From contig CAJFCJ010000002.1 in assembly GCA_904063045.1 (NCBI GenBank), positions 1,054,001 through 1,118,000 of the forward strand: a stretch of DNA of 64,000 bases. The letters are read 5' to 3'. Position 1 is the stretch's first letter; every line of letters begins with the position of its first letter. The position numbers were made by a program, and so were the translations under genes. Under the pieces are notes generated by a model. That model was given only the letters and a program-made list of their open reading frames with translations, had not been told where the DNA came from and made no database searches. Source of the stretch: Dimorphilus gyrociliatus (lineage: Eukaryota > Animalia > Annelida). Shown piece after piece: positions 1 through 64,000 of this stretch.

Positions 1-372
1 CTCAGAAAAGTACAAACTAAGAATGTTACGGCGAACGAATCGTCAAGCGATAGCGAAGATGAACTCCCTCGTTCAATAACCACATCATTTAGTGCAACAA
101 ATTCACCAGGGCCTCTTTCACCTGGTGCAACCTCTGTTGATGAGGTACCTCCTCCTCCATCCGGCCATCCGGATACATGGACTGTAAATGATGTTTATGC
201 TTTCGTTAAAAGTATTATTGGCTGTCAAACCTATGCCGATTGCTTTCGCCAAGAGCAGATTGATGGTCAAGCCTTGCTACTATTAAAACATGAGCATTTA
301 ATGTCTACGATGAATATGAAACTTGGACCAGCCTTAAAACTCTCGGATTTAATTAAAAAAATATCAGAATAA
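1..372 (+). CDS. ph: 3' end (partial) of polyhomeotic-like Polycomb protein, C-terminal SAM domain
   Basis: Frame 1 is open from base 1 to TAA at 370-372 and reads ...PDTWTVNDVYAFVKSIIGCQTYADCFRQEQIDGQALLLLKHEHLMSTMNMKLGPALKL. This matches the Ph/PHC-type SAM domain at the extreme C-terminus. Confidence 0.85.
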   Translation, partial: LRKVQTKNVTANESSSDSEDELPRSITTSFSATNSPGPLSPGATSVDEVPPPPSGHPDTWTVNDVYAFVKSIIGCQTYADCFRQEQIDGQALLLLKHEHLMSTMNMKLGPALKLSDLIKKISE

Positions 373-1016
373 TTGACATTTGTTGTATTTTTGTACTTTT
401 AAGTTTTCTTAACATTATACAAATAGAAATTTCTATCCACAAAATATGAATATACTACCAGTTTCTCCGACCTATTTTTTACCTTCAAACTCTCAAAATA
501 GCCAGCTCCTAACCTTGTTTAGAAAGACTAAGTTTTTGACAAGGGAAGTTCCATGCAGGGAGAACTAACACACGAACGAATGAAAAAGCGTAAACGTCTG
601 GAATCAACTAGAGGGCAAATTGTCTTAGAAAGAAACCATTATCTGATATGACATGTCATCCCAGGTTAGATCAATTTTGTCCAATACATTAGGCTTTTAT
701 GACTGCTTTAGGTCAATTAAATATCATTCAAACCAAAGGCTGGGATCACTGACTAAACATGCACTGGATGAAAGCTTAATTTCTAAAGCCAATCTTAAGA
801 AGAGATGGGTAAATATGATTTGAATTACGGTAAATATTTTCTAATGCTTTAATTTATATATTGCTATTTTCGCTAAATCTACATTAAGCTTAAAGCTTGC
901 AGCTTAAGTTAGCACAAAAACTCATTTACAGTTCTATTTAGTTAAAGGGTGAGAAAATCGTTAGGCATGAAAAAGGGATAAGTGTCTTTTTACAAATTTT
1001 TCATAACTTCCACCTA

Positions 1017-2091
1017 TCAAACAAAGAATTGTCTACTGGAACTACGAATGGGTGGTGCCAACCTAAGATTATAATCGTTTACACTTAAACCTTGTTCTTG
1101 GAGAAAATTTACAAGTGATGTTAGTGTTTGTCGGACGGGACTAACAGTGATATTGATCTTTTCCTCTTCTGTTGTTAAAAGCAAAACACCAGGCATCCTT
1201 ATCAATTGGGCCAGAATTCTTCTGGTTTGATTTCCATTATCAAACGTTTCTCTTCTAGAACGTCTTGCCTGTCTCTGATCAACTGAGCGCATACGACGGT
1301 TTTCTGAATTTCTGTCTACTGAACGGCGTCTTGGCATGCTCCTAGACCTTGATGGTCGGTGGTATTCTTCATTTAGCTGCTCTTGTGTGATTTCTAGTTC
1401 AGATAAGATCTCTGTTGCAAGAGCGTGAATAGTTGCTGTATCTGCAGAACTCCCCGCGGATATTTCACTTGAAGGCGAGGAGGGAGATCTATTCCTCTCT
1501 GGGGGTCTAACAATTGGTTTAACTAAGCCGACAGGCTTAGGTTCATTTAAGTTTCTAACAGGAGTAAACGGCCCTGTTTCTGAATGATTAAATTCCTTAA
1601 TTTCGAAATTACGATTGTTATTACTGTCAGATCCAGTCTGTCGTCTTATAGACTTTCTAGGCGAATATGTAATCTTGGGTGTGCCTTGACTCAATGAACT
1701 ACTTTCCTCGCTCCAGCTGATTCTTTCTACCTGTCTATCTGCTGATAATAATTTAAAAGGCTTGAGATGACTATTCGAGCCGACTTTAATTTCAATCGAG
1801 TCACAATTTTTTAAGTTTACATGATAGTGGACGTTGGTGATATTTTCTTCCTTTTGTCGATTTTCGGAACGGTCATTGTACTGTGAAAGATTCAATTCAT
1901 GTGACTCTAAAGAAAGTTGACCAGTAGAAAGAGATTTGCAAGGAGAGAGCGAGTTATCAATATACTTCTTCTTGTCTCGCTGATTAAAGCAAAAGATAAA
2001 CAAGCTTTTAAAAGAAAAATACGGCTATTACCTTGAATTTACTTATCACCTTCTTGAATAGCCCTTTCTTTCTATTTGGTGAATTATCCAT
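1017..2091 (-). CDS. Uncharacterised Ser/Arg/Pro-rich protein, 2 exons (2032-2091, 1017-1979), about 340 aa
   Basis: Long ORF joined in frame to an upstream ATG exon (MDNSPNRKKGLFKKVISKFK) by a 52-nt GT-AG intron at 1980-2031. No family recognised. Confidence 0.65.
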
Positions 2092-2753
2092 TTTTGTTAT
2101 TGACTCGAACAAACAGGCTCAATTGATATTAAAATTTTAATGAACTAGACTTGACAGGCTTCTCTTGAAAAAATCGCAAAATGGCCTTCGGCTAACACAG
2201 TACACATACTTAATGCGATATAAAATCAAATTTGATATTTTTGCTTACATTTTTCGATTTCATTCAACACATGCTCTAACCTGTCAAGATTGTCGAAAAT
2301 TTTCTATATGACTTGTTCGTTTCAGCACGTGCCCCCCGTCGTCTGCTCTCAAGCTGTGTGGTTGCTAGTAGAAACCAATAGAAAAGGTAAACCAGTTCAA
2401 TTCCTCAACTTTTATAGCTTGCATTAATAATGATGACTAATGCATTCATGGAAATCCCGATCGTTATTAAGCGATTGAGCGGGTTAATGATTTACAAATA
2501 TAGTTTTCAATCTGAAATATTCATACCCTAGGAAAACGAAAATATCAACGCCATCTATGATCTAAATGTTTCCTATTTTGTTTCAGAAACAATCCATTTG
2601 TTTTGGATCGATTGAAAACAACGGGATAACCGAATATGTTTTTATTTATTACGTTGGAAATGGAGCTTTATGTGTATTTTATAATCATTTTAACACGATA
2701 TTTAAAAAGCAATATTTAGATTTCTTTTTTTTGTATTCCAAGCCTGTTCTTAT

Positions 2754-3567
2754 CTATGAAAGCCTCCTACTTAACCACAATCCTAAACAGAATGCTCCCA
2801 CGACGGTTAAGGAAGCACCGAGAATAGTAACTGTCGTCTCTGCTGAAGGCAAATAATCGGTAATTGTAGTCGTAACTCCTTCTGGCACCAAATGGAGGAC
2901 TGTTCTCTAAAAATAAGAGAAAAATTTATGAGAGTATTTTGAGTTGGATATTTTTAACTTACCCATCCACCATTTCTCGCTATCCACTCCGAAATATGTT
3001 CAGCGGATAAAAATCGAATGACGTATTGCGTCACATTTATAAAAAATTTTGACCAGTTTCTTTGTAAAACGTAAACGCCAACTCTATATCCAAAATACAA
3101 AAGTGCTACAATTTGACCCCAATTGATCTCACCACGTTGTATGATACTGTAGGAAATTGATATAAGATACAGATTATACTATTTAAAATAAATCTCTCTA
3201 CTTACTGCCTTGCAACTTGAGCGAATTGTTCATAAGCTGTCTCTTGCGTCATATCCAGTTTGTCAATATATTTATCAACTTTATTTCGCTTTAATCGGAG
3301 AGTGTCGCTAATCTCCGCAAGTCTTCTACCGATTTTCGCTTCGACGCTTAGTGGATCTGGTATTTCTACAGGTGGAACAGGAGTTAAAGGGTCGTGCGTA
3401 CGATGCATTTCATGAGTAAAATGGGTGAAAATATCGCCGGCTTGTCTCTCAACATTATCGGCTGTATCAGGCTGAATGTCTTCTTCGTCGTCTATTTTGA
3501 GCACCGGTCTTTGTGTTTCATCATCGTTGCCGGAAAAATCATCGCCCTCTCCATTCCATGAGGCCAT
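2754..3567 (-). CDS. BAK1: Bcl-2 family multidomain protein, BAK-like, 3 exons
   Basis: BH3-like IGRRLAEISDTL, BH1 INWGQIVALLYFG, BH2 WIARNGGW and C-terminal TM anchor ILGASLTVVGAFCLGLWLSRRLS*. GT-AG introns keep the frame. Confidence 0.8.
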
Positions 3568-3793
3568 GACGTAAGCTAAAAGGTTTAATTACAGATTTAA
3601 GATTGTAAACAATTAAACTAAATCAAAAATAGGTATAACGCTCAGGCTTACTATATGGACGGAGATTTTGTCAACATCCAAAAGCTTTCTAATACACTCT
3701 ACAGCGGAATAAGAGATATCACTTAACGCTATAGTAGCAGAAACGATCGAGTATCTTATTGAGAGAAATTGAGACAACCATTAAATGACGTGT

Positions 3794-3808
3794 TTCCGGA
3801 ACTTCCGG
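3794..3808. promoter_or_regulatory. Paired ETS-type sites (TTCCGGAA / ACTTCCGG) upstream of the BAK-like gene
   Basis: ttccggaacttccgg lies about 230 bp 5' of the BAK-like ATG. CCGGAAGT is the canonical ETS/GABP motif. Confidence 0.45.
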
Positions 3809-3873
3809 GATTCTCCGACGCGCGAAATTCAAATTCTATGTAAATAACTACACTGGTGTATTTTTCAAAATTC

Positions 3874-4633
3874 TTAAAAATTTACTTTCTGATAAAAAAT
3901 ATAGATCAAAAAGAGAAGTAAAAAATTTGATGACATCATAGAGGATCGGCACCGGGGCAAAGATGATATTGTTGCATCTTCCAAGACATTCGAAAAGACT
4001 TCAGTCCAGTAAATATTCGCCTTCTGGACTATAGTGGCCCTTTGAAATATATTAATTTTTATTTACTTTTATTATGTGTACTTGTAACAAAAAGACTTAC
4101 TGAAATATTATATGTCCGTTGGGTTGGTTTGGTGCCTTCCAAAATAATTTTTCATTGTGCTTCCAAGACCTAGAATAATGTGTTACAGCTGATTGTTTTT
4201 TACCAAAACAATCCAAATACTTTAGAGCGTTTCCGACAGGTTCGTTATTCAACTTTAACAGAAATTCTCCCACAGCATTTTCTTCCATGTGGTACCCTGA
4301 ATCGGTTTTACACGAGACCTTTCTAGCTTGCAAAAGCAATCCACTGAAATAGATGTGACCCAAAGTTTGATTGGCGGCAACCCTAATTGTTATTTGATCA
4401 TTCTTGTTGTAGATGTACTTATCCAAAATAATTGAATATGGAGGTTTCCTGGGTCTACCTTGGATAGGTCGAATGTTTATAGGCAGTTCAAGATGACCCT
4501 CCAAGTCAATGCTTTCATAACTTCCTCTCCTGAATGAAGGTTTCATGTTTTTACAAGCTGACAAAGGGGCTCCATCAGGTAGTGATTGGATTAGTGGTAC
4601 TAAAAGGATTAATATTTTGATTTCGCGTAACAT
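3874..4633 (-). CDS. Secreted or GPI-anchored Reeler-domain protein, 2 exons
   Basis: Signal peptide MLREIKILILLVPLIQS, Reeler motifs LPDGAPLSAC..M.P, FSGLLLQAR, AVTH and FWKAP. Exon 2 reads ATIVQKANIYW and ends in a hydrophobic tail (NFLLLFLIYIFYQKVNF*). Confidence 0.8.
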
Positions 4634-5070
4634 TTTTTTCACCTGCACAATAGAAGTGATAACAGATAATAATCTATTTATGGACAGATGGCGCTTTTTT
4701 TAAATAAGAAGCAAAGCCGATTAATAGGTCTATTATTTTATTTGTATTTATTAGAAGATCAACGACTACGATATTCAATATTTAGCTTTGTACCATAGTT
4801 TGTCTCTTTCGACATAGTTTCTCAAAATAACGAGGCGGCGCGCGTTAAAAACATTAAAGCGGGTTAGCTCTATATATAGGAGCGCACACACTTTTCTGTC
4901 GCCGCCTTATGAATTACGCTGAGAGAAGATCGAAAACAACCGGTTGAATACTACTATACCTCTCTATAGTATTTAAGTAAACATAAGAAGGCAAACGGTG
5001 GCGTTAGTTAATTACGAACGAGAGACGGATTAGCTCTCTACAGTCCGACTTCTCATCATCTTTCTTTATC

Positions 5071-8000
5071 ATGATTGTTCTACATTTATTTTGCGTCATC
5101 TCTCTTCTACTTATCTACACATCTACTGCCCAAATAGAAGTTCACCGAGGAGGTAGTGTTAACTTAGACGAGGTTATTGCCGCCATCTTTGGTAATCTTA
5201 AAGGGGAGAAGGATTGTGTTTATGAAGCTGAAACAATGTACCGATGCCGCCGCATCGGCTCTATTCGACCGAAGGTAATCGTAAAACGAACGCGACAAAT
5301 GGTTTTTGCAATTTCTTATTTGTTTTCGTTGTTTTCACTTCAAAGACGTGTAAGAAATCCCCGTTGTAGAAAAATAGTATTTACACTTGCGCATATAAAT
5401 TTGTTCTTAACGGCGAACCGGGGGGAATTGATCGAATCATGAAAAGTAAATTTTCTCTCGCCCGGCCAACCGAAATTACTCTTTTCAACATTTGAATTTT
5501 GCAATTCACAGATTTTTCCATGTGACCTGACAAACGTTCGTGTGGTCTACACTCATAATGGCTCACCTTTTTTCGACCGTTTCCAAATAGAATTTAAACG
5601 ATACTCAACCAACAATTCAACAATTAACGTTCAAAAGTTTACGTTAAATTTGACTGTAATTGAACCAGTTAACTCTGTGTTCAATATCCGTCAAACACTT
5701 AAAGTCACAATTCTTAATGTTAGCAAGCCAATCGACGACACTTTCCTTACGTTCCGTTACGACTATTCTCAAATATTGGACACTTGTGATGTGGCAGTTG
5801 GAGACGAGGAATGGCCAGCTTACGGTAGCCTACAATTTCAAGGGGATTGCAAAGACTTTCTGCTTGTTTCAGCTGTTTATAATCAGACAAAACAGCCCAA
5901 TCCCGGTCTTGATTATATACCTATAAAAGCGGTTATTGAGAAAAAAGATAGTATAGCCAGTAACGAGATCTTCTACCTTCCCGTTAATATTGTTGGACCT
6001 TTTCATAATATTGCACCTGAAATTCATTGGAAAAAAGACGAAGTAATTTTAAAATCATCTTCCTCTTTCCTTCTTGACCATCACCTTCTCACCGTGAGAG
6101 ATCCGGACGGTGACGACGACCGACTGCTAGTAATCGAAGTGATCGATGCGGGAGACACCATAATTACTTTCCTCCATGCTGATGGTCAACACGTCACCTG
6201 CTTTTCAGCAGCTCAGTTAAAACGCGGTCAGATCATTATTTGGGCGCCAAGTATTCGATACGATAAGGTTGTGAAATTAAGGGCTCGAGCTAGAGACCGG
6301 TGGCTATTATCTAGTAAAATAGCAACAATTCGTATCCGAATAGACGCTTCTCCATTTCAAAGACTGGATGCGTGGGCCCAAGGTGAATTACTCGTAAGAC
6401 GGTTTGGAATTGTTACTATCAATAACCTAAAAGTGATCAGCTCGAATGAAAACGTTAGAATATACGTAAAGGCACTACCTGCGTTAGGTAGCTTATCAAT
6501 TAATCAAGAGATTTCCTTAGAAGATTTGAGAAAGGGCCGCCTTAATTATCGACACCAATCGACGTCAGAGAAATACCACGATCAAATAATCTTTACAATA
6601 TTGTCTTCGCAGACTACTAAACAAGTCATAGTATCAATTCGAATAGTTTCGTTAGAAATTCCAAAAATTCACATAATTACGCCCGATAAACCCATTAAAA
6701 TTAATGAACAGACTCGAATAACCAATCGTCATCTGTCGACTAACGAGATGGACGGGGAGGATGTTATTTTCAGAATAGTTCAGGAACCGAATTGTGGACG
6801 AATTATTAGAAAAACTAGAGATTATCAAAGTGGAAAAACGATAGTTTCCGATTTCTCTCAACATGATATTCGACTCGGTCGAATATACTACAGTCCAAAA
6901 ACAAGCATAAACTGCCATAAACGGGATTTGATTATCGTTAAGGCAAGAAAATGGTGGAATAAGGGAAAATGGTCAGTAGAAAGAAAAGTTCGCTTTAAAG
7001 TCAGAGTAAAAACAACGTCTCCCACCGATTTAATTAAAGCATATGCAGGTGCACCTGATTCGTTAGAGATTCCCGAAACACATATGGCTCGCCTTTCTTC
7101 TTTATTTTTCTATTATGAGCCATCAAATGTACTCTTTCGCATCGTCAAACAGCCGTATTTTAGCGGCTCGAATGATACAATCGACGCTGGAATAATTGCA
7201 TTAATTCACGACTTGAATGAACTTCGAAGCCGAATAAACAGCAATCTTTCCTTAGCTACTGAATTTAGTAAAAATGATATTAAAAGAAACAGAGTAATAT
7301 ATTTTCCTCCATTCGAAGATATTGGTTATGAAAAGCGATTAGTAACATTTGCATTTCAACCTTTCATTGGAAAGCATAACGGGGCAATCCGTATCATCCG
7401 GATTACCTTATTACCAGTCAATAATAAAGCACCACAAGTTATGCCAACTAAATTAGCTCTACAGCAAGGCTCTAAGATCTCCTTTAATTTAAATATTTAC
7501 GATGAGGATACCCGTGATGCTGACATTCGTATTCAACTAAGAACTCCACCAAAGGAGGGATCTGTCATATTACTCTCAAATACCTTAAAATCTGGCCAAT
7601 CGTTTTCGTTGGCCGATACGAAGAAGGGCTCCTTGATATATATTCACGACAACCGGTCATTATCGATAAGGGATCAAATTTCAATAGAAGTTGACGATGG
7701 TCGACACAAGGTAAACTCTTCTATAGACATCGATATCCAACCACATACCCATGAAATAATTAAATCTTACGCTCAAACTATTCAAGTTGAAGAAAGAGGC
7801 TCTGTTCAGATTTCATCTCTTAATATATTTAAAAAAGAGAGGCGAGTAAAGTATCGACTAATTCGTCCACCAAAGTATGGTACTTTAAACTCATCTTTCA
7901 GCCAAAGAGATATTTTAAAAGGCAAAATCCTTTATCAACACGTCTCGGGAGAGATTGGAGCCGAAGAATTAACCGACTTTTGCCTTTTAGAAGGCAAAAC

Positions 8001-10503
8001 AAAAAAACAAATTCGTCATGTCAAACTTGTTTTCGTTATTATTCCAATTGATAAGAAATCGCCTGTTATTAAAAATGCTAGTCCTCTATTTATAAATGTA
8101 AATGGAGATTCTTGCATAACAAATAATGAATTAACCGTTGAAGACCCTGACTCATTGCTAGATTATGTCAATTTCGCCATTATACGTCAACCCCGATTCG
8201 GAGCTTTATTGAAAAGGAATTTAACACAAATATTGTGGCATTTTTCATTAAAAGATATTTACGAACACCGAATTATTTACCGAACTGCTAAAGGAAACAA
8301 AGGAAGGAAAGATTCCTTTGAAATTTATGCAACAGATGGGAAAAATTATTCCCCACCTACTACGATTAATATATTGAATAGAAAAGAAACAAAAGTTATG
8401 GCCGATTCGATTAAGGGAAAATTTGTAAAAAATTCTTTTGGCCTTAAAAAGAATTCCCTAAGAGTTGTAGAAAGACGAGAAACTGCTCTAACTGAATATC
8501 ATTTGAGTATTTCGGGAGCCAGAACTATTCCAGCGGCTGATATCAAATATACGGTGACAAAAGCACCAACTCTTGGAATTTTGCATTATATAACAGATAG
8601 AGGGCGTAGCGTGACGTCTTTTACACAGGCGGATATTAATGCCCAGAAGCTGGCTTATGCACATCATTCAAAATTAGATATAAATTCTGACAGGTTTAAT
8701 TTTTCAGTTAGAATATCTAATAGTAAAGTAATAGAGGACAATTTACTAATTCAAGTAAAATGTATTGATGTAGAATTGCCGACTGTAACGGTTTTTCTAC
8801 CATTAACAGTTGGACAAGGGGAAAAGAGTAAAATAAGTAGAAAAAATCTATTTACATCGGATCCTGATACTGATTCAACTCAGATTATATATAAGATTAT
8901 ATCTCCACCGTTTAATGGACAAATTCTTGTGGGTAATGATACTGTAAAGAATAACTTTAGTCAATTTGCAATCGATAATGGAGACGTTTATTATAGAAGC
9001 GATGGTTCGGATAATTCTATTGACTTCTTCCTCCTTCACCCTTCAGACTCACACAATTTAGGGTTTCTGCGCAACGAGACTGTAATGAAAACATCACTCT
9101 TTTTCACAGTACTCATTCAGCCACCAACTGTGTATGTACCTGTCATTCGCAATAAGATCCCCGATAAGATTCAATACTTTGACAAATATAGAAAGTATGG
9201 GTTTTTAATATCTGATTCATACTTGAAAGCTGATAGTATGGATGTGACATTTTTAATTCATTCCACGACTACGCAAGGTTATATTTATGATCTTAAGGAA
9301 AAGAGCAGAATTTTTAATAATTTTACTCAAAAGCAAGTTGATGATGATCAAATAGCTTTTCTACTCAATAAGAATACTTTAAGAACGGAAGACTCTTTCA
9401 ATTTCACAGTAATATACGGACATGGACATTCATTGCCTAATAATCAATTCAAAGTCCAATGGTCTACAGCTATTTTCTCCAAAACCAGACATATAATTTG
9501 CGAAGATGTTGGCCTATACGATATACTTATTCAACGATTAGGTAAAAACGATATAGAGGCAAATATTCGAGTGAAAGTCAAAGAAATTACTGCAAATACA
9601 TTGTCGGATTTTATACCTGTTAGTCCATCTATTGTGCATTTTGATGTAAAACAAACGGTGGCCAAATGGACAATACGAACAGTACTTGATAAAGAAACTG
9701 AAAAGAATGAAAGATTCGAATTAGAGTTGATCGATGGCGAAAACGTAGTTGTCGGATTTCGTAAAAAGGCCTCTATAGAAATTGTCAATTTTGACAGAAA
9801 AAAATGCGATGAATATATCGGTATGGTGACATCTTTGTCGAAATACGAGAATGAAGCGATACCGCGAACAACCAGGAGCCGATATAAGAAACGACATAAG
9901 AAGCTCAAAAGGAGAAAAGAGAGAAGCGGAATGGTAAATTTAATTTTTGTTTTCTTGATCTCTTGCTTAATTTTTAAATTTTCACAGAGCTGTGGGCGAG
10001 ATTCACTTAATTTCGTAAAATTAGATGTGAAAACGTCAAAAACGTTCAGATGCAACGGAGTTGAATGGGAAGAATGGAATAAAGAGCTTGATTCCCAACA
10101 AAGAAATGATCAAGTGACAATGACCTGTCCATTCGGTTGGATAAATCAAATAAATGGCGCCTGTTACAAGGTCTTTCGAAAACGACTCAATTGGATTGAC
10201 GCAAGAAAAGAATGTGCGAAAATTGGAGGAGAGTTGCCCAGAATTAGGAACCATAATCATCTAGCTCGATTGCTTACTTTAATGAAAAGACCTTTTTGGA
10301 CTTCTATTAAATATATTGAGGGCCGTTGGGTATCAATTGGAGGTAAATCGGTGAATTATCTTCGGTGGAAAAGAGGATATCCTCGTAAGCATAAGAGGAG
10401 AAGGCTCCCTAAAACTTGTGTACAAGTTGACGGTCGGGGACAAATGGTAAATCGTGTATGTAATGGAAGATCATATTTTCTTTGTTATCAAAAAGCAGCT
10501 TAA
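5071..10503 (+). CDS. FREM1: FRAS1-related extracellular matrix protein, FREM1-like (CSPG/cadherin-like repeats, Calx-beta, C-type lectin)
   Basis: Signal-peptide exon 5071-5274 splices to 5511 (RPK|IFPCDLTNVRVVYTHNGSP). Repeated F(S/T)QxDIxxGxxxY CSPG motifs, Calx-beta (FDVKQTVAKWTIRTVLDKETEKNERFELEL) and terminal CTLD (CPFGW..CY..NWIDARKEC..C). Probable intron at 9934-9987. Confidence 0.85.
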
Positions 10504-10716
10504 TGTAAGTTCCTAGTATGTATTGTGTATAGTATATTGTTTCTTACGCCATCTATTGGCTGTGCTTATTAGATCGTATCGCTTCGTCAGAACATTTATC
10601 TAGTACGATTGATGGAGGAAAAGTGCTAGAAGATTTCCACTTATGTTGTATTTAAAGCAATGTATATACATACGTAGTAGTAGATCTAAAGACTTATTAA
10701 ATGTAAACTTTGTAAA

Positions 10717-11777
10717 TCACAAAACAGTAATTTGACAGAGCTCCTCCCCGCTTTCTACATTATTATTTTCATTAGAGGGACGCCGCTCACGATCGTCTAC
10801 TGGCCTCCATAAGTTATTTTTCGATGTTTCTTCTGTGTCGTCTGCAGTATTATTTTCCGTCTCTCCTGGTTCTTTTCGCCGTCTCTTTGAACCAATAGCT
10901 ATAGGAACTCTGAGTGACTCTGATGTAGTTTCTGATGCTTCTTCTTCTTCTATAATTGGTTCGAAAATTGTTGTTTTTGTAGTTGATTCTGATATTTTTC
11001 TATCATTGACAATTTCGTTGGGGCTTGTTCCATCCTCTGAACCATCGTCACTGCAAGAATTTTCACGCTCCTTTCTAGGCGATGTATTAGGCTTATGATG
11101 CCAATGAAAGAGGTTAGCAAGAGACATACGGCGATTCATATTTGAATGCCGGCGCTTGTCGTGACCTTTCCCAAGAGCTACAGCAACCATCGGAATGATA
11201 CTCTGCTTAAGATTTCTATATTGCTCTCTTGCTGTTTTTTCTCTTAGGTTAGGAAGCTCTCTCATGTACTTATCAATAGCTTTCTCGTCCAAGTATGTCG
11301 TGTAATCCGTACGTTTCTAAAAAGAACATAATAAAAGTATTCACTTTATAAAATCATAAGTACCAATAATCAAGGAATTCAAATATTTGCTTGACTGCTG
11401 TTGAAAGCTTAAAAATCGAAAGGTTAGAAGCTGCGGGCTCGTTCGACCAGCTGCATGTACACGTTTTTAGAAGCAGAAAAATCTATACACAGATGTCTAA
11501 CTATATTCGACGAGGAAAGATAAATGATTATTTAATGCAGTTGACCGTTTCAAATTACCTTAATATGACTTGCTATTAGAAGAGTGATAGATAGAGTATA
11601 GGTAAATAAAACGGCGACGACGTAATACATGGCTCCGGAACTATCCTGCTTTTCTTCGTTCCTCTCCGTAGAAGTACTAAAGTTCAATTCTACACCGGAT
11701 GATTGATCAAATGATAAAAATCCATTCAATGTTTCATTCCTATCATTCGTCAACCAAAAGCGGTACTTTCCTGCCAT
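10717..11777 (-). CDS. Single-pass type III membrane protein A, KCNE-like, 272 aa (exons 11559-11777, 10717-11316)
   Basis: No signal peptide. N-glycosylation sequons NET and NFS, then TM YYVVAVLFTYTLSITLLIASHIK. A phase-0 intron joins the two ORFs in frame. C-terminus ITVL. Clear paralog at 13302-13975. Confidence 0.75.
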
Positions 11778-13301
11778 TTTTATTCTTAACAACCACTGCA
11801 GACTATATGTGCGCTTCTGTCAAAGCGAATTTATATTTTCGTTGGCAATATCCGGCGGCGGAGTTTTAACCCTTTTTTCGTTCCGATCTTTTCTTTACTA
11901 CTGCAAGAATTTAACCAGTGACAATTGTAAATTATACTAACACAATGGCATAAAATCAGTCAGCGCGAGAGTTATTTATTGCGCTTAATTACATCGAAAC
12001 TCCTGGAACGTTTCAGTCGTCGCCAAACCGCTTAATTTCGCATGTCGACTACTTTTTATACCTTTTCTGTTTCTATTTTTTTTTTTGCACTTTTCCCTTG
12101 AGTCTTTAAACTGGCACGCTAACGAGCGGCTTTCAATCGAAGCAGAGTCAGTCCCAATCGCTGTTTTTCTCCTAATCACAGACGGCGTTTATAGCCCGTC
12201 TCACAGTGCATCTAAAGCGTCTAAGCGTTCTAACAGCCTTGCCTTCCTTTATAAAGTCTACGCATGAATATGAAACCATTGTTAAAGTTTAATAAATGAT
12301 TTTTCCATTCATGTGTTTATTCTTAAGTAAATATAAAATTAATATACCAGTTAATCTCCAAATATATGAGGTCATATGAATGATATCCGTCTCTTCTCCT
12401 TTTCTAAAGTCGACTGGTGGCGCTAGCTATTATTTAACTTCAGCTAGATGGCGTTCTAATAGAATTGGGACGAAAATTTTTTTCAAATGAGGGGGTTTAG
12501 TATTATAAGTACATAGAGGATTTTCTGAATCAATCAAGTGGATTGAAAAATTTCTAAAAGTTCCATACAGACCAGGTATAATCCTTTGTTATTTATTACT
12601 GATCAATCAATCGTCTGATTGGAGAAAAACGATAAAAAGATATTCTCTCTCTGTCTAATCTCAATAATTGAGGATTATAGGCGAGAGGGTAATGCCAGAG
12701 TAAATGTCATTGACTGTGAGCGCATTTTTTTCTTCTCTCGACGCCATTCGGATCGTTTAGCAAACGTCTCGCAAGCAAAATATTTACCGAAGGTCGAGTG
12801 GATCTCAATACCTTTTTGTCTCAAAACGGTAAGTTGACGCAACCTATAAACTTCTTAACGTTGAGCAAACAATCTGTTTAGACAGATTTATTTTAAATAT
12901 ATCGATCAATGATAGTTCCACTGCGAATACGCTTGTAAAAATTCTATAAATAAAGAGATTCTTCACTCTTTAAGCTGCTAAGTATGCCGTAAAGTATCTA
13001 CAGCATGTAGACGATAAGCTGTTCATATACTAAGCATTCATGAATTCTAGCGCAGTCTGCTATATGATTCCTAAAAAAATATTCTTTGTATATATGTTCA
13101 GGTGGTGTTTGAGGATATTCCATACTTTGATATATAACAAAGTTCTTTATTTTTTCCTTTAGAATTACCGAAATGTTGAATATAATTATTTTAATAAGGA
13201 TATTGAGTTCATAGTGACGTTGCTAAGTAGACAGTCGCCTCGAGTTTCTACGAATAAGAGCCACCTGTTTTATTGCACACGATAGTATTCGAAATTGAAG
13301 A

Positions 13302-13975
13302 ATGAGTCTGGTAGAAGGCAAGCATAGAATAACGCTAACGATTAAGGATAAGGATAATTCATCATTTAAAGGCCTACTTTTTATCACTAATTCATCAGAG
13401 AATTCAACACCTCTGCCCACTCCTTATGATCAAATTGGTGCATCGGTAGGATATTTCATATTCTAAACTAAGTGAAAGTAATAGGGAGTTTTAAGTCGGA
13501 AAGGGCGGGATTTAATATATTATTAATATGCAATTATAAACAATTTATTTCTCCTCTACAGTCATACGTAATTGCTGTTGTACTTGTATATGGTTTATCA
13601 ATTGTCATGCTCATTGCATCTCACATTAAAAGAAGGCATGATAAAGCCATGGAAGATAGGCAAATTGAAAAGTATATACAAGCGGTTCCGAATCTTAAAG
13701 AGAAATCGGCAAGGGACACTTATAGAAATCTAAAGAGATCTATTGTTCCAATAGTAGCAGTGGCTTTAGCCAGTTCGCCAACATTACCAAAAGGTACACG
13801 AAATAAATTTGCGAATTTGACTTTTACTCCTCTACCAAAATTTGTCATTCATCCTCCGGAAAGTGAACATCGAGGATCTCTAGACAGCGGGAAGTGTTCA
13901 CCTTCTATATCGTTATCCACAAAATCATTACTTCATGAAAATGAAGAGTGCATTGACGTAACCACTGTGGTCTAG
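13302..13975 (+). CDS. Single-pass type III membrane protein B, KCNE-like, 185 aa (exons 13302-13445, 13562-13975)
   Basis: MSLVEGKHRITLTIKDKDNSSFKGLLFITNSSENST...GAS|SYVIAVVLVYGLSIVMLIASHIKRRH. Phase-0 116-nt GT-AG intron. Homologous to gene A in the N-terminus, TM and post-TM helix. Confidence 0.75.
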
Positions 13976-14228
13976 TCGCGACATCTGCTGGCTTATATGT
14001 GCATTAAACTGACACCTGTAGTTTGACTTTTTAACTGAAAAGTTTGCATTATTTATACACTTTACAGATTCATACCAGCGGCTATGCAAGGGTGATTTTT
14101 AGATGAGTGAATTACTGATAATAGTTATCTGAAATGTTTAGTGTATGCGCGGGCGCATGGGAAGTCAACCAATGACGTCGGCGTCCGTTTAGCGTGCGTT
14201 TGCAGTCAAGAGACAGTCTGCAAACAGA

Positions 14229-17200
14229 ATGGAAGACTGCCGTTGGGCTCGTCATCAACCGACTCTTACCCACTTCTCTCCTTCTCTCCCATCTTGTTCT
14301 CTTCCGCAGATACCCAGACCACAGCAATATCCATTTGTCGTAAGTCTGTTACATATTTTATTATTGTTATACTATAGTTTCTGTGATATATGCATCCAAT
14401 TTATATCATACAAAGACAAGCGTATATTTTATATAACATACTAATATAAACTAAGGCTAATAGGTTGAATTCGAAATTTATTCAAACTTATATTCATGTT
14501 AATTATAGATTTTAAAAATACACAAATAGAAGGATTGCACACAAACGAAGCTCAAAACAGTTTAATTTTGCACTTGCCTGTATATCTGATTAAAATTTGA
14601 AATACGACACTTTAACTAGGCGACCAACGAAAACTGTTGGTCAATTTCAATCTCTTAATTAATCGTATCAGAGACCTGGATCATAAAGAATTACTAAAAA
14701 TTTTTTATCACTTTCCTGTAACGCTTCTCTTCCGCCAAAACAGTCTTTTCCTTTCGCAACGTTAAATATATTTATAGAAAAAAGGGAAAATCATTTAAAC
14801 GATTGAGAAAAACTTTAAAGTTTTAGTCAATTTATTTATCCTCTCCTTCGTACTGTCTAGTTAATATCTAAAAACAAAGGTAAAGTGTAGGGAAAGCGAT
14901 AACTCTCCGCAATTCTATTTACAAATGTATGTGCATATTATTAAGTTTAATGAAAAGATTCGAGAAAGTTTCATTGAAATGCTATGTCCAAATTTTTATC
15001 ATAAAGATAGCTAACGTAGCATGAATGTATTTATTACTTGTGTAATTGCTTAATCGGAACGAGTACAAGAACTCCGTTGCCAATTCCTATAAAATTCATA
15101 CATATAATTGAGAGGGTGCCAATTATGCGTTTGGTAGACGCCTTTATATTAAAGAAAGGACGTGCTGATGTTCATTGCCAGTTTATTGCTTGAGCAGCGT
15201 CTTTATACTTCGCATCGTTAACCTTCAAAGGCCTCAGAGCGCTGATGAACTTTGCTCGTTAATTACGCGGTCGTTTCTGGCTAGAAATTGACTCGAAACC
15301 GCATTAGAAACCCTCTCTATTGTAAGAGACGGCTGGTGGAGTTTGGGCATTGTGCCAAACATCAGCTGATTTTGCGTTTCATTCAGAATTTTTTCTAAAT
15401 CACTATTTCCCGCTCTTTAACTTGCCTAAATCAGTTTTCTTTGATTTATTGCAAAGCATCTTTGTTCTTGGGCAAATTTGGTGAAAAAAGATTGAGAATC
15501 ACTATGCCGTTTTCATGCCCGGTATGCTTTCGAGGTAAATTTTTGACTCCTCCCCCTTAGGATTTCCCTCTCATTCATTGGCTATTTGTGACTGAGTCAT
15601 AGGGAAAAGCCCATACAAGACAGATTACGCTAGGTGGCGCGGCTTTTTGTAAACTACGACGTTGAGAAGAGATTTTTTAAGGGAATTTACCAATTTAAGC
15701 TTTCAACTTCGATCAAAAAAATGATCAAGTAGTCGATGAAGAAGCAGGTCTCTTCAACCTTCTGGAATATTGTATAATATGCGAATAACAGCAGGCAGTA
15801 CGAGGAACTTTTCGTATGGTACGTGCTAGTAGATCTTGTAGTAAGCTAGATTGTTTGAGTTTAATCGCCGTATTTTTTTTATGTAATCAAGGCCCCATAG
15901 TTCTAATATCATTAAAATAGGTTGATTTATACACAAAACAATATTTTAAACATTTAGTTCTCCTCCATATACAATCTAAATACACGATTATTCTAACTGT
16001 ATACAGCATGCGCTCTAGCTACAGCTACGCAAGGTGAGAAAACATGGCGTCGTTCCAAAATTCGCACACTCAAAACTTGCAAACCAATTTTCAAGATCAG
16101 AGAAAATAATTTTGCTTTATCAACTCAGATTATAAAATAAATTTATTGATTTCGATCTCTTCAACTATTATAACTCTACACTCAATATAGAAGTACAACC
16201 AAACTGTATGCAGTATTCGTGTTATTTAATCCTACCTCAAAATGACCTACTTTTATCTACTTCAATGGGCAGACGAAAAGCGCGATTTTTCACTAACTTT
16301 AATTTAAAACAGTAAATCGCTTTTAAAAAAAAATTCAATTTATATCTAAAAACTTTAAGAGAAAAGGATATATTTTTATTTGGATTTAGGAAAGCAAGCA
16401 AAAAAGATCTTGGCCGTAGACTCGCTATCAAGCGATCGAAAAAAAAACAGAAGTTAACTCGTATTTAATTCACATCAGACAGTTTAGTAATGCGAAGCTG
16501 ACTTAGTTTAATTATACCTGTATTTTCCATTCTAAAATGTTACAGGATGAATATCACCCGTTCATCGAGGCTCTGTTGCCGCATGTTCGAACTTTTGCTT
16601 ACACGTGGTTCAACTTGCAAGCCTCTAAACGTAAGTACTTTAAGAAGCACGAAAAGCGTATGACGATGGACGAGGAACGTCGCGTGAAAGAAGAACTGGA
16701 ATCGGAAAAGGCCGATGTTAAACAAAAATGGGCTTCAAGACTTTTAGCGAAACTTAGGAAAGATATAAATCAAGAATGCAGAGAAGATTTTGTATTGAGT
16801 ATAACTGGTAAGAAGGCGCCAACGTGCGTACTCTCGAATCCTGATCAGAAGGGAAAGATGAGACGCATTGACTGCCTTCGCCAGGCTGATAAAGTTTGGA
16901 GGCTTGATCTAGTTATGGTCATATTATTCAAAGCGATACCTTTAGAATCTACTGATGGGGAACGATTAGAGAAATCTCCTCAATGTATTCATCCGACTCT
17001 TTGTGTTAATCCATATCATATCAGCGTGAGCGTTCGAGAGCTCGATCTGTATCTTGCTAACTTTATACACACATATGGTAACTTAAATAAGATTTTACTT
17101 TTCTACTCGATTCTCTATTCTAGTTTTCTTTTACTTTAGTTCCGCCTGGTTGCGGCAACTACGAACCACCGTCAGCGGATGATGCTCAAGACATGAAAGG

Positions 17201-18835
17201 TGAGATACTGTATGATTAATGATATTCACCTTTTGACTGATATACGAAAGTTTTTTTGAAACGTGTGCGTGTTTTTATTTAACGCTGGTTAACATTTACG
17301 TAATGGAGTGATGTAATTCTTTCAATTCAGTCTGCCTTAATGGCTTCTTTATTTGCGTTGCTGAAACAAGCTTTGTTACGTTGTATTTTTACAATTAATT
17401 CATAACTTAATTTCTAATCAGTACCTCGCAACTTGCATTCTGGTGTGTCGGGAAACAGCAGTATTGTGGCCACAGGCGTTTATTCGGCCAGAGAATTGAT
17501 GAGAGTAACAAGAAGTAAGCATACCCACAATTTATATTTCCTCTATTATATTTTTTAATTCATTAGGAACGATGCAAAATGATCAAAATGGTTCGATGGA
17601 AGAGAGTGCGTATTCATCGCCTTCCGGTACATACTATCAAATGCAACATGAAGATTTACTCACTGAAAAAGCTGATGGTCGACCTCTTAAACGTCGAAAG
17701 CATGATACAATATCATCGATATCAAGTGTAGAAGAGGACGATGGTGAAGAAAATTCCCCATTTGTCTATAACCCTTCTTGGTCCTCTCATGTATCTTCCC
17801 TGGGAGAAGGTAAATTAATTTTGCGTTTTAGCTTTGCTGTAATTAGAATTTCATACTGACAATTGATTATAATATAAAAAATGAGTGCATTATGGTGATA
17901 ATATGACAACAGGAGGTTTAGCAAAGGTCTCGTCTTCACGTACCGATTCACCAGCGAAGCATTCGCCTTCAGGTACACATTGGTTGTCGTAAAGGCTACT
18001 TTTGATAGTTACTTTGTCGGGCTTTCTATGTCGTCGTTAGTCTTCTGTTGAATCATGATTTTAAAAACAACAAATATTCCAGGTAACTCAGGATCAGCGG
18101 CAAACGACTCTACTTCAACATCGACCAGATATGGACAACCGGGCAGTGAAAGTTTATCAGACTTTGTTAGCCTTGTTTGTCAAGAGGCAAGCGGACAACA
18201 GGTTTGTAATATAGTAGATTGTTTTTCCCATGTTGCAAGAAATCAATTAACGCCGTAACGAGTTGATATTGTTGTTCTCGCGTCGACAGACGATCGTTAG
18301 AAGCCCAGCCAAACAACTTCCGCATCATTTCTTTCCATCTGGTATGGCTCCTCCACCTTCCCCTGCTAATATAGCACGACCGGTCGCTGTCATTCACACA
18401 TCAGATGGTAATAAAGTTCCAGCCACAACAGAAACAAGGTCACTGATGTCTTCGCCCTTTCACGTTGTTCGAAACGATCAGATGTTTTCACACATTCAGT
18501 CCTCGAATCCCTATTTGGGATATTCGGGATCCAGTGTCAGTCCTACAATTAGCGGTATTATTAGTCCTACTTCCTGGAGTCAACTGATGGCTTCGTCACC
18601 TGTGACTTCCAATAAATCAACTGCTAGAAATACTCCGACTGGGCCACCGCGTCTACTTATGACGCCAGGTGTTGAAAGTGATATAGATGCCAACATTCAA
18701 ATGATGAACCTAGCGCATACAACTCAAGACGATAATATTCTGCAAGAAGAAAGATTTCTGCATTTGATGCCTACCAATTCGCCCGAAGTAGAAAATGGTC
18801 ATGCAACGAACGAACAAGCGGCAAAGAGGAGTTGA
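14229..18835 (+). CDS. NFI: Nuclear factor I (CTF/NFI) transcription factor
   Basis: [26 protein letters not shown]...[39 protein letters not shown]-binding domain starts at the acceptor at 16546. Tentative phase-0 first exon 14229-14339 lies behind a CCAAT/CRE-like promoter. Ser/Pro-rich 3' exons run to TGA at 18835. Confidence 0.93.
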
Positions 18836-19155
18836 AGTTCTATGCAACCCACTTGCTATTTATAGAAATACAACATGAATCGGAAAAAAATGGTGCAAAC
18901 TTTTTCCTTATTTTCTTTCAGTTATCAGCCGTTTGCATACAGTATATTCGAAATATTCGATAAGAATAGATTTATAATAACTGGATAGTTTTCTTCTATT
19001 TATTTCTTCGTCTTGTCAAAAAAAATTCGTAGTCGTTGCCTGTGATATGTATTATAGCGTTATAAATCTATTATTTTTTAACATTCGTATATAATATTGA
19101 CTAATAAAAATATAATATGTAGCCCACTAGTTAAAGTAATACATTTATTAATACT

Positions 19156-21476
19156 TCATACAGTCACCCTTTGTTTGTCATGGGATCGATGATGAAAAAC
19201 AAATGAAATTGAATTTTTCCAAGCACTTTTTAATAAAGTATCTGTTACGCCTTTCTTGTCCGCGCAATGGTACCACTGTGACAAATCACTATTGCAGTCA
19301 CTTCCTTCAGGTGGTGGCTTTACTTGTATTTTATTAATACACCTAGTACATTTAAATTTATCGTGAGTATCACTAAGAGTATTCTCATCTAATCTGAATA
19401 GATGCTTAAGTTCTTCAACACTGAAATGTCTTGTAACATCTTCCTCTTTATCAACAACGCAAGAACTCAGGGCTTTTTTGTGCGCTTGTCTCTGAAGTAT
19501 TTTCTCTTCAATCGTTCCAGTGGCAATTAGACGATATATGAAGCATTCTTTCTTCTGTCCGTCACGCCAAATTCTCGCCATAGCTTGGTCATCATTTGCT
19601 GGATTCCAATCGGGATCAAACATAACTAATCTGTTAGCACCAATTAAATTTAAGCCACATCCTCCTGCTTTACTACTTAACATGAATATAAATTCTGGAT
19701 TGGCTGGATTGTTAAATTTGTCAACAATTTTAGCTCTCTTTTTTATTGACATTGTCCCATCTAGCCTAACATATAGATATTTCCTTTGCTTGCATAAACG
19801 TTCGAATAAATCCAGAGTCTGAGTATAGTTAGACACAAGAACTATCTTGTCAGAAGTTTCAGCTTTCATCATGGCTAACAAGTAGTCAAGGACAAGTAGT
19901 TTTCCCGATAAAACTGGTTGAACCAATTTTGTGTCATGATTGCCAAATAATTCCATTGTATTTTCAAAACCCTCACTGCCCTCTAAGCATTTTTCATATA
20001 TTAGATCTGGGTGATTGCATAATTTCTTCAGAGTTGTAATTGCTGAGAGAGATGAAACAGAAACTTTACCCTTTTTAATCTCACATTGAGCAGCTTTGGA
20101 GGAAACGAATTTTTTATACAGTGCTGTTTGCAGTGGTGTTAATTTGCAACACACAACTTGTTCAATTTTTACCGGTAAATATCTTGTCAGTAGTGCTTGT
20201 GTTCGTCTTATAATGCATTTACTGACCAATCCAGAGAGCTCTCTCAATTTTTCGTCTCCTTTCTTTCGATCATTTTCACTTGCGTCCGCATCACGACCGC
20301 GAAGTATTGGGGTTTCGAAAGCTTTCCTAAACTGAATGGCAGAACCTAATAAACCTTTATTTACGAAATTAAGGAGTGAAAAATATTCGAGGAGATCATT
20401 CTGAATGGGCGTCCCAGAGAGTAGGACTCTTCCTTTCGCTTGCAACTGTTCCAGGGCAGAGTAAGTTTGGTTTTCACAATTTTTCAAACGATGGCCTTCA
20501 TCACAAATAACTAAGCCAATTTCTGATTTATGCATAACTTCAGCATGAAGTCGAAAAGTTTCGTATGATATTATTAGTATTGGAGTCGAAGTTCTTGCCG
20601 AAGTCATGAAATTTTCTAGTTTATCATCAATTTCAGCCTTAGACCCTGAATCTATTGCAAGAGCCAAGACTTTGCTACCTAGCCATTTATTTATTTCATT
20701 ATACCAATTTTTTACTAAACTACTAGGCGCTACAACCATTGCTTTAGTAATTGACGGCCGTCCTTCCGGGCCTTGCTTCAGTAGTGTCCACATTAGAGTA
20801 ATACATTGAAGAGTTTTTCCAAGACCCATTTCATCGGCCATAATACAACCAAAGTAATTTTCTATTTGAATTCCAGTCACACAGTCATACATAAATTTCA
20901 CCCCTTCACGTTGATGAGGTCTTAAGACTTTCGTTAGATTAGGATCGACCACAATATGTACCAACTGATCGTTTGGTTGAGTTTTCATTTGATCGTGAGC
21001 AGATATTTCCGGGGGTGAATATAAGACAAGTGCACCCTCTTCATCAGGGTCGTATAAGGCACCTCGAGCACCTAACCGTCTTAGACCCAAAACTTTATTG
21101 GTTCTGGAACTTTGATAATTTGGCAGAGATAATTTGAAAGGCCGGCTGAGAATGTTTTCAATGGAATTTTCCTAAAAACAAAAGCTACATCACTTGTTAG
21201 TACAAAAAAGTATCTTACATGATCAGTATTTTCGACATTGTCAACAGTCGATTTCAGAGGTAGCCTATAAGGAGACAAAAAGTTCCGGTTATCATCGGAT
21301 GACAAATTTTCTTTCATTTTTTTTTTTGATCTCTTTCTTGGGTCCCAATCTTCATCAGTTGCATCTATCTGCTTTCTTTTATCTCCTGTAACTTTGCTAG
21401 GAGCCAAACTCCTCCTCTATAGTTTTTAGTATGAGCGATAATGAAAAGAATAAAAAAATATAAAAGAAATTACCAT
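19156..21476 (-). CDS. RAD54L: RAD54-like SWI2/SNF2 DNA translocase
   Basis: M|RRSLAPS N-terminus, [29 protein letters not shown] and [13 protein letters not shown] motifs. ATG at 21474-21476 is followed directly by an intron. Confidence 0.95.
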
Positions 21477-21777
21477 TTTTTTAAAAATTATGGGATTATT
21501 CGTCAAATTCAAAGAGGGATCTAAATTTTCATATTTCAATACCAAAAACAAAAGGGTGATATGGCTGAAGAAAGATTTTTAAAATAAGTAAGTTCAGGAT
21601 AGAACAATATCGTTCGTTCAACAACGGCGGACCGTTCTATGAATTTTTTTTCGTATTTAATTAAACTAATATAATTTCGTTCGTTCAAAGATCCTTATGC
21701 CACATTAAATACAAAATCTGAAATAATGCTCCACTTCTCTTTCGTATACGAAAATAACCAAAACTCAAACATCAATA

Positions 21778-23298
21778 ATGGATGATTCAATGGCGGGAAC
21801 AGAAAATAAAGTAAAGAGAAAATTAAGATTTTATAGTACTGAAAATGAAAAAGTTACAGAAAATATTGCCGATTCTTCGCAGGCAACATTTAGATATCTA
21901 ATTATTTTTAATGGAATAATTATTCTTTTTTCTACACTAACCTTAATAGCTGATCATTCTACAGGTAAATAATACCTTGCTTCAAAATTATAGTCTATAA
22001 CAATTGCATATGACAGATATTATTGTCAGCATTGAATACGGGATTGAAGGCCATTTTATTTGGGCTTCCTTGACGTTAACTTTTTTACTCGTTCCATCTG
22101 TTTTGGTACAAATATACTCGGCAAGATGCTACTCTACAACAAATGAAAATTCAAAAACAGATTTAGTTTGCATCCTCAGTCATGTATTTCAAATACAACC
22201 TTATGAAAGATACTGGCGGTTAGGAGTAGCCTTTGCTAAAGTTAAACAAGAAGAAGATTTAAACAATTGTATCCGACGACAAAGTGATCTCAGCAAAATC
22301 CGTCTTATTTCAGCATGTATTGGATCAGGTCCCCAATTGACTCTACAATTATTCATTATTTTACAGACAAATGATTGGACAAGGGTTACAGTCTGTTCAG
22401 CGATTTTTAGCGGTGTCTCTCTTATTTGGTCAATAGGCTCTCAATGGCACTGCTTCAGACAAGAAAATAGCACTGATTACTCTTTTCTCCTCAGAAGAAT
22501 AATATTTGTTATGGTTTATCAGACTGGATTTTTAACTTCAAGAATTCTTGCAATTATTTGTTTAGCTTTTATGCTTAAAGCATATGTATTCGCTGTTTTA
22601 GCTATACATGGTCTTTTTGTATTTTTTTGGATTTTGTTACAGAAAAAAGATATCTGCCCGATAAATGTTAAAGAAGTTTTTGATAAATTTGTAATAAGTT
22701 TGATTCATATGTTTATATTTTTCAACACGAAAGAAGGCTCAACTAGATTAAGAATGGTTGTATATTATGCTATAACGGGAGCTGAAAATTTTTTATTTGC
22801 CATCATCTGGTTCTTATACGATTCTCCAACACCATTGAATATCGCTCTTCTCTCTTTAACATTATCAACATTCTGTATTGGTAAGCATTTATGATTTGGC
22901 ATGGAAACATCTTAAGAGTCACTATCATTTTTACAGGTGTTCTGCTTTTGCTATTATTTTATCGATTTTGTCATCCTGGAGGACCTATTCGTTGCTCGTA
23001 CTCTTCCAGAAAAACTCTTACTATTCCACCCACTCCCGCAACGCCTATGCCGAACTCTTTTCAGCATTACAGTATTGACACATCGGCTTGTCTAGATTAC
23101 GCTGAACCCGAAACAAAGTTTAACTTAACTGAAATGATAATGAATGGAACAACAAGTTGTGAATCAAATAGTTTCATTTTTGGAAACGGCTGGAACGAAC
23201 AGGAGTGTGGCCGAATGATATCTTTGACTCCTAAAGAAACTTCAGGCGATCGGCTGGAAGATAGCTACTTAGGTCAACGTAAAGTTGAACATCAATAA
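21778..23298 (+). CDS. XKR: XK-related multipass membrane protein (putative phospholipid scramblase), 3 exons
   Basis: Multiple TM segments, motifs GSGPQLTLQL, SRILAI, IFFNTKEGSTRLR..YY and YRFCHP. Head-to-head with RAD54L. Confidence 0.85.
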
Positions 23299-23440
23299 TC
23301 TAGTTTATTAAACTAGTGTCATATTGTTTGAAGCACGAAATTTTATTCATTTTGAAAACCTATCATTTTTATTACGACCAAGAAATCTTCTGCTTTTCCA
23401 ACAACTGTAGCGAATAGATTCAAACTTTCATGTCAAAAAA

Positions 23441-26295
23441 TTATTGTGACAAAGAGCAATTTACCTTTGTAATAATACCGGCCCCGATGGTTTCTCCTTG
23501 GGATCGAAGAGTAAATCGACCAAGCTCAGATACTTCTTTAAATTCTTCCATTGGGGCACTACGGCTTATTTCAATTAAAACATCAGCTGTTTGTTGAGCA
23601 ACTAGAATTCTTGGCTTCTTCTTGATAGTTTCACCAGAAGACTGATTGACAATTTTATACAGCTTCTTAATGATGGCGGGTTCACACATTTCTTGAATAT
23701 GTAACTCAACCTTTAAAAATTAGTACGTTTTTAGTTTTGAAATAATATTTATAAAAATTTCTTACTGTAAAACCATTTGTAATGGGAACTTTTGTTGCAA
23801 ATACAACTATTCTTCCTTCAAAACAATTAGTACACTTCATAGGCCTCTCTGGAGACGAAAATGCATTTCCTTTATAAACTGCATTCAATTCTATTCCAGA
23901 CAAGGCTAAAATAACTAAATCGCCAGCAAATGCACAGGGTACGGCTTTATCGTTCAGTTGAATCTCCTTAACTACAGCAACGTCGTTGTTGGGTAAAAGT
24001 AATAATCGATTGTGGAGCTGAACACCTCCTGTGAAAATTCTTCCTTCTATCATAACGTTACTTCCAGAACCTTTAAAAGCATCTGATACAGTCATTCTGA
24101 ATGGTGCATCTATCTTTCGCTGGGGCGACGCAAAGCTATCAATTTGTTCAAGTAACGTTGGACCCTTATACCAAGACGCACATTCATCATTGTATCTTTC
24201 TGCTAAGTTATACCCATGATAACCAGAGACTGGTATAAAGCTTAAAGATTTTTCTTTTATGCCTGCTTTTGTGAAAAATGATTTCATTGTCTGCTGAATG
24301 TAGTTGAATCTCTCCTCGTTCCAATTTACCATATCCATTTTGTTTATGGCAACGATAATTTGTTGCACACCTATGGAACGTAAAAGCATACCATGCTCTC
24401 GAGTTTGTCCACTTCTTTCATAGCCGGCCTCAAATTCTCCAGGAGAAGCATCGACGGCCATAATGGCAGAGTCTGCTTGAGCAGTACCACTGATCATTTT
24501 GGGAATAAAATCTTTATGGCCAGGGGCATCTAAGATATTTACTATTTTATGATCTGTTTCAAAGGAAGCTCGAGCAATATCCATTGTTACACCTCTTTCT
24601 CTTTCATCTTCCAGCTCGTCTAATACGAAAGCGAGCCAAAAACTTTGCCGATTGGCCTTTGTCGCCTCCTGTTTTATTTTATGTAGCTGTTTGCTACTTA
24701 TTTGGCCCAGCTTTACAAGTAAATGTCCCATTAGCGTTGATTTTCCTGCGTCAACATGGCCACAAACGATAATATTGAGGGCCTCTTTCCCTTTCGAGCA
24801 CAATTTTCGTTTTTCATATTCAGCTTGTAAATCAAGTTTCTCTTTTTCTTGAGATTTACTATACATTTTATAGAAGCAAAGACTTAACCGTATAAACTAG
24901 TTATTAAATTAACAAATTACCGAGAAATTAATTTATTTGGTGTGCTCAAATGAGTCTTTTTCGGGAGAGGATTGGGAGAAGCTGACTCTCCAGAGGCTAA
25001 AGACATTTGTGATAATTTTTTTCTATTTTCGTCAGTAGATGAGACTGTTGCAACATTTCCTTTATCGTTTGGGCCTCTCTGTTTCTTTCCAGGGGGACGA
25101 TTGCTATTCGGTTTATTTTCCTTTTTTTTCTCTGTATTTGTCCGGTAAGCTGAAACATTGTTTTTATTTCGAAAAGCTGCCTTTTGATGTCGATGAACTA
25201 TATCATCCGGAGAGGGGTCAAGAAAATCAAAAGGCTGAATGCTATTGTGTAAAGGATGTGTATATAGGCGACTTTTATGATGACTGAATTTCGGAGCACC
25301 AAAAGCTTTTTCATGTGTTAATGCTACAGCAAAACTAGATGGTTCAGGGCAGCTCTGGGAAGTAATTTTATCTAAAGGATTAAGGACTGGACTCTTATCT
25401 ATTTTTTTAAAAAATAATGACTGAGATTGTTCTCGAGTATCAACAGAGAGAGATTGTTTTGATTCATTAATAGTACTTTCTGATTGGGACATTTGATTTT
25501 GTTTACAAGCTAGATTGGCAAGGGTTTTTCTTTTCACTTGTTGATTTTGTTGGACGGCTAAAGACGATAAAGAAAACTTTGCACGTTCTTACCTTACAAA
25601 CGCCATTTAAGCATCGGATATGAAAGGGGCCAGACGTTAGTATATAAATATGATTATAATTTATAAAATTCACCTGGTTTTTTTTCAGCATGGACGGCAC
25701 TTTGAGGTTCCAGTGCATTAGCCTTTTTGGAGAATAGTGAATTTAAAGCAGCGTTTGAATCGAAATTGTGTTCTATAGCAAGACTTATTAATTCTTCTCG
25801 GCTTTTGGAATTTTTTACCACAGCTTTCATATCTTCTAAACAAACGAACAGCGAATCTAGTTTTATAACAAATATGAAAATTAACTGATTGGCATGATAA
25901 GTCAAATTCGAACTTCTTACGTCGTTCAGCTGCAGTGAGATTAGATGGTATTGACCCTTCATTCATATCGGCCTCAAAAACACCCATTTCGTCTTCTTCG
26001 TTGTTTTCTTCTATTGATTCTTTCAGAAAAGTTCCAAAATTATGATTGGTTGAGCGACTTGGAGGGTATGTATATTTTTCCATCGTTCCAGGTGATACAC
26101 AAGAATCTTCAAAAGAAACTCCATAATCGTTATCCTCATCGAAACTACCAATACATTCTACAGATAACAAAACCAAAAACTTAAACGTGTTAAGATATTA
26201 AATTTTATTCAATTATCGCTCAATAAAAAAGTAAACATTTAAAATATCTCACCGTCAGATAATCGCATGTTTCGAACATTTCTATGCCGAGACAT
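23441..26295 (-). CDS. HBS1L: HBS1-like translational GTPase with Ski7-type motifs
   Basis: N-terminus MSRHRNVR, G-domain GHVDAGKST, ERERGVT, DAPGHKDF and NKMD, C-terminal GRFTLRSQGETIGAG. Internal exon carries PSSFAVAL and PFDFLDPSPDDIV. Confidence 0.93.
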
Positions 26296-26755
26296 ACTGT
26301 AAAACACAGATGAAGCCTTAAGCTTTCTCTTGATATTTATAAATATATTCAGAAATGAAACTGACAGTTAACTACACGACGTACAGTCTTATTCAGAAAT
26401 GTTATTTTTGCGGAGTAAACTGGTAGTAATTTTTTTTTATAAAGTAAAATCAATGAAACTATGCTGAAATAAACAACGCAATATGTGCAACATCAGATAT
26501 GCAATGAATAATGTATTTATCAATGCCATATTAAAATAGTACATACAGATATAAAAATACACGATCAAACAAACTGTTTAAATAGGATGTTATTTATGCC
26601 TTACAATATACCTTTCGAGACAGGTTTTAAGAAATGTACATCAAATTAACATTATTAAATCTATTAGTCAAACGAAAGGATGTTAAAAAAGATTTGACAG
26701 TTTGCAATGTAACGTGTGACAATAGGCCAACGGCGCGGTGTGGTTACGCCATCTT

Positions 26756-27382
26756 TTACTCAATTGTATACGCGAGAAAAATATAGTCTTCTGAAGAAGA
26801 GGGAATTATAGAACAGCCAGGCGCCACAGGCCCGAATCCCAAGAACATAAAAATACGGACGAGCAGAGCTCGATCTTTTCGATTCTTCTTCAAACTGACG
26901 ATCACGTGGCTCACTCCCAGTTCGTCTTCGGCGTACTAGATTGAAAATCAATTGTTAAGGATATCTGATTTGTTGTAAAATTTAGCTGTATAGTGTCATA
27001 TTACCTCTAACATCTTAACAAAGCTCTCCTTTGAACCATCTGGTAAAACTCCTGGCGAAACGTGCACGAATAATTTTCCTTCAAACATGACAGCCTGCCA
27101 TTCAACATTTCGACCATCCACTAGCTGAACATTGAATAGGATATTTGATGGTGGAAGAAATTGCGGAGTGCTTAGAAGACCCTCGCGTACAGGGGGCGCT
27201 CTCTCAACCCCCACACCGTTGCCCTCTGTCGTTTTGCATGCGGCGTGGGGAGCATCAGGAACACCACAGAGGCCCTGAACCGAGATGTATGACTTGGTAG
27301 TGTTGGGCCATACTGTTTGAGAAATTTCAATAATTTAAGGATCATTTAATTTAATTCAGTTCTTGACTTACTTCGTGTCCAT
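26756..27382 (-). CDS. OAZ1: Ornithine decarboxylase antizyme (ORF1 + ORF2 via +1 ribosomal frameshift), about 165 aa
   Basis: ORF1 MDTN|MAQHYQVIHLGSGPLWCS ends TCC-TGA. The +1 frame continues DAPHAAC...LPDGSKESFVKMLE|YAEDELGVSHVIVSLKKNRKDRALLVRIFMFLGF. Introns at 27313-27371 and 26936-27004. Confidence 0.95.
27189..27260 (-). promoter_or_regulatory. Antizyme frameshift site UCC-UGA with predicted 3' RNA pseudoknot
   Basis: Stem 1 is CCCCACGCCG with CGGUGUGGGG (10 bp, one G-U). Stem 2 is ACAGAGGGC with GCCCCCUGU (8 of 9 paired). Confidence 0.8.
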
Positions 27383-27390
27383 TTTACTGC

Positions 27391-27615
27391 TGACGTCACA
27401 TATCGACGGCATATTGTTTTCTTTCGCTTTTTCTTTCGGGCCGAAATTTTCCGTATTTGTTATTGCCTTTATGGCTTTTATCATACCTAATAACAAATAA
27501 ACAAGTCATTGAAGACGATATCATATAAATATGAAAAATCAGTAACTTACCAACAATAAAAATTAGCGATCAGTTTGAGAACTAGAGAATATTCTAGGTC
27601 GACGGGCTGACGTCA
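27391..27615. promoter_or_regulatory. Bidirectional OAZ/STK11 promoter with two full CRE palindromes (TGACGTCA at 27391-27398 and 27608-27615)
   Basis: Two perfect 8-bp CRE palindromes lie in the roughly 490-bp divergent intergenic region. Confidence 0.5.
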
Positions 27616-27870
27616 CGAAATCTGTAATCACATGACACCTTGAAACGTATTTCTTATTTTCGTATATTTTAGAAAATTCTTTTAGACATGTTTTGAAATA
27701 ATTTTTTATGACAAAATATTGAAAGAAAAAAATTCAAATTTAATTTTAGAATTCCGAATATAAGATAATCAAAATGGCTGAGCATCCAAGAGCAGAAACA
27801 TTTGTTTTGTGACATGGAGGAATCATGAAAAAGAAATTATTTATTTATTACAAATTTGAACGTTACAATA

Positions 27871-29432
27871 ATGGACAAAGAAAATGATACTGAACGTCCT
27901 ATTAATGTACATTTGTCAAGTACAGAAGATGAGCAATTATTACACACATCAGGAGATATTGGAAACTATTTTCAGGATGAAGGGGGATCTCTAAATTTTT
28001 TTACAAGAGTTGATTCAGCCGAAATAATATACCATGAAAGGCCGAAAAAAGCGAAAATAATTGGAAATTACCTAATAGGCCATGTTCTCGGTGAGGGATC
28101 TTATGGCAAAGTCAAGGAGTGCTTGGACACGGAATCTCTTTCAAGAAGAGCTGTGAAAATACTTAAGCAAAGACAGTTGAAGAGAATCCCGAATGGGGTT
28201 TCAAATGTAAAAAGGTTTTTATGATAAGCTTGACAAGTCATTTTGTTCAATGTTTTTATTCAACAGAGAAATAATTTTATTGAAAAAGTTACACAACAAA
28301 CATGTTATCAAATTATTCGACGTATTTGTCAGTGAAGAGAAACAAAAGATTTATTTGTTTATGGAATATTGCGTTGGAAGCCTTCAGTCGATGCTTGACA
28401 ACGTTGAATCCAAATGCTTTCCGCTATGGCAAGCTCATTTGTAAGTTACTAATCGAGTTTCTATTACTAGCATAATTTACACGTCAAACGACAGATATTT
28501 TGTTCAGCTGATTGATGGGGTAGATTATCTTCATAGTAGAGGGATTGTTCATAAGGATATAAAGCCACCCAATTTATTATTGAGCCTCGATGAAACTTTA
28601 AAAATAACAGATCTCGGCGTTGCTGAGGTATTTGAATTTACTAACCAATTTATCATATTAATAAATTTAATTTTCTGCTTTCAAGGAATTGGATATGTAT
28701 TCAAAGGTTGATTGCTGTTCTCTTTCCCAAGGATCTCCTGCATTCCAAGCGCCTGAAATAGCTGACGGTGCTGAATATTTTTCGGCTTTCAAGGCTGACG
28801 TGTGGTCTTGTGGTGTCACTCTGTAAGTCTGTCTTTAATATAGTATCACTTTTTTTTGTTTCATTCCAATGCATCATAGGTTCAATATTACAACCGGTAA
28901 ATTACCTTTTATGGCGGACAATATTTACAAATTATTTGAATGCATTGTTAAGTGCGAATATACCATTCCTGAATTGGACAGTCCTCATTGTACCGACTGT
29001 ATTAAAGGTATGTTAAAGAAAGATTCGACAGAGAGATTTTCCATTAAAGACATTAAAAGTCACGAGTAAGTTGTTATTTTAAATTTCATATGCCAAGATT
29101 TCATTCATCGAATTTTCTAGATGGTACAGACGAAAATTAGGACGAAGCAAAGAGTATGTACCACCACCACCATATAATAAGGATGATATGTTGAGGCGTA
29201 TGAGCGTAATTCCAAACTTGGAGATACTTTATATGGAAGAATCAGCTGAGTCTGAAACTGAAGTTGAATTACAACATGTGGAGGATTATAGTAGGTAGTA
29301 GAACAACTTTTGTTACCATTAATTTATATTCTCTTACTTGTAGAAAAAGCATCTCGTCAACACTCAAATGATAATAAAAAGAAAGGTTCCAGTGTTAAAA
29401 ATTTCTCTGGTAGTTTCTGCAAATTATCATAA
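27871..29432 (+). CDS. STK11: Serine/threonine kinase 11 (LKB1)
   Basis: [56 protein letters not shown] and a C-terminal CaaX-like CKLS*. Start codon is approximate. Confidence 0.93.
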
Positions 29433-31523
29433 CCAGTAAGGCGCTTCAAACACAAAACAGTGGAAATATTGTTGGCGAATGTAGGACTAAACTGACTTTG
29501 ATGTTTGATTTCATTTATTGAAAACTTATCAGTTCCTGCAGCAAATTTATCTATCGGTGCTATATTTTTTTACGAAAAAGAAACCGAATGTAAACGACAA
29601 TTGCAATGTCTCACCGCCTATGATTAAAACTCCAGGTTTTTGTTGATCACTTGTAGAAAGTGTTTGTGATTCGAATATGGAGAGAGGAATATTTGAAAAA
29701 AAATTAATAAAGCAGGTGGTGAAAATATTAAACTGCAACATTTTAGTACATTGTATTTCGATTGAGTTTGTATTATTTTATGTTGTTTAGAATTTATTCG
29801 TAGGATAAGTTTTGAACTAAATAAAGCTTTTTAAAAATTGCTTTTAAGTGTTGAAATGTGTTATTCAAATAAGAGCTTCTCCTTTATTTAAAAGGATATA
29901 AACATAGTTTATAGCCTTTAAGTTTATGAATTTGACAACGTAAATTATAATATTTGCCAATTCCATTGTGATTGTTGTCCGCTTCCTAATTTACTAGCAG
30001 TAATGTGTAAGGCGTATATCATATATGCATTACAATCTATATAATGTATACATTGCCCGTACAAGTCCGCCTGGATTTGCACAAAATGAAAGCTCATTAA
30101 AAACGAATACGATATTTTTCCAAGCTAATAATCGTAAGAAAAACTGAGGGTCTGTAATTCAAATAGACCTTGCCACATACGATCTTTCGAAGTCTATTGA
30201 TTTTTTTTAGCTCAACTGATCTCAAACAATGCACATATAAGCGTATGACCGCCGGCGTATAGATTGTTTTACGACTTAAGTATTTTATGTTGCATTCTGC
30301 TGGGTAGAATAGCATGCTAGGCGTTGCCGCAATGGAACATGTAGAAACCAACAAACGGACAGGCGGTTGTTAGTTTATAATACGTATGATTATGAGGAAT
30401 TAGCGAAGGAGTCAATGATAGATTATATAATGCAATAAACATTTACAGTTCTTACTCGGTAGAAAACTAGTTCCAATAATTTATCTTCGAGGTATTAACA
30501 CTCGACTATTAACAGCACATACGCTCTTACCCCAAGGCCTACTTAAACGACAGTAACGCCGACGCTTTTATTGATGCTGTGACAGCACACAAAAGTATCG
30601 ATTCCTTATCGATTGGTGGATCACTACAGATCATCTTTTTAAAGTTTATCCTTTTTTTATAGTTTAAGCTATTTTAAAGTTACTTTAAAATCTCTTTATT
30701 CTCTCCGCTGATTATGTAGACGTTGTGCTTCTTATCAATCAACGCCCTTGTCCGTATATGGTAATTGTAGACAATATATAATTAGAGAAAGCCTGGTGCT
30801 ATTGGCGCCACAAAAGCTATAGAGACGCCTTTAAAAACATTTATATCGATTTTGAGCAAGCGTCTATATACAGTAGATTTGTATGTGTTATTTATGTATA
30901 AATATATGTATATAAAAAAAATAAATACATGTATATATACATGGATTCAATATTCATATCCATGCAGTTAGATGTTTATTATATACATTACTACCAATTT
31001 TAATGGCAAATGCAAAAATTTTGTATCTATAATATAATAAACCTAACGTATAACGAAAAGAGTAAATTTAGAAATCTTCTAGACGAAATTTTGCACGTAA
31101 TTTTTTCTTCATGTTTTTTTTGTCATAATAAATGTGCAAATTAGACGATTTCTCATATTGTACCGATTGGTAAAGTGCATTTGGTGCTAATTTTATTCGA
31201 TGGAAAATGAATGAAAATAATTTAAAAACTAAAAGTACACGAAGCTAAACTTAAGTGGGATGTGCAAAGATTTGAATATTTTATGTCTCCCAAGGTGCAA
31301 TTTCTTAAGCTCATCCATTTTACACACGCAACGCGCACCGACCATCGATTGAAGCTTAATTAATCTGGCGTCATTAGGCGATTTCATAATAGGGCGTACG
31401 ACCGTCAGGTGGAGTTTGAGTTCTGGCCAATCATCGACTCTGAATCGAAACTACAGAAAGAGCTGTAGAGCCAAGCGGAGAACATGCAGATCCGGATCGT
31501 ATGATGGAATTTAGCGAACAAGA

Positions 31524-34072
31524 ATGGAATTGGACAATACAACAACAGCCAGTACACCTGATGAAGAGGTTTGTATAAAACACTCATTATTCCTTGTTCT
31601 GGCAAGATAGAAATCATGATTTTCTTTAATACTGAAAACGTTTTGAATGACAGCTATTATTTACATTTATTAGCATCGTTCGTTTACACTTCGATAAGAG
31701 ATAAAATCGTTCAGTTTAGTCTTTTACATTGGTTTGCCTTTCTTATCTTTTAGAAGGCAATAAAGTCTTTGAGGTTTCAAGCACATCATCCTCGATAAAT
31801 TTACAATTTGTAATTTTTATAAAATAACTTTAGTGAGCGCTCACGACAAAAAATAAATACAACATGTTGTAATACACGTTTACCACAATATATACAGGTA
31901 TATGTACATGTGTATACTTATAGATTTATTTTCACTCTCTCTCTCTCTCTCTCTCTCTTCCTCTATTTTTTTCTGTTCTCTCTTCCCTTCTCTTTTACAT
32001 GTACTATGTCTGTACATGTACACTATATCTATACATTCTAAATATAAATATAAATAATATATATATATATATATATATATAGATATACATATACATATAA
32101 ATAGATGAATACATATACATGTATACATATACATATATATTTATATATACTAATATACCAATATATATATATATATATACAGATGAATTTATGTTGGATA
32201 TCTGACATACACACAGTACATATTTATTTATTTATATATAATATGTAATTATATTCCGCGTGGAAATTGTCAGTTTAGAAAAAGTTTGCGTAAATGTCGA
32301 ACTGTCATCTCCCGACGCTTATTCGTAAAGGTCACTCCTGTAGGGCAAAGACGCTTCAGGCTCGCTTCTTACGCACATAGTTAGGTACACTTTGAATTTC
32401 GTATAACTAGAGTTCTTTTGGTAAGATCGGGAAAATGACACAAGTTCAGGCCTATCCCAGTAAAAATCACTCCATTACCTGATTGAGTTGAATATGGTTC
32501 GAGTGGTAAAACGAGCGTTATCTCTCTTACAGTTTCTGTTAGCAGATGGTGAACAGGCAACCTACGACGTGTTCGTTATATTTAAGTCCATTAAAGACTG
32601 CCGTCTTAAATGGAAAAATTCTGTCTCAATGAATCTTTCTCATCCTTAAATATGTTATTGCCGATAATTTTTAAGGCTTTTGGCTATAACATGTTTTACT
32701 GTCATTAATATCCTGCGTTTGTTTGATTTCAGGTTAGAACTCTTTTTGTGAGCGGATTGCCGATGGATGCAAAACCTAGGGAATTGTATCTTTTGTTCAG
32801 AAGCTATCAGGTACGTGGAAATTTTTCGAATTATTTTAGGTATTGTAAAACTACGTGATGTTAGGGGTACGAAAGCTCTTTATTAAAAACTATAACGCAA
32901 GTTCCGACTGCCAGACACCACTGTGTAAGTTTTTTAAGCTAGAAGATTATAAAATTGAACAAAAAATTCACTGCGCATGCGCCGCACTATGTTCATGCAT
33001 GCTTTGTCTTTCTATTAATCGATAAACAATGCTGTTCTTTGCTGACAAACTATGTAATTGTGGTCTCTTAGGAGATGTAGTTAAAAAAATCTTAGTTATA
33101 GCTTCTAATACTGAGTGCAGTGTATTACGTCACTCTAATCACATATTACAGGGCTACGAGGGATCGCTGCTCAAAGTAACAGGGAAGAATGGAAAAAATA
33201 CATCTGTAAGTATATGAAAATTCAATGTTTTCGCTTTTTTCCCTCACACTGTAAGACATAATTTAACCATAATTATTTTGATTGATTATGATTAATGCTG
33301 TTGGTATTTTCTTCCATATTTTAATCGACGACTTGGTTCAACAAAACATTAGCTTCCGGTAATTGTTAAAATATGTAAAAACACACTATATAAACGAAAA
33401 TATCCATTATATATTCACTATCTTTCCTTTTCATTCACTCTATGAACTTTATACCATTATACTAAACCAAAGCTTTAATAACAGAGTTCTAAAATAGAAA
33501 TTATATAATATAATGACAAAAATTATATACAGCCGGTTGGTTTTGTAACTTTTACATCTCGCATACTCGCTGAAGCGGCTAAAGAAGATCTTCAAGGGGT
33601 TAGATTTGATCCAGATTTACCACAAACCTTGCGGTTGGAATTCGCCAAGAGCAATACGAAAGTAGCGAAGCCTAAACAGCAGTCTCCTTTACCAGCAGCG
33701 ACACACCCCACCGCTCTCCTTCATCCCTTAACTGGACGTAAGTTACAGGATATAATCGGTTGCTTAACTAGAGGAGTTTTACGTTAACGATAATTTTGCA
33801 GAGGAATTGGCGGCCGCCGGCTTCTTTCCTGGTCTAGATGCAGCTTCCTGGACAGCAGCAACTCATGTTCCCTTCACGGCCTACGGATCGCCAGATCTAA
33901 CTCCGACCGGCGCCGCTTTCACCCATCATAATTTATTTCAGCATCCAGCTCTTGGTAAGATATTTATTGATTTTTAATGTGTGTTGTTAATATTTATCTT
34001 AAAAAAAATTGATTGTTACATTCAGCTCAAGCTCTCCCTTTTCCGTGGATTCAGGCACCAAAAAATGCTTAA
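31524..34072 (+). CDS. RBPMS: RBPMS / couch potato family RRM RNA-binding protein
   Basis: Spliced exons give [15 protein letters not shown]|[26 protein letters not shown]|[18 protein letters not shown]|PVGFVTF...[22 protein letters not shown]. The terminal exon choice is uncertain. Confidence 0.9.
31935..32180. repeat. (CT)n and (TA)n microsatellite / low-complexity tract in RBPMS intron 1
   Basis: Visible ctctct and tatata runs. Confidence 0.9.
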
Positions 34073-35489
34073 ATAAACAGTGTAAAATATAAATCCTATT
34101 TACAATCATATACTGTTTATATACTACCTCTGTGAAACATTCCTCGTCTAGTCGATGATGACCGACTCTTCTACTTCAATGAGGTTGTTGAATCCACTTG
34201 CCGATTTTAAGACCGACCAGCAGAATCGTTGTGATAAGCTGCGAGCAGCTATATTTAGTAAAATTCATTTTAAAAAATTCTCTTATATACTATGTTTGTG
34301 TGTGCGTGCTTTATTGAATGAAGCGAACGAATAATTTGTTTGTCGTATTAGTTAGTATATAAAATATCCATGCAGAAATGCGAGAAGCGGTTGCCACGCG
34401 CGTAACCTCGACGAATCAATTTGTGCGGTTTGTACTTCTCCGTATGAAGGAAAAAGCTCGTGGCAATCCGTCGCTTTTGCAATCAATGCCATATTGTTTC
34501 AATTCTATCAGCTCTTACTGTTGTTTAAGTCGTATTTTTACATTCGTCTCTATGGCGTCATGTATGTTTACTTAAAAAAAAAAATTCATTTTGGTTTTTT
34601 TTCGAATACGAAAACACTTTCAGGTGTACGACGTAAAAGTCAATAAACGGTTAATTACACCGACTGAGGGAATTATTAACGCTCTCGGAAATTGATTGCG
34701 TGCCTCTACTAGGCCTATTTAAAGCGTGCAAACCTCTATTAAACACGTTTGAAACGCCGTTTATTAACTGTTAATGTTCTGAACTCGAGTAGACCTTTCT
34801 CTTCTTGCATTTCTTATTTCTTCCATTATAACACTTTTAATGTTTCGAATGTTTCTCTTCGTCAGACATTAATTAATTAATTATTTTAAATAAGAAGACA
34901 TTGTTTTGCTGTAAAATAATTTTTAATGGGAACAAGACATCTGGATGTAGCCGAACAGGAAACTAAAATCGAAGCAGTACTTAAAAAAATTACTCAGGGA
35001 GGTAATGTTTTCCGTCGTTTGTTTCCTTTTGACATAATACTAGATGTCGTTGTTCGAAAACCAGTAGGTGGCCTATGGATTCATTTATAGATATAAATAA
35101 ATAAATAAAACATTTCTATGTTATTTAATCTATTAAACAATTAATTGATATGATGGAATACTGATTTTCATCAATTAACACAATGGGAATATTTAACAAG
35201 AGTAATTTAACTTGACAATTTACAAATTATTAGTTTTCCATAATAAAAAAAAAGAACCAATGACCTAAATTTTCAGCGTCTCATAATGAATATATTTATA
35301 AATTTATATACCATTATGCTCAAAAAATAATTAGCTTATAAATATATGACGCTCTATTCATTGGAGAGAAAAAACTAAGATACTTAAAAATCTATTTTTT
35401 ATTTCATAAATTATTTTTGAATAGTATTGATCGATTGAGTTTTTGAATAATTAAACTTATTTACCCTTTTGTATACTCATCTAGTTTCT

Positions 35490-35538
35490 TCTCTCTCTCT
35501 TCTTCTTCTTCTTCTTCTTCTTCTTCTTCTTCTTCTTC
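35490..35538. repeat. (CT)n followed by (TTC)n microsatellite
   Basis: ctctctctct followed by about 12 ttc units. Confidence 0.9.
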
Positions 35539-36524
35539 ATCGCATTAATTCACAATATACAGTTATATACGGTATATACAGTATAATAGTAATAGTTTAT
35601 ACAATATATATATACAATACATATATAAAATGATTAACTAAGAAGAAACTACTATTTACAATTTCTTTCAATAAATCCACTAGGTAAAATAAACTGTATA
35701 TATAAAAAAAATACTATAGAATAAGAAATTATATTAATCTAGTGATTATTTGTTGTTGATAATGGGAAATATATTGAATAAAATCTAATTCATTTAGATA
35801 TTAAGATAATAACTTTCATGTTTAATGCTGATAATAGCATTTCAAAGATATAAAATCTCTCAAGGTAACTCGTAACTCTCGCTCACTAGATATCTACGCT
35901 ACATTCATATAAGATGTTTATATATGCTGTATAATTGTAATCATATCCTTGATCTAATTTTCTCTGTTATGTAATATCGGATGATTATATTTTAATATCG
36001 TACTCTATTACTCTATTTTGGATAACAGAGATTTTCTCCTTAAAACCTTTATTGTTTTCATTCCTTCAATGACTTAATCCGACAATGGTATTTTTATAAA
36101 ACATGAAATAACTGTTAAATAATCGTTTAAATGATCAATAAGCACTTAAAAGCAGCGTTACCAAAGTTTTAAACTGAACCCAGTTAACGTTAATTATGTG
36201 TTTGTTAAAGGTTTACACGGAATTACTTTACAGGTGTTTCTTTGTTTTTATCTTTCTTCTATTTTGTATACAAGAACATAAATATATATTTATAAATACA
36301 ATATTCAATTTATGCAAAAAGAAACAGCTTTTTAAAACGTTCAGTTCATCTCTGCCAAGCCTGTTGTCATTTCAGTTATCTGATCGCCACCGAATGCCTG
36401 ATAATATAAAAAAGAGTTCATAATTGACCATATTGAAAATATCCTAGTATTTTTTATATAGATAGAAAAATCAAGAGAATAAGGAGTCAAAATTAGTAGT
36501 AGATCGGAGAATTAGTTGTGGTTA

Positions 36525-37742
36525 TTATTGTTTAGAAACCTCTTTTCTAAGTCTGGCCCTTTGGAGAACCTGAGTTCTTTTTCGGCGTTCAATCGCTTTG
36601 TTTCCCATAGTTTGTTTCAATGCTGGTAGACAAACACTGGAATCTTTTTGTTGAGCGTAAGACATTTCCGGACTGAATTTACAAAGTAAACATGTCTAAT
36701 TGAGTATATTTTATATTGATTTACTTACATTCTCCTAGAATGGATTTTGGGTAAGTGAGATTCCCTCTCCTTCGCTTCATCCTCTACAACGTAGGCTTTG
36801 GCTAATAGGAAAGCATCAGGAGTCCATTTATGTGAGTACAAAACATCTTTTAAATCGGTTTTTAGCCTATTTAATTCATGAGCCTGTTGTTCATTAGTTA
36901 TTTGTAAAGTTCTTATGATTTTTTCACATTCTTCTACTGTTGGCTGACGCGGAAAACCGGTTGAGGGATCATGTATTTCAAGAGGATTTAAGGAAGCTCC
37001 CAAAGGTAGGTCATATCCCACTTCTCGTTCACTCACCTCTGATATCATTTTTTGCTCTTGCTCTTCTTTCCTGTTTTGAAAAGCATATATATTTATTTAT
37101 ATAGGATTAATTTAACTCTTTGTTAAAGAATTTAGAAAACTAAGCATACAATTCTGCATATTCTCTAGATATATCGTCAAATTGCTGTTTAAGATCTATA
37201 TTTTTACTCTTCTCTTCTTTTAACTGTTTCCTGACTTCCCGTATCTCCTGTTCAAGAAAGATTAACTTTAGTTCGTCAACTTGACCAGGAGGTGGAAGAG
37301 GTGGAGGCTTGGGTTGCAATTTTGATGTTTCACTTTCAGGCTCTATAGTTGCCGGTTTATATTGCCGTGTACGATTGACAGGAGATGTTATTGGCGATGT
37401 ACTTTTCTCTTTTTGCATAATGACTATTCGAAACTGTAATTCTTTGTTACTCCTCTTCAACTCATCTATTTCTTCGTGTAAATTTGTTAGCACATTACGG
37501 TGTTGCTCCTGAAGAAACCGAATAGAACGTTCGAGATGCTGAATTCTCTGCTGAGGATTTACATTATCATCTAGAGGCTTATCCTCTGAATCGTCATCTT
37601 CACTTGATCGCCGAACAATAGAGATAGGTTGAAGAATCTTTTGATCTTTCATGAAAGTTCTCGGGTATCTTGCTCTGTCAAGTGTATTAATCCTTGACCA
37701 TTGTGGCAAATTATTTAGATGTGGAATAGCGCTACTACCCAT
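36525..37742 (-). CDS. CCDC74: Coiled-coil protein CCDC74-like, 3 exons
   Basis: LERSIRFLQEQHRNVLTNLHEEIDELKRSNKELQF (CCDC74/92 N-domain), PTVEECEKIIRTL and last exon LPALKQTMGNKAIERRKRTQVLQRARL. Confidence 0.8.
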
Positions 37743-37791
37743 TTTTTCAAACGGGTCTTTTAATCACCTTTTACTAGTATAGCTATGCGAT

Positions 37792-37806
37792 GTTGCTATG
37801 GTAAAC
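37792..37806. promoter_or_regulatory. RFX X-box-like element upstream of CCDC74
   Basis: GTTGCTATGGTAAAC (reverse complement GTTTACCATAGCAAC) lies about 50 bp 5' of the ATG. Confidence 0.55.
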
Positions 37807-38701
37807 ATGGCGGGAAACGACTCTGCTGCCATCTAGTTGTCATAACCAGAAAAATTCCAAGAGTCTCTTGTTTTCGTTGTTTATCCTTAGCAATTCCATG
37901 AATAGAACAATTAAAACGAAAGTTTTCAATACACTAATATCTTAAAAAAACTTATATAGTTCCACTAAGTAAATACATAAACTCTGATTTCAATCATTTA
38001 TATTGTCTCATTCTTTGTAAAGGATCCAATTAATTAAATAATTACAATCATCAATATCTAATTATTCATAATAAGGTTTCACTTGGTAAATAAAATGGAT
38101 AATGGAGAACGTTGCATCTGCAGTATCACTTATCCATAAATTTCAAGGGGTATTATGCACTAAGTATAAAAGCAATAGCAATTTAATGTAAATAATTGTA
38201 TAAAAGTATGAGCTACCGTGTTATTTGCAATATTCCTTACGTAACGTGAAAAAAAGAAAAGAATTCCGTTACAGCTTCGACGGATCTTCTTAATAGATTG
38301 ATAGACCTCAATATCGTTTTCTTGTCGAACATTGAACTCTTTTCACAGAAATGTATCTAATTTGAAATTCGATTGACCTAATTTTCTTATAACGTAAACT
38401 ACTTAAAAGATACTTTTCCATTATGGAATATACTAGTCTAACTTCCTCTATCAGAGACTTTTCATAGATCAAAATAGAAAAGATTATATAACTCAATAAA
38501 ATACTATTTGCATAAAAATTTACAAAAAGGATATAATAAATTACAATAGTTGTTAGCTTGTTGCCGAGTGGTTGTAATAAGTAATTGGAAATAGATATTG
38601 TGTTGCGTATATAATGAAAATAAATTAGTTTAATTAAAATATAAGAATTACGTCACCGAGTTAATTGTGTTTTTTTATAAAAAAAATATGAGATTTATAT
38701 T

Positions 38702-40101
38702 TCAAAAAGTTGGTGATGTCGGCTCGCGTTCATGCTCACCTCTCATCATATGACTATAAAAATCGAATTTACTAGAGCACAACAGTCCGCAAACATTACA
38801 CATATAAGGGTTCGAATGACTGTGACATCCCATATGTAATGAGTGCATAACGGCATCCTCGAAAGTTATACCGCAGTATTGGCATTTCAATGTTGAAGAA
38901 TTGCCGCATTGAGTAGCAACAGTTTTACCGATATCTTCCTCATCGTTAACCTCTTCTCCGTCGTTTTCCGACATCCTTCGTTTTTTACCCCTTTTTACCG
39001 TTTCTCCACTTTCACGAGCATATTTCTGTGTCCATGCTGATTTTGGTCTATGAGGCCTTTGTTTGTCTTCGTTCGATTCGAGGAGATCTTTTAAAATACT
39101 CTTTGACCCGGATGTCGTAGCCGAATTTCCCTGTTCGGAATTGGGTGTAGAATTTTTCATGAACAAATGGTACCAATCGACTTGTTGTTTTTCTATTGGC
39201 CAGTAAAAAAAAGGAGATAGATAATTAATACTTGTGATACATATATATGTGAACTAGTTCAAAAATACGTTACACTTACGTTCGTGGAATTGCAAATGAC
39301 AAGCCATATTCTGTCGCATAATATATTGTCCGCATTTATTACAATTGAGGAGGTCATTTGGAGAATTTAGAGTTTTCTCTTCCTCCTTATTCTCCTCTGG
39401 TAATTTCCTTTCAAGCAAGACCTGTAATATAGCTGAACTTTTTAGCGAATGATTGGCCGGAATTTGCATTGGTGTGGATGTCGTATTCGGCAGTGTCTGT
39501 GTCAAAACAAAACAATTACCATTGTCCTATCCATATCCTTTTCTTATACCATTGCCCTCTGTTACGCAATATAGAATATATAAAAAATATACTGTATATA
39601 CGGTACACTTACGTACGTAAATTTAGACATCTATACACACACATAGACGATTCGTCGATAAGATAAGAAACCTCTTAAATGGGTCGCAATGTACTTTTAC
39701 ACAGAATGAGGACAAAAAAATCATTAAAATAGAGATTTCAACTATATGCTGATTATATATTTTATCCTCCATAAAGGACATTAATGCGAGCGTATGACAC
39801 ATCGGTTAAGCGATATCTCTTATTTTTTCTTTTCTTTTTTTTTATAGAGCTATCTGCTCTCCTTCGTGTTGAAATTCTATTTAATTATTATATAATTGGA
39901 TTGAATAACATTTATCTTGAGTAAGAATTAATGATTTTTGTTAAATATAAATATTATAAATAATTAAAAATAAACTTTAAGAATTCATACCTGCTTCGCT
40001 GCCCAATTACCATTTTGTTCCAGTTTTAGTTCACCTCGAACCTGTCTGGACTTTTGCAATGTTTTGCAGCCCGATTTATAAGCAAAATTGAACGCTCTCA
40101 T
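38702..40101 (-). CDS. C2H2 zinc-finger protein with Ikaros/Hunchback-type C-terminal dimerisation fingers
   Basis: Terminal pair CQYCGITFEDAVMHSLHMGCH..NPYMCNVCG..FYSHMMRGEH plus one internal finger CNKC...HLQFH. The first exon (39991-40101) is tentative. Confidence 0.75.
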
Positions 40102-40538
40102 TCGAAAATAGATGATTTTTACTCTCCTCTCCCTCAAACAGTTTAAACGAAATGAACTTCAGAGAACTTTGCACGGTTTACAATCTCCGTCTGCTAAATG
40201 TGTTCAAAGTTCGTTTGATTCCGGTGGTACGAGCCAACAATATCCAATCAGCTGTTAGGACTGAAGGTCATCTTTTGACTGGCTTTGTTTTGCTATAAAC
40301 AAATGGATGGACTTTAGTATTTACTGTATATAAAGTTTAGATGGGGAGACCCCTAGGTTGAAACTAGATTTATCTTCAGAAATCCAATAGAGGGAGATGT
40401 TGAATATGATTTTAAGTTTATCTTGTAGACTATAAATGCTATTAATAGATTTTTTATATACTACAATGGTTAATTAGAAACACTTTTAGAAACTATAAAT
40501 ATATGTGTATTGAGACGAAAAAAGCAGCAAAAAAGAAT

Positions 40539-41303
40539 TTACGACCTGGAATTCATTATAGGCATAAAATTAAGAAGTTGACTGTTCCACGCGGACAAAG
40601 AAGGAAGACAGAAAGAGGGAAAAGACGGATATGATTGATTTCTTCCACACTGAGCCAAATTGTCTATGTCAACGACCTTCGGTGGCGGATTAGGTATTGA
40701 GTCAAAAATATTCTTTCTTCGCGAACTTTCAATTGGTGAACGGTTCGATAAAAGGCTGTCAATCGTGAACAACTTCGACTTGCGAACTGTTTCTTCATCA
40801 GTTTCATCTTCCTCGTCACTACAAGACTCGTTGTCCAACTTTTGAATTTCGACCCCATTCTTTTTAGCATTTTGCTGCTGACCTTTTGGTCTTCTTTTTC
40901 TTCTCCGATAATTTCCGTTTTCAAACATCTCCTCACATTTAGCATCTAAAGTCCAGTAATTTCCTTTTCCGGGAGCGTTTTTATCTCTAGCGACTTTAAC
41001 GAAGCAATCGTTTAAAGACAAATTATGTCGAATCGAGTTCTGCCAGCCTTGTTTGTTGTCATGATAGTAAGGAAATCTTTCCATAATAAATTGATAAATT
41101 CCGGAAAGGGTAATCTTCCTGTCCGGTGCGTTTTTTATCGCCATTGCAATTAGAGCAATATATGAGTAAGGGGGCTTCTGAGCAGCACTTTCTAAACCTC
41201 TTCGGCTTGGTACACTCATAAAATAAGGGTTGACCGATAGTCTATGAGGAGTGTAGGGAGAGTAGGATAATCTGGAAGATAACAGAGCGGCGGATGGATC
41301 CAT
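40539..41303 (-). CDS. FOXL1: Forkhead box L1 transcription factor, intronless
   Basis: [19 protein letters not shown]...[30 protein letters not shown]...[15 protein letters not shown] carries FoxL1-diagnostic residues. EH1-like motif FTIDSLL. Confidence 0.9.
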
Positions 41304-42699
41304 ATCGTTCGCTTTTCTAAAGCTTCTCAAAGTGAAAGCGCACCTTAATTATGGGCTGGAGCGTCAATCATAGGCGGAAACATTCTACCCGCCCTTGAGA
41401 CGACCAATCAGCATTGCCCTGAGACTCCGCCCCCAAACGCTTTTTTTATTTAGCTACAGTGGCAGCTAGTGAATCAACATTGACAAAAAAGAATGTAAAC
41501 AGCGTTCCTTTTAAGTCGAACAATGTAGTAAAATGGGTGCGGTTGCCGGAAGAGAGAAAGACGAGTATTTTTCAAGCAATTTTATTGTCTCAAATTACGG
41601 GGCGACCCGTTGAATTCGACACATCGTTCAGTCGAAAATTCATAGCAAAATGTTTTCATTTCGACTTTACTAAAGAAGGCGGCGTTTTGTTTGATGGCGT
41701 CCTTTTATCTTCTTATTATCCATTATCGTTCTGCCGCTGCTTTTAACGATTTGTTTTTCGAACGCTTTTCGCTTATAGCGGCTACTCTGTTGGTCGGCGT
41801 CCGATTGTTTATTGATTCAACGCGTAAACAAGGAGCCTGTTTCGAAAAGCGAGGGCGGGAGCTAATCAATTGCATAGTATCGACTATAATTATCCTCAGA
41901 GCGAGTTAAAGAAAAGCCATAAATATGTATGTGTATATTTAACGTGAGCATCGAACACTGGGCGGACATTCTACGAAAACACCAGCTTGTTGACTAAAGA
42001 TGAGCGGGCGTAAGAAAATATTGAAAGGCAAAGTGTTATCATAACATTACAGAGAATAACTGATAATACGGCTTCTGTAAATAAAAATGCAAGAAATTCA
42101 ATACGGGTGACACGGCCTTAGCTGCTACCGTGTTTGACCGCGATTCGATTGCTTGAAGGCAGCATCGTTTTATCGTGTCAGGATTGTTATATACACTAAA
42201 AAGCAAAATATTCTCTCCGAAAATATGATAATAATAATAATATCACGATAACAACAATAAATTTGTAATACCAATACTGGCAATAAAAATGGGTAAATAG
42301 TCATAAAACTTTTATCGAATGTTAACTGGAAAGTAATTTATTAATTAATTAGTCGTAAAGTATTTAACGACTATTAACAGGAAATTAGTAGGCGTATTAC
42401 GATAATACTCGGTTTACTTAAGTAGACACTCTTAAATCCGACGGAAATTCTAGCATCTCGCACCTTCAACCTCCGGCGTAAACATTACTAATACTGTCGC
42501 CAAACCGTTGCCTTTTCGAATATTGACAATAAGCAAATCGCATATAAATTGAAGCAACTCGTGTATATAGGCTGTATTTATCTACCTACAATGGACGCAT
42601 TTAACAATGTTTCCCGTTTAACTTTGCCGTTGAAATTGTATGTTTAGATTGGCAAGCGAATACAAGGCGAGAGTTTGGCGCGAAAGTTTGTTTGCTTAC

Positions 42700-42702
42700 A
42701 TT

Positions 42703-42734
<32 letters not shown>

Positions 42735-42935
42735 TATATATGCTCTTCCCGAGTAATATATATATATATACTATATGGACTGTATATCTAAAGCATATAT
42801 TGAAGACATATTTTCAAATATATTTTATATATATATATATTATATATTATATATTATTTTATACTGTATATTATATATATATATATATACTGTATATATG
42901 CTGTATATATAGTCTATATATTGTATACATATTTT
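42700..42935. repeat. (TA)n-rich low-complexity tract
   Basis: Degenerate tatata array. Confidence 0.9.
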
Positions 42936-44159
42936 ATTAAGAAAAGATAGCTATTTTGAAAATATTTCAATTAAAACTTTTGTGTAATGTGTATTAAAAA
43001 TAATTCTACAGGACTAATACACTTGATCATAAATACCATATACAAACAATGTATTTAAGAGTTATATTTTATCTCTATAGTCGTTTATTCATTGAATCAC
43101 TGAAGGGTTCTTATATTTTCTATTGCATTAGTCGTTGGATAAACGAAGTTTACTCAAATCAATTAGATAGTTTATTGATAGATATACCAGACTGACAAAT
43201 GTACCAAACAGAGTATACGGTTAACATTAAATATATTATTTATATAAACATTCTATATATATAGAAAGTCTCGTTCTATAATTATATTTTGTAAACAGAA
43301 ATTTGTTCTGAATAGGCTAATCCGCCGATTCCTATTACCTGAGCCTTTACGTAATCGAAAGGGAAAATGGCGTGCGGATAATGAAGTGAATGAGTGTAAA
43401 GGAGCAGAGTAAACATTGTTACTGAGTTATATTTAATTTGTTTGCACACATTAAAGAATTTTTGTAGAAAGACGAGTAAACATTTATTTAAACGTTGTTT
43501 CTTTTATATAAAAGCAAGTATATATATACTTTGTCGATTCATAAATGTGTAAAAAGTACAACAGAAATAGTTGATAAATTAGAAATATACATACAAGGTA
43601 TTTTTGTTTTTAAAGGTAAAAGGAGTAAAATTCTTTAAAATTATTCTTTGTCTTGCAAAAGTATAAAACGATTCGATTTACAGCAGTATAAATAATTAGT
43701 TTATGGAAGGAATGAAAGCAAGTAAAAGAGCATTGAAAGCTCAGTTTGCCCCTAGCAAAATTTTGTCGTACAACAATCGCCTCTTTCAGGCAATATTTGT
43801 AAAAGATTTACGGCTAAACAGCCGCTAGGAACGTCTTTTTTATCTAACTAAAATCCGTAATTCGGTACAAGACGGAGGGCGATTATTGACGCTGCTGAAT
43901 AATTGATGAGACAAAACATTTTCTTGCAAGCGTTATGAAAACAATGACGTTAGGGCGAAAATGGTGTTGTTGGAAAAAAGAACATTTATTTGTTTGTACG
44001 AGCGATGCGACGAACGACCGAATTTCCGTAAATTTAGAACGAATCGATCGCTATGTTTGTTTAAATGAGGAAATTATGTTTATTCGAACGATTTGCTTTG
44101 CATTCTTTGTTTCCTTCTCTTCTTCTTATAGACTGTATATTATATTGAGTATGCGGTAT

Positions 44160-44245
44160 GCATTTGAATATATATACTTGTATATATATAAATATAGTAT
44201 ATATGCGGTATATATTTATATATATATAGTATGTATATAAATATA
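44160..44245. repeat. (TA)n-rich low-complexity tract
   Basis: Degenerate tatata array. Confidence 0.8.
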
Positions 44246-44435
44246 TGAATACAATATTCCAGTCTATTCTTTATAGAAATGTTGAAAGAAAGAGTATTCG
44301 ATTTTTTCTATATTTATTCTTTATATTAAGGAAATTGTGCATAACATTTATTACATTATATTTTTTGAATATATTATCTTTGTACTGTAATTGTACAACA
44401 AAAGAATAAAGAAAAGTAGTAAAATTTCATATCAC

Positions 44436-47400
44436 TTATTCGATTCCGAAACCTTCCGAGTTCTCTATGGCTATTAATAGCTTATTCTTTAAAACCCTCT
44501 TTGAATTGTAAACGGGTAAGATAAGTTGATTAAAGCAAGTATGCGCCATTGGTAACATTTGTGTATTTTCAACTTTGGTAATTTTTAAGGTCATTTCGCT
44601 CATTCCTCCAACAGGTATCCTATCAGAACCTGTTGTAAATAATAAAAACTTCTTTTGTAAAGATCTTGGTAGAGAGATTATAATATCCCATAGATGGCGT
44701 ATTGTCGATTCATCTGACTTATAGCCATCGTAGGTTGCCACTTTTCGTAATTCTCTCATATCGATAGACGGATCTCCACAAACAAGCATTTCAACTTCTT
44801 CCGGTCGAAGCATAATTAGCGCGTTTGATGCGCAGACAGAGTGAAAGCCATGATAAAATGCTTGAAAATGTGAATAAATTGACCTGTTAAGGGCATAGTC
44901 AATGTATAACTGCACATATTCCTTCCTATTTTCATTTGTAACTGCTATATTTTTTCCATTTTTCTTTAAATCAAATGTATGCAGGGTTCCAACTTGAGTG
45001 AATGAAGCTTGAAACGACATTCCAAAATCATCCTGAACATCTCCTTCGTACTCAAGGAGATCACGTAATCCCTTGGCGACATCCGGTTGAACTTGAGCAA
45101 AGTCGTGGAGGGTAAAGGGTGCGACACCAACAACAGCTTTAGGATTATTATAAGGTACAACGGCTGGATTTAAAAGCTTCTTGTAACAACAGGGAGGAAA
45201 TCGGATATCTAAGTTAATACTGTTGTACACTGCTAGGCCCATAAGGACCCCGACTAGATTAAACTCTTGATAATTGTCACAAGGTACAGATGAAAACCAA
45301 AAAACTCTAGCTTTATGGTTATAGGTGAACATTCCATAATCTGGTTGAAAAATCTGCTTGATTAATAGAAGGAACCATTCCTTTGTCAGTCCTCCCATAT
45401 CCAAACCTGGCTCTCCGGCGAATGTTACTTTAAGTTTCTTTTTTAAATCGTGTTGCTTTCGTGCAATTTCATTCAAAGAATCGGAAACAAGATGAGAGCG
45501 CCTAACCGTAAGATTAAGAAACAACATTCCTATATCTGGCATTTGTTTATTTTGAACTTTGGCAACCAAACTTCTCCTTGCCATTACGATCATCTGCTGT
45601 TCTGAATCTCTTTGTAAAATTGTTCTTTTAGCAGTTATACTCAGGACAAAGGGATATTGACAGAAGGAAAATGATGAAGAGGAGGCAGAAGAAGGATTTT
45701 GCCAAGCAAAGTATTCGGCCATTAAATCAAGCAGATCTAGGGTTGGATTATAAAAGTTGGTAAATGAAACTGTCGGCCTATGGCCTAAGTCATTTGCAGC
45801 ATTTAATAAAGCTAAGCTTTTTATTGCACTTGGAATCCACCAAGAGCTTTTCGAGATTGGCGGTAGTTCAGCAGGACGGGCAGGAAAGAGTCGCGTTGAA
45901 ATAAAACTATGCAGCCTGCGTACAACCGCTTTAAATCTAGCACTCTCTAATTTCCTTAACCAATGCACCAGGTAATGGTGTTCATGATCGGTAAGAGAGG
46001 CCACCTGCCGGAGAAGGTGAGCGAATATTACATATGTAGATATATTACTGAACTGAGGATTCTGGATAAGAATCACATACGCTCGAAGGTCATCTTTTGT
46101 TCTAGGACTGTTTAAATATTGTTGAAGTATTTAGCATATCAATAATTTGCATTATGTAGTGTTGAACTTAAAAAATACTTACAAATGACGACCCCCTGAA
46201 TCCTCTAGTTGCCTGTCCTTTAACAGGCAATTTATAATACTTTTTAGCAGTTGTTTTTGACCATCTTGCGGCTGTAAATAAGTAATATGTCTACATCTAA
46301 ATAATAACTTTCAAAAGCTAAATATTGAACGAAAACGTTAATAAACGAGATTATTATAGTTTCATGAACAACAGCTCACTTAAAACCTTAAATGTTCATC
46401 GACAAAATAATAATTTTACATATATAAAAAGTTCCTTACCAGATTGACTAATTGATCATAAACCTGATTCACTAATTCTAAATTTATTCCACTATCGTCA
46501 ATACTTTTGTACTCTTTCTTAGCTTCTTTCTGCGAATAGATTAGATATCATTAGAACGACAAAACCATTATTTAAATATAATAAATGGATTGTCAACAAT
46601 CCACAACTTTCGTATATTATTTAAATTTTCATTTCATAAAATTCGTTTGTCTTAGTACTGAAATGCATTGTTATTAAAAGTTCTATAATCATATGTGAAC
46701 TAAAAATAAAAAATCATTAATTTATATTTATATACACTGTAAATCACCTCCTTTAATTATTACACGTTAAAGAGTAAAGGCTTTCAGGGGATGGGAAAGT
46801 GAAATAAGAGCAAATCTTTCAGTTAAAATTAAAAAATTTCTGTAATAATTTATTAGCTTAAAGGGAAGTATTCATCAGAATTGATTAATCGAAGAAGCTA
46901 GAATCAGGATATTCAGATTTATATCTTAGTCTACCATATTTAATTGTTGAAAAGACTTACTTTAAACGCCCAGTTGATCTCTTTGAATGATTCAAATGCA
47001 GTCACATAATAAGACGATACGTCTGACCATTTCCCTTCTTTTTCAGCCTTTGTAAATTCCTCTTTAAGCTTGTCAGAAGACCATCTGGGAGCCCTTGGAG
47101 ACGCAGAACGTCTATCAGAAGCTGTAGAATCCGGACGGTGTGCTGGTTGTTCAACTGTCAAACGCCCTGATGGACTGATTGGTGGGAGTCGTTCTTCTTC
47201 AGAGGACTTTGCTCGGCGAAAAAAATTCGAAAAGATCCGAGTACGCCTATTCTGCATTGCAATATGGTCGATACATAACTGATCAATCGTCTCTATATAA
47301 ATTTCTCAAATCGATTTAGTTCTATATAGCTCTTGTGAATCAATATCAAACACAGTACAAACCTTAGTCTTTCTAGTGGATACTGTTGTTGCTAGATTAG

Positions 47401-47518
47401 ATGAACTTGGGTTTAAAAAGCTCCCACAGTATGGACATAAAGTTCTTCTAGAGCCAGCATTTTGTGTTACTGGTTTTTCACAGGTTGAACAATCGAAAAT
47501 TGTTCGGTCTTCATCCAT
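44436..47518 (-). CDS. HECTD2: HECT E3 ubiquitin ligase HECTD2
   Basis: FSFCQYPFVLS, LKKKLKVTFAGEPGLDMGGLTKEWF, FTTGSDRIP and catalytic AHTCFNQL..EGFGIE*. N-terminal CxxC...CPYC exon. Confidence 0.92.
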
Positions 47519-47738
47519 CCATTCGCAGCTATTGATTATCAAACCGTTGAAAAATTCACAAGTTGCGTCGTGTTGTCAAGGCATCAATCGAGCGCCCGCT
47601 AGATGGCAATTAAACTGAAGCCTATTTAAATGCTTCCAGATTCTCATTTGAAAATGATTTATTTAAGCTTTGACATTTGGCACGGTTTTTGACTATATTA
47701 ACTATATCAATTCTAGAATTACTACAGACATTTAAAAT

Positions 47739-48398
47739 TCATAGCCTACAAGGAACAAGCCCTTTGCAACATTTGAAAAATTGGGAATTATAAGCTATCG
47801 TGCCGCAGCACATATCATTTTTCGAGTGACGCCTTAAGAGAATTCCATCACAGCAGATCAATCCTCCTCTTACATTTCTACTAGAATATGCCCATCTCCC
47901 GCAGCACTCTCCTTGAGACCGTCCATATTGAATTACGTTGTTACAGCACAAATCCCTTTTTTTATCATAGACCCTATTACCACAACAGGCAGTACTATCC
48001 CCCGAAATTTTTCTTCTGACTTTTCCATTGCAACAAACGCTTGTATCCTCTCTGTATGCAGCACCATTGCAACATCTCCATTCGTTTGGATGATGTCCTT
48101 TGAATTCAATTCCCTCGCAACAAATACTTTCGGTTCTATTGTATTCGACATTTGAGCAGCAATCTTCTTTTCCTGAACGAGCATATACTGCTTCTTGACA
48201 GCAAATAAATCTACTTCCCAAATATTGACCACTTTTGCACGAGGCTATGTAAATTTGTCAAACATTAATTGTATACTTATCATGGTTATGAATGTGCATT
48301 CTATAATTAACAATTAACTTACATCTTTTAACCCTCAACAGAGTTGCATTGAAAATAGGAAAAGCCATCAGTAGTAAGAGCAACGACCCCGATCCCAT
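47739..48398 (-). CDS. Secreted galaxin-like di-cysteine repeat protein, 2 exons (48323-48398, 47739-48244)
   Basis: Signal peptide MGSGSLLLLLMAFPIFNA, RVKR processing site, then 11 CC doublets at regular spacing of about 13-17 aa. Confidence 0.8.
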
Positions 48399-48835
48399 CG
48401 TTTCTGATTGTGCAACAGCAACATTACAAGCGCCATCTATTGGTATCTTCATACAATCAGCTCATTCTCGAAATGAAATGTAACGATTGTTGTATTATTA
48501 CAATGTGCATAATAAATAGTAATAATGAAGCAAAAATAATAAAAAGACGTTCATCTTTAAAAATCACTTGTTGAACTAATGTTCTAGTATTATAGACTGG
48601 CTCAATACGATAAAACGACTGAAAGGACATATTTAATAGTAGTATTATAATAAAAGGCACAATACTAAACCAGACAACTATCATTCTGTGCAAGAAAAAC
48701 ATTCATAATTCACATTTAATAGTTTATTTCCAAATGTTATTTTTGTATCAATTCTATAAATACTGGTAATACTAGAAAAGATTCATCATACACTATTCAG
48801 TATATATAATAAAATAGCTTAAATTAAATGTACAG

Positions 48836-48903
48836 NNNNNNNNNNNNNNNNNNNNNNNNNNNNNNNNNNNNNNNNNNNNNNNNNNNNNNNNNNNNNNNNN
48901 NNN
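48836..48903. other. Assembly gap (68 N)
   Basis: Run of n characters. Confidence 1.
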
Positions 48904-49152
48904 TAAACGACGTCGACACACCCTTTTATTTAAATGGCCTTTTGTGGCCTGTGCGCTATTTTTTTGCAAAGTGCCAACAATATTACTGTATGTACGTATG
49001 GCCTGCATTATGACAAAACAGTAGTGACTAACCTGTGCCTTAAAAGAGTATAGTTACAATTTACGGAAGAGAAAACCTAAAAGGGCGTAAAAAGAAAAGA
49101 AAAGTAAAGGCGTCATCTTTAAATAATTGAAGATAGATCTCAGTATTTTCAA

Positions 49153-49438
49153 ATGTTGAATTTTTTTCGTAACTTGTTCCGTTCGAAACATTCAAAATCT
49201 CAGAAGAAATCGTCGAAAAAGGAGGTTAGCGAAATATTTACTTTCATTATTTTTTTAAACCTAATGGTATTAAACAATTTTTCATCTATATAGACTTATT
49301 GAATAACTATTTTAGTTATACAATTTTAATTTGAAAACTTTGCCTATATCATGAATAATCTATTGTCTTAAATCTATTTAGTTTATAGAATTACTAGATA
49401 AGGATATGCTGGATTAGGTTTCAAAAAATTTTTCTCTC

Positions 49439-49475
<37 letters not shown>

Positions 49476-51420
49476 TTTTGTCAACTTGTTTACCTCTATA
49501 TAGTAGTGCAATACATATTATCATTTGTCTTAGAAAGCGAATGAGGAACAAGACGATGGAATACATGCTGTGTTCACGCCATTCGATCCAGATCAGGCTA
49601 TTGGTATTGGAGGTAATCTCGATGATATAAGAAATACAGAATTGCTTGAAAATCGTGCTCATAAAGATAGATCAAAAATTCGGCAAAAAGTTAGACCTCC
49701 TACATTTCTTCATAATCGTCAGGTAATTATTACTTATTAAACATAAATATTATCATCAATTAAGTAATTTACACATTGTTGCTTTTGTTTTTTCAAGGCT
49801 GTGGTGTTGAAAAATGAAAGAATTGGTAATGAATCTACAGTTGAGACTACTAAAACTGACTCCAAATCGTTACCTGAAAATTCTTTAGTTAAGGAAGAAA
49901 GTAATAAAGAAATAGAACCTAATACAAACTTGCAAGAATTAGGTTCAAAGTCACATTCTCCGGTGAACTCTGTAATTGAGGAGCAGACAAAGGCTGACGA
50001 AAGTGGCAATAGAAAGGAGGACAATACTGATGATGATAGTAACTCTGACGATAAAGGGAGAAAATCCTTCTCCGAGAATAGTAAGTTACTAATACATTGC
50101 TATAAAATATAATAAAATTTAAATGCCGTTTGTTACAGATGATCCTATTCCTGTCGTCAACACTTCTGTCATCCTGCTTGCCGAAGATGTGCACAAAGAA
50201 GAAGATAGAATTCATGAACAAAATGTTACAAGTATAACAGTTGAAGAAAAAATTATAAATCAGATCGATGAAAAGGAAAGTACACAAGAGTCAGGCCCTA
50301 CTGTTGTTGCAATTGACGTTTACGAAAGAAAAGAGACCTTATCTACCAGTGAGGATGAGAAGTCTGTAGCTGAAGTTGAGCCTGAGAAAGAGAGTGAGAC
50401 TGAAGCGCCAACGCCAGTTCTCGATCAAGCTAGTACGAACACAATTGAAATAAGTTCCAGTAGAACCTCTGAGATCCAACAACCTAACAATACTGTCTAT
50501 GATAATATCACAATTAAACAGCCGGTTACGAAAGCTCCTTCATTTTCCCAAAAATCTAGGCAAATGGAATCTACCGTTGAACTAAGAGAACCAAAATCTT
50601 CAATGTTTAATCAAGAGGAAGAACAGCATGAAGATAACTCTGAGCCCGTTGTTAGATATAGAGAGAAGTCTGTTGTAAAAAGTTCAGTTGAAGAAGAGCC
50701 TGATACCGAGAAGCCAGCTTGGGTAGCTATGGCTTTGAAAAGGTCTTCAATTTGGAAAGATCCCGACGAAGAGTCATCCGCTGTTAACCCTTCAAAAGAC
50801 GAAAATGTTGAAAATAAACCACCTAATGTGGAGAGTTCCGAAAATAAGCCAAGAACGAAACCTGCAATTAATAAACCTAAACCCTCTTTTATACCGAAAG
50901 ATACAGCAGAAGAGCCCCTCTTTCAAAAGAATCAAGGAGCAGATATAGTGAAACCTAGTGATCTTCGAAAAACAAAATCTATAAAAGCGGCAGCGTCTCC
51001 GAGATTAAATCGTCAGAGTGCACCAGCGGTAGTATCTAAGAATTTCACATATTTATTTTGTTTAAAGCGTACTTTCCTCTCTTAATTATTTTCCTTTTCA
51101 TTAAAAACTCTGTTTATCTAGAAGCTGAACTCGTTTTTGCCCGAAACGGACTAACTTCAGAGCTTAGGTTTTTTTTAACAGTTTTTTTTTCCACTTCTGA
51201 ATAAGCTTTGTAATCCGATAATCCTTATCACCTATCCTTATATTTTGCAAATTAATTTAAAACCGTATTTACAAAATTAAATACCGTTCATTAATAAGTT
51301 TTCAACTACTTTTAGGTTGAAAGGCCGTTGGAAGAAAATTCTACCGAGACAAACGCTAAACAAACGGGAAAACCTTCCAGGGTTTCTAGTTTAACTAAAA
51401 AGTGGGAAAGTGTTCGATAA
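49153..51420 (+). CDS. Acidic disordered protein with capping-protein-interaction-like motif (CRACD/KIAA1211-like), multi-exon
   Basis: Spliced ORFs include LENRAHKDRSKIRQKVRPPT, KPAWVAMALKRSSIWKD and terminal RVSSLTKKWESVR*. Confidence 0.6.
49433..49470. repeat. (CT)n microsatellite in intron
   Basis: ctctct run. Confidence 0.9.
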
Positions 51421-51888
51421 AATTGAAAAACCGTTGCTTTTGTTTTTATTATTTTTAGCATTCATAATTTTTGAATCAAATCTAATTTGACTATGAAATT
51501 TGACAAGTTATTTGCTGTTTTTTATAATATTAATGTAAATCTTTATTGTAATTATACTAAATATATTATGGAATTGAATTTAGCAGTCCGAAGATTAACA
51601 AAGTTAAATAGTGGTCACTTAAGACATTTATCTATTCTGTTCTACTGAAAGTTATTTAGGTTAATCACGTTATATTTCACACGTGTTCTGAAGGCTAGAT
51701 ATTCAGAAATGTAATTATGGGCTAAAGTGTAAAGTCTATTAATAATTGAGCAAAATTTTGATGTTTCAACTTTGAACGCATCAAACAAAGTTTAAGTATT
51801 AGGATACCAAAACAAAACTGGTAGTTATAGTGTTTTACTCAACCGTTTATTAATAATCCTATTCTATTGGGAAAAAAACCTAAGAAAA

Positions 51889-53050
51889 ATGACATTTTTT
51901 TCGCTTTTCACTCGTGTGTTTCCACTAGCCCTTCTCTTTTTAGCTAGTACATCTGTTATCATAGCTTCCACTTTTTTTGCAGCAATATGTACTGCTCTGC
52001 TCAACATGTTTAAAACTCCTACACCAAACAGAAAGAGAGCAATAAATATTATTAGACATACAAGAACCAATTCTGGTAAACCATTAATTGCTCATCGTGG
52101 TGCTGGATGGGACTGTCCTGAAAATACTCTGGAGGCGGTTAAACTCGTAAGTTTTACATTGTCATATAGTGTGGGATTGTTATCCTATTTAATGAATTGC
52201 TCCTAATCAACACAAAGGCAGACAAAAACGGGGCGGACGCTATTGAATTTGATTTAGAATTCTCCAAAGATGATGTAGCCTTAATTTTCCATGATGATAC
52301 TTTGGATAGAACGACGAATGGTACTGGTTTTATTCGTCAGAAATATTGGAGAGAGCTACAACAGTTAGATGCATCCTACGGTGAATTTAGAACAAAGTAC
52401 AAGGGATTACAGATTCCACTGTTGGCCGATATGGTCGATCTTTGTCTTTATCTCAAACTCAAAATGTACATAGACGTAAAAGGAACCCCATCGAAAGTAA
52501 GAGGTATTTGTATATGATTACTATTTCAACTTATTTACTTGCAGGCTGTTCCTGCTCTTACGAAACTGTTTCAAGAAAGAGAACAATTATATGATAATGC
52601 TATCGTTTGTTCTTTTAACCCCATCATTCCTTATAAATTAAGAAAAGCAGATAGTAAAATAATTGTTGGTGTAACACATAGGCACAAATTTCTCACACGA
52701 AAGGTTGATGGAAGCGAAAGAGAGTCTAATACTATTAAAAGTCTTATCTTTCCAACTTTTGATAGCATCCTAGAATGGAGTATTATAAATTGGATTCCAA
52801 AATTTGTTGGAGCATCGGCTATTTTATTACATTTAGACTCAGTTAATAAGTAAGTAAAATTGAGTATATTTTTCAATTATTTAAAATATATTATTGACTA
52901 TTCATTTCGTTTTTACTCAGAAATCTTGTAGAGAAATTTAAAACACAAGATATAGAAGTAGTCGTTTGGACTGTCAACGAATTATCTGAGAAAAATTATT
53001 TTGGCAACGAATTAAAATGTCCAATAATAACTGATACACTTACACAATAG
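51889..53050 (+). CDS. GDE1: Glycerophosphodiester phosphodiesterase GDE1-like, 4 exons
   Basis: N-terminal hydrophobic segments, IAHRGAGWDCPENTLEA, EFDLEFSKDDVALIFHDDTLDRTTNGTG and VVVWTVN...ITD. Confidence 0.88.
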
Positions 53051-53348
53051 TTAGTTGTATAAATAGATTTAATCAAAATATTCATTTCATTGTTTTTAAT
53101 ATTAAAAACACAAAGTAGCTACAAATTAAAGATCTTAGAGTCGTTATAGAAAAAACAATATCTTAAGCAAATCACATAAATTGAAGCGAAATAGTTATTT
53201 TCCATTCTTGAAAATGCATGATTTAATAAGCAGTGTTTTGAGTATTAAATAGAAACAAAAAAAGAATTAAAAAGAGTATGTTTAGAGATAATTGTTGTGT
53301 ATAAGAAAGACTAGAAAGTTACACAATAACATAACAGAATTAATTTAG

Positions 53349-56670
<3,322 letters not shown>

Positions 56671-57169
56671 ATCCCTTCCTCTTTTGATGTGAACAAAAAG
56701 TCTCTTATATTTCAATTATAGTGTAAAAAACGACAATAAAATGTCGAATATTCAATACTGAGTGAATAATTTTATGAACAACACTTAATATACATAGATC
56801 ATCATTTTAGTGAAAGTATATATTTGAGTGTCACAACGTTGTTTCATATATGAATAGAATAGGCCTTAATATGAGTGAAATATTTTACCTGTTTTTTTAC
56901 TGTTACGCAGACGAAATATATCGATTTATTAGACACGATTTTAATCGATTTGCATACAAATAAAATTCTTTCGAGTTGTAAAATTCATCTGAGAAATATC
57001 AAAGTATCAGCAGCTTTTTAATTTTTATATTGACAGTAAAATTGTCTTTTCCACTATGGAGGAATCAGAAAATAATTTCCTTCCGTTTGTATTAATACGC
57101 CACTGTTGAAATATAGCGCCATCTATAAGCGATTTTATTAGAACTTAAAAACTTTACAACAATTAACTT

Positions 57170-57937
57170 TCAATCAGTTCCATCAGCCTCTCTTCTACCT
57201 CCAGCTGCTGTTGAGCTTTCTGAAAGTACATCAACAGTAGAAGTTTCGGAAGCCCTAGTACTAGTCCTTGTACTAGTAGTCCTTGTACTAGTACTAGTCC
57301 TAGTAGGTGTTTCTTCGGCCGATCCGCCATCAGCACCTTCTCTATCACAGATTTGACTTCTATTTCTTGATTCGCTACTGATCTTTAGGCCAGCAATACC
57401 CTTCAAGTCAGGTGGACTGACATCTCTTTTTATCTTTCTTCTACGACTAGGATCATTACGATTAATTTGTTGATAATTTTCCAGATCAATAACGTACAAA
57501 CTCCCTGCAATCTGAACTTCAAACTTATATTCTTTCTTAATATAGCGATCTTCTATATCTTTATTAGACCTTTCATCATATTGCCACCATCCGCCTCTAC
57601 CTTCATAAAACCATCGATGCGAACTTTCTTTCCTTGATTCTGTTTTTTTATCAATAACGGGCACCAAATTTGGATTTTTAAAAAATTCATTTGGTATCTC
57701 AGTTCTACACAAGGCACATCTTCTATCCCTTTGGGCAGCTCCCTTTATACAAAGAAAGCAGAAAATGTGATTGCATGGTAGTAAAACTGGGTGTATACAG
57801 GATTGTAAGCACACAGAACATTCTTCATGTTCGCTTAAGATCCTCGTTTTGTTTTCTTCAAGAACTTTTTTTTCCACCTCCGCTCCTACAGTTGGACCAG
57901 ACCTAGCAGAGCACTTAGCTCTGCTGTTTTCACTCAT
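57170..57937 (-). CDS. RNF146: RING-WWE poly(ADP-ribose)-dependent E3 ligase RNF146/Iduna, intronless CDS
   Basis: C3HC4 RING CSVCLQSCIHPVLLPCNHIFCFLCIKG..CALCR and WWE WFYEGRGGWWQYDER...RRRKIKRD. Confidence 0.93.
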   Translation of the reverse strand: MSENSRAKCSARSGPTVGAEVEKKVLEENKTRILSEHEECSVCLQSCIHPVLLPCNHIFCFLCIKGAAQRDRRCALCRTEIPNEFFKNPNLVPVIDKKTESRKESSHRWFYEGRGGWWQYDERSNKDIEDRYIKKEYKFEVQIAGSLYVIDLENYQQINRNDPSRRRKIKRDVSPPDLKGIAGLKISSESRNRSQICDREGADGGSAEETPTRTSTSTRTTSTRTSTRASETSTVDVLSESSTAAGGRREADGTD

Positions 57938-58213
57938 CAGGCTATCCTTTCGCCGATACAGCAGGCAATCTTTTGCTTGGTTTGTAGAAATTTACAAAAG
58001 CGTAGAGAAGCTATACTGTTTGATATGGATCTTCTGTTTATTTTTCAGAGAACGAGTCCCGCACCATTAAAATTAAGCGAGATATATTTAAGAATAACAA
58101 TTTCATATGAAAATAAAAAGAAAATTTTCTGATTAAACAGAAATTTGTAGACTTCGTAATTTAATTTTAAATTTTCCTCTATCCTGCCATATCGGAGCTC
58201 TTTCATTTTCAAG

Positions 58214-59723
58214 ATGGCGACCCAGTTTGATTTGACCACGCGGATCACACAATATTTAGATCGTCATTTAGTATTTCCCTTGTTAGAATTTTTATCATTT
58301 AAGAAGGTTGGTTTAAAAATTTATTCTTATTATTTTATGATTTAATTCAATGTATGTTTTTGCTTAACTCGTAAATACTAGTTAATACAAAAATACTCAG
58401 AGCCGGTTAGATGTAACATACGCTGATAAATAATTTGTTATAAACAGATTTATGACGGAAATGAGATTCTTAAAGGAAAGCTGGACCTTCTATCCAATAC
58501 AAACATGGTTGACTTCGCTATGGATCAGCATAAAGCGCTGTACCCTGACACCGACGTACCAAAGAGTCTGTACGACAAACGTACTGAAGTATTCAATGAC
58601 TTAAAGCAGATGAGAGAACAGACCGAACCCATTATGACCATAATGCAGAAGGAAGAAGTCTTGAAAGCTATTCAAAGCTCCCGAGACGGAAGGCAATTGT
58701 TTGAAATTTTGAATAAGGAACATGATGTAAGCTTTGAACCATTTGCCTGATTTCTTGCCTCTAACTTAGATTATTTTATTTTAGTTTCAACAAGAAATGA
58801 TTGATACCTTGTATCGGTTTGCTAAATTTCAATTTGAATGTGGCAACTATGGAGGAGCAGCAGACTATCTATATTTCGTTAGGGCTCTTATTCCATCAAC
58901 TGACAAAAACTATCTCAACAGTCTTTGGGGAAAATTAGCATCAGAAATTCTTATGCAAAACTGGGATTCGGCCCTCGATGATTTGAACCGATTAAAGGAC
59001 GTTATAGACAGCAACACTTTTGGTAGTGCTTTGCAAAGTCTTCAACAGCGAACATGGTTAATTCATTGGAGCTTATTTGTGTTTTTCAATCATAACAAGG
59101 GACGAGATTTAATCATTGATATGTTTCTCTATCAGCCGTCATATTTGAATACCATTCAAACAGTTTGTCCTCATATTCTTCGTTATCTTACCACTGCTGT
59201 CATTACCAATAAAAGACGCAAGAATGTTCTTAAAGATCTGGTGCGTGTTATTCAACAGGAGTCCTATGCCTATCAAGACCCGATAACAGAATTCCTTCAG
59301 GATTTGTATGTAAATTTCGACTTTGATAAAGCTCAACTCAAACTGAGAGAGTGTGAGGCCGTACTTCAAAATGACTTCTTTTTGGTTGCCTGTCAAAACG
59401 ATTTCATAGATAATGCCCGCCTTTTCATCTTCGAGACCTTCTGTAGGATACATGAATGCATTAGCATAGATATGCTGGCTAATAAATTGAACATGAGCAG
59501 TGAAGAGGCTGAAAAGTGGATTGTTAATTTGATTAGGAATGCCCGATTGGACGCAAAGATAGATTCTCAATTGGGACACGTAGTTATGGGTACTCAAGCC
59601 GTTTCTCCATACCAACAGGTCATAGAAAAAACAAAAGCGTTAGCTTTCCGCTCTCAAGTTTTGGCAATGAATGTTGAGAAACGTTATTCTGTTCGATCAG
59701 AACCACCGAAATGGGAAGCTTAA
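58214..59723 (+). CDS. EIF3E: Translation initiation factor eIF3 subunit E (Int6), 3 exons
   Basis: [40 protein letters not shown] and PCI domain [13 protein letters not shown]. Confidence 0.96.
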
Positions 59724-59782
59724 AATTATGATAGTTTTTTGTTTAATGGAATACAGTACATATAGTCAATAATTCACTATAT

Positions 59783-60664
59783 TCATGATATTTGTTGTGG
59801 AATGGGAGGTCGATGGCCACTGTTTCTAACGACGCACTCTTCAATCCATTTAATACCGTCATCTACCCCGTCACTAAATACGGAAGTTATTTTAAGTAAT
59901 TGCCAAATAAGATTTTTACAAATCCTTACATACCCTAACAATGCTGACACACCCATCACTCGCAAATCCCGTTTTCCAATTTTATGGCTAACACGGTTAA
60001 AAGCCATTTTAATATCCGATACAGTCATACATCCATCTACATCCTGCTTGTTAGCCAGTAAAAGTAGAGGAACACCAGTTAATGTTTCATTTACTACCAT
60101 TTTTTCTGTTAATAGATTCAAAGAATTGACACAGTTTAATTAAAAAAAATTAAAAACTGACCAAACGCTGATACTGATTCTTCCAATCGATCCCTCTGTG
60201 AGGAATCCACTACATAAATGATACCGTGAGACTCTGCGTAGTACTGTGGACAAAAATTTTTATTGACTGCTAGTCAGTTGCCACTTTTTTACCTTATCCC
60301 AGAGGGATTGTAATTCTTCTTGACCTCCCAGGTCCCAAAAATTCAAACGAATTCCATTGACACTGACTTCACCAACTGTGCAAAGAATTTTAGTTATTCC
60401 TGAATTACACTGATGTTATACTTACGATTTAAACCAACTGTTGTCGTTATTTTGTTTAAATTCATCCCTTTATAATTCTTATTGAATTTAATTTTGGTTT
60501 GCTCCAAGTAGGTCTATTGCACATGTACATCAAAAATCAAGATTAAAACAATGAAATTGTAATTGCCTTACAGATTTTCCAGCATTGTCTAATCCAAGTA
60601 TCAAGATATAGTAGTCATCTTTTTGAAACATAAACTTATAAAACCCGTACATTAACGTAAACAT
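59783..60664 (-). CDS. ARFRP1: ADP-ribosylation factor-related protein 1
   Basis: MFTLMYGFYKFMFQKDDYYILILGLDNAGKS, ITTTVGLN, FWDLGGQEEL and ANKQD. Confidence 0.93.
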
Positions 60665-61342
60665 TATTCTTTGTATGTTGCGTTTATCGCTCTTAAAAAT
60701 AACAATACTTCAATTTTTGACAAATAATGTAAGAAAATCTTTTAAATATTTTTCATGCTATTGCTTTAAACATCCAAAGGAAAATCATATAATTATTTCT
60801 ATTTTCCTTTATTTACGAAGAGCTATAATATAAGATACAATATCCGTATCCTGGAGTCTCTTTATTATTGGAAAAACATCTACCAGTCTAGAATGGTTAG
60901 AATTCCGCGTTGTAGAGTTTGTAAATATTCTGCATGGTACAACGTACCACGCAATATGGCGTGAATCTATAAAGTGCAGAAATAAAAAATCAGGAAAAGT
61001 TTCTTTCTATGTTTGAGAGTAGAATTTAACGATTATAGTTGTTTCCAGATGCAATAACAAGTGAAAAGGGAAATATTCTTTTGTTATTTGGTAAGTAAGA
61101 AACTTTCTAATATATGTGTATTTGAGCTTCACAATTTTGAAGAAAAAAATCGCCTTCCTCTATTCTGGGTATTTACATAGACAATCAATTGGATATTCTA
61201 GCAAAATATCAACAGGCATTTCTATCTTATGTTAAATGTCAATGATTGAATGATTTTTGTGTATGATATGATCTTAATTTATAACAACTTTAACATGACA
61301 GCTTTAAACAATTAGTCATCGTGTGAAAGAAATTTTAATAAT

Positions 61343-64000
<2,658 letters not shown>

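Follow-up and report, generated by a model that had tools for sequence, protein, structure and literature searches.

Vertebrates have an expanded set of canonical KCNE genes, and none has been found in invertebrates (PMC13516689). Nematodes have the MPS proteins, which cross the membrane once, measure about 80-260 residues and carry a disordered domain on the cytoplasmic side (PMC4210162). Because canonical KCNE is taken to be absent from invertebrates, the KCNQ/Kv channels of these animals have been studied as lacking such partners. The two genes described here belong to a large unnamed family that resembles the vertebrate KCNE1-6 proteins (MinK/MiRP) in several respects. Its members are small and single-pass, lack a signal peptide, are predicted to be N-out with a short glycosylated ectodomain, and are most strongly conserved from the membrane helix through the basic stretch to the next helix. 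The family departs from KCNE in its N-terminus, where a beta-hairpin is predicted that bears a nearly invariant sequon, and in the D-x-x-G-A motif that precedes the helix; many of its members also have tails of 200-600 residues and a conserved PDZ-type end. To our knowledge, neither the N-terminal hairpin nor the PDZ end has been described for KCNE. With MPS-1 to MPS-4, the MiRP/KCNE-like subunits of KVS-1, the family shares its invertebrate, single-pass character.

In the TARP/stargazin-type AMPA-receptor subunits, which have four membrane helices and are claudin-like, a class I PDZ tail ties the channel to a scaffold. The principle that we propose below, a membrane accessory subunit with a PDZ anchor, is shared with the TARPs as an analogy of mechanism; there is no relation in sequence or fold.

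The genes lie head to head at positions 10717-13975 of a 64-kb window (the whole stretch of DNA analysed, from the tiny marine annelid Dimorphilus gyrociliatus). Each has two exons, and we refer to them as A (DgyrCDS1144, 272 aa) and B (DgyrCDS1145, 185 aa). The features are as follows.

11559-11777, minus strand: gene A exon 1, residues 1-73, ectodomain and membrane helix; family model E 7.5e-22
11730-11738 and 11676-11684, minus strand: gene A sequons NET and NFS, respectively, from the exon 1 translation
11562-11630, minus strand: gene A membrane helix, from the exon 1 translation
11317-11558, minus strand: gene A intron, 242 bases, GT..AG, phase 0, directly after ..SHIK
10720-11316, minus strand: gene A exon 2, residues 74-272, with the stop codon at 10717-10719; family model E 1.7e-12
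11173-11316, minus strand: gene A conserved post-membrane region, residues 74-121, aligned to B, with conserved family columns
10720-10731, minus strand: gene A C-terminal ITVL, a class I PDZ-ligand-type end
11778-13301, no strand: intergenic region of 1.5 kb between the divergent start codons, from the gene geometry
13302-13445, plus strand: gene B exon 1, residues 1-48, ectodomain
13323-13385, plus strand: gene B predicted beta-hairpin, AlphaFold2 strands 8-15 and 21-28
13356-13364, 13389-13397 and 13401-13409, plus strand: gene B sequons NSS, NSS and NST, respectively, from the exon 1 translation
13446-13561, plus strand: gene B intron, 116 bases, GT..AG, phase 0, immediately before the membrane helix
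13562-13975, plus strand: gene B exon 2, including the stop codon at 13973-13975 (coding part 13562-13972); family model E 1.2e-32
13562-13627, plus strand: gene B membrane helix, from the exon 2 translation
13628-13771, plus strand: gene B cytoplasmic post-membrane helix, followed by the disordered tail
13961-13972, plus strand: gene B C-terminal TTVV, from the translation

The earlier note had proposed a head-to-head pair of paralogues here, each with sequons, one membrane helix, a post-membrane helix and a class I PDZ-type end, and translation bore out every one of these features. The exons, GT..AG introns and stop codons are in place, and the exon codons add up to the annotated lengths (73 + 199 = 272 aa for A; 48 + 137 = 185 aa for B). 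Each second exon is 100% identical over its full length to a deposited protein (P0004 for DgyrCDS1144, P0001 for DgyrCDS1145); these deposited proteins served as the spliced products, and the exons were searched separately. Exon 2 of gene A encodes the basic stretch, the post-membrane helix and a disordered tail that is acidic, rich in serine and closed by ITVL. A and B are clear paralogues, with 56% identity over 41 residues (E 5e-16), and within the window a family model built from 87 sequences matches these four exons only, with E values of 1e-12 to 1e-32. The note had also called the genes unrecognised, which needs qualifying: both already carry public annotation, as hypothetical proteins. 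The region 11778-13301 is presumed to contain a shared or bidirectional promoter.

A profile made from A and B was searched against 1.84 billion representatives and found 482 sequences at E<=1e-3, 172 at E<=1e-10 and 24 at E<=1e-30. B itself scored E 2.4e-52 against this profile, which contains it, and independent members scored down to E 5e-50. The similarity of A to B and the family around them are thus more than chance. A word-based search, limited by its length window, returned few members. The few members with a named source are from Capitella, Paralvinella (Paralvinella palmiformis) and Mytilus, and all are called 'hypothetical'. The D. gyrociliatus genome holds at least 11 members, and A and B fall inside a supported clade of 42 rows (SH-aLRT 99). 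When the four exons, 55 members and then 10 others were scanned against Pfam, the matches listed were all at noise level, and no Pfam family emerged for this unnamed annelid/mollusc family.

Members share a sequon on the predicted N-terminal beta-hairpin and a membrane helix conserved almost throughout; on the cytoplasmic side, a long helix leads into a disordered tail. Both A and B carry the family motifs, namely the hairpin sequon, D-x-x-G-A before the helix, S..IAS[HF]I[KR] at the helix end and K-Y-[LIM] after it. Nearly all columns of the membrane helix exceed 2.3 bits. Across 19 diverse members, D43, G46, A47, V54, I66 and S68 (B numbering) are invariant and N19, I62 and Y86 nearly so; N19 belongs to the NSS at 13356-13364, the family-conserved sequon. 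Such conservation of a lone helix suggests that the helix itself makes specific contacts.

Among the members with a complete N-terminus, 103 of 103 have at least one sequon before the helix, and the median ectodomain is 60 residues long. The segment before the helix has a mean net charge of -1.7, the one after it +2.2. From these features we infer that the N-terminus lies outside without a signal peptide and forms a short N-glycosylated ectodomain, as in KCNE proteins. The AlphaFold2 model of B consists of a beta-hairpin, one continuous helix from residue 44 to 118 (pLDDT >90) and a disordered tail. A search of the ESM Atlas with this shape gave TM-scores below 0.5 throughout, a hairpin and one helix being an uninformative shape, and the structure rows that the Atlas itself offers were no more informative.

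The class I PDZ pattern [ST]-x-[VLIM] closes 66 of the 127 long-tailed members, against a background of 3%, and many of the long-tailed members without such an end are shortened gene calls. The conserved C-terminus of the family reads ..[IV]-[ST]-x-[VL], with ..QITCL, ..QITCV and ..QITVL as recurring ends. A and B end in the [S/T]-x-hydrophobic pattern of class I PDZ ligands, conserved in their relatives, and are predicted to bind PDZ domains.

The earlier note had read the pair as KCNE-like auxiliary subunits of potassium channels. The architecture behind this reading, with a short glycosylated ectodomain placed outside without a signal peptide, one membrane helix, a basic stretch and helix behind it and a PDZ tail, appears, as judged from sequence, to hold and to be conserved family-wide. 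The KCNE1 helix that the note gave agrees with the KCNE1 chain text printed in our PDB search. The expected profile match to KCNE failed to appear. The Pfam family PF02060 (ISK_Channel) has a cut-off of 22.1 bits; against the four A/B exons it gave no match at E<=10, it was absent among the matches listed (the first 25 of 67) for 55 family members and it was absent for 10 more. A six-frame search of the genome with PF02060 returned one unrelated match (E 0.83) and left the family loci, including those of A and B, empty. PF17523 (MPS-4) likewise found nothing for A, B or the family loci in the genome, and none of the family matches has the HSD and DFG triplets that MPS-1 is reported to have.

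Weak links came from one divergent paralogue (L017:1444-1785; G000:C2:333.4k). Its best Pfam match is ISK_Channel, at 17.7 bits and E 0.003, which is below the cut-off, and it alone matched PF17523, at E 0.057. Searched alone against the PDB, it found KCNE1 chains as sole matches (E 0.14-0.25). A cropped superfamily profile that included this paralogue placed KCNE2 (2m0q) at the top of the PDB matches, at E 0.039; the alignment spans the helix and the segment that follows, and requires a four-residue gap within the helix. Without the paralogue, KCNE2 fell to E 0.097 and was outranked by NDUFB11 (ESSS), a complex I accessory subunit, at E 0.05. KCNE1 scored E 0.42-0.73 and NDUFB11 E 0.05-0.15 in the same cropped-profile searches. 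PDB searches with profile A1, the full-length profile A2 and two single members returned no KCNE chain.

The NDUFB11 match covers the Y-D..A motif that precedes the helix and the helix itself, and is only about 35 residues long. Unlike NDUFB11, which is a protein of the mitochondrial inner membrane, the family has N-glycosylation sequons on the helix's far side and PDZ ends, and we took this match as a gauge of noise and not as a relationship. Further noise among the matches listed came from LMBR1 (E 0.001 in 9 members) and tetraspanin (E 0.0008), both clearly spurious though they score equal to or above the KCNE links, and from DUF6249 and NDUFC2.

A protein language model placed clusters labelled ISK_Channel nearest to both proteins, with a score of 0.94 for B (213/256 shared features) and 0.89 for the N-terminal part of A (189/256). 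A nematode cluster was also among the nearest neighbours of A and B. Other single-pass families scored lower: SRTM1 and C10orf105 0.83-0.85 and TMIE 0.79. Language-model neighbours may mirror common architecture and not descent.

The likeness to KCNE thus stands in the architecture and the language-model neighbours, and does not stand in the profile test; the other KCNE links are at the level of noise. These weak links appear typical of what single-pass proteins give and seem to rest largely on the hydrophobic helix. The earlier note held that its reading would fall if no KCNE profile match was seen and another family fitted better: no KCNE profile match was seen, and among the matches listed no other named family fits better. 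As a whole, the reading is partly supported. Common descent of the family with KCNE is possible, and short of probable.

We propose that A and B, paralogues in a large unnamed family of single-pass glycoproteins, are channel-helper-like accessory subunits with a PDZ tether, and we give this reading a probability of roughly 0.5. Direct observation covers the gene models, the paralogy and the existence of the family with its conserved features; the topology, the glycosylation and the PDZ binding are predictions, and the channel-helper role is inferred from resemblance to the known subunits. Both genes would be of the expressed type, and their products would insert with the N-terminus outside and no signal peptide. 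The short extracellular beta-hairpin would bear the conserved N-glycan, and the helix conserved almost everywhere in the family would cross the membrane once and continue past the membrane as a long cytoplasmic helix, basic and amphipathic, followed by a disordered tail that closes in a class I PDZ ligand. The membrane helix and its flanks would pack on a multi-pass membrane partner, most likely an ion channel, with voltage-gated potassium channels as the leading candidate, and the tail would tie the partner complex to PDZ scaffolds. With this packing and this tether, A and B would act as accessory subunits of the KCNE/MPS type with an added anchoring tag.

The genome carries KCNQ-type channel genes at two loci (C1:356k and C12:1056k), which are possible partners. 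A complex prediction with four copies of the product of a KCNQ S1-S6 exon (L015:3609-4286, minus strand) and residues 8-100 of B gave a score of 0.00; it was run with no controls and speaks neither for nor against binding. The family gives concrete candidates for co-expression with invertebrate KCNQ/Kv channels. Proof of an effect on a channel would place the origin of this class of regulators in early bilaterians and would make direct PDZ anchoring an added mode of action. Even without a potassium-channel partner, hundreds of clusters at 50% identity with an almost invariant helix and no annotation merit a name.

A stronger form of the earlier note's reading is that the family is the protostome counterpart of KCNE/MPS, with A and B as its PDZ-tailed branch. 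The pair would then be a true and highly diverged lineage of a subunit type that predates the protostome/deuterostome split, and would use the membrane helix to bind and modulate KCNQ or other Kv channels. A chain of matches leads in this direction: the A+B profile reaches short X-type members (E ~1e-15), these reach the divergent paralogue (BLASTP 7e-8; up to 30 bits), and the paralogue in turn gives the matches to PF02060, MPS-4 and KCNE1 chains described above. The PF02060-labelled neighbours of A and B in the language model, the alignment of KCNE2 with both the helix and the segment behind it, and the presence of KCNQ genes in the genome point the same way. However, A, B and 65 relatives fail the defining profile test among the matches listed, the weak matches are no better than evident false positives, and the KCNE2 alignment is broken by a gap inside the helix. 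We regard this descent as doubtful, though a tentative case can be made for it. If it is true, single-helix potassium-channel helpers were already present in the bilaterian ancestor, and in annelids and molluscs they diversified into long forms anchored to scaffolds; even one of the smallest animal genomes would then have kept at least 11 of these genes.

The proteins could instead be scaffold-tethered single-pass adaptors or receptors unrelated to ion channels. They might, for example, be adaptors for sorting or polarity, or belong to a transporter or receptor complex, and their KCNE likeness would then be convergent. The strongest family-wide features, namely the PDZ end, the predicted glycosylated hairpin and a long disordered tail rich in serine and proline, are generic to many single-pass adaptors, and none of the matches listed links the sequences significantly to a channel subunit family. 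Against this, the near-complete conservation of the helix and of the D-x-x-G-A motif argues for a tight fit to a membrane-embedded partner, and the language model puts KCNE nearer than SRTM1, C10orf105 or TMIE. We consider an adaptor role of this kind unlikely, and prefer the accessory-subunit reading.

Self-assembly of A and B into small oligomers, homomeric or heteromeric (A+B, X/Y), by way of the conserved helix with its serines and histidine, and with a pore of their own or a phospholamban-like regulatory role, would suit the invariant small or polar residues S61 and S68, the common H69, the paired genes and the weak Vpu-type Pfam matches in two members, but is very improbable, as the Vpu matches are at noise level, gene pairing is weak evidence for binding, and small pore-formers do not typically have such long tails or a PDZ end.

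Family genes recur as neighbouring pairs in the genome, with A and B head to head and three X/Y pairs convergent. The member P0036 of another species had no second family member within 10 kb. A close relative has A and B in the same head-to-head order; its DNA is 83% identical throughout, so the kept order says little. Within the pair the intron sites differ, lying before the membrane helix in gene B and after it, at its cytoplasmic end, in gene A.

Two genes, A and B, stand head to head in the AT-rich eukaryotic DNA of the window (C2:1054001-1118000 of the annelid Dimorphilus gyrociliatus), where introns are short, and 1.5 kb separates their start codons. Translation gave the following exons.

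10720-11316, minus strand, gene A exon 2, with its stop codon at 10717-10719
11559-11777, minus strand, gene A exon 1
13302-13445, plus strand, gene B exon 1
13562-13972, plus strand, gene B exon 2, with its stop codon at 13973-13975

The exons were used as separate search queries; the deposited proteins DgyrCDS1144 (P0004, 272 aa, gene A) and DgyrCDS1145 (P0001, 185 aa, gene B) were recovered in that way and are identical to the spliced models. The two introns, both phase 0 and bounded by GT..AG, differ in position, lying after the membrane helix in gene A and before it in gene B. The sequons, the single membrane helix, the conserved region C-terminal of the helix and the ends ITVL (A) and TTVV (B), all claimed for the two proteins in the earlier note, are present in the translations. 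The proteins are 56% identical over 41 residues (E 5e-16), and judged by their sequences genes A and B are paralogues.

Gene A converges with a gene for a FREM1-like matrix protein (window 5542-10503, plus strand), the two stop codons being just 214 bases apart. This gene is a single open frame of 1653 codons with a Frem_N domain, six Cadherin_3 (CSPG-type) repeats and a C-terminal C-type lectin domain, and because the frame starts mid-protein, upstream exons are expected. In a close relative the FREM-like gene, A, B and NFI follow one another in the same order, which carries little weight as the relative's DNA is 83% identical. Against flanking DNA at 83%, the A protein is 85% identical to its counterpart and the B protein 60%. 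The first ~90 and last ~30 residues of B are preserved, and between them a stretch of the tail (window 13777-13873 against L010:8258-8477 of the relative) cannot be aligned, indicating that the tail evolves fast between fixed ends.

We searched 1.84 billion representatives with profile A1, built from A, B and two relatives, and obtained 482 proteins at E<=1e-3, of which 172 reach E<=1e-10 and 24 reach E<=1e-30. Most are 350-700 residues long, with similarity confined to the first ~120 residues; a word-based search was near-empty beyond the close relative, since longer kin fall outside its length window. Pfam scans assigned no Pfam family to any member scanned. The few named members among all matches are labelled hypothetical and come from Capitella teleta, Paralvinella palmiformis and Mytilus, so that the proven range is annelids and molluscs. 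Genes A and B encode conserved single-pass proteins of an unnamed family. In a tree of 87 domains a supported 42-row clade (SH-aLRT 99), marked by P-x-L-K-E-K after the helix, has both proteins unresolved at its base, and the gene A protein sits on a long branch.

At least 11 loci of the D. gyrociliatus genome match the family, including the following.

Window 10717-13975, the head-to-head A/B pair
C2:727903-731109 (L005, C2:729k), convergent short pair, X-type and Y-type
C11:165043-168246 (L006, C11:166k), convergent short pair, X-type and Y-type
C20:1416393-1419572 (L007, C20:1416k), convergent short pair, X-type and Y-type
C9, an additional Y-type member
C14:984.7k (L012:2177-3190), a divergent member
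C2:333443-333784 (L017:1444-1785), plus strand, a yet more divergent member

A/B is the only head-to-head pair and represents the long-tailed, PDZ-ended branch; the members at the X/Y pair loci and L017 are of the same family. The three convergent X/Y pairs suggest that they were duplicated as a unit or held together for a reason. Y-type C-termini read ..YDYV or ..FDFV, and one X-type second exon terminates in ..ETDV; ETDV is also the C-terminal end of Shaker-type Kv1 channels. The C14 member enters a run of N (masked or gap), which makes its C-terminus unreadable. Of the members in this genome, L017 resembles KCNE most closely, and it is without the N-terminal hairpin motif.

Among 103 complete N-termini, with a median ectodomain of 60 residues, one or more sequons precede the helix in every case, and 89 N-termini carry at least two. 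Net charge averages -1.7 over the 12 residues that lead up to the helix and +2.2 beyond it, which fits a topology with the N-terminus outside and the C-terminus inside. In an AlphaFold2 model of the gene B protein with 55 family rows, strands 8-15 and 21-28 form a beta-hairpin that has the near-invariant N19 sequon at its turn; a single unbroken helix from 44 to 118 (pLDDT >90) and a disordered tail follow. The helix is conserved at almost all columns; across 19 diverse members there is no change at D43, G46, A47, V54, I66 and S68 (B numbering), and almost none at N19, I62 and Y86. Conservation this strong in a lone helix suggests that the helix itself may fit a membrane-embedded partner. The C-terminal motif [ST]-x-[VLIM] occurs in 66 of 127 long-tailed members, compared with 3% expected (typically ..QITCV, ..QITCL or ..HVTSL), and many of those that lack it resemble truncated gene calls; this conserved end suggests that the tails may be tethered to PDZ scaffolds.

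The earlier note had proposed that A and B may be KCNE-like auxiliary subunits, a reading that is supported in part. They are real, conserved single-pass proteins, built like KCNE and with PDZ-type tails; no match to the KCNE profile PF02060 (ISK_Channel) was found at E<=10 for A, B or 65 further members among the matches listed. Searched across the genome, PF02060 gave no match at the family loci, and PDB searches with the family profiles A1 and A2 returned no KCNE chain. In a language-model look-up, ISK_Channel-labelled and nematode clusters came out nearest to both proteins, at 0.94 for B (213/256 features) and 0.89 for A's N-terminal part (189 features), with SRTM1, C10orf105 and TMIE ranking behind; the labelled neighbours are chordate KCNE4 and KCNE-like clusters plus one mollusc cluster. 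For L017 the top Pfam match is ISK_Channel (17.7 bits, E 0.003; cut-off 22.1), nematode MPS-4 is matched at E 0.057, and KCNE1 chains are the only PDB matches (E 0.14-0.25). L017 has weak links both to X-type members (BLASTP 7e-8; up to 30 bits) and, at an hhalign probability of 54%, to the profile of A and B. A cropped superfamily profile including L017 found KCNE2 first in the PDB (E 0.039; KCNE1 0.42-0.73), the alignment running from the motif that precedes the helix across the segment beyond it. In a control profile without L017, NDUFB11, an unrelated complex I subunit, came first (E 0.05), ahead of KCNE2 (E 0.097), and spurious Pfam matches of family members (LMBR1 0.001, tetraspanin 0.0008) equal the KCNE match in strength, which leaves KCNE membership below threshold. 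We put the likelihood that the family shares descent with KCNE at roughly one in three. The match of the cropped family alignment to NDUFB11 (ESSS; E 0.05) covers Y-D..A ahead of the helix and F-G-F-S-I-V-L inside it. It is probably due to chance, though oddly specific given that the two single-pass accessory subunits are unrelated. In the literature searched, KCNE genes are reported in no invertebrate apart from the nematode MPS proteins (PMC13516689, PMC4210162).

A and B most likely serve a membrane partner as accessory subunits tethered to a scaffold: the conserved helix would dock onto a membrane-embedded protein, and the PDZ-type end would anchor the complex to a scaffold. A potassium channel is the leading, unproven candidate for this partner. 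Y-type C-termini read ..YDYV or ..FDFV, and one X-type second exon terminates in ..ETDV; ETDV is also the C-terminal end of Shaker-type Kv1 channels. KCNQ-type channel genes are found at two loci, one on C1 and the other at C12:1056k. In the C1 gene (L015:3192-4460, minus strand) one exon encodes most of the S1-S6 region, including the TIGYG pore, and the beginning of the C-terminal helix; the upstream exon adds only the first half of S1.

Follow-up and report, generated by a model that had tools for sequence, protein, structure and literature searches.

In cytoplasmic RNA decay, SKI7 acts as the adaptor linking the exosome to the SKI helicase complex. Alternative splicing of SKI7/HBS1 has been established for fungi, plants, and vertebrates, with splice patterns that vary across eukaryotes; how invertebrates encode SKI7 and when its GTPase was lost were left open in a survey (Brunkard and Baker, 2018; PMC6143672). 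The HBS1L gene in the window analyzed here, a 64,000-nt stretch of the Dimorphilus gyrociliatus genome, raises the question of whether one annelid gene supplies both proteins through the choice of a 3' splice site. Spliced contigs revealed that sequence encoding Ski7-type motifs is kept or dropped by alternative splicing of this HBS1 gene (joints 25674>25587 and 25674>25149). We consider it quite probable that one gene, in which two in-frame acceptors compete for a single donor, provides a SKI7-type or an Hbs1 protein, with the split between adaptor and rescue functions assigned by homology.

The HBS1L/SKI7 gene is present in one copy in this compact annelid genome, and its Ski7 module is likewise single-copy. 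The coding part lies on the reverse strand, as do all features described below (26295..23372; start ATG 26295-26293, stop 23374-23372), and comprises seven exons: exon 1 (26295-26253), exon 2 (26157-25921), exon 3 (25674..25856), exon 4 (25587 or 25149 to 24921), exon 5 (23766..24858), exon 6 (23710-23465), and exon 7 (23404-23372). Spliced contigs assembled from public runs contained a GT..AG joint for each of the six introns. Exon 3 encodes the end of the probable HBS1 N-terminal domain common to both isoforms, exon 4 has two alternative starts, and exon 5 encodes the translational GTPase domain and domain 2, with GHVDAGKS, DAPGH, and NKMD intact. The 3' part of exon 4 common to both isoforms (24921..25149) encodes a basic linker and starts right after the distal acceptor, TGTTTCAG/CTTA. 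Exons were searched singly and isoform lengths were obtained by an exon-wise phase walk, which gave a Ski7-type protein of 833 aa with an intact GTPase and an Hbs1-type protein of 687 aa, both in frame.

Judged by its sequence, the locus is an HBS1L orthologue whose translational GTPase is nearer to Hbs1 than to eRF3 or eEF1A. Exon 5 matched Pfam GTP_EFTU at 1e-50, and its top match among solved structures was mammalian Hbs1l (1e-117 vs. 1e-80 for eEF1A and eRF3). Database matches to this exon were led by HBS1-like proteins at 51-52% identity, and the nearest paralogue of the GTPase in the genome was only 39% identical. The N-terminal domain gave a weak Pfam HBS1_N match, to which exon 3 contributes (15.6 bits; cut-off 26.4), and the MSRHRNVR N-terminus and a YG.S.ED..C.SPGT stretch agree with vertebrate and Lingula sequences. 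A word-index search with the 396-residue exon 5 frame, aimed at independent support from a 687-aa short isoform among annotated or assembled proteins, returned the corresponding exon of a related species and the HBS1L of other taxa, and no protein from D. gyrociliatus itself.

The spliced contigs contained a single donor, CCAG/GTGAAT, with 25674 as the last exon base and the intron starting at 25673, as the original prediction had proposed from the DNA. The proximal joint (25587<->25674; ..GGTAAG/AACGTG) was detected in X1, X2, and X3, three runs from three studies. The proximal acceptor had been placed at 25557; no joint was found at this position despite its better polypyrimidine tract, and the alternative stretch, given as 408 nt (136 codons), is actually 438 nt (146 codons). 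This alternative segment (25150..25587) is in frame, is kept with the proximal acceptor, and is removed with the distal one. The 30 extra bases are coding, with 10 of 10 codons in the relative specifying the same amino acid and carrying 4 synonymous changes. In the proximal form, intron 3 (25588..25673) is 86 nt long and contains a CTAAC branch-like site (25640-25636) and GTAAGGTAAG (25597-25588), a tandem 5'-splice-site-like sequence that ends in the AG of the acceptor used. That the long segment and the GTPase exons occur in the same molecule was deduced from the overlap between contigs; no single read joined them.

The distal joint (25149<->25674) skips 524 nt, has GT..AG ends, and keeps the reading frame; it confirms at the RNA level the in-phase TTTCAG acceptor that had been expected at exon start 25149. 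It was detected in one contig of one run (X3), in which the shorter side of the junction was 27 nt, and two low-depth metatranscriptomes contained the proximal junction only. The k-mer depth in X3 was 143.1 for the distal contig vs. 365.2 for the proximal path, suggesting that the distal form makes up about a quarter to a third of the molecules, although contig depth reflects isoform proportions only roughly. TTTCAG occurs at about 0.47 per kb on the gene strand, so that an in-frame copy in exon 4 has an expectation of about 0.1 and is only mildly unlikely by chance. The distal acceptor is taken as real because of the RNA joint, not because of the motif.

The alternative segment is disordered and contains three conserved blocks. 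TLANLACKQ, PSSFAVAL, and PFDFLDPSPDDIVHRHQKAAF lie in one open frame, in agreement with the original prediction. Block A (25487..25585) consists of two repeats, FSLSSLAVQQNQ (25576-25541) and KTLANLACKQNQ (25528-25493), which resemble the SLxxL..HQ repeats in vertebrate and Lingula SKI7 sequences. The human SKI3-docking helix sits in the region corresponding to block A. Visual likeness to the SLxDL..HQ repeats of a published alignment suggests that block A is a candidate SKI3-docking element; block A alone had no match among solved structures at E <= 10. Block B (25307..25345) contains the SKI7-like motif EPSSFAVALTHEK, which corresponds to the RxxxFxxxL helix with which human SKI7 occupies the RRP43-MTR3 cleft. 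A profile search aligned block B with chain 9g8m_E, human SKI7, at an E-value of 3e-7. The SKI7-like core (PShFAahL, including the F and L of RxxxFxxxL) is present as EPSSFAVAL, aligned to human ARPSAFASTL, and fits the published metazoan consensus A+PShFAahL. The basic first residue of RxxxFxxxL (human R559) is absent, with glutamate in both species; in the human assay, this residue was changed together with the other two, as a triple R/F/L mutant.

Block C (25151..25243) contains the Patch-4-like motif SIQPFDFLDPSPDDIV and the helix that follows it, HRHQKAAFRNKNNVS, whose counterparts in human SKI7 are the CSL4 patch and a helix touching SKI2 RecA1. The Patch-4-like motif, present as IQPFDFLDPSPDDIVHR, aligns to the same human chain, is kept in the relative, and has a metazoan consensus of IaPF[D/R]F[K/D][S/T]aSPDDIV+A. 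With phmmer, human SKI7 (HBS1L isoform, PDB 9g8m chain E) was the sole match among 177,635 distinct solved sequences; this single-sequence match was weak (E = 0.13), whereas the profile gave the value cited for block B and also listed yeast Ski7 chains, weakly. When the 145-residue module was searched exhaustively against proteins, two true relatives only were returned, the exon of the related species (P0001) and a fish-type terminal SKI7 exon (P0003). A further match in this search, P0002, was a low-complexity false hit. Evolution of this region is too rapid for sequence comparison to reach further.

Comparison with one related species, on syntenic contig L010, indicated that the splice architecture and the 438-nt length are under purifying selection. 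The relative keeps the donor, the CTAAC, the proximal GGTAAG/A, and the distal acceptor with the CTTA that follows it, and its alternative segment has the same 438 nt and an open frame. Amino-acid identity to the relative is 77-94% in blocks A, B, and C, with many synonymous changes, vs. only 31% for the spacer; block A reaches 94% with 12 synonymous changes, and EPSSFAVAL is identical. Intron 3 in its proximal form is 67% identical to that of the relative, compared to 42-44% for introns 2 and 4. The last 16 nt of intron 3 are 94% identical, and the donor and the first 11 intron bases are unchanged. The fully conserved GTAAGGTAAG, which overlaps the proximal acceptor, could conceivably regulate the proportion of the two isoforms.

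These data bear on two other accounts of the alternative segment. The gene may encode one functional protein, with the long form made constitutively and performing both functions, and the 25674>25149 joint may represent splicing noise (exitron-like) or a library or assembly artefact. The single short contig from one run and the poor polypyrimidine tract of the distal acceptor agree with this account, and the acceptor bases in the relative could persist merely by encoding conserved residues. We consider it improbable, however, given that the k-mer depth, 143 compared to 365, is well above noise, that the joint has canonical GT..AG ends and leaves the frame intact, and that intron 3 is unusually conserved. 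In addition, a product of 687 aa matches canonical HBS1L, for which most full-length vertebrate matches are 680-690 aa, and the excised piece ends exactly at the end of the Ski7 module, vertebrate SKI7 stopping after the same AF(T/S)R. The segment could otherwise be a lineage-specific disordered insert with another role, whose likeness to Ski7 motifs is coincidental, an account with which the weak single-sequence match, the two true relatives, and the absent motif arginine are compatible. Such a coincidence is very unlikely, since it would have to involve two separate motifs in an order and spacing like those of human and fish SKI7, in the same gene and at the same place relative to the N-terminal domain; moreover, the motifs are the best-conserved parts of the segment, and human SKI7 was the only solved sequence matched.

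There is also only a slight chance that a vertebrate-like, GTPase-less Ski7 is the working form, produced by retention of intron 4 or by polyadenylation at an AATAAA (24937-24932). Intron 4 (24859..24920; 62 nt, phase 2, GTAATT donor) has the size and the read-through stop (CGG TAA) that had been described from the DNA; the stop is immediate and is found in the relative too, retention would yield 377 aa, and the AATAAA lies 12 nt upstream of the intron 4 donor. The stop is trivial, however, because NNG TAA arises in every phase-2 intron whose donor is GTAA, and GTAA starts four of the six donors of this gene. The predicted retention was not seen: intron 4 was spliced in X3, with zero contig depth across 24859-24920 by bin arithmetic, and no X3 contig ended in the intron. 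We rejected the AATAAA as the polyadenylation signal of a short Ski7 transcript, as it reads AACAAA in the relative and no contig ended there. A vertebrate-type terminal exon with a stop after the Patch-4 helix was not encountered, and the frame continues into the linker and the GTPase. Of the three isoforms originally proposed, Hbs1 and Ski7 with the GTPase are represented by RNA junctions, whereas the GTPase-less Ski7 has no RNA support.

The choice between two acceptors thus remains the explanation we favor. Use of the proximal acceptor (25587) would yield the 833-aa protein with the HBS1 N-terminal domain, the SKI7 module, the linker, and the intact GTPase; use of the distal acceptor (25149) would drop the 146-codon segment to yield the 687-aa canonical Hbs1. 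From homology with human SKI7, we infer that block A would dock on SKI3, that EPSSFAVAL would occupy the RRP43-MTR3 cleft, that PFDFLDPSPDDIV would bind CSL4, and that the helix after PFDFLDPSPDDIV would contact SKI2. The long form would then connect the cytoplasmic exosome with the SKI complex, whereas the short form would act with Pelota in ribosome rescue; the choice of acceptor may be regulated. The genome contains EXOSC1 and Ski2_N genes. The CSL4, RRP43, and SKI3 genes are split into exons in the annelid genome.

The arrangement is closest to that of ascomycete SKI7/HBS1 (e.g., Lachancea kluyveri; Marshall et al., 2013, PMC3597508; PMC7491326), in which one gene also has one donor and two in-frame acceptors, the proximal one giving the longer Ski7-type protein and the distal one Hbs1, with the GTPase in both. 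The fungal-style switch that had been proposed for this animal is upheld by the RNA junctions together with the acceptors and 438-nt spacing of the relative. The annelid gene differs in being an animal gene whose motifs fit the metazoan consensus PSxFAxxL and PFDFxxPSPDDIV, and the likeness described here is that of the splice-site arrangement; for L. kluyveri, complementation tests in yeast have been done. Vertebrate HBS1LV3/SKI7 (Kalisiak, 2017, PMC5389692; Kogel, 2024, PMC11540850) has the HBS1 N-terminal domain in common with HBS1L, as is probable for the annelid long form, and the same order of elements (SLxxL-type helices, RRP43-binding helix, CSL4 patch, and C-terminal helix), and the protein ends where the annelid alternative segment ends. 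In vertebrates, however, SKI7 is made with an alternative terminal exon and the GTPase is lost, whereas 3' splice-site choice in the annelid fuses the module in frame to an intact GTPase. The annelid module has 146 residues compared to about 490 in the specific region of the vertebrate/human protein, and has glutamate in place of the human RxxxFxxxL arginine.

In the plant HBS1/SKI7 gene (Arabidopsis At5g10630; Brunkard and Baker, 2018, PMC6143672), as in the annelid, the C-terminal GTPase is retained in the Ski7-type isoform, and an exosome-binding motif is toggled by splicing; unlike the plant gene, the annelid gene has both motifs within one alternative segment. Among lophotrochozoans, the Lingula anatina RefSeq model XP_013414569.1 (Brunkard and Baker, Data Sheet 3) combines SLSQLA..H repeats and a Patch-4-like motif with a full GTPase, but it has 1111 aa with many repeats and is known from the gene model alone. 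The annelid locus thus stands out less than had been suggested, since the Lingula model already joins Ski7 motifs to the GTPase and published splice patterns of SKI7/HBS1 differ between eukaryotes.

The gain is incremental, a data point on the evolution of a switch whose mechanism is already established. The locus provides a transcript-supported invertebrate case of a Ski7 form that retains its GTPase and is selected by the 3' splice site, and it ties the animal lineage to the arrangements of fungi and plants. Being compact and cleanly bounded, the module offers a convenient minimal construct, made by nature, for studies of binding and structure. We suggest only tentatively, and regard as rather doubtful, that the annelid retains an ascomycete-style switch with a compact, GTPase-fused SKI7 module bearing candidate contacts to SKI3, RRP43/MTR3, CSL4, and SKI2. 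If this is true, a GTPase-bearing SKI7 would be the ancestral animal state, and the loss of the GTPase in vertebrates would be derived.

On the minus strand, the sequence of 25800-24700 and the ORF list together reveal an HBS1-type N-terminus, an open frame of 206+ residues with Ski7-type motifs, and an ORF of 386 residues for the GTPase. Pfam placed GTP_EFTU in the large exon (1e-50), GTP-eEF1A_C in the next exon and a weak HBS1_N match on exon 3; no Pfam family matched the motif exon. The best match of exon 5 among solved structures was mammalian Hbs1l (1e-117), with eEF1A and eRF3 at about 1e-80, and the HBS1-like proteins that exon 5 matched in a large protein collection are 51-52% identical to it. 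One copy of the motif segment exists in the worm's own genome, where the closest GTPase paralogue is 39% identical.

A search of sequencing runs found the gene in three of them: a coral metatranscriptome (X1), a marine metatranscriptome (X2) and a 2017 run (X3). X3 contains 78% of the sampled words and is fully spliced; it therefore acts like a cDNA library prepared from the same strain. The X1 contigs of the gene are nearly identical to the window and those of X2 differ by about 5%, mostly by third-position transitions, so environmental RNA samples contain the worm or strains close to it. When contigs of the three runs were aligned to 23300-26400, every intron appeared as a GT..AG joint on the minus strand: introns 1 (26252-26158), 2 (25920-25857), 3 with its proximal acceptor (25673-25588), 4 (24920-24859), 5 (23765-23711) and 6 (23464-23405).

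Two joints share one donor at 25674, which is the CCAG/GT donor (25674/25673) of the original prediction. The proximal joint (25674>25587) is present in X1, X2 and X3. The distal joint (25674>25149), which skips 524 nt, was found in X3 in one contig with a depth of 143.1 and a shorter side of 27 nt, and it uses the TTTCAG acceptor that had been predicted in the same phase. Among the X3 contigs, one stops at 25674, another covers 25587-25123 and a third begins at 25152, with a short junction contig between; this layout is the bubble expected of two isoforms. The X3 contig with the proximal path has a depth of 365.2, which puts the distal path at about 28% of the total, a rough guide only, as depths come from contigs rather than reads and the distal junction from one run. 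The proximal acceptor had been placed at 25557, a site that looks better on paper but is contradicted by RNA and comparative data; no joint at 25557 was present among the X1-X3 contigs. The alternative segment is 25587-25150 on the minus strand, 438 nt or 146 codons instead of 408 nt and 136 codons. An exon-by-exon phase walk over separate exons, with no joined sequence, gave isoforms of 833 aa (proximal acceptor) and 687 aa (distal acceptor); full-length vertebrate HBS1L matches to exon 5 in the protein collection are mostly 680-690 aa.

With the 145-residue module as query, an exhaustive search of proteins detected a 191-residue ORF (P0001, 61% identity) in a related species, the one species that the comparative evidence covers. 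The ORF belongs to a genomic contig of 66 kb (L010), on which it has the same neighbours. Gene order (LKB1/STK11-like kinase, HBS1L, XK-related gene, RAD54-like helicase) is kept between window 19156-29100, where genes are only 2-3 kb apart, and L010 1-8576. HBS1L, with its stop at 23374-23372, and the XK-related gene, whose ORF ends at about 23298, converge with a gap of less than 100 nt, and a 3.1-kb X3 contig that begins in HBS1L exon 4 continues beyond 23300 for about 1.4 kb, into the XK-related gene.

DNA alignment showed that the donor GTGAATTTTAT, the branch region CTAAC..TCTGGCC, the proximal acceptor TTTGTAAGGTAAG/A and the distal acceptor AATGTTTCAG/CTTA are conserved in the relative, whose alternative segment is also exactly 438 nt, in open frame and without indels. 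Amino-acid conservation along the segment is uneven. Block A, a pair of candidate SKI3-docking repeats (residues 1-33), is 94% identical with 12 synonymous changes, and the motif part (residues 76-145) is 77% identical with 24. The first 10 codons (residues 1-10), intronic in the original prediction, are 100% identical with 4 synonymous changes, so conserved codons also contradict an acceptor at 25557. Residues 34-75 (25488-25363), the spacer that separates block A from the exosome motifs, are only 31% identical, yet these 42 codons are free of indels; the length of the spacer appears constrained, its sequence not.

The pyrimidine tract of the proximal acceptor in use, GGTAAG/A, is poor. Intron 3 closes with the 10 bases GTAAGGTAAG (25597-25588, minus strand), two tandem 5'-splice-site-like motifs ending in the AG of this acceptor; the final 16 nt of the intron, which include them, are 94% identical in the relative, compared with 24% for the upstream 17 nt. 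GTAAGGTAAG may be a U1-binding decoy or a regulator of acceptor choice. Intron 3 as a whole is 67% identical in the relative, introns 2 and 4 are 44% and 42% identical, respectively; such raised intron conservation is typically found at regulated splice sites, but the comparison covers a single species pair.

The sole phmmer match of exon 4 among all solved chains was human "Isoform 2 of HBS1-like protein" (E = 0.13), which represents SKI7 in structure 9g8m of the exosome-ribosome supercomplex; the match covers the PFDF..SPDDIV..QK.AF stretch. A small profile that combined the window and relative sequences with the C-terminus of P0003, a fish-type terminal SKI7 exon, matched human SKI7 at E = 3e-7 across the PSxFAxxL helix and Patch-4 region, followed by yeast Ski7 chains at non-significant E-values; P0003 is vertebrate-type SKI7 and biases the profile, but was itself retrieved with a query from the window. 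The window motifs fit the metazoan consensus, A+PShFAahL and IaPF[D/R]F[K/D][S/T]aSPDDIV+A (Brunkard and Baker, 2018; PMC6143672), except for a glutamate in place of the basic residue.

Binding and function of the alternative segment we infer from sequence. The human structure paper describes SKI7 contacts with the RRP43-MTR3 cleft (555-572), the RRP43/RRP45 loop (582-593) and CSL4 (602-616), a helix reaching SKI2 RecA1 (617-632) and a helix docking on SKI3 (451-464). Motif homology suggests EPSSFAVALTHEK, SIQPFDFLDPSPDD and IVHRHQKAAFRNKNNVS as counterparts of 555-572, 602-616 and 617-632, respectively, and KSRLYTHP is probably that of 582-593. Block A, with repeats FSLSSLAVQQNQ and KTLANLACKQNQ, would correspond to 451-464. 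Its likeness to the SLxDL..HQ / SLSQLA..H repeats, which fill the equivalent part of SKI7 in vertebrates and Lingula, was judged only by eye, as a search of solved structures with block A alone gave no match. The distal acceptor coincides exactly with the point at which SKI7 proteins of vertebrates terminate (..AFTRE stop), and splice choice would therefore remove precisely the SKI7-specific module.

The best reading, and a probable one, is an ascomycete-type switch between two isoforms: the proximal site would give a Ski7-type protein with the GTPase and the distal site Hbs1. Chance resemblance to Ski7 is unlikely, as two motifs occur in the correct order, sit in the right gene and are the most conserved parts of the segment. 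Splicing noise in a disordered region could account for the distal junction, but the depth of the junction, its canonical ends, the precise in-frame excision, a product of canonical size and the conservation of intron 3 make this improbable.

The original prediction of a fungal-style switch extended to a third isoform, a vertebrate-style Ski7 without GTPase made by retention of intron 4. This 62-nt intron begins ..CG/GTAA as described and is spliced in the contigs. X3 coverage, from bin arithmetic on depths, is zero inside 25588-25673 and 24859-24920, so X3 has no intron-retaining contig. The stop arises with any phase-2 GTAA donor, and the nearby AATAAA is not conserved in the relative. The GTPase-less form is thus very improbable.

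Marshall et al. reportedly surveyed SKI7/HBS1 splice patterns across eukaryotes in 2018. The window gene has the same acceptor logic as ascomycete SKI7/HBS1, where alternative 3' splice sites are established, the proximal giving Ski7 and the distal Hbs1 (Marshall et al., 2013, PMC3597508; PMC7491326). Plant genes rely on a cassette exon, and the GTPase is retained (PMC6143672); vertebrate genes rely on a terminal exon, and it is lost (PMC5389692; PMC11540850). Brunkard and Baker (2018; PMC6143672) found SKI7-like sequences in several invertebrate phyla, annelids not among them, included in their data sheet a Lingula model in which motifs and GTPase are fused, and left open how metazoan SKI7/HBS1 gene structures evolved. 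The switch would be no new mechanism; with its acceptor corrected and an unusually compact module, the gene is a transcript-supported addition to known SKI7/HBS1 splicing.
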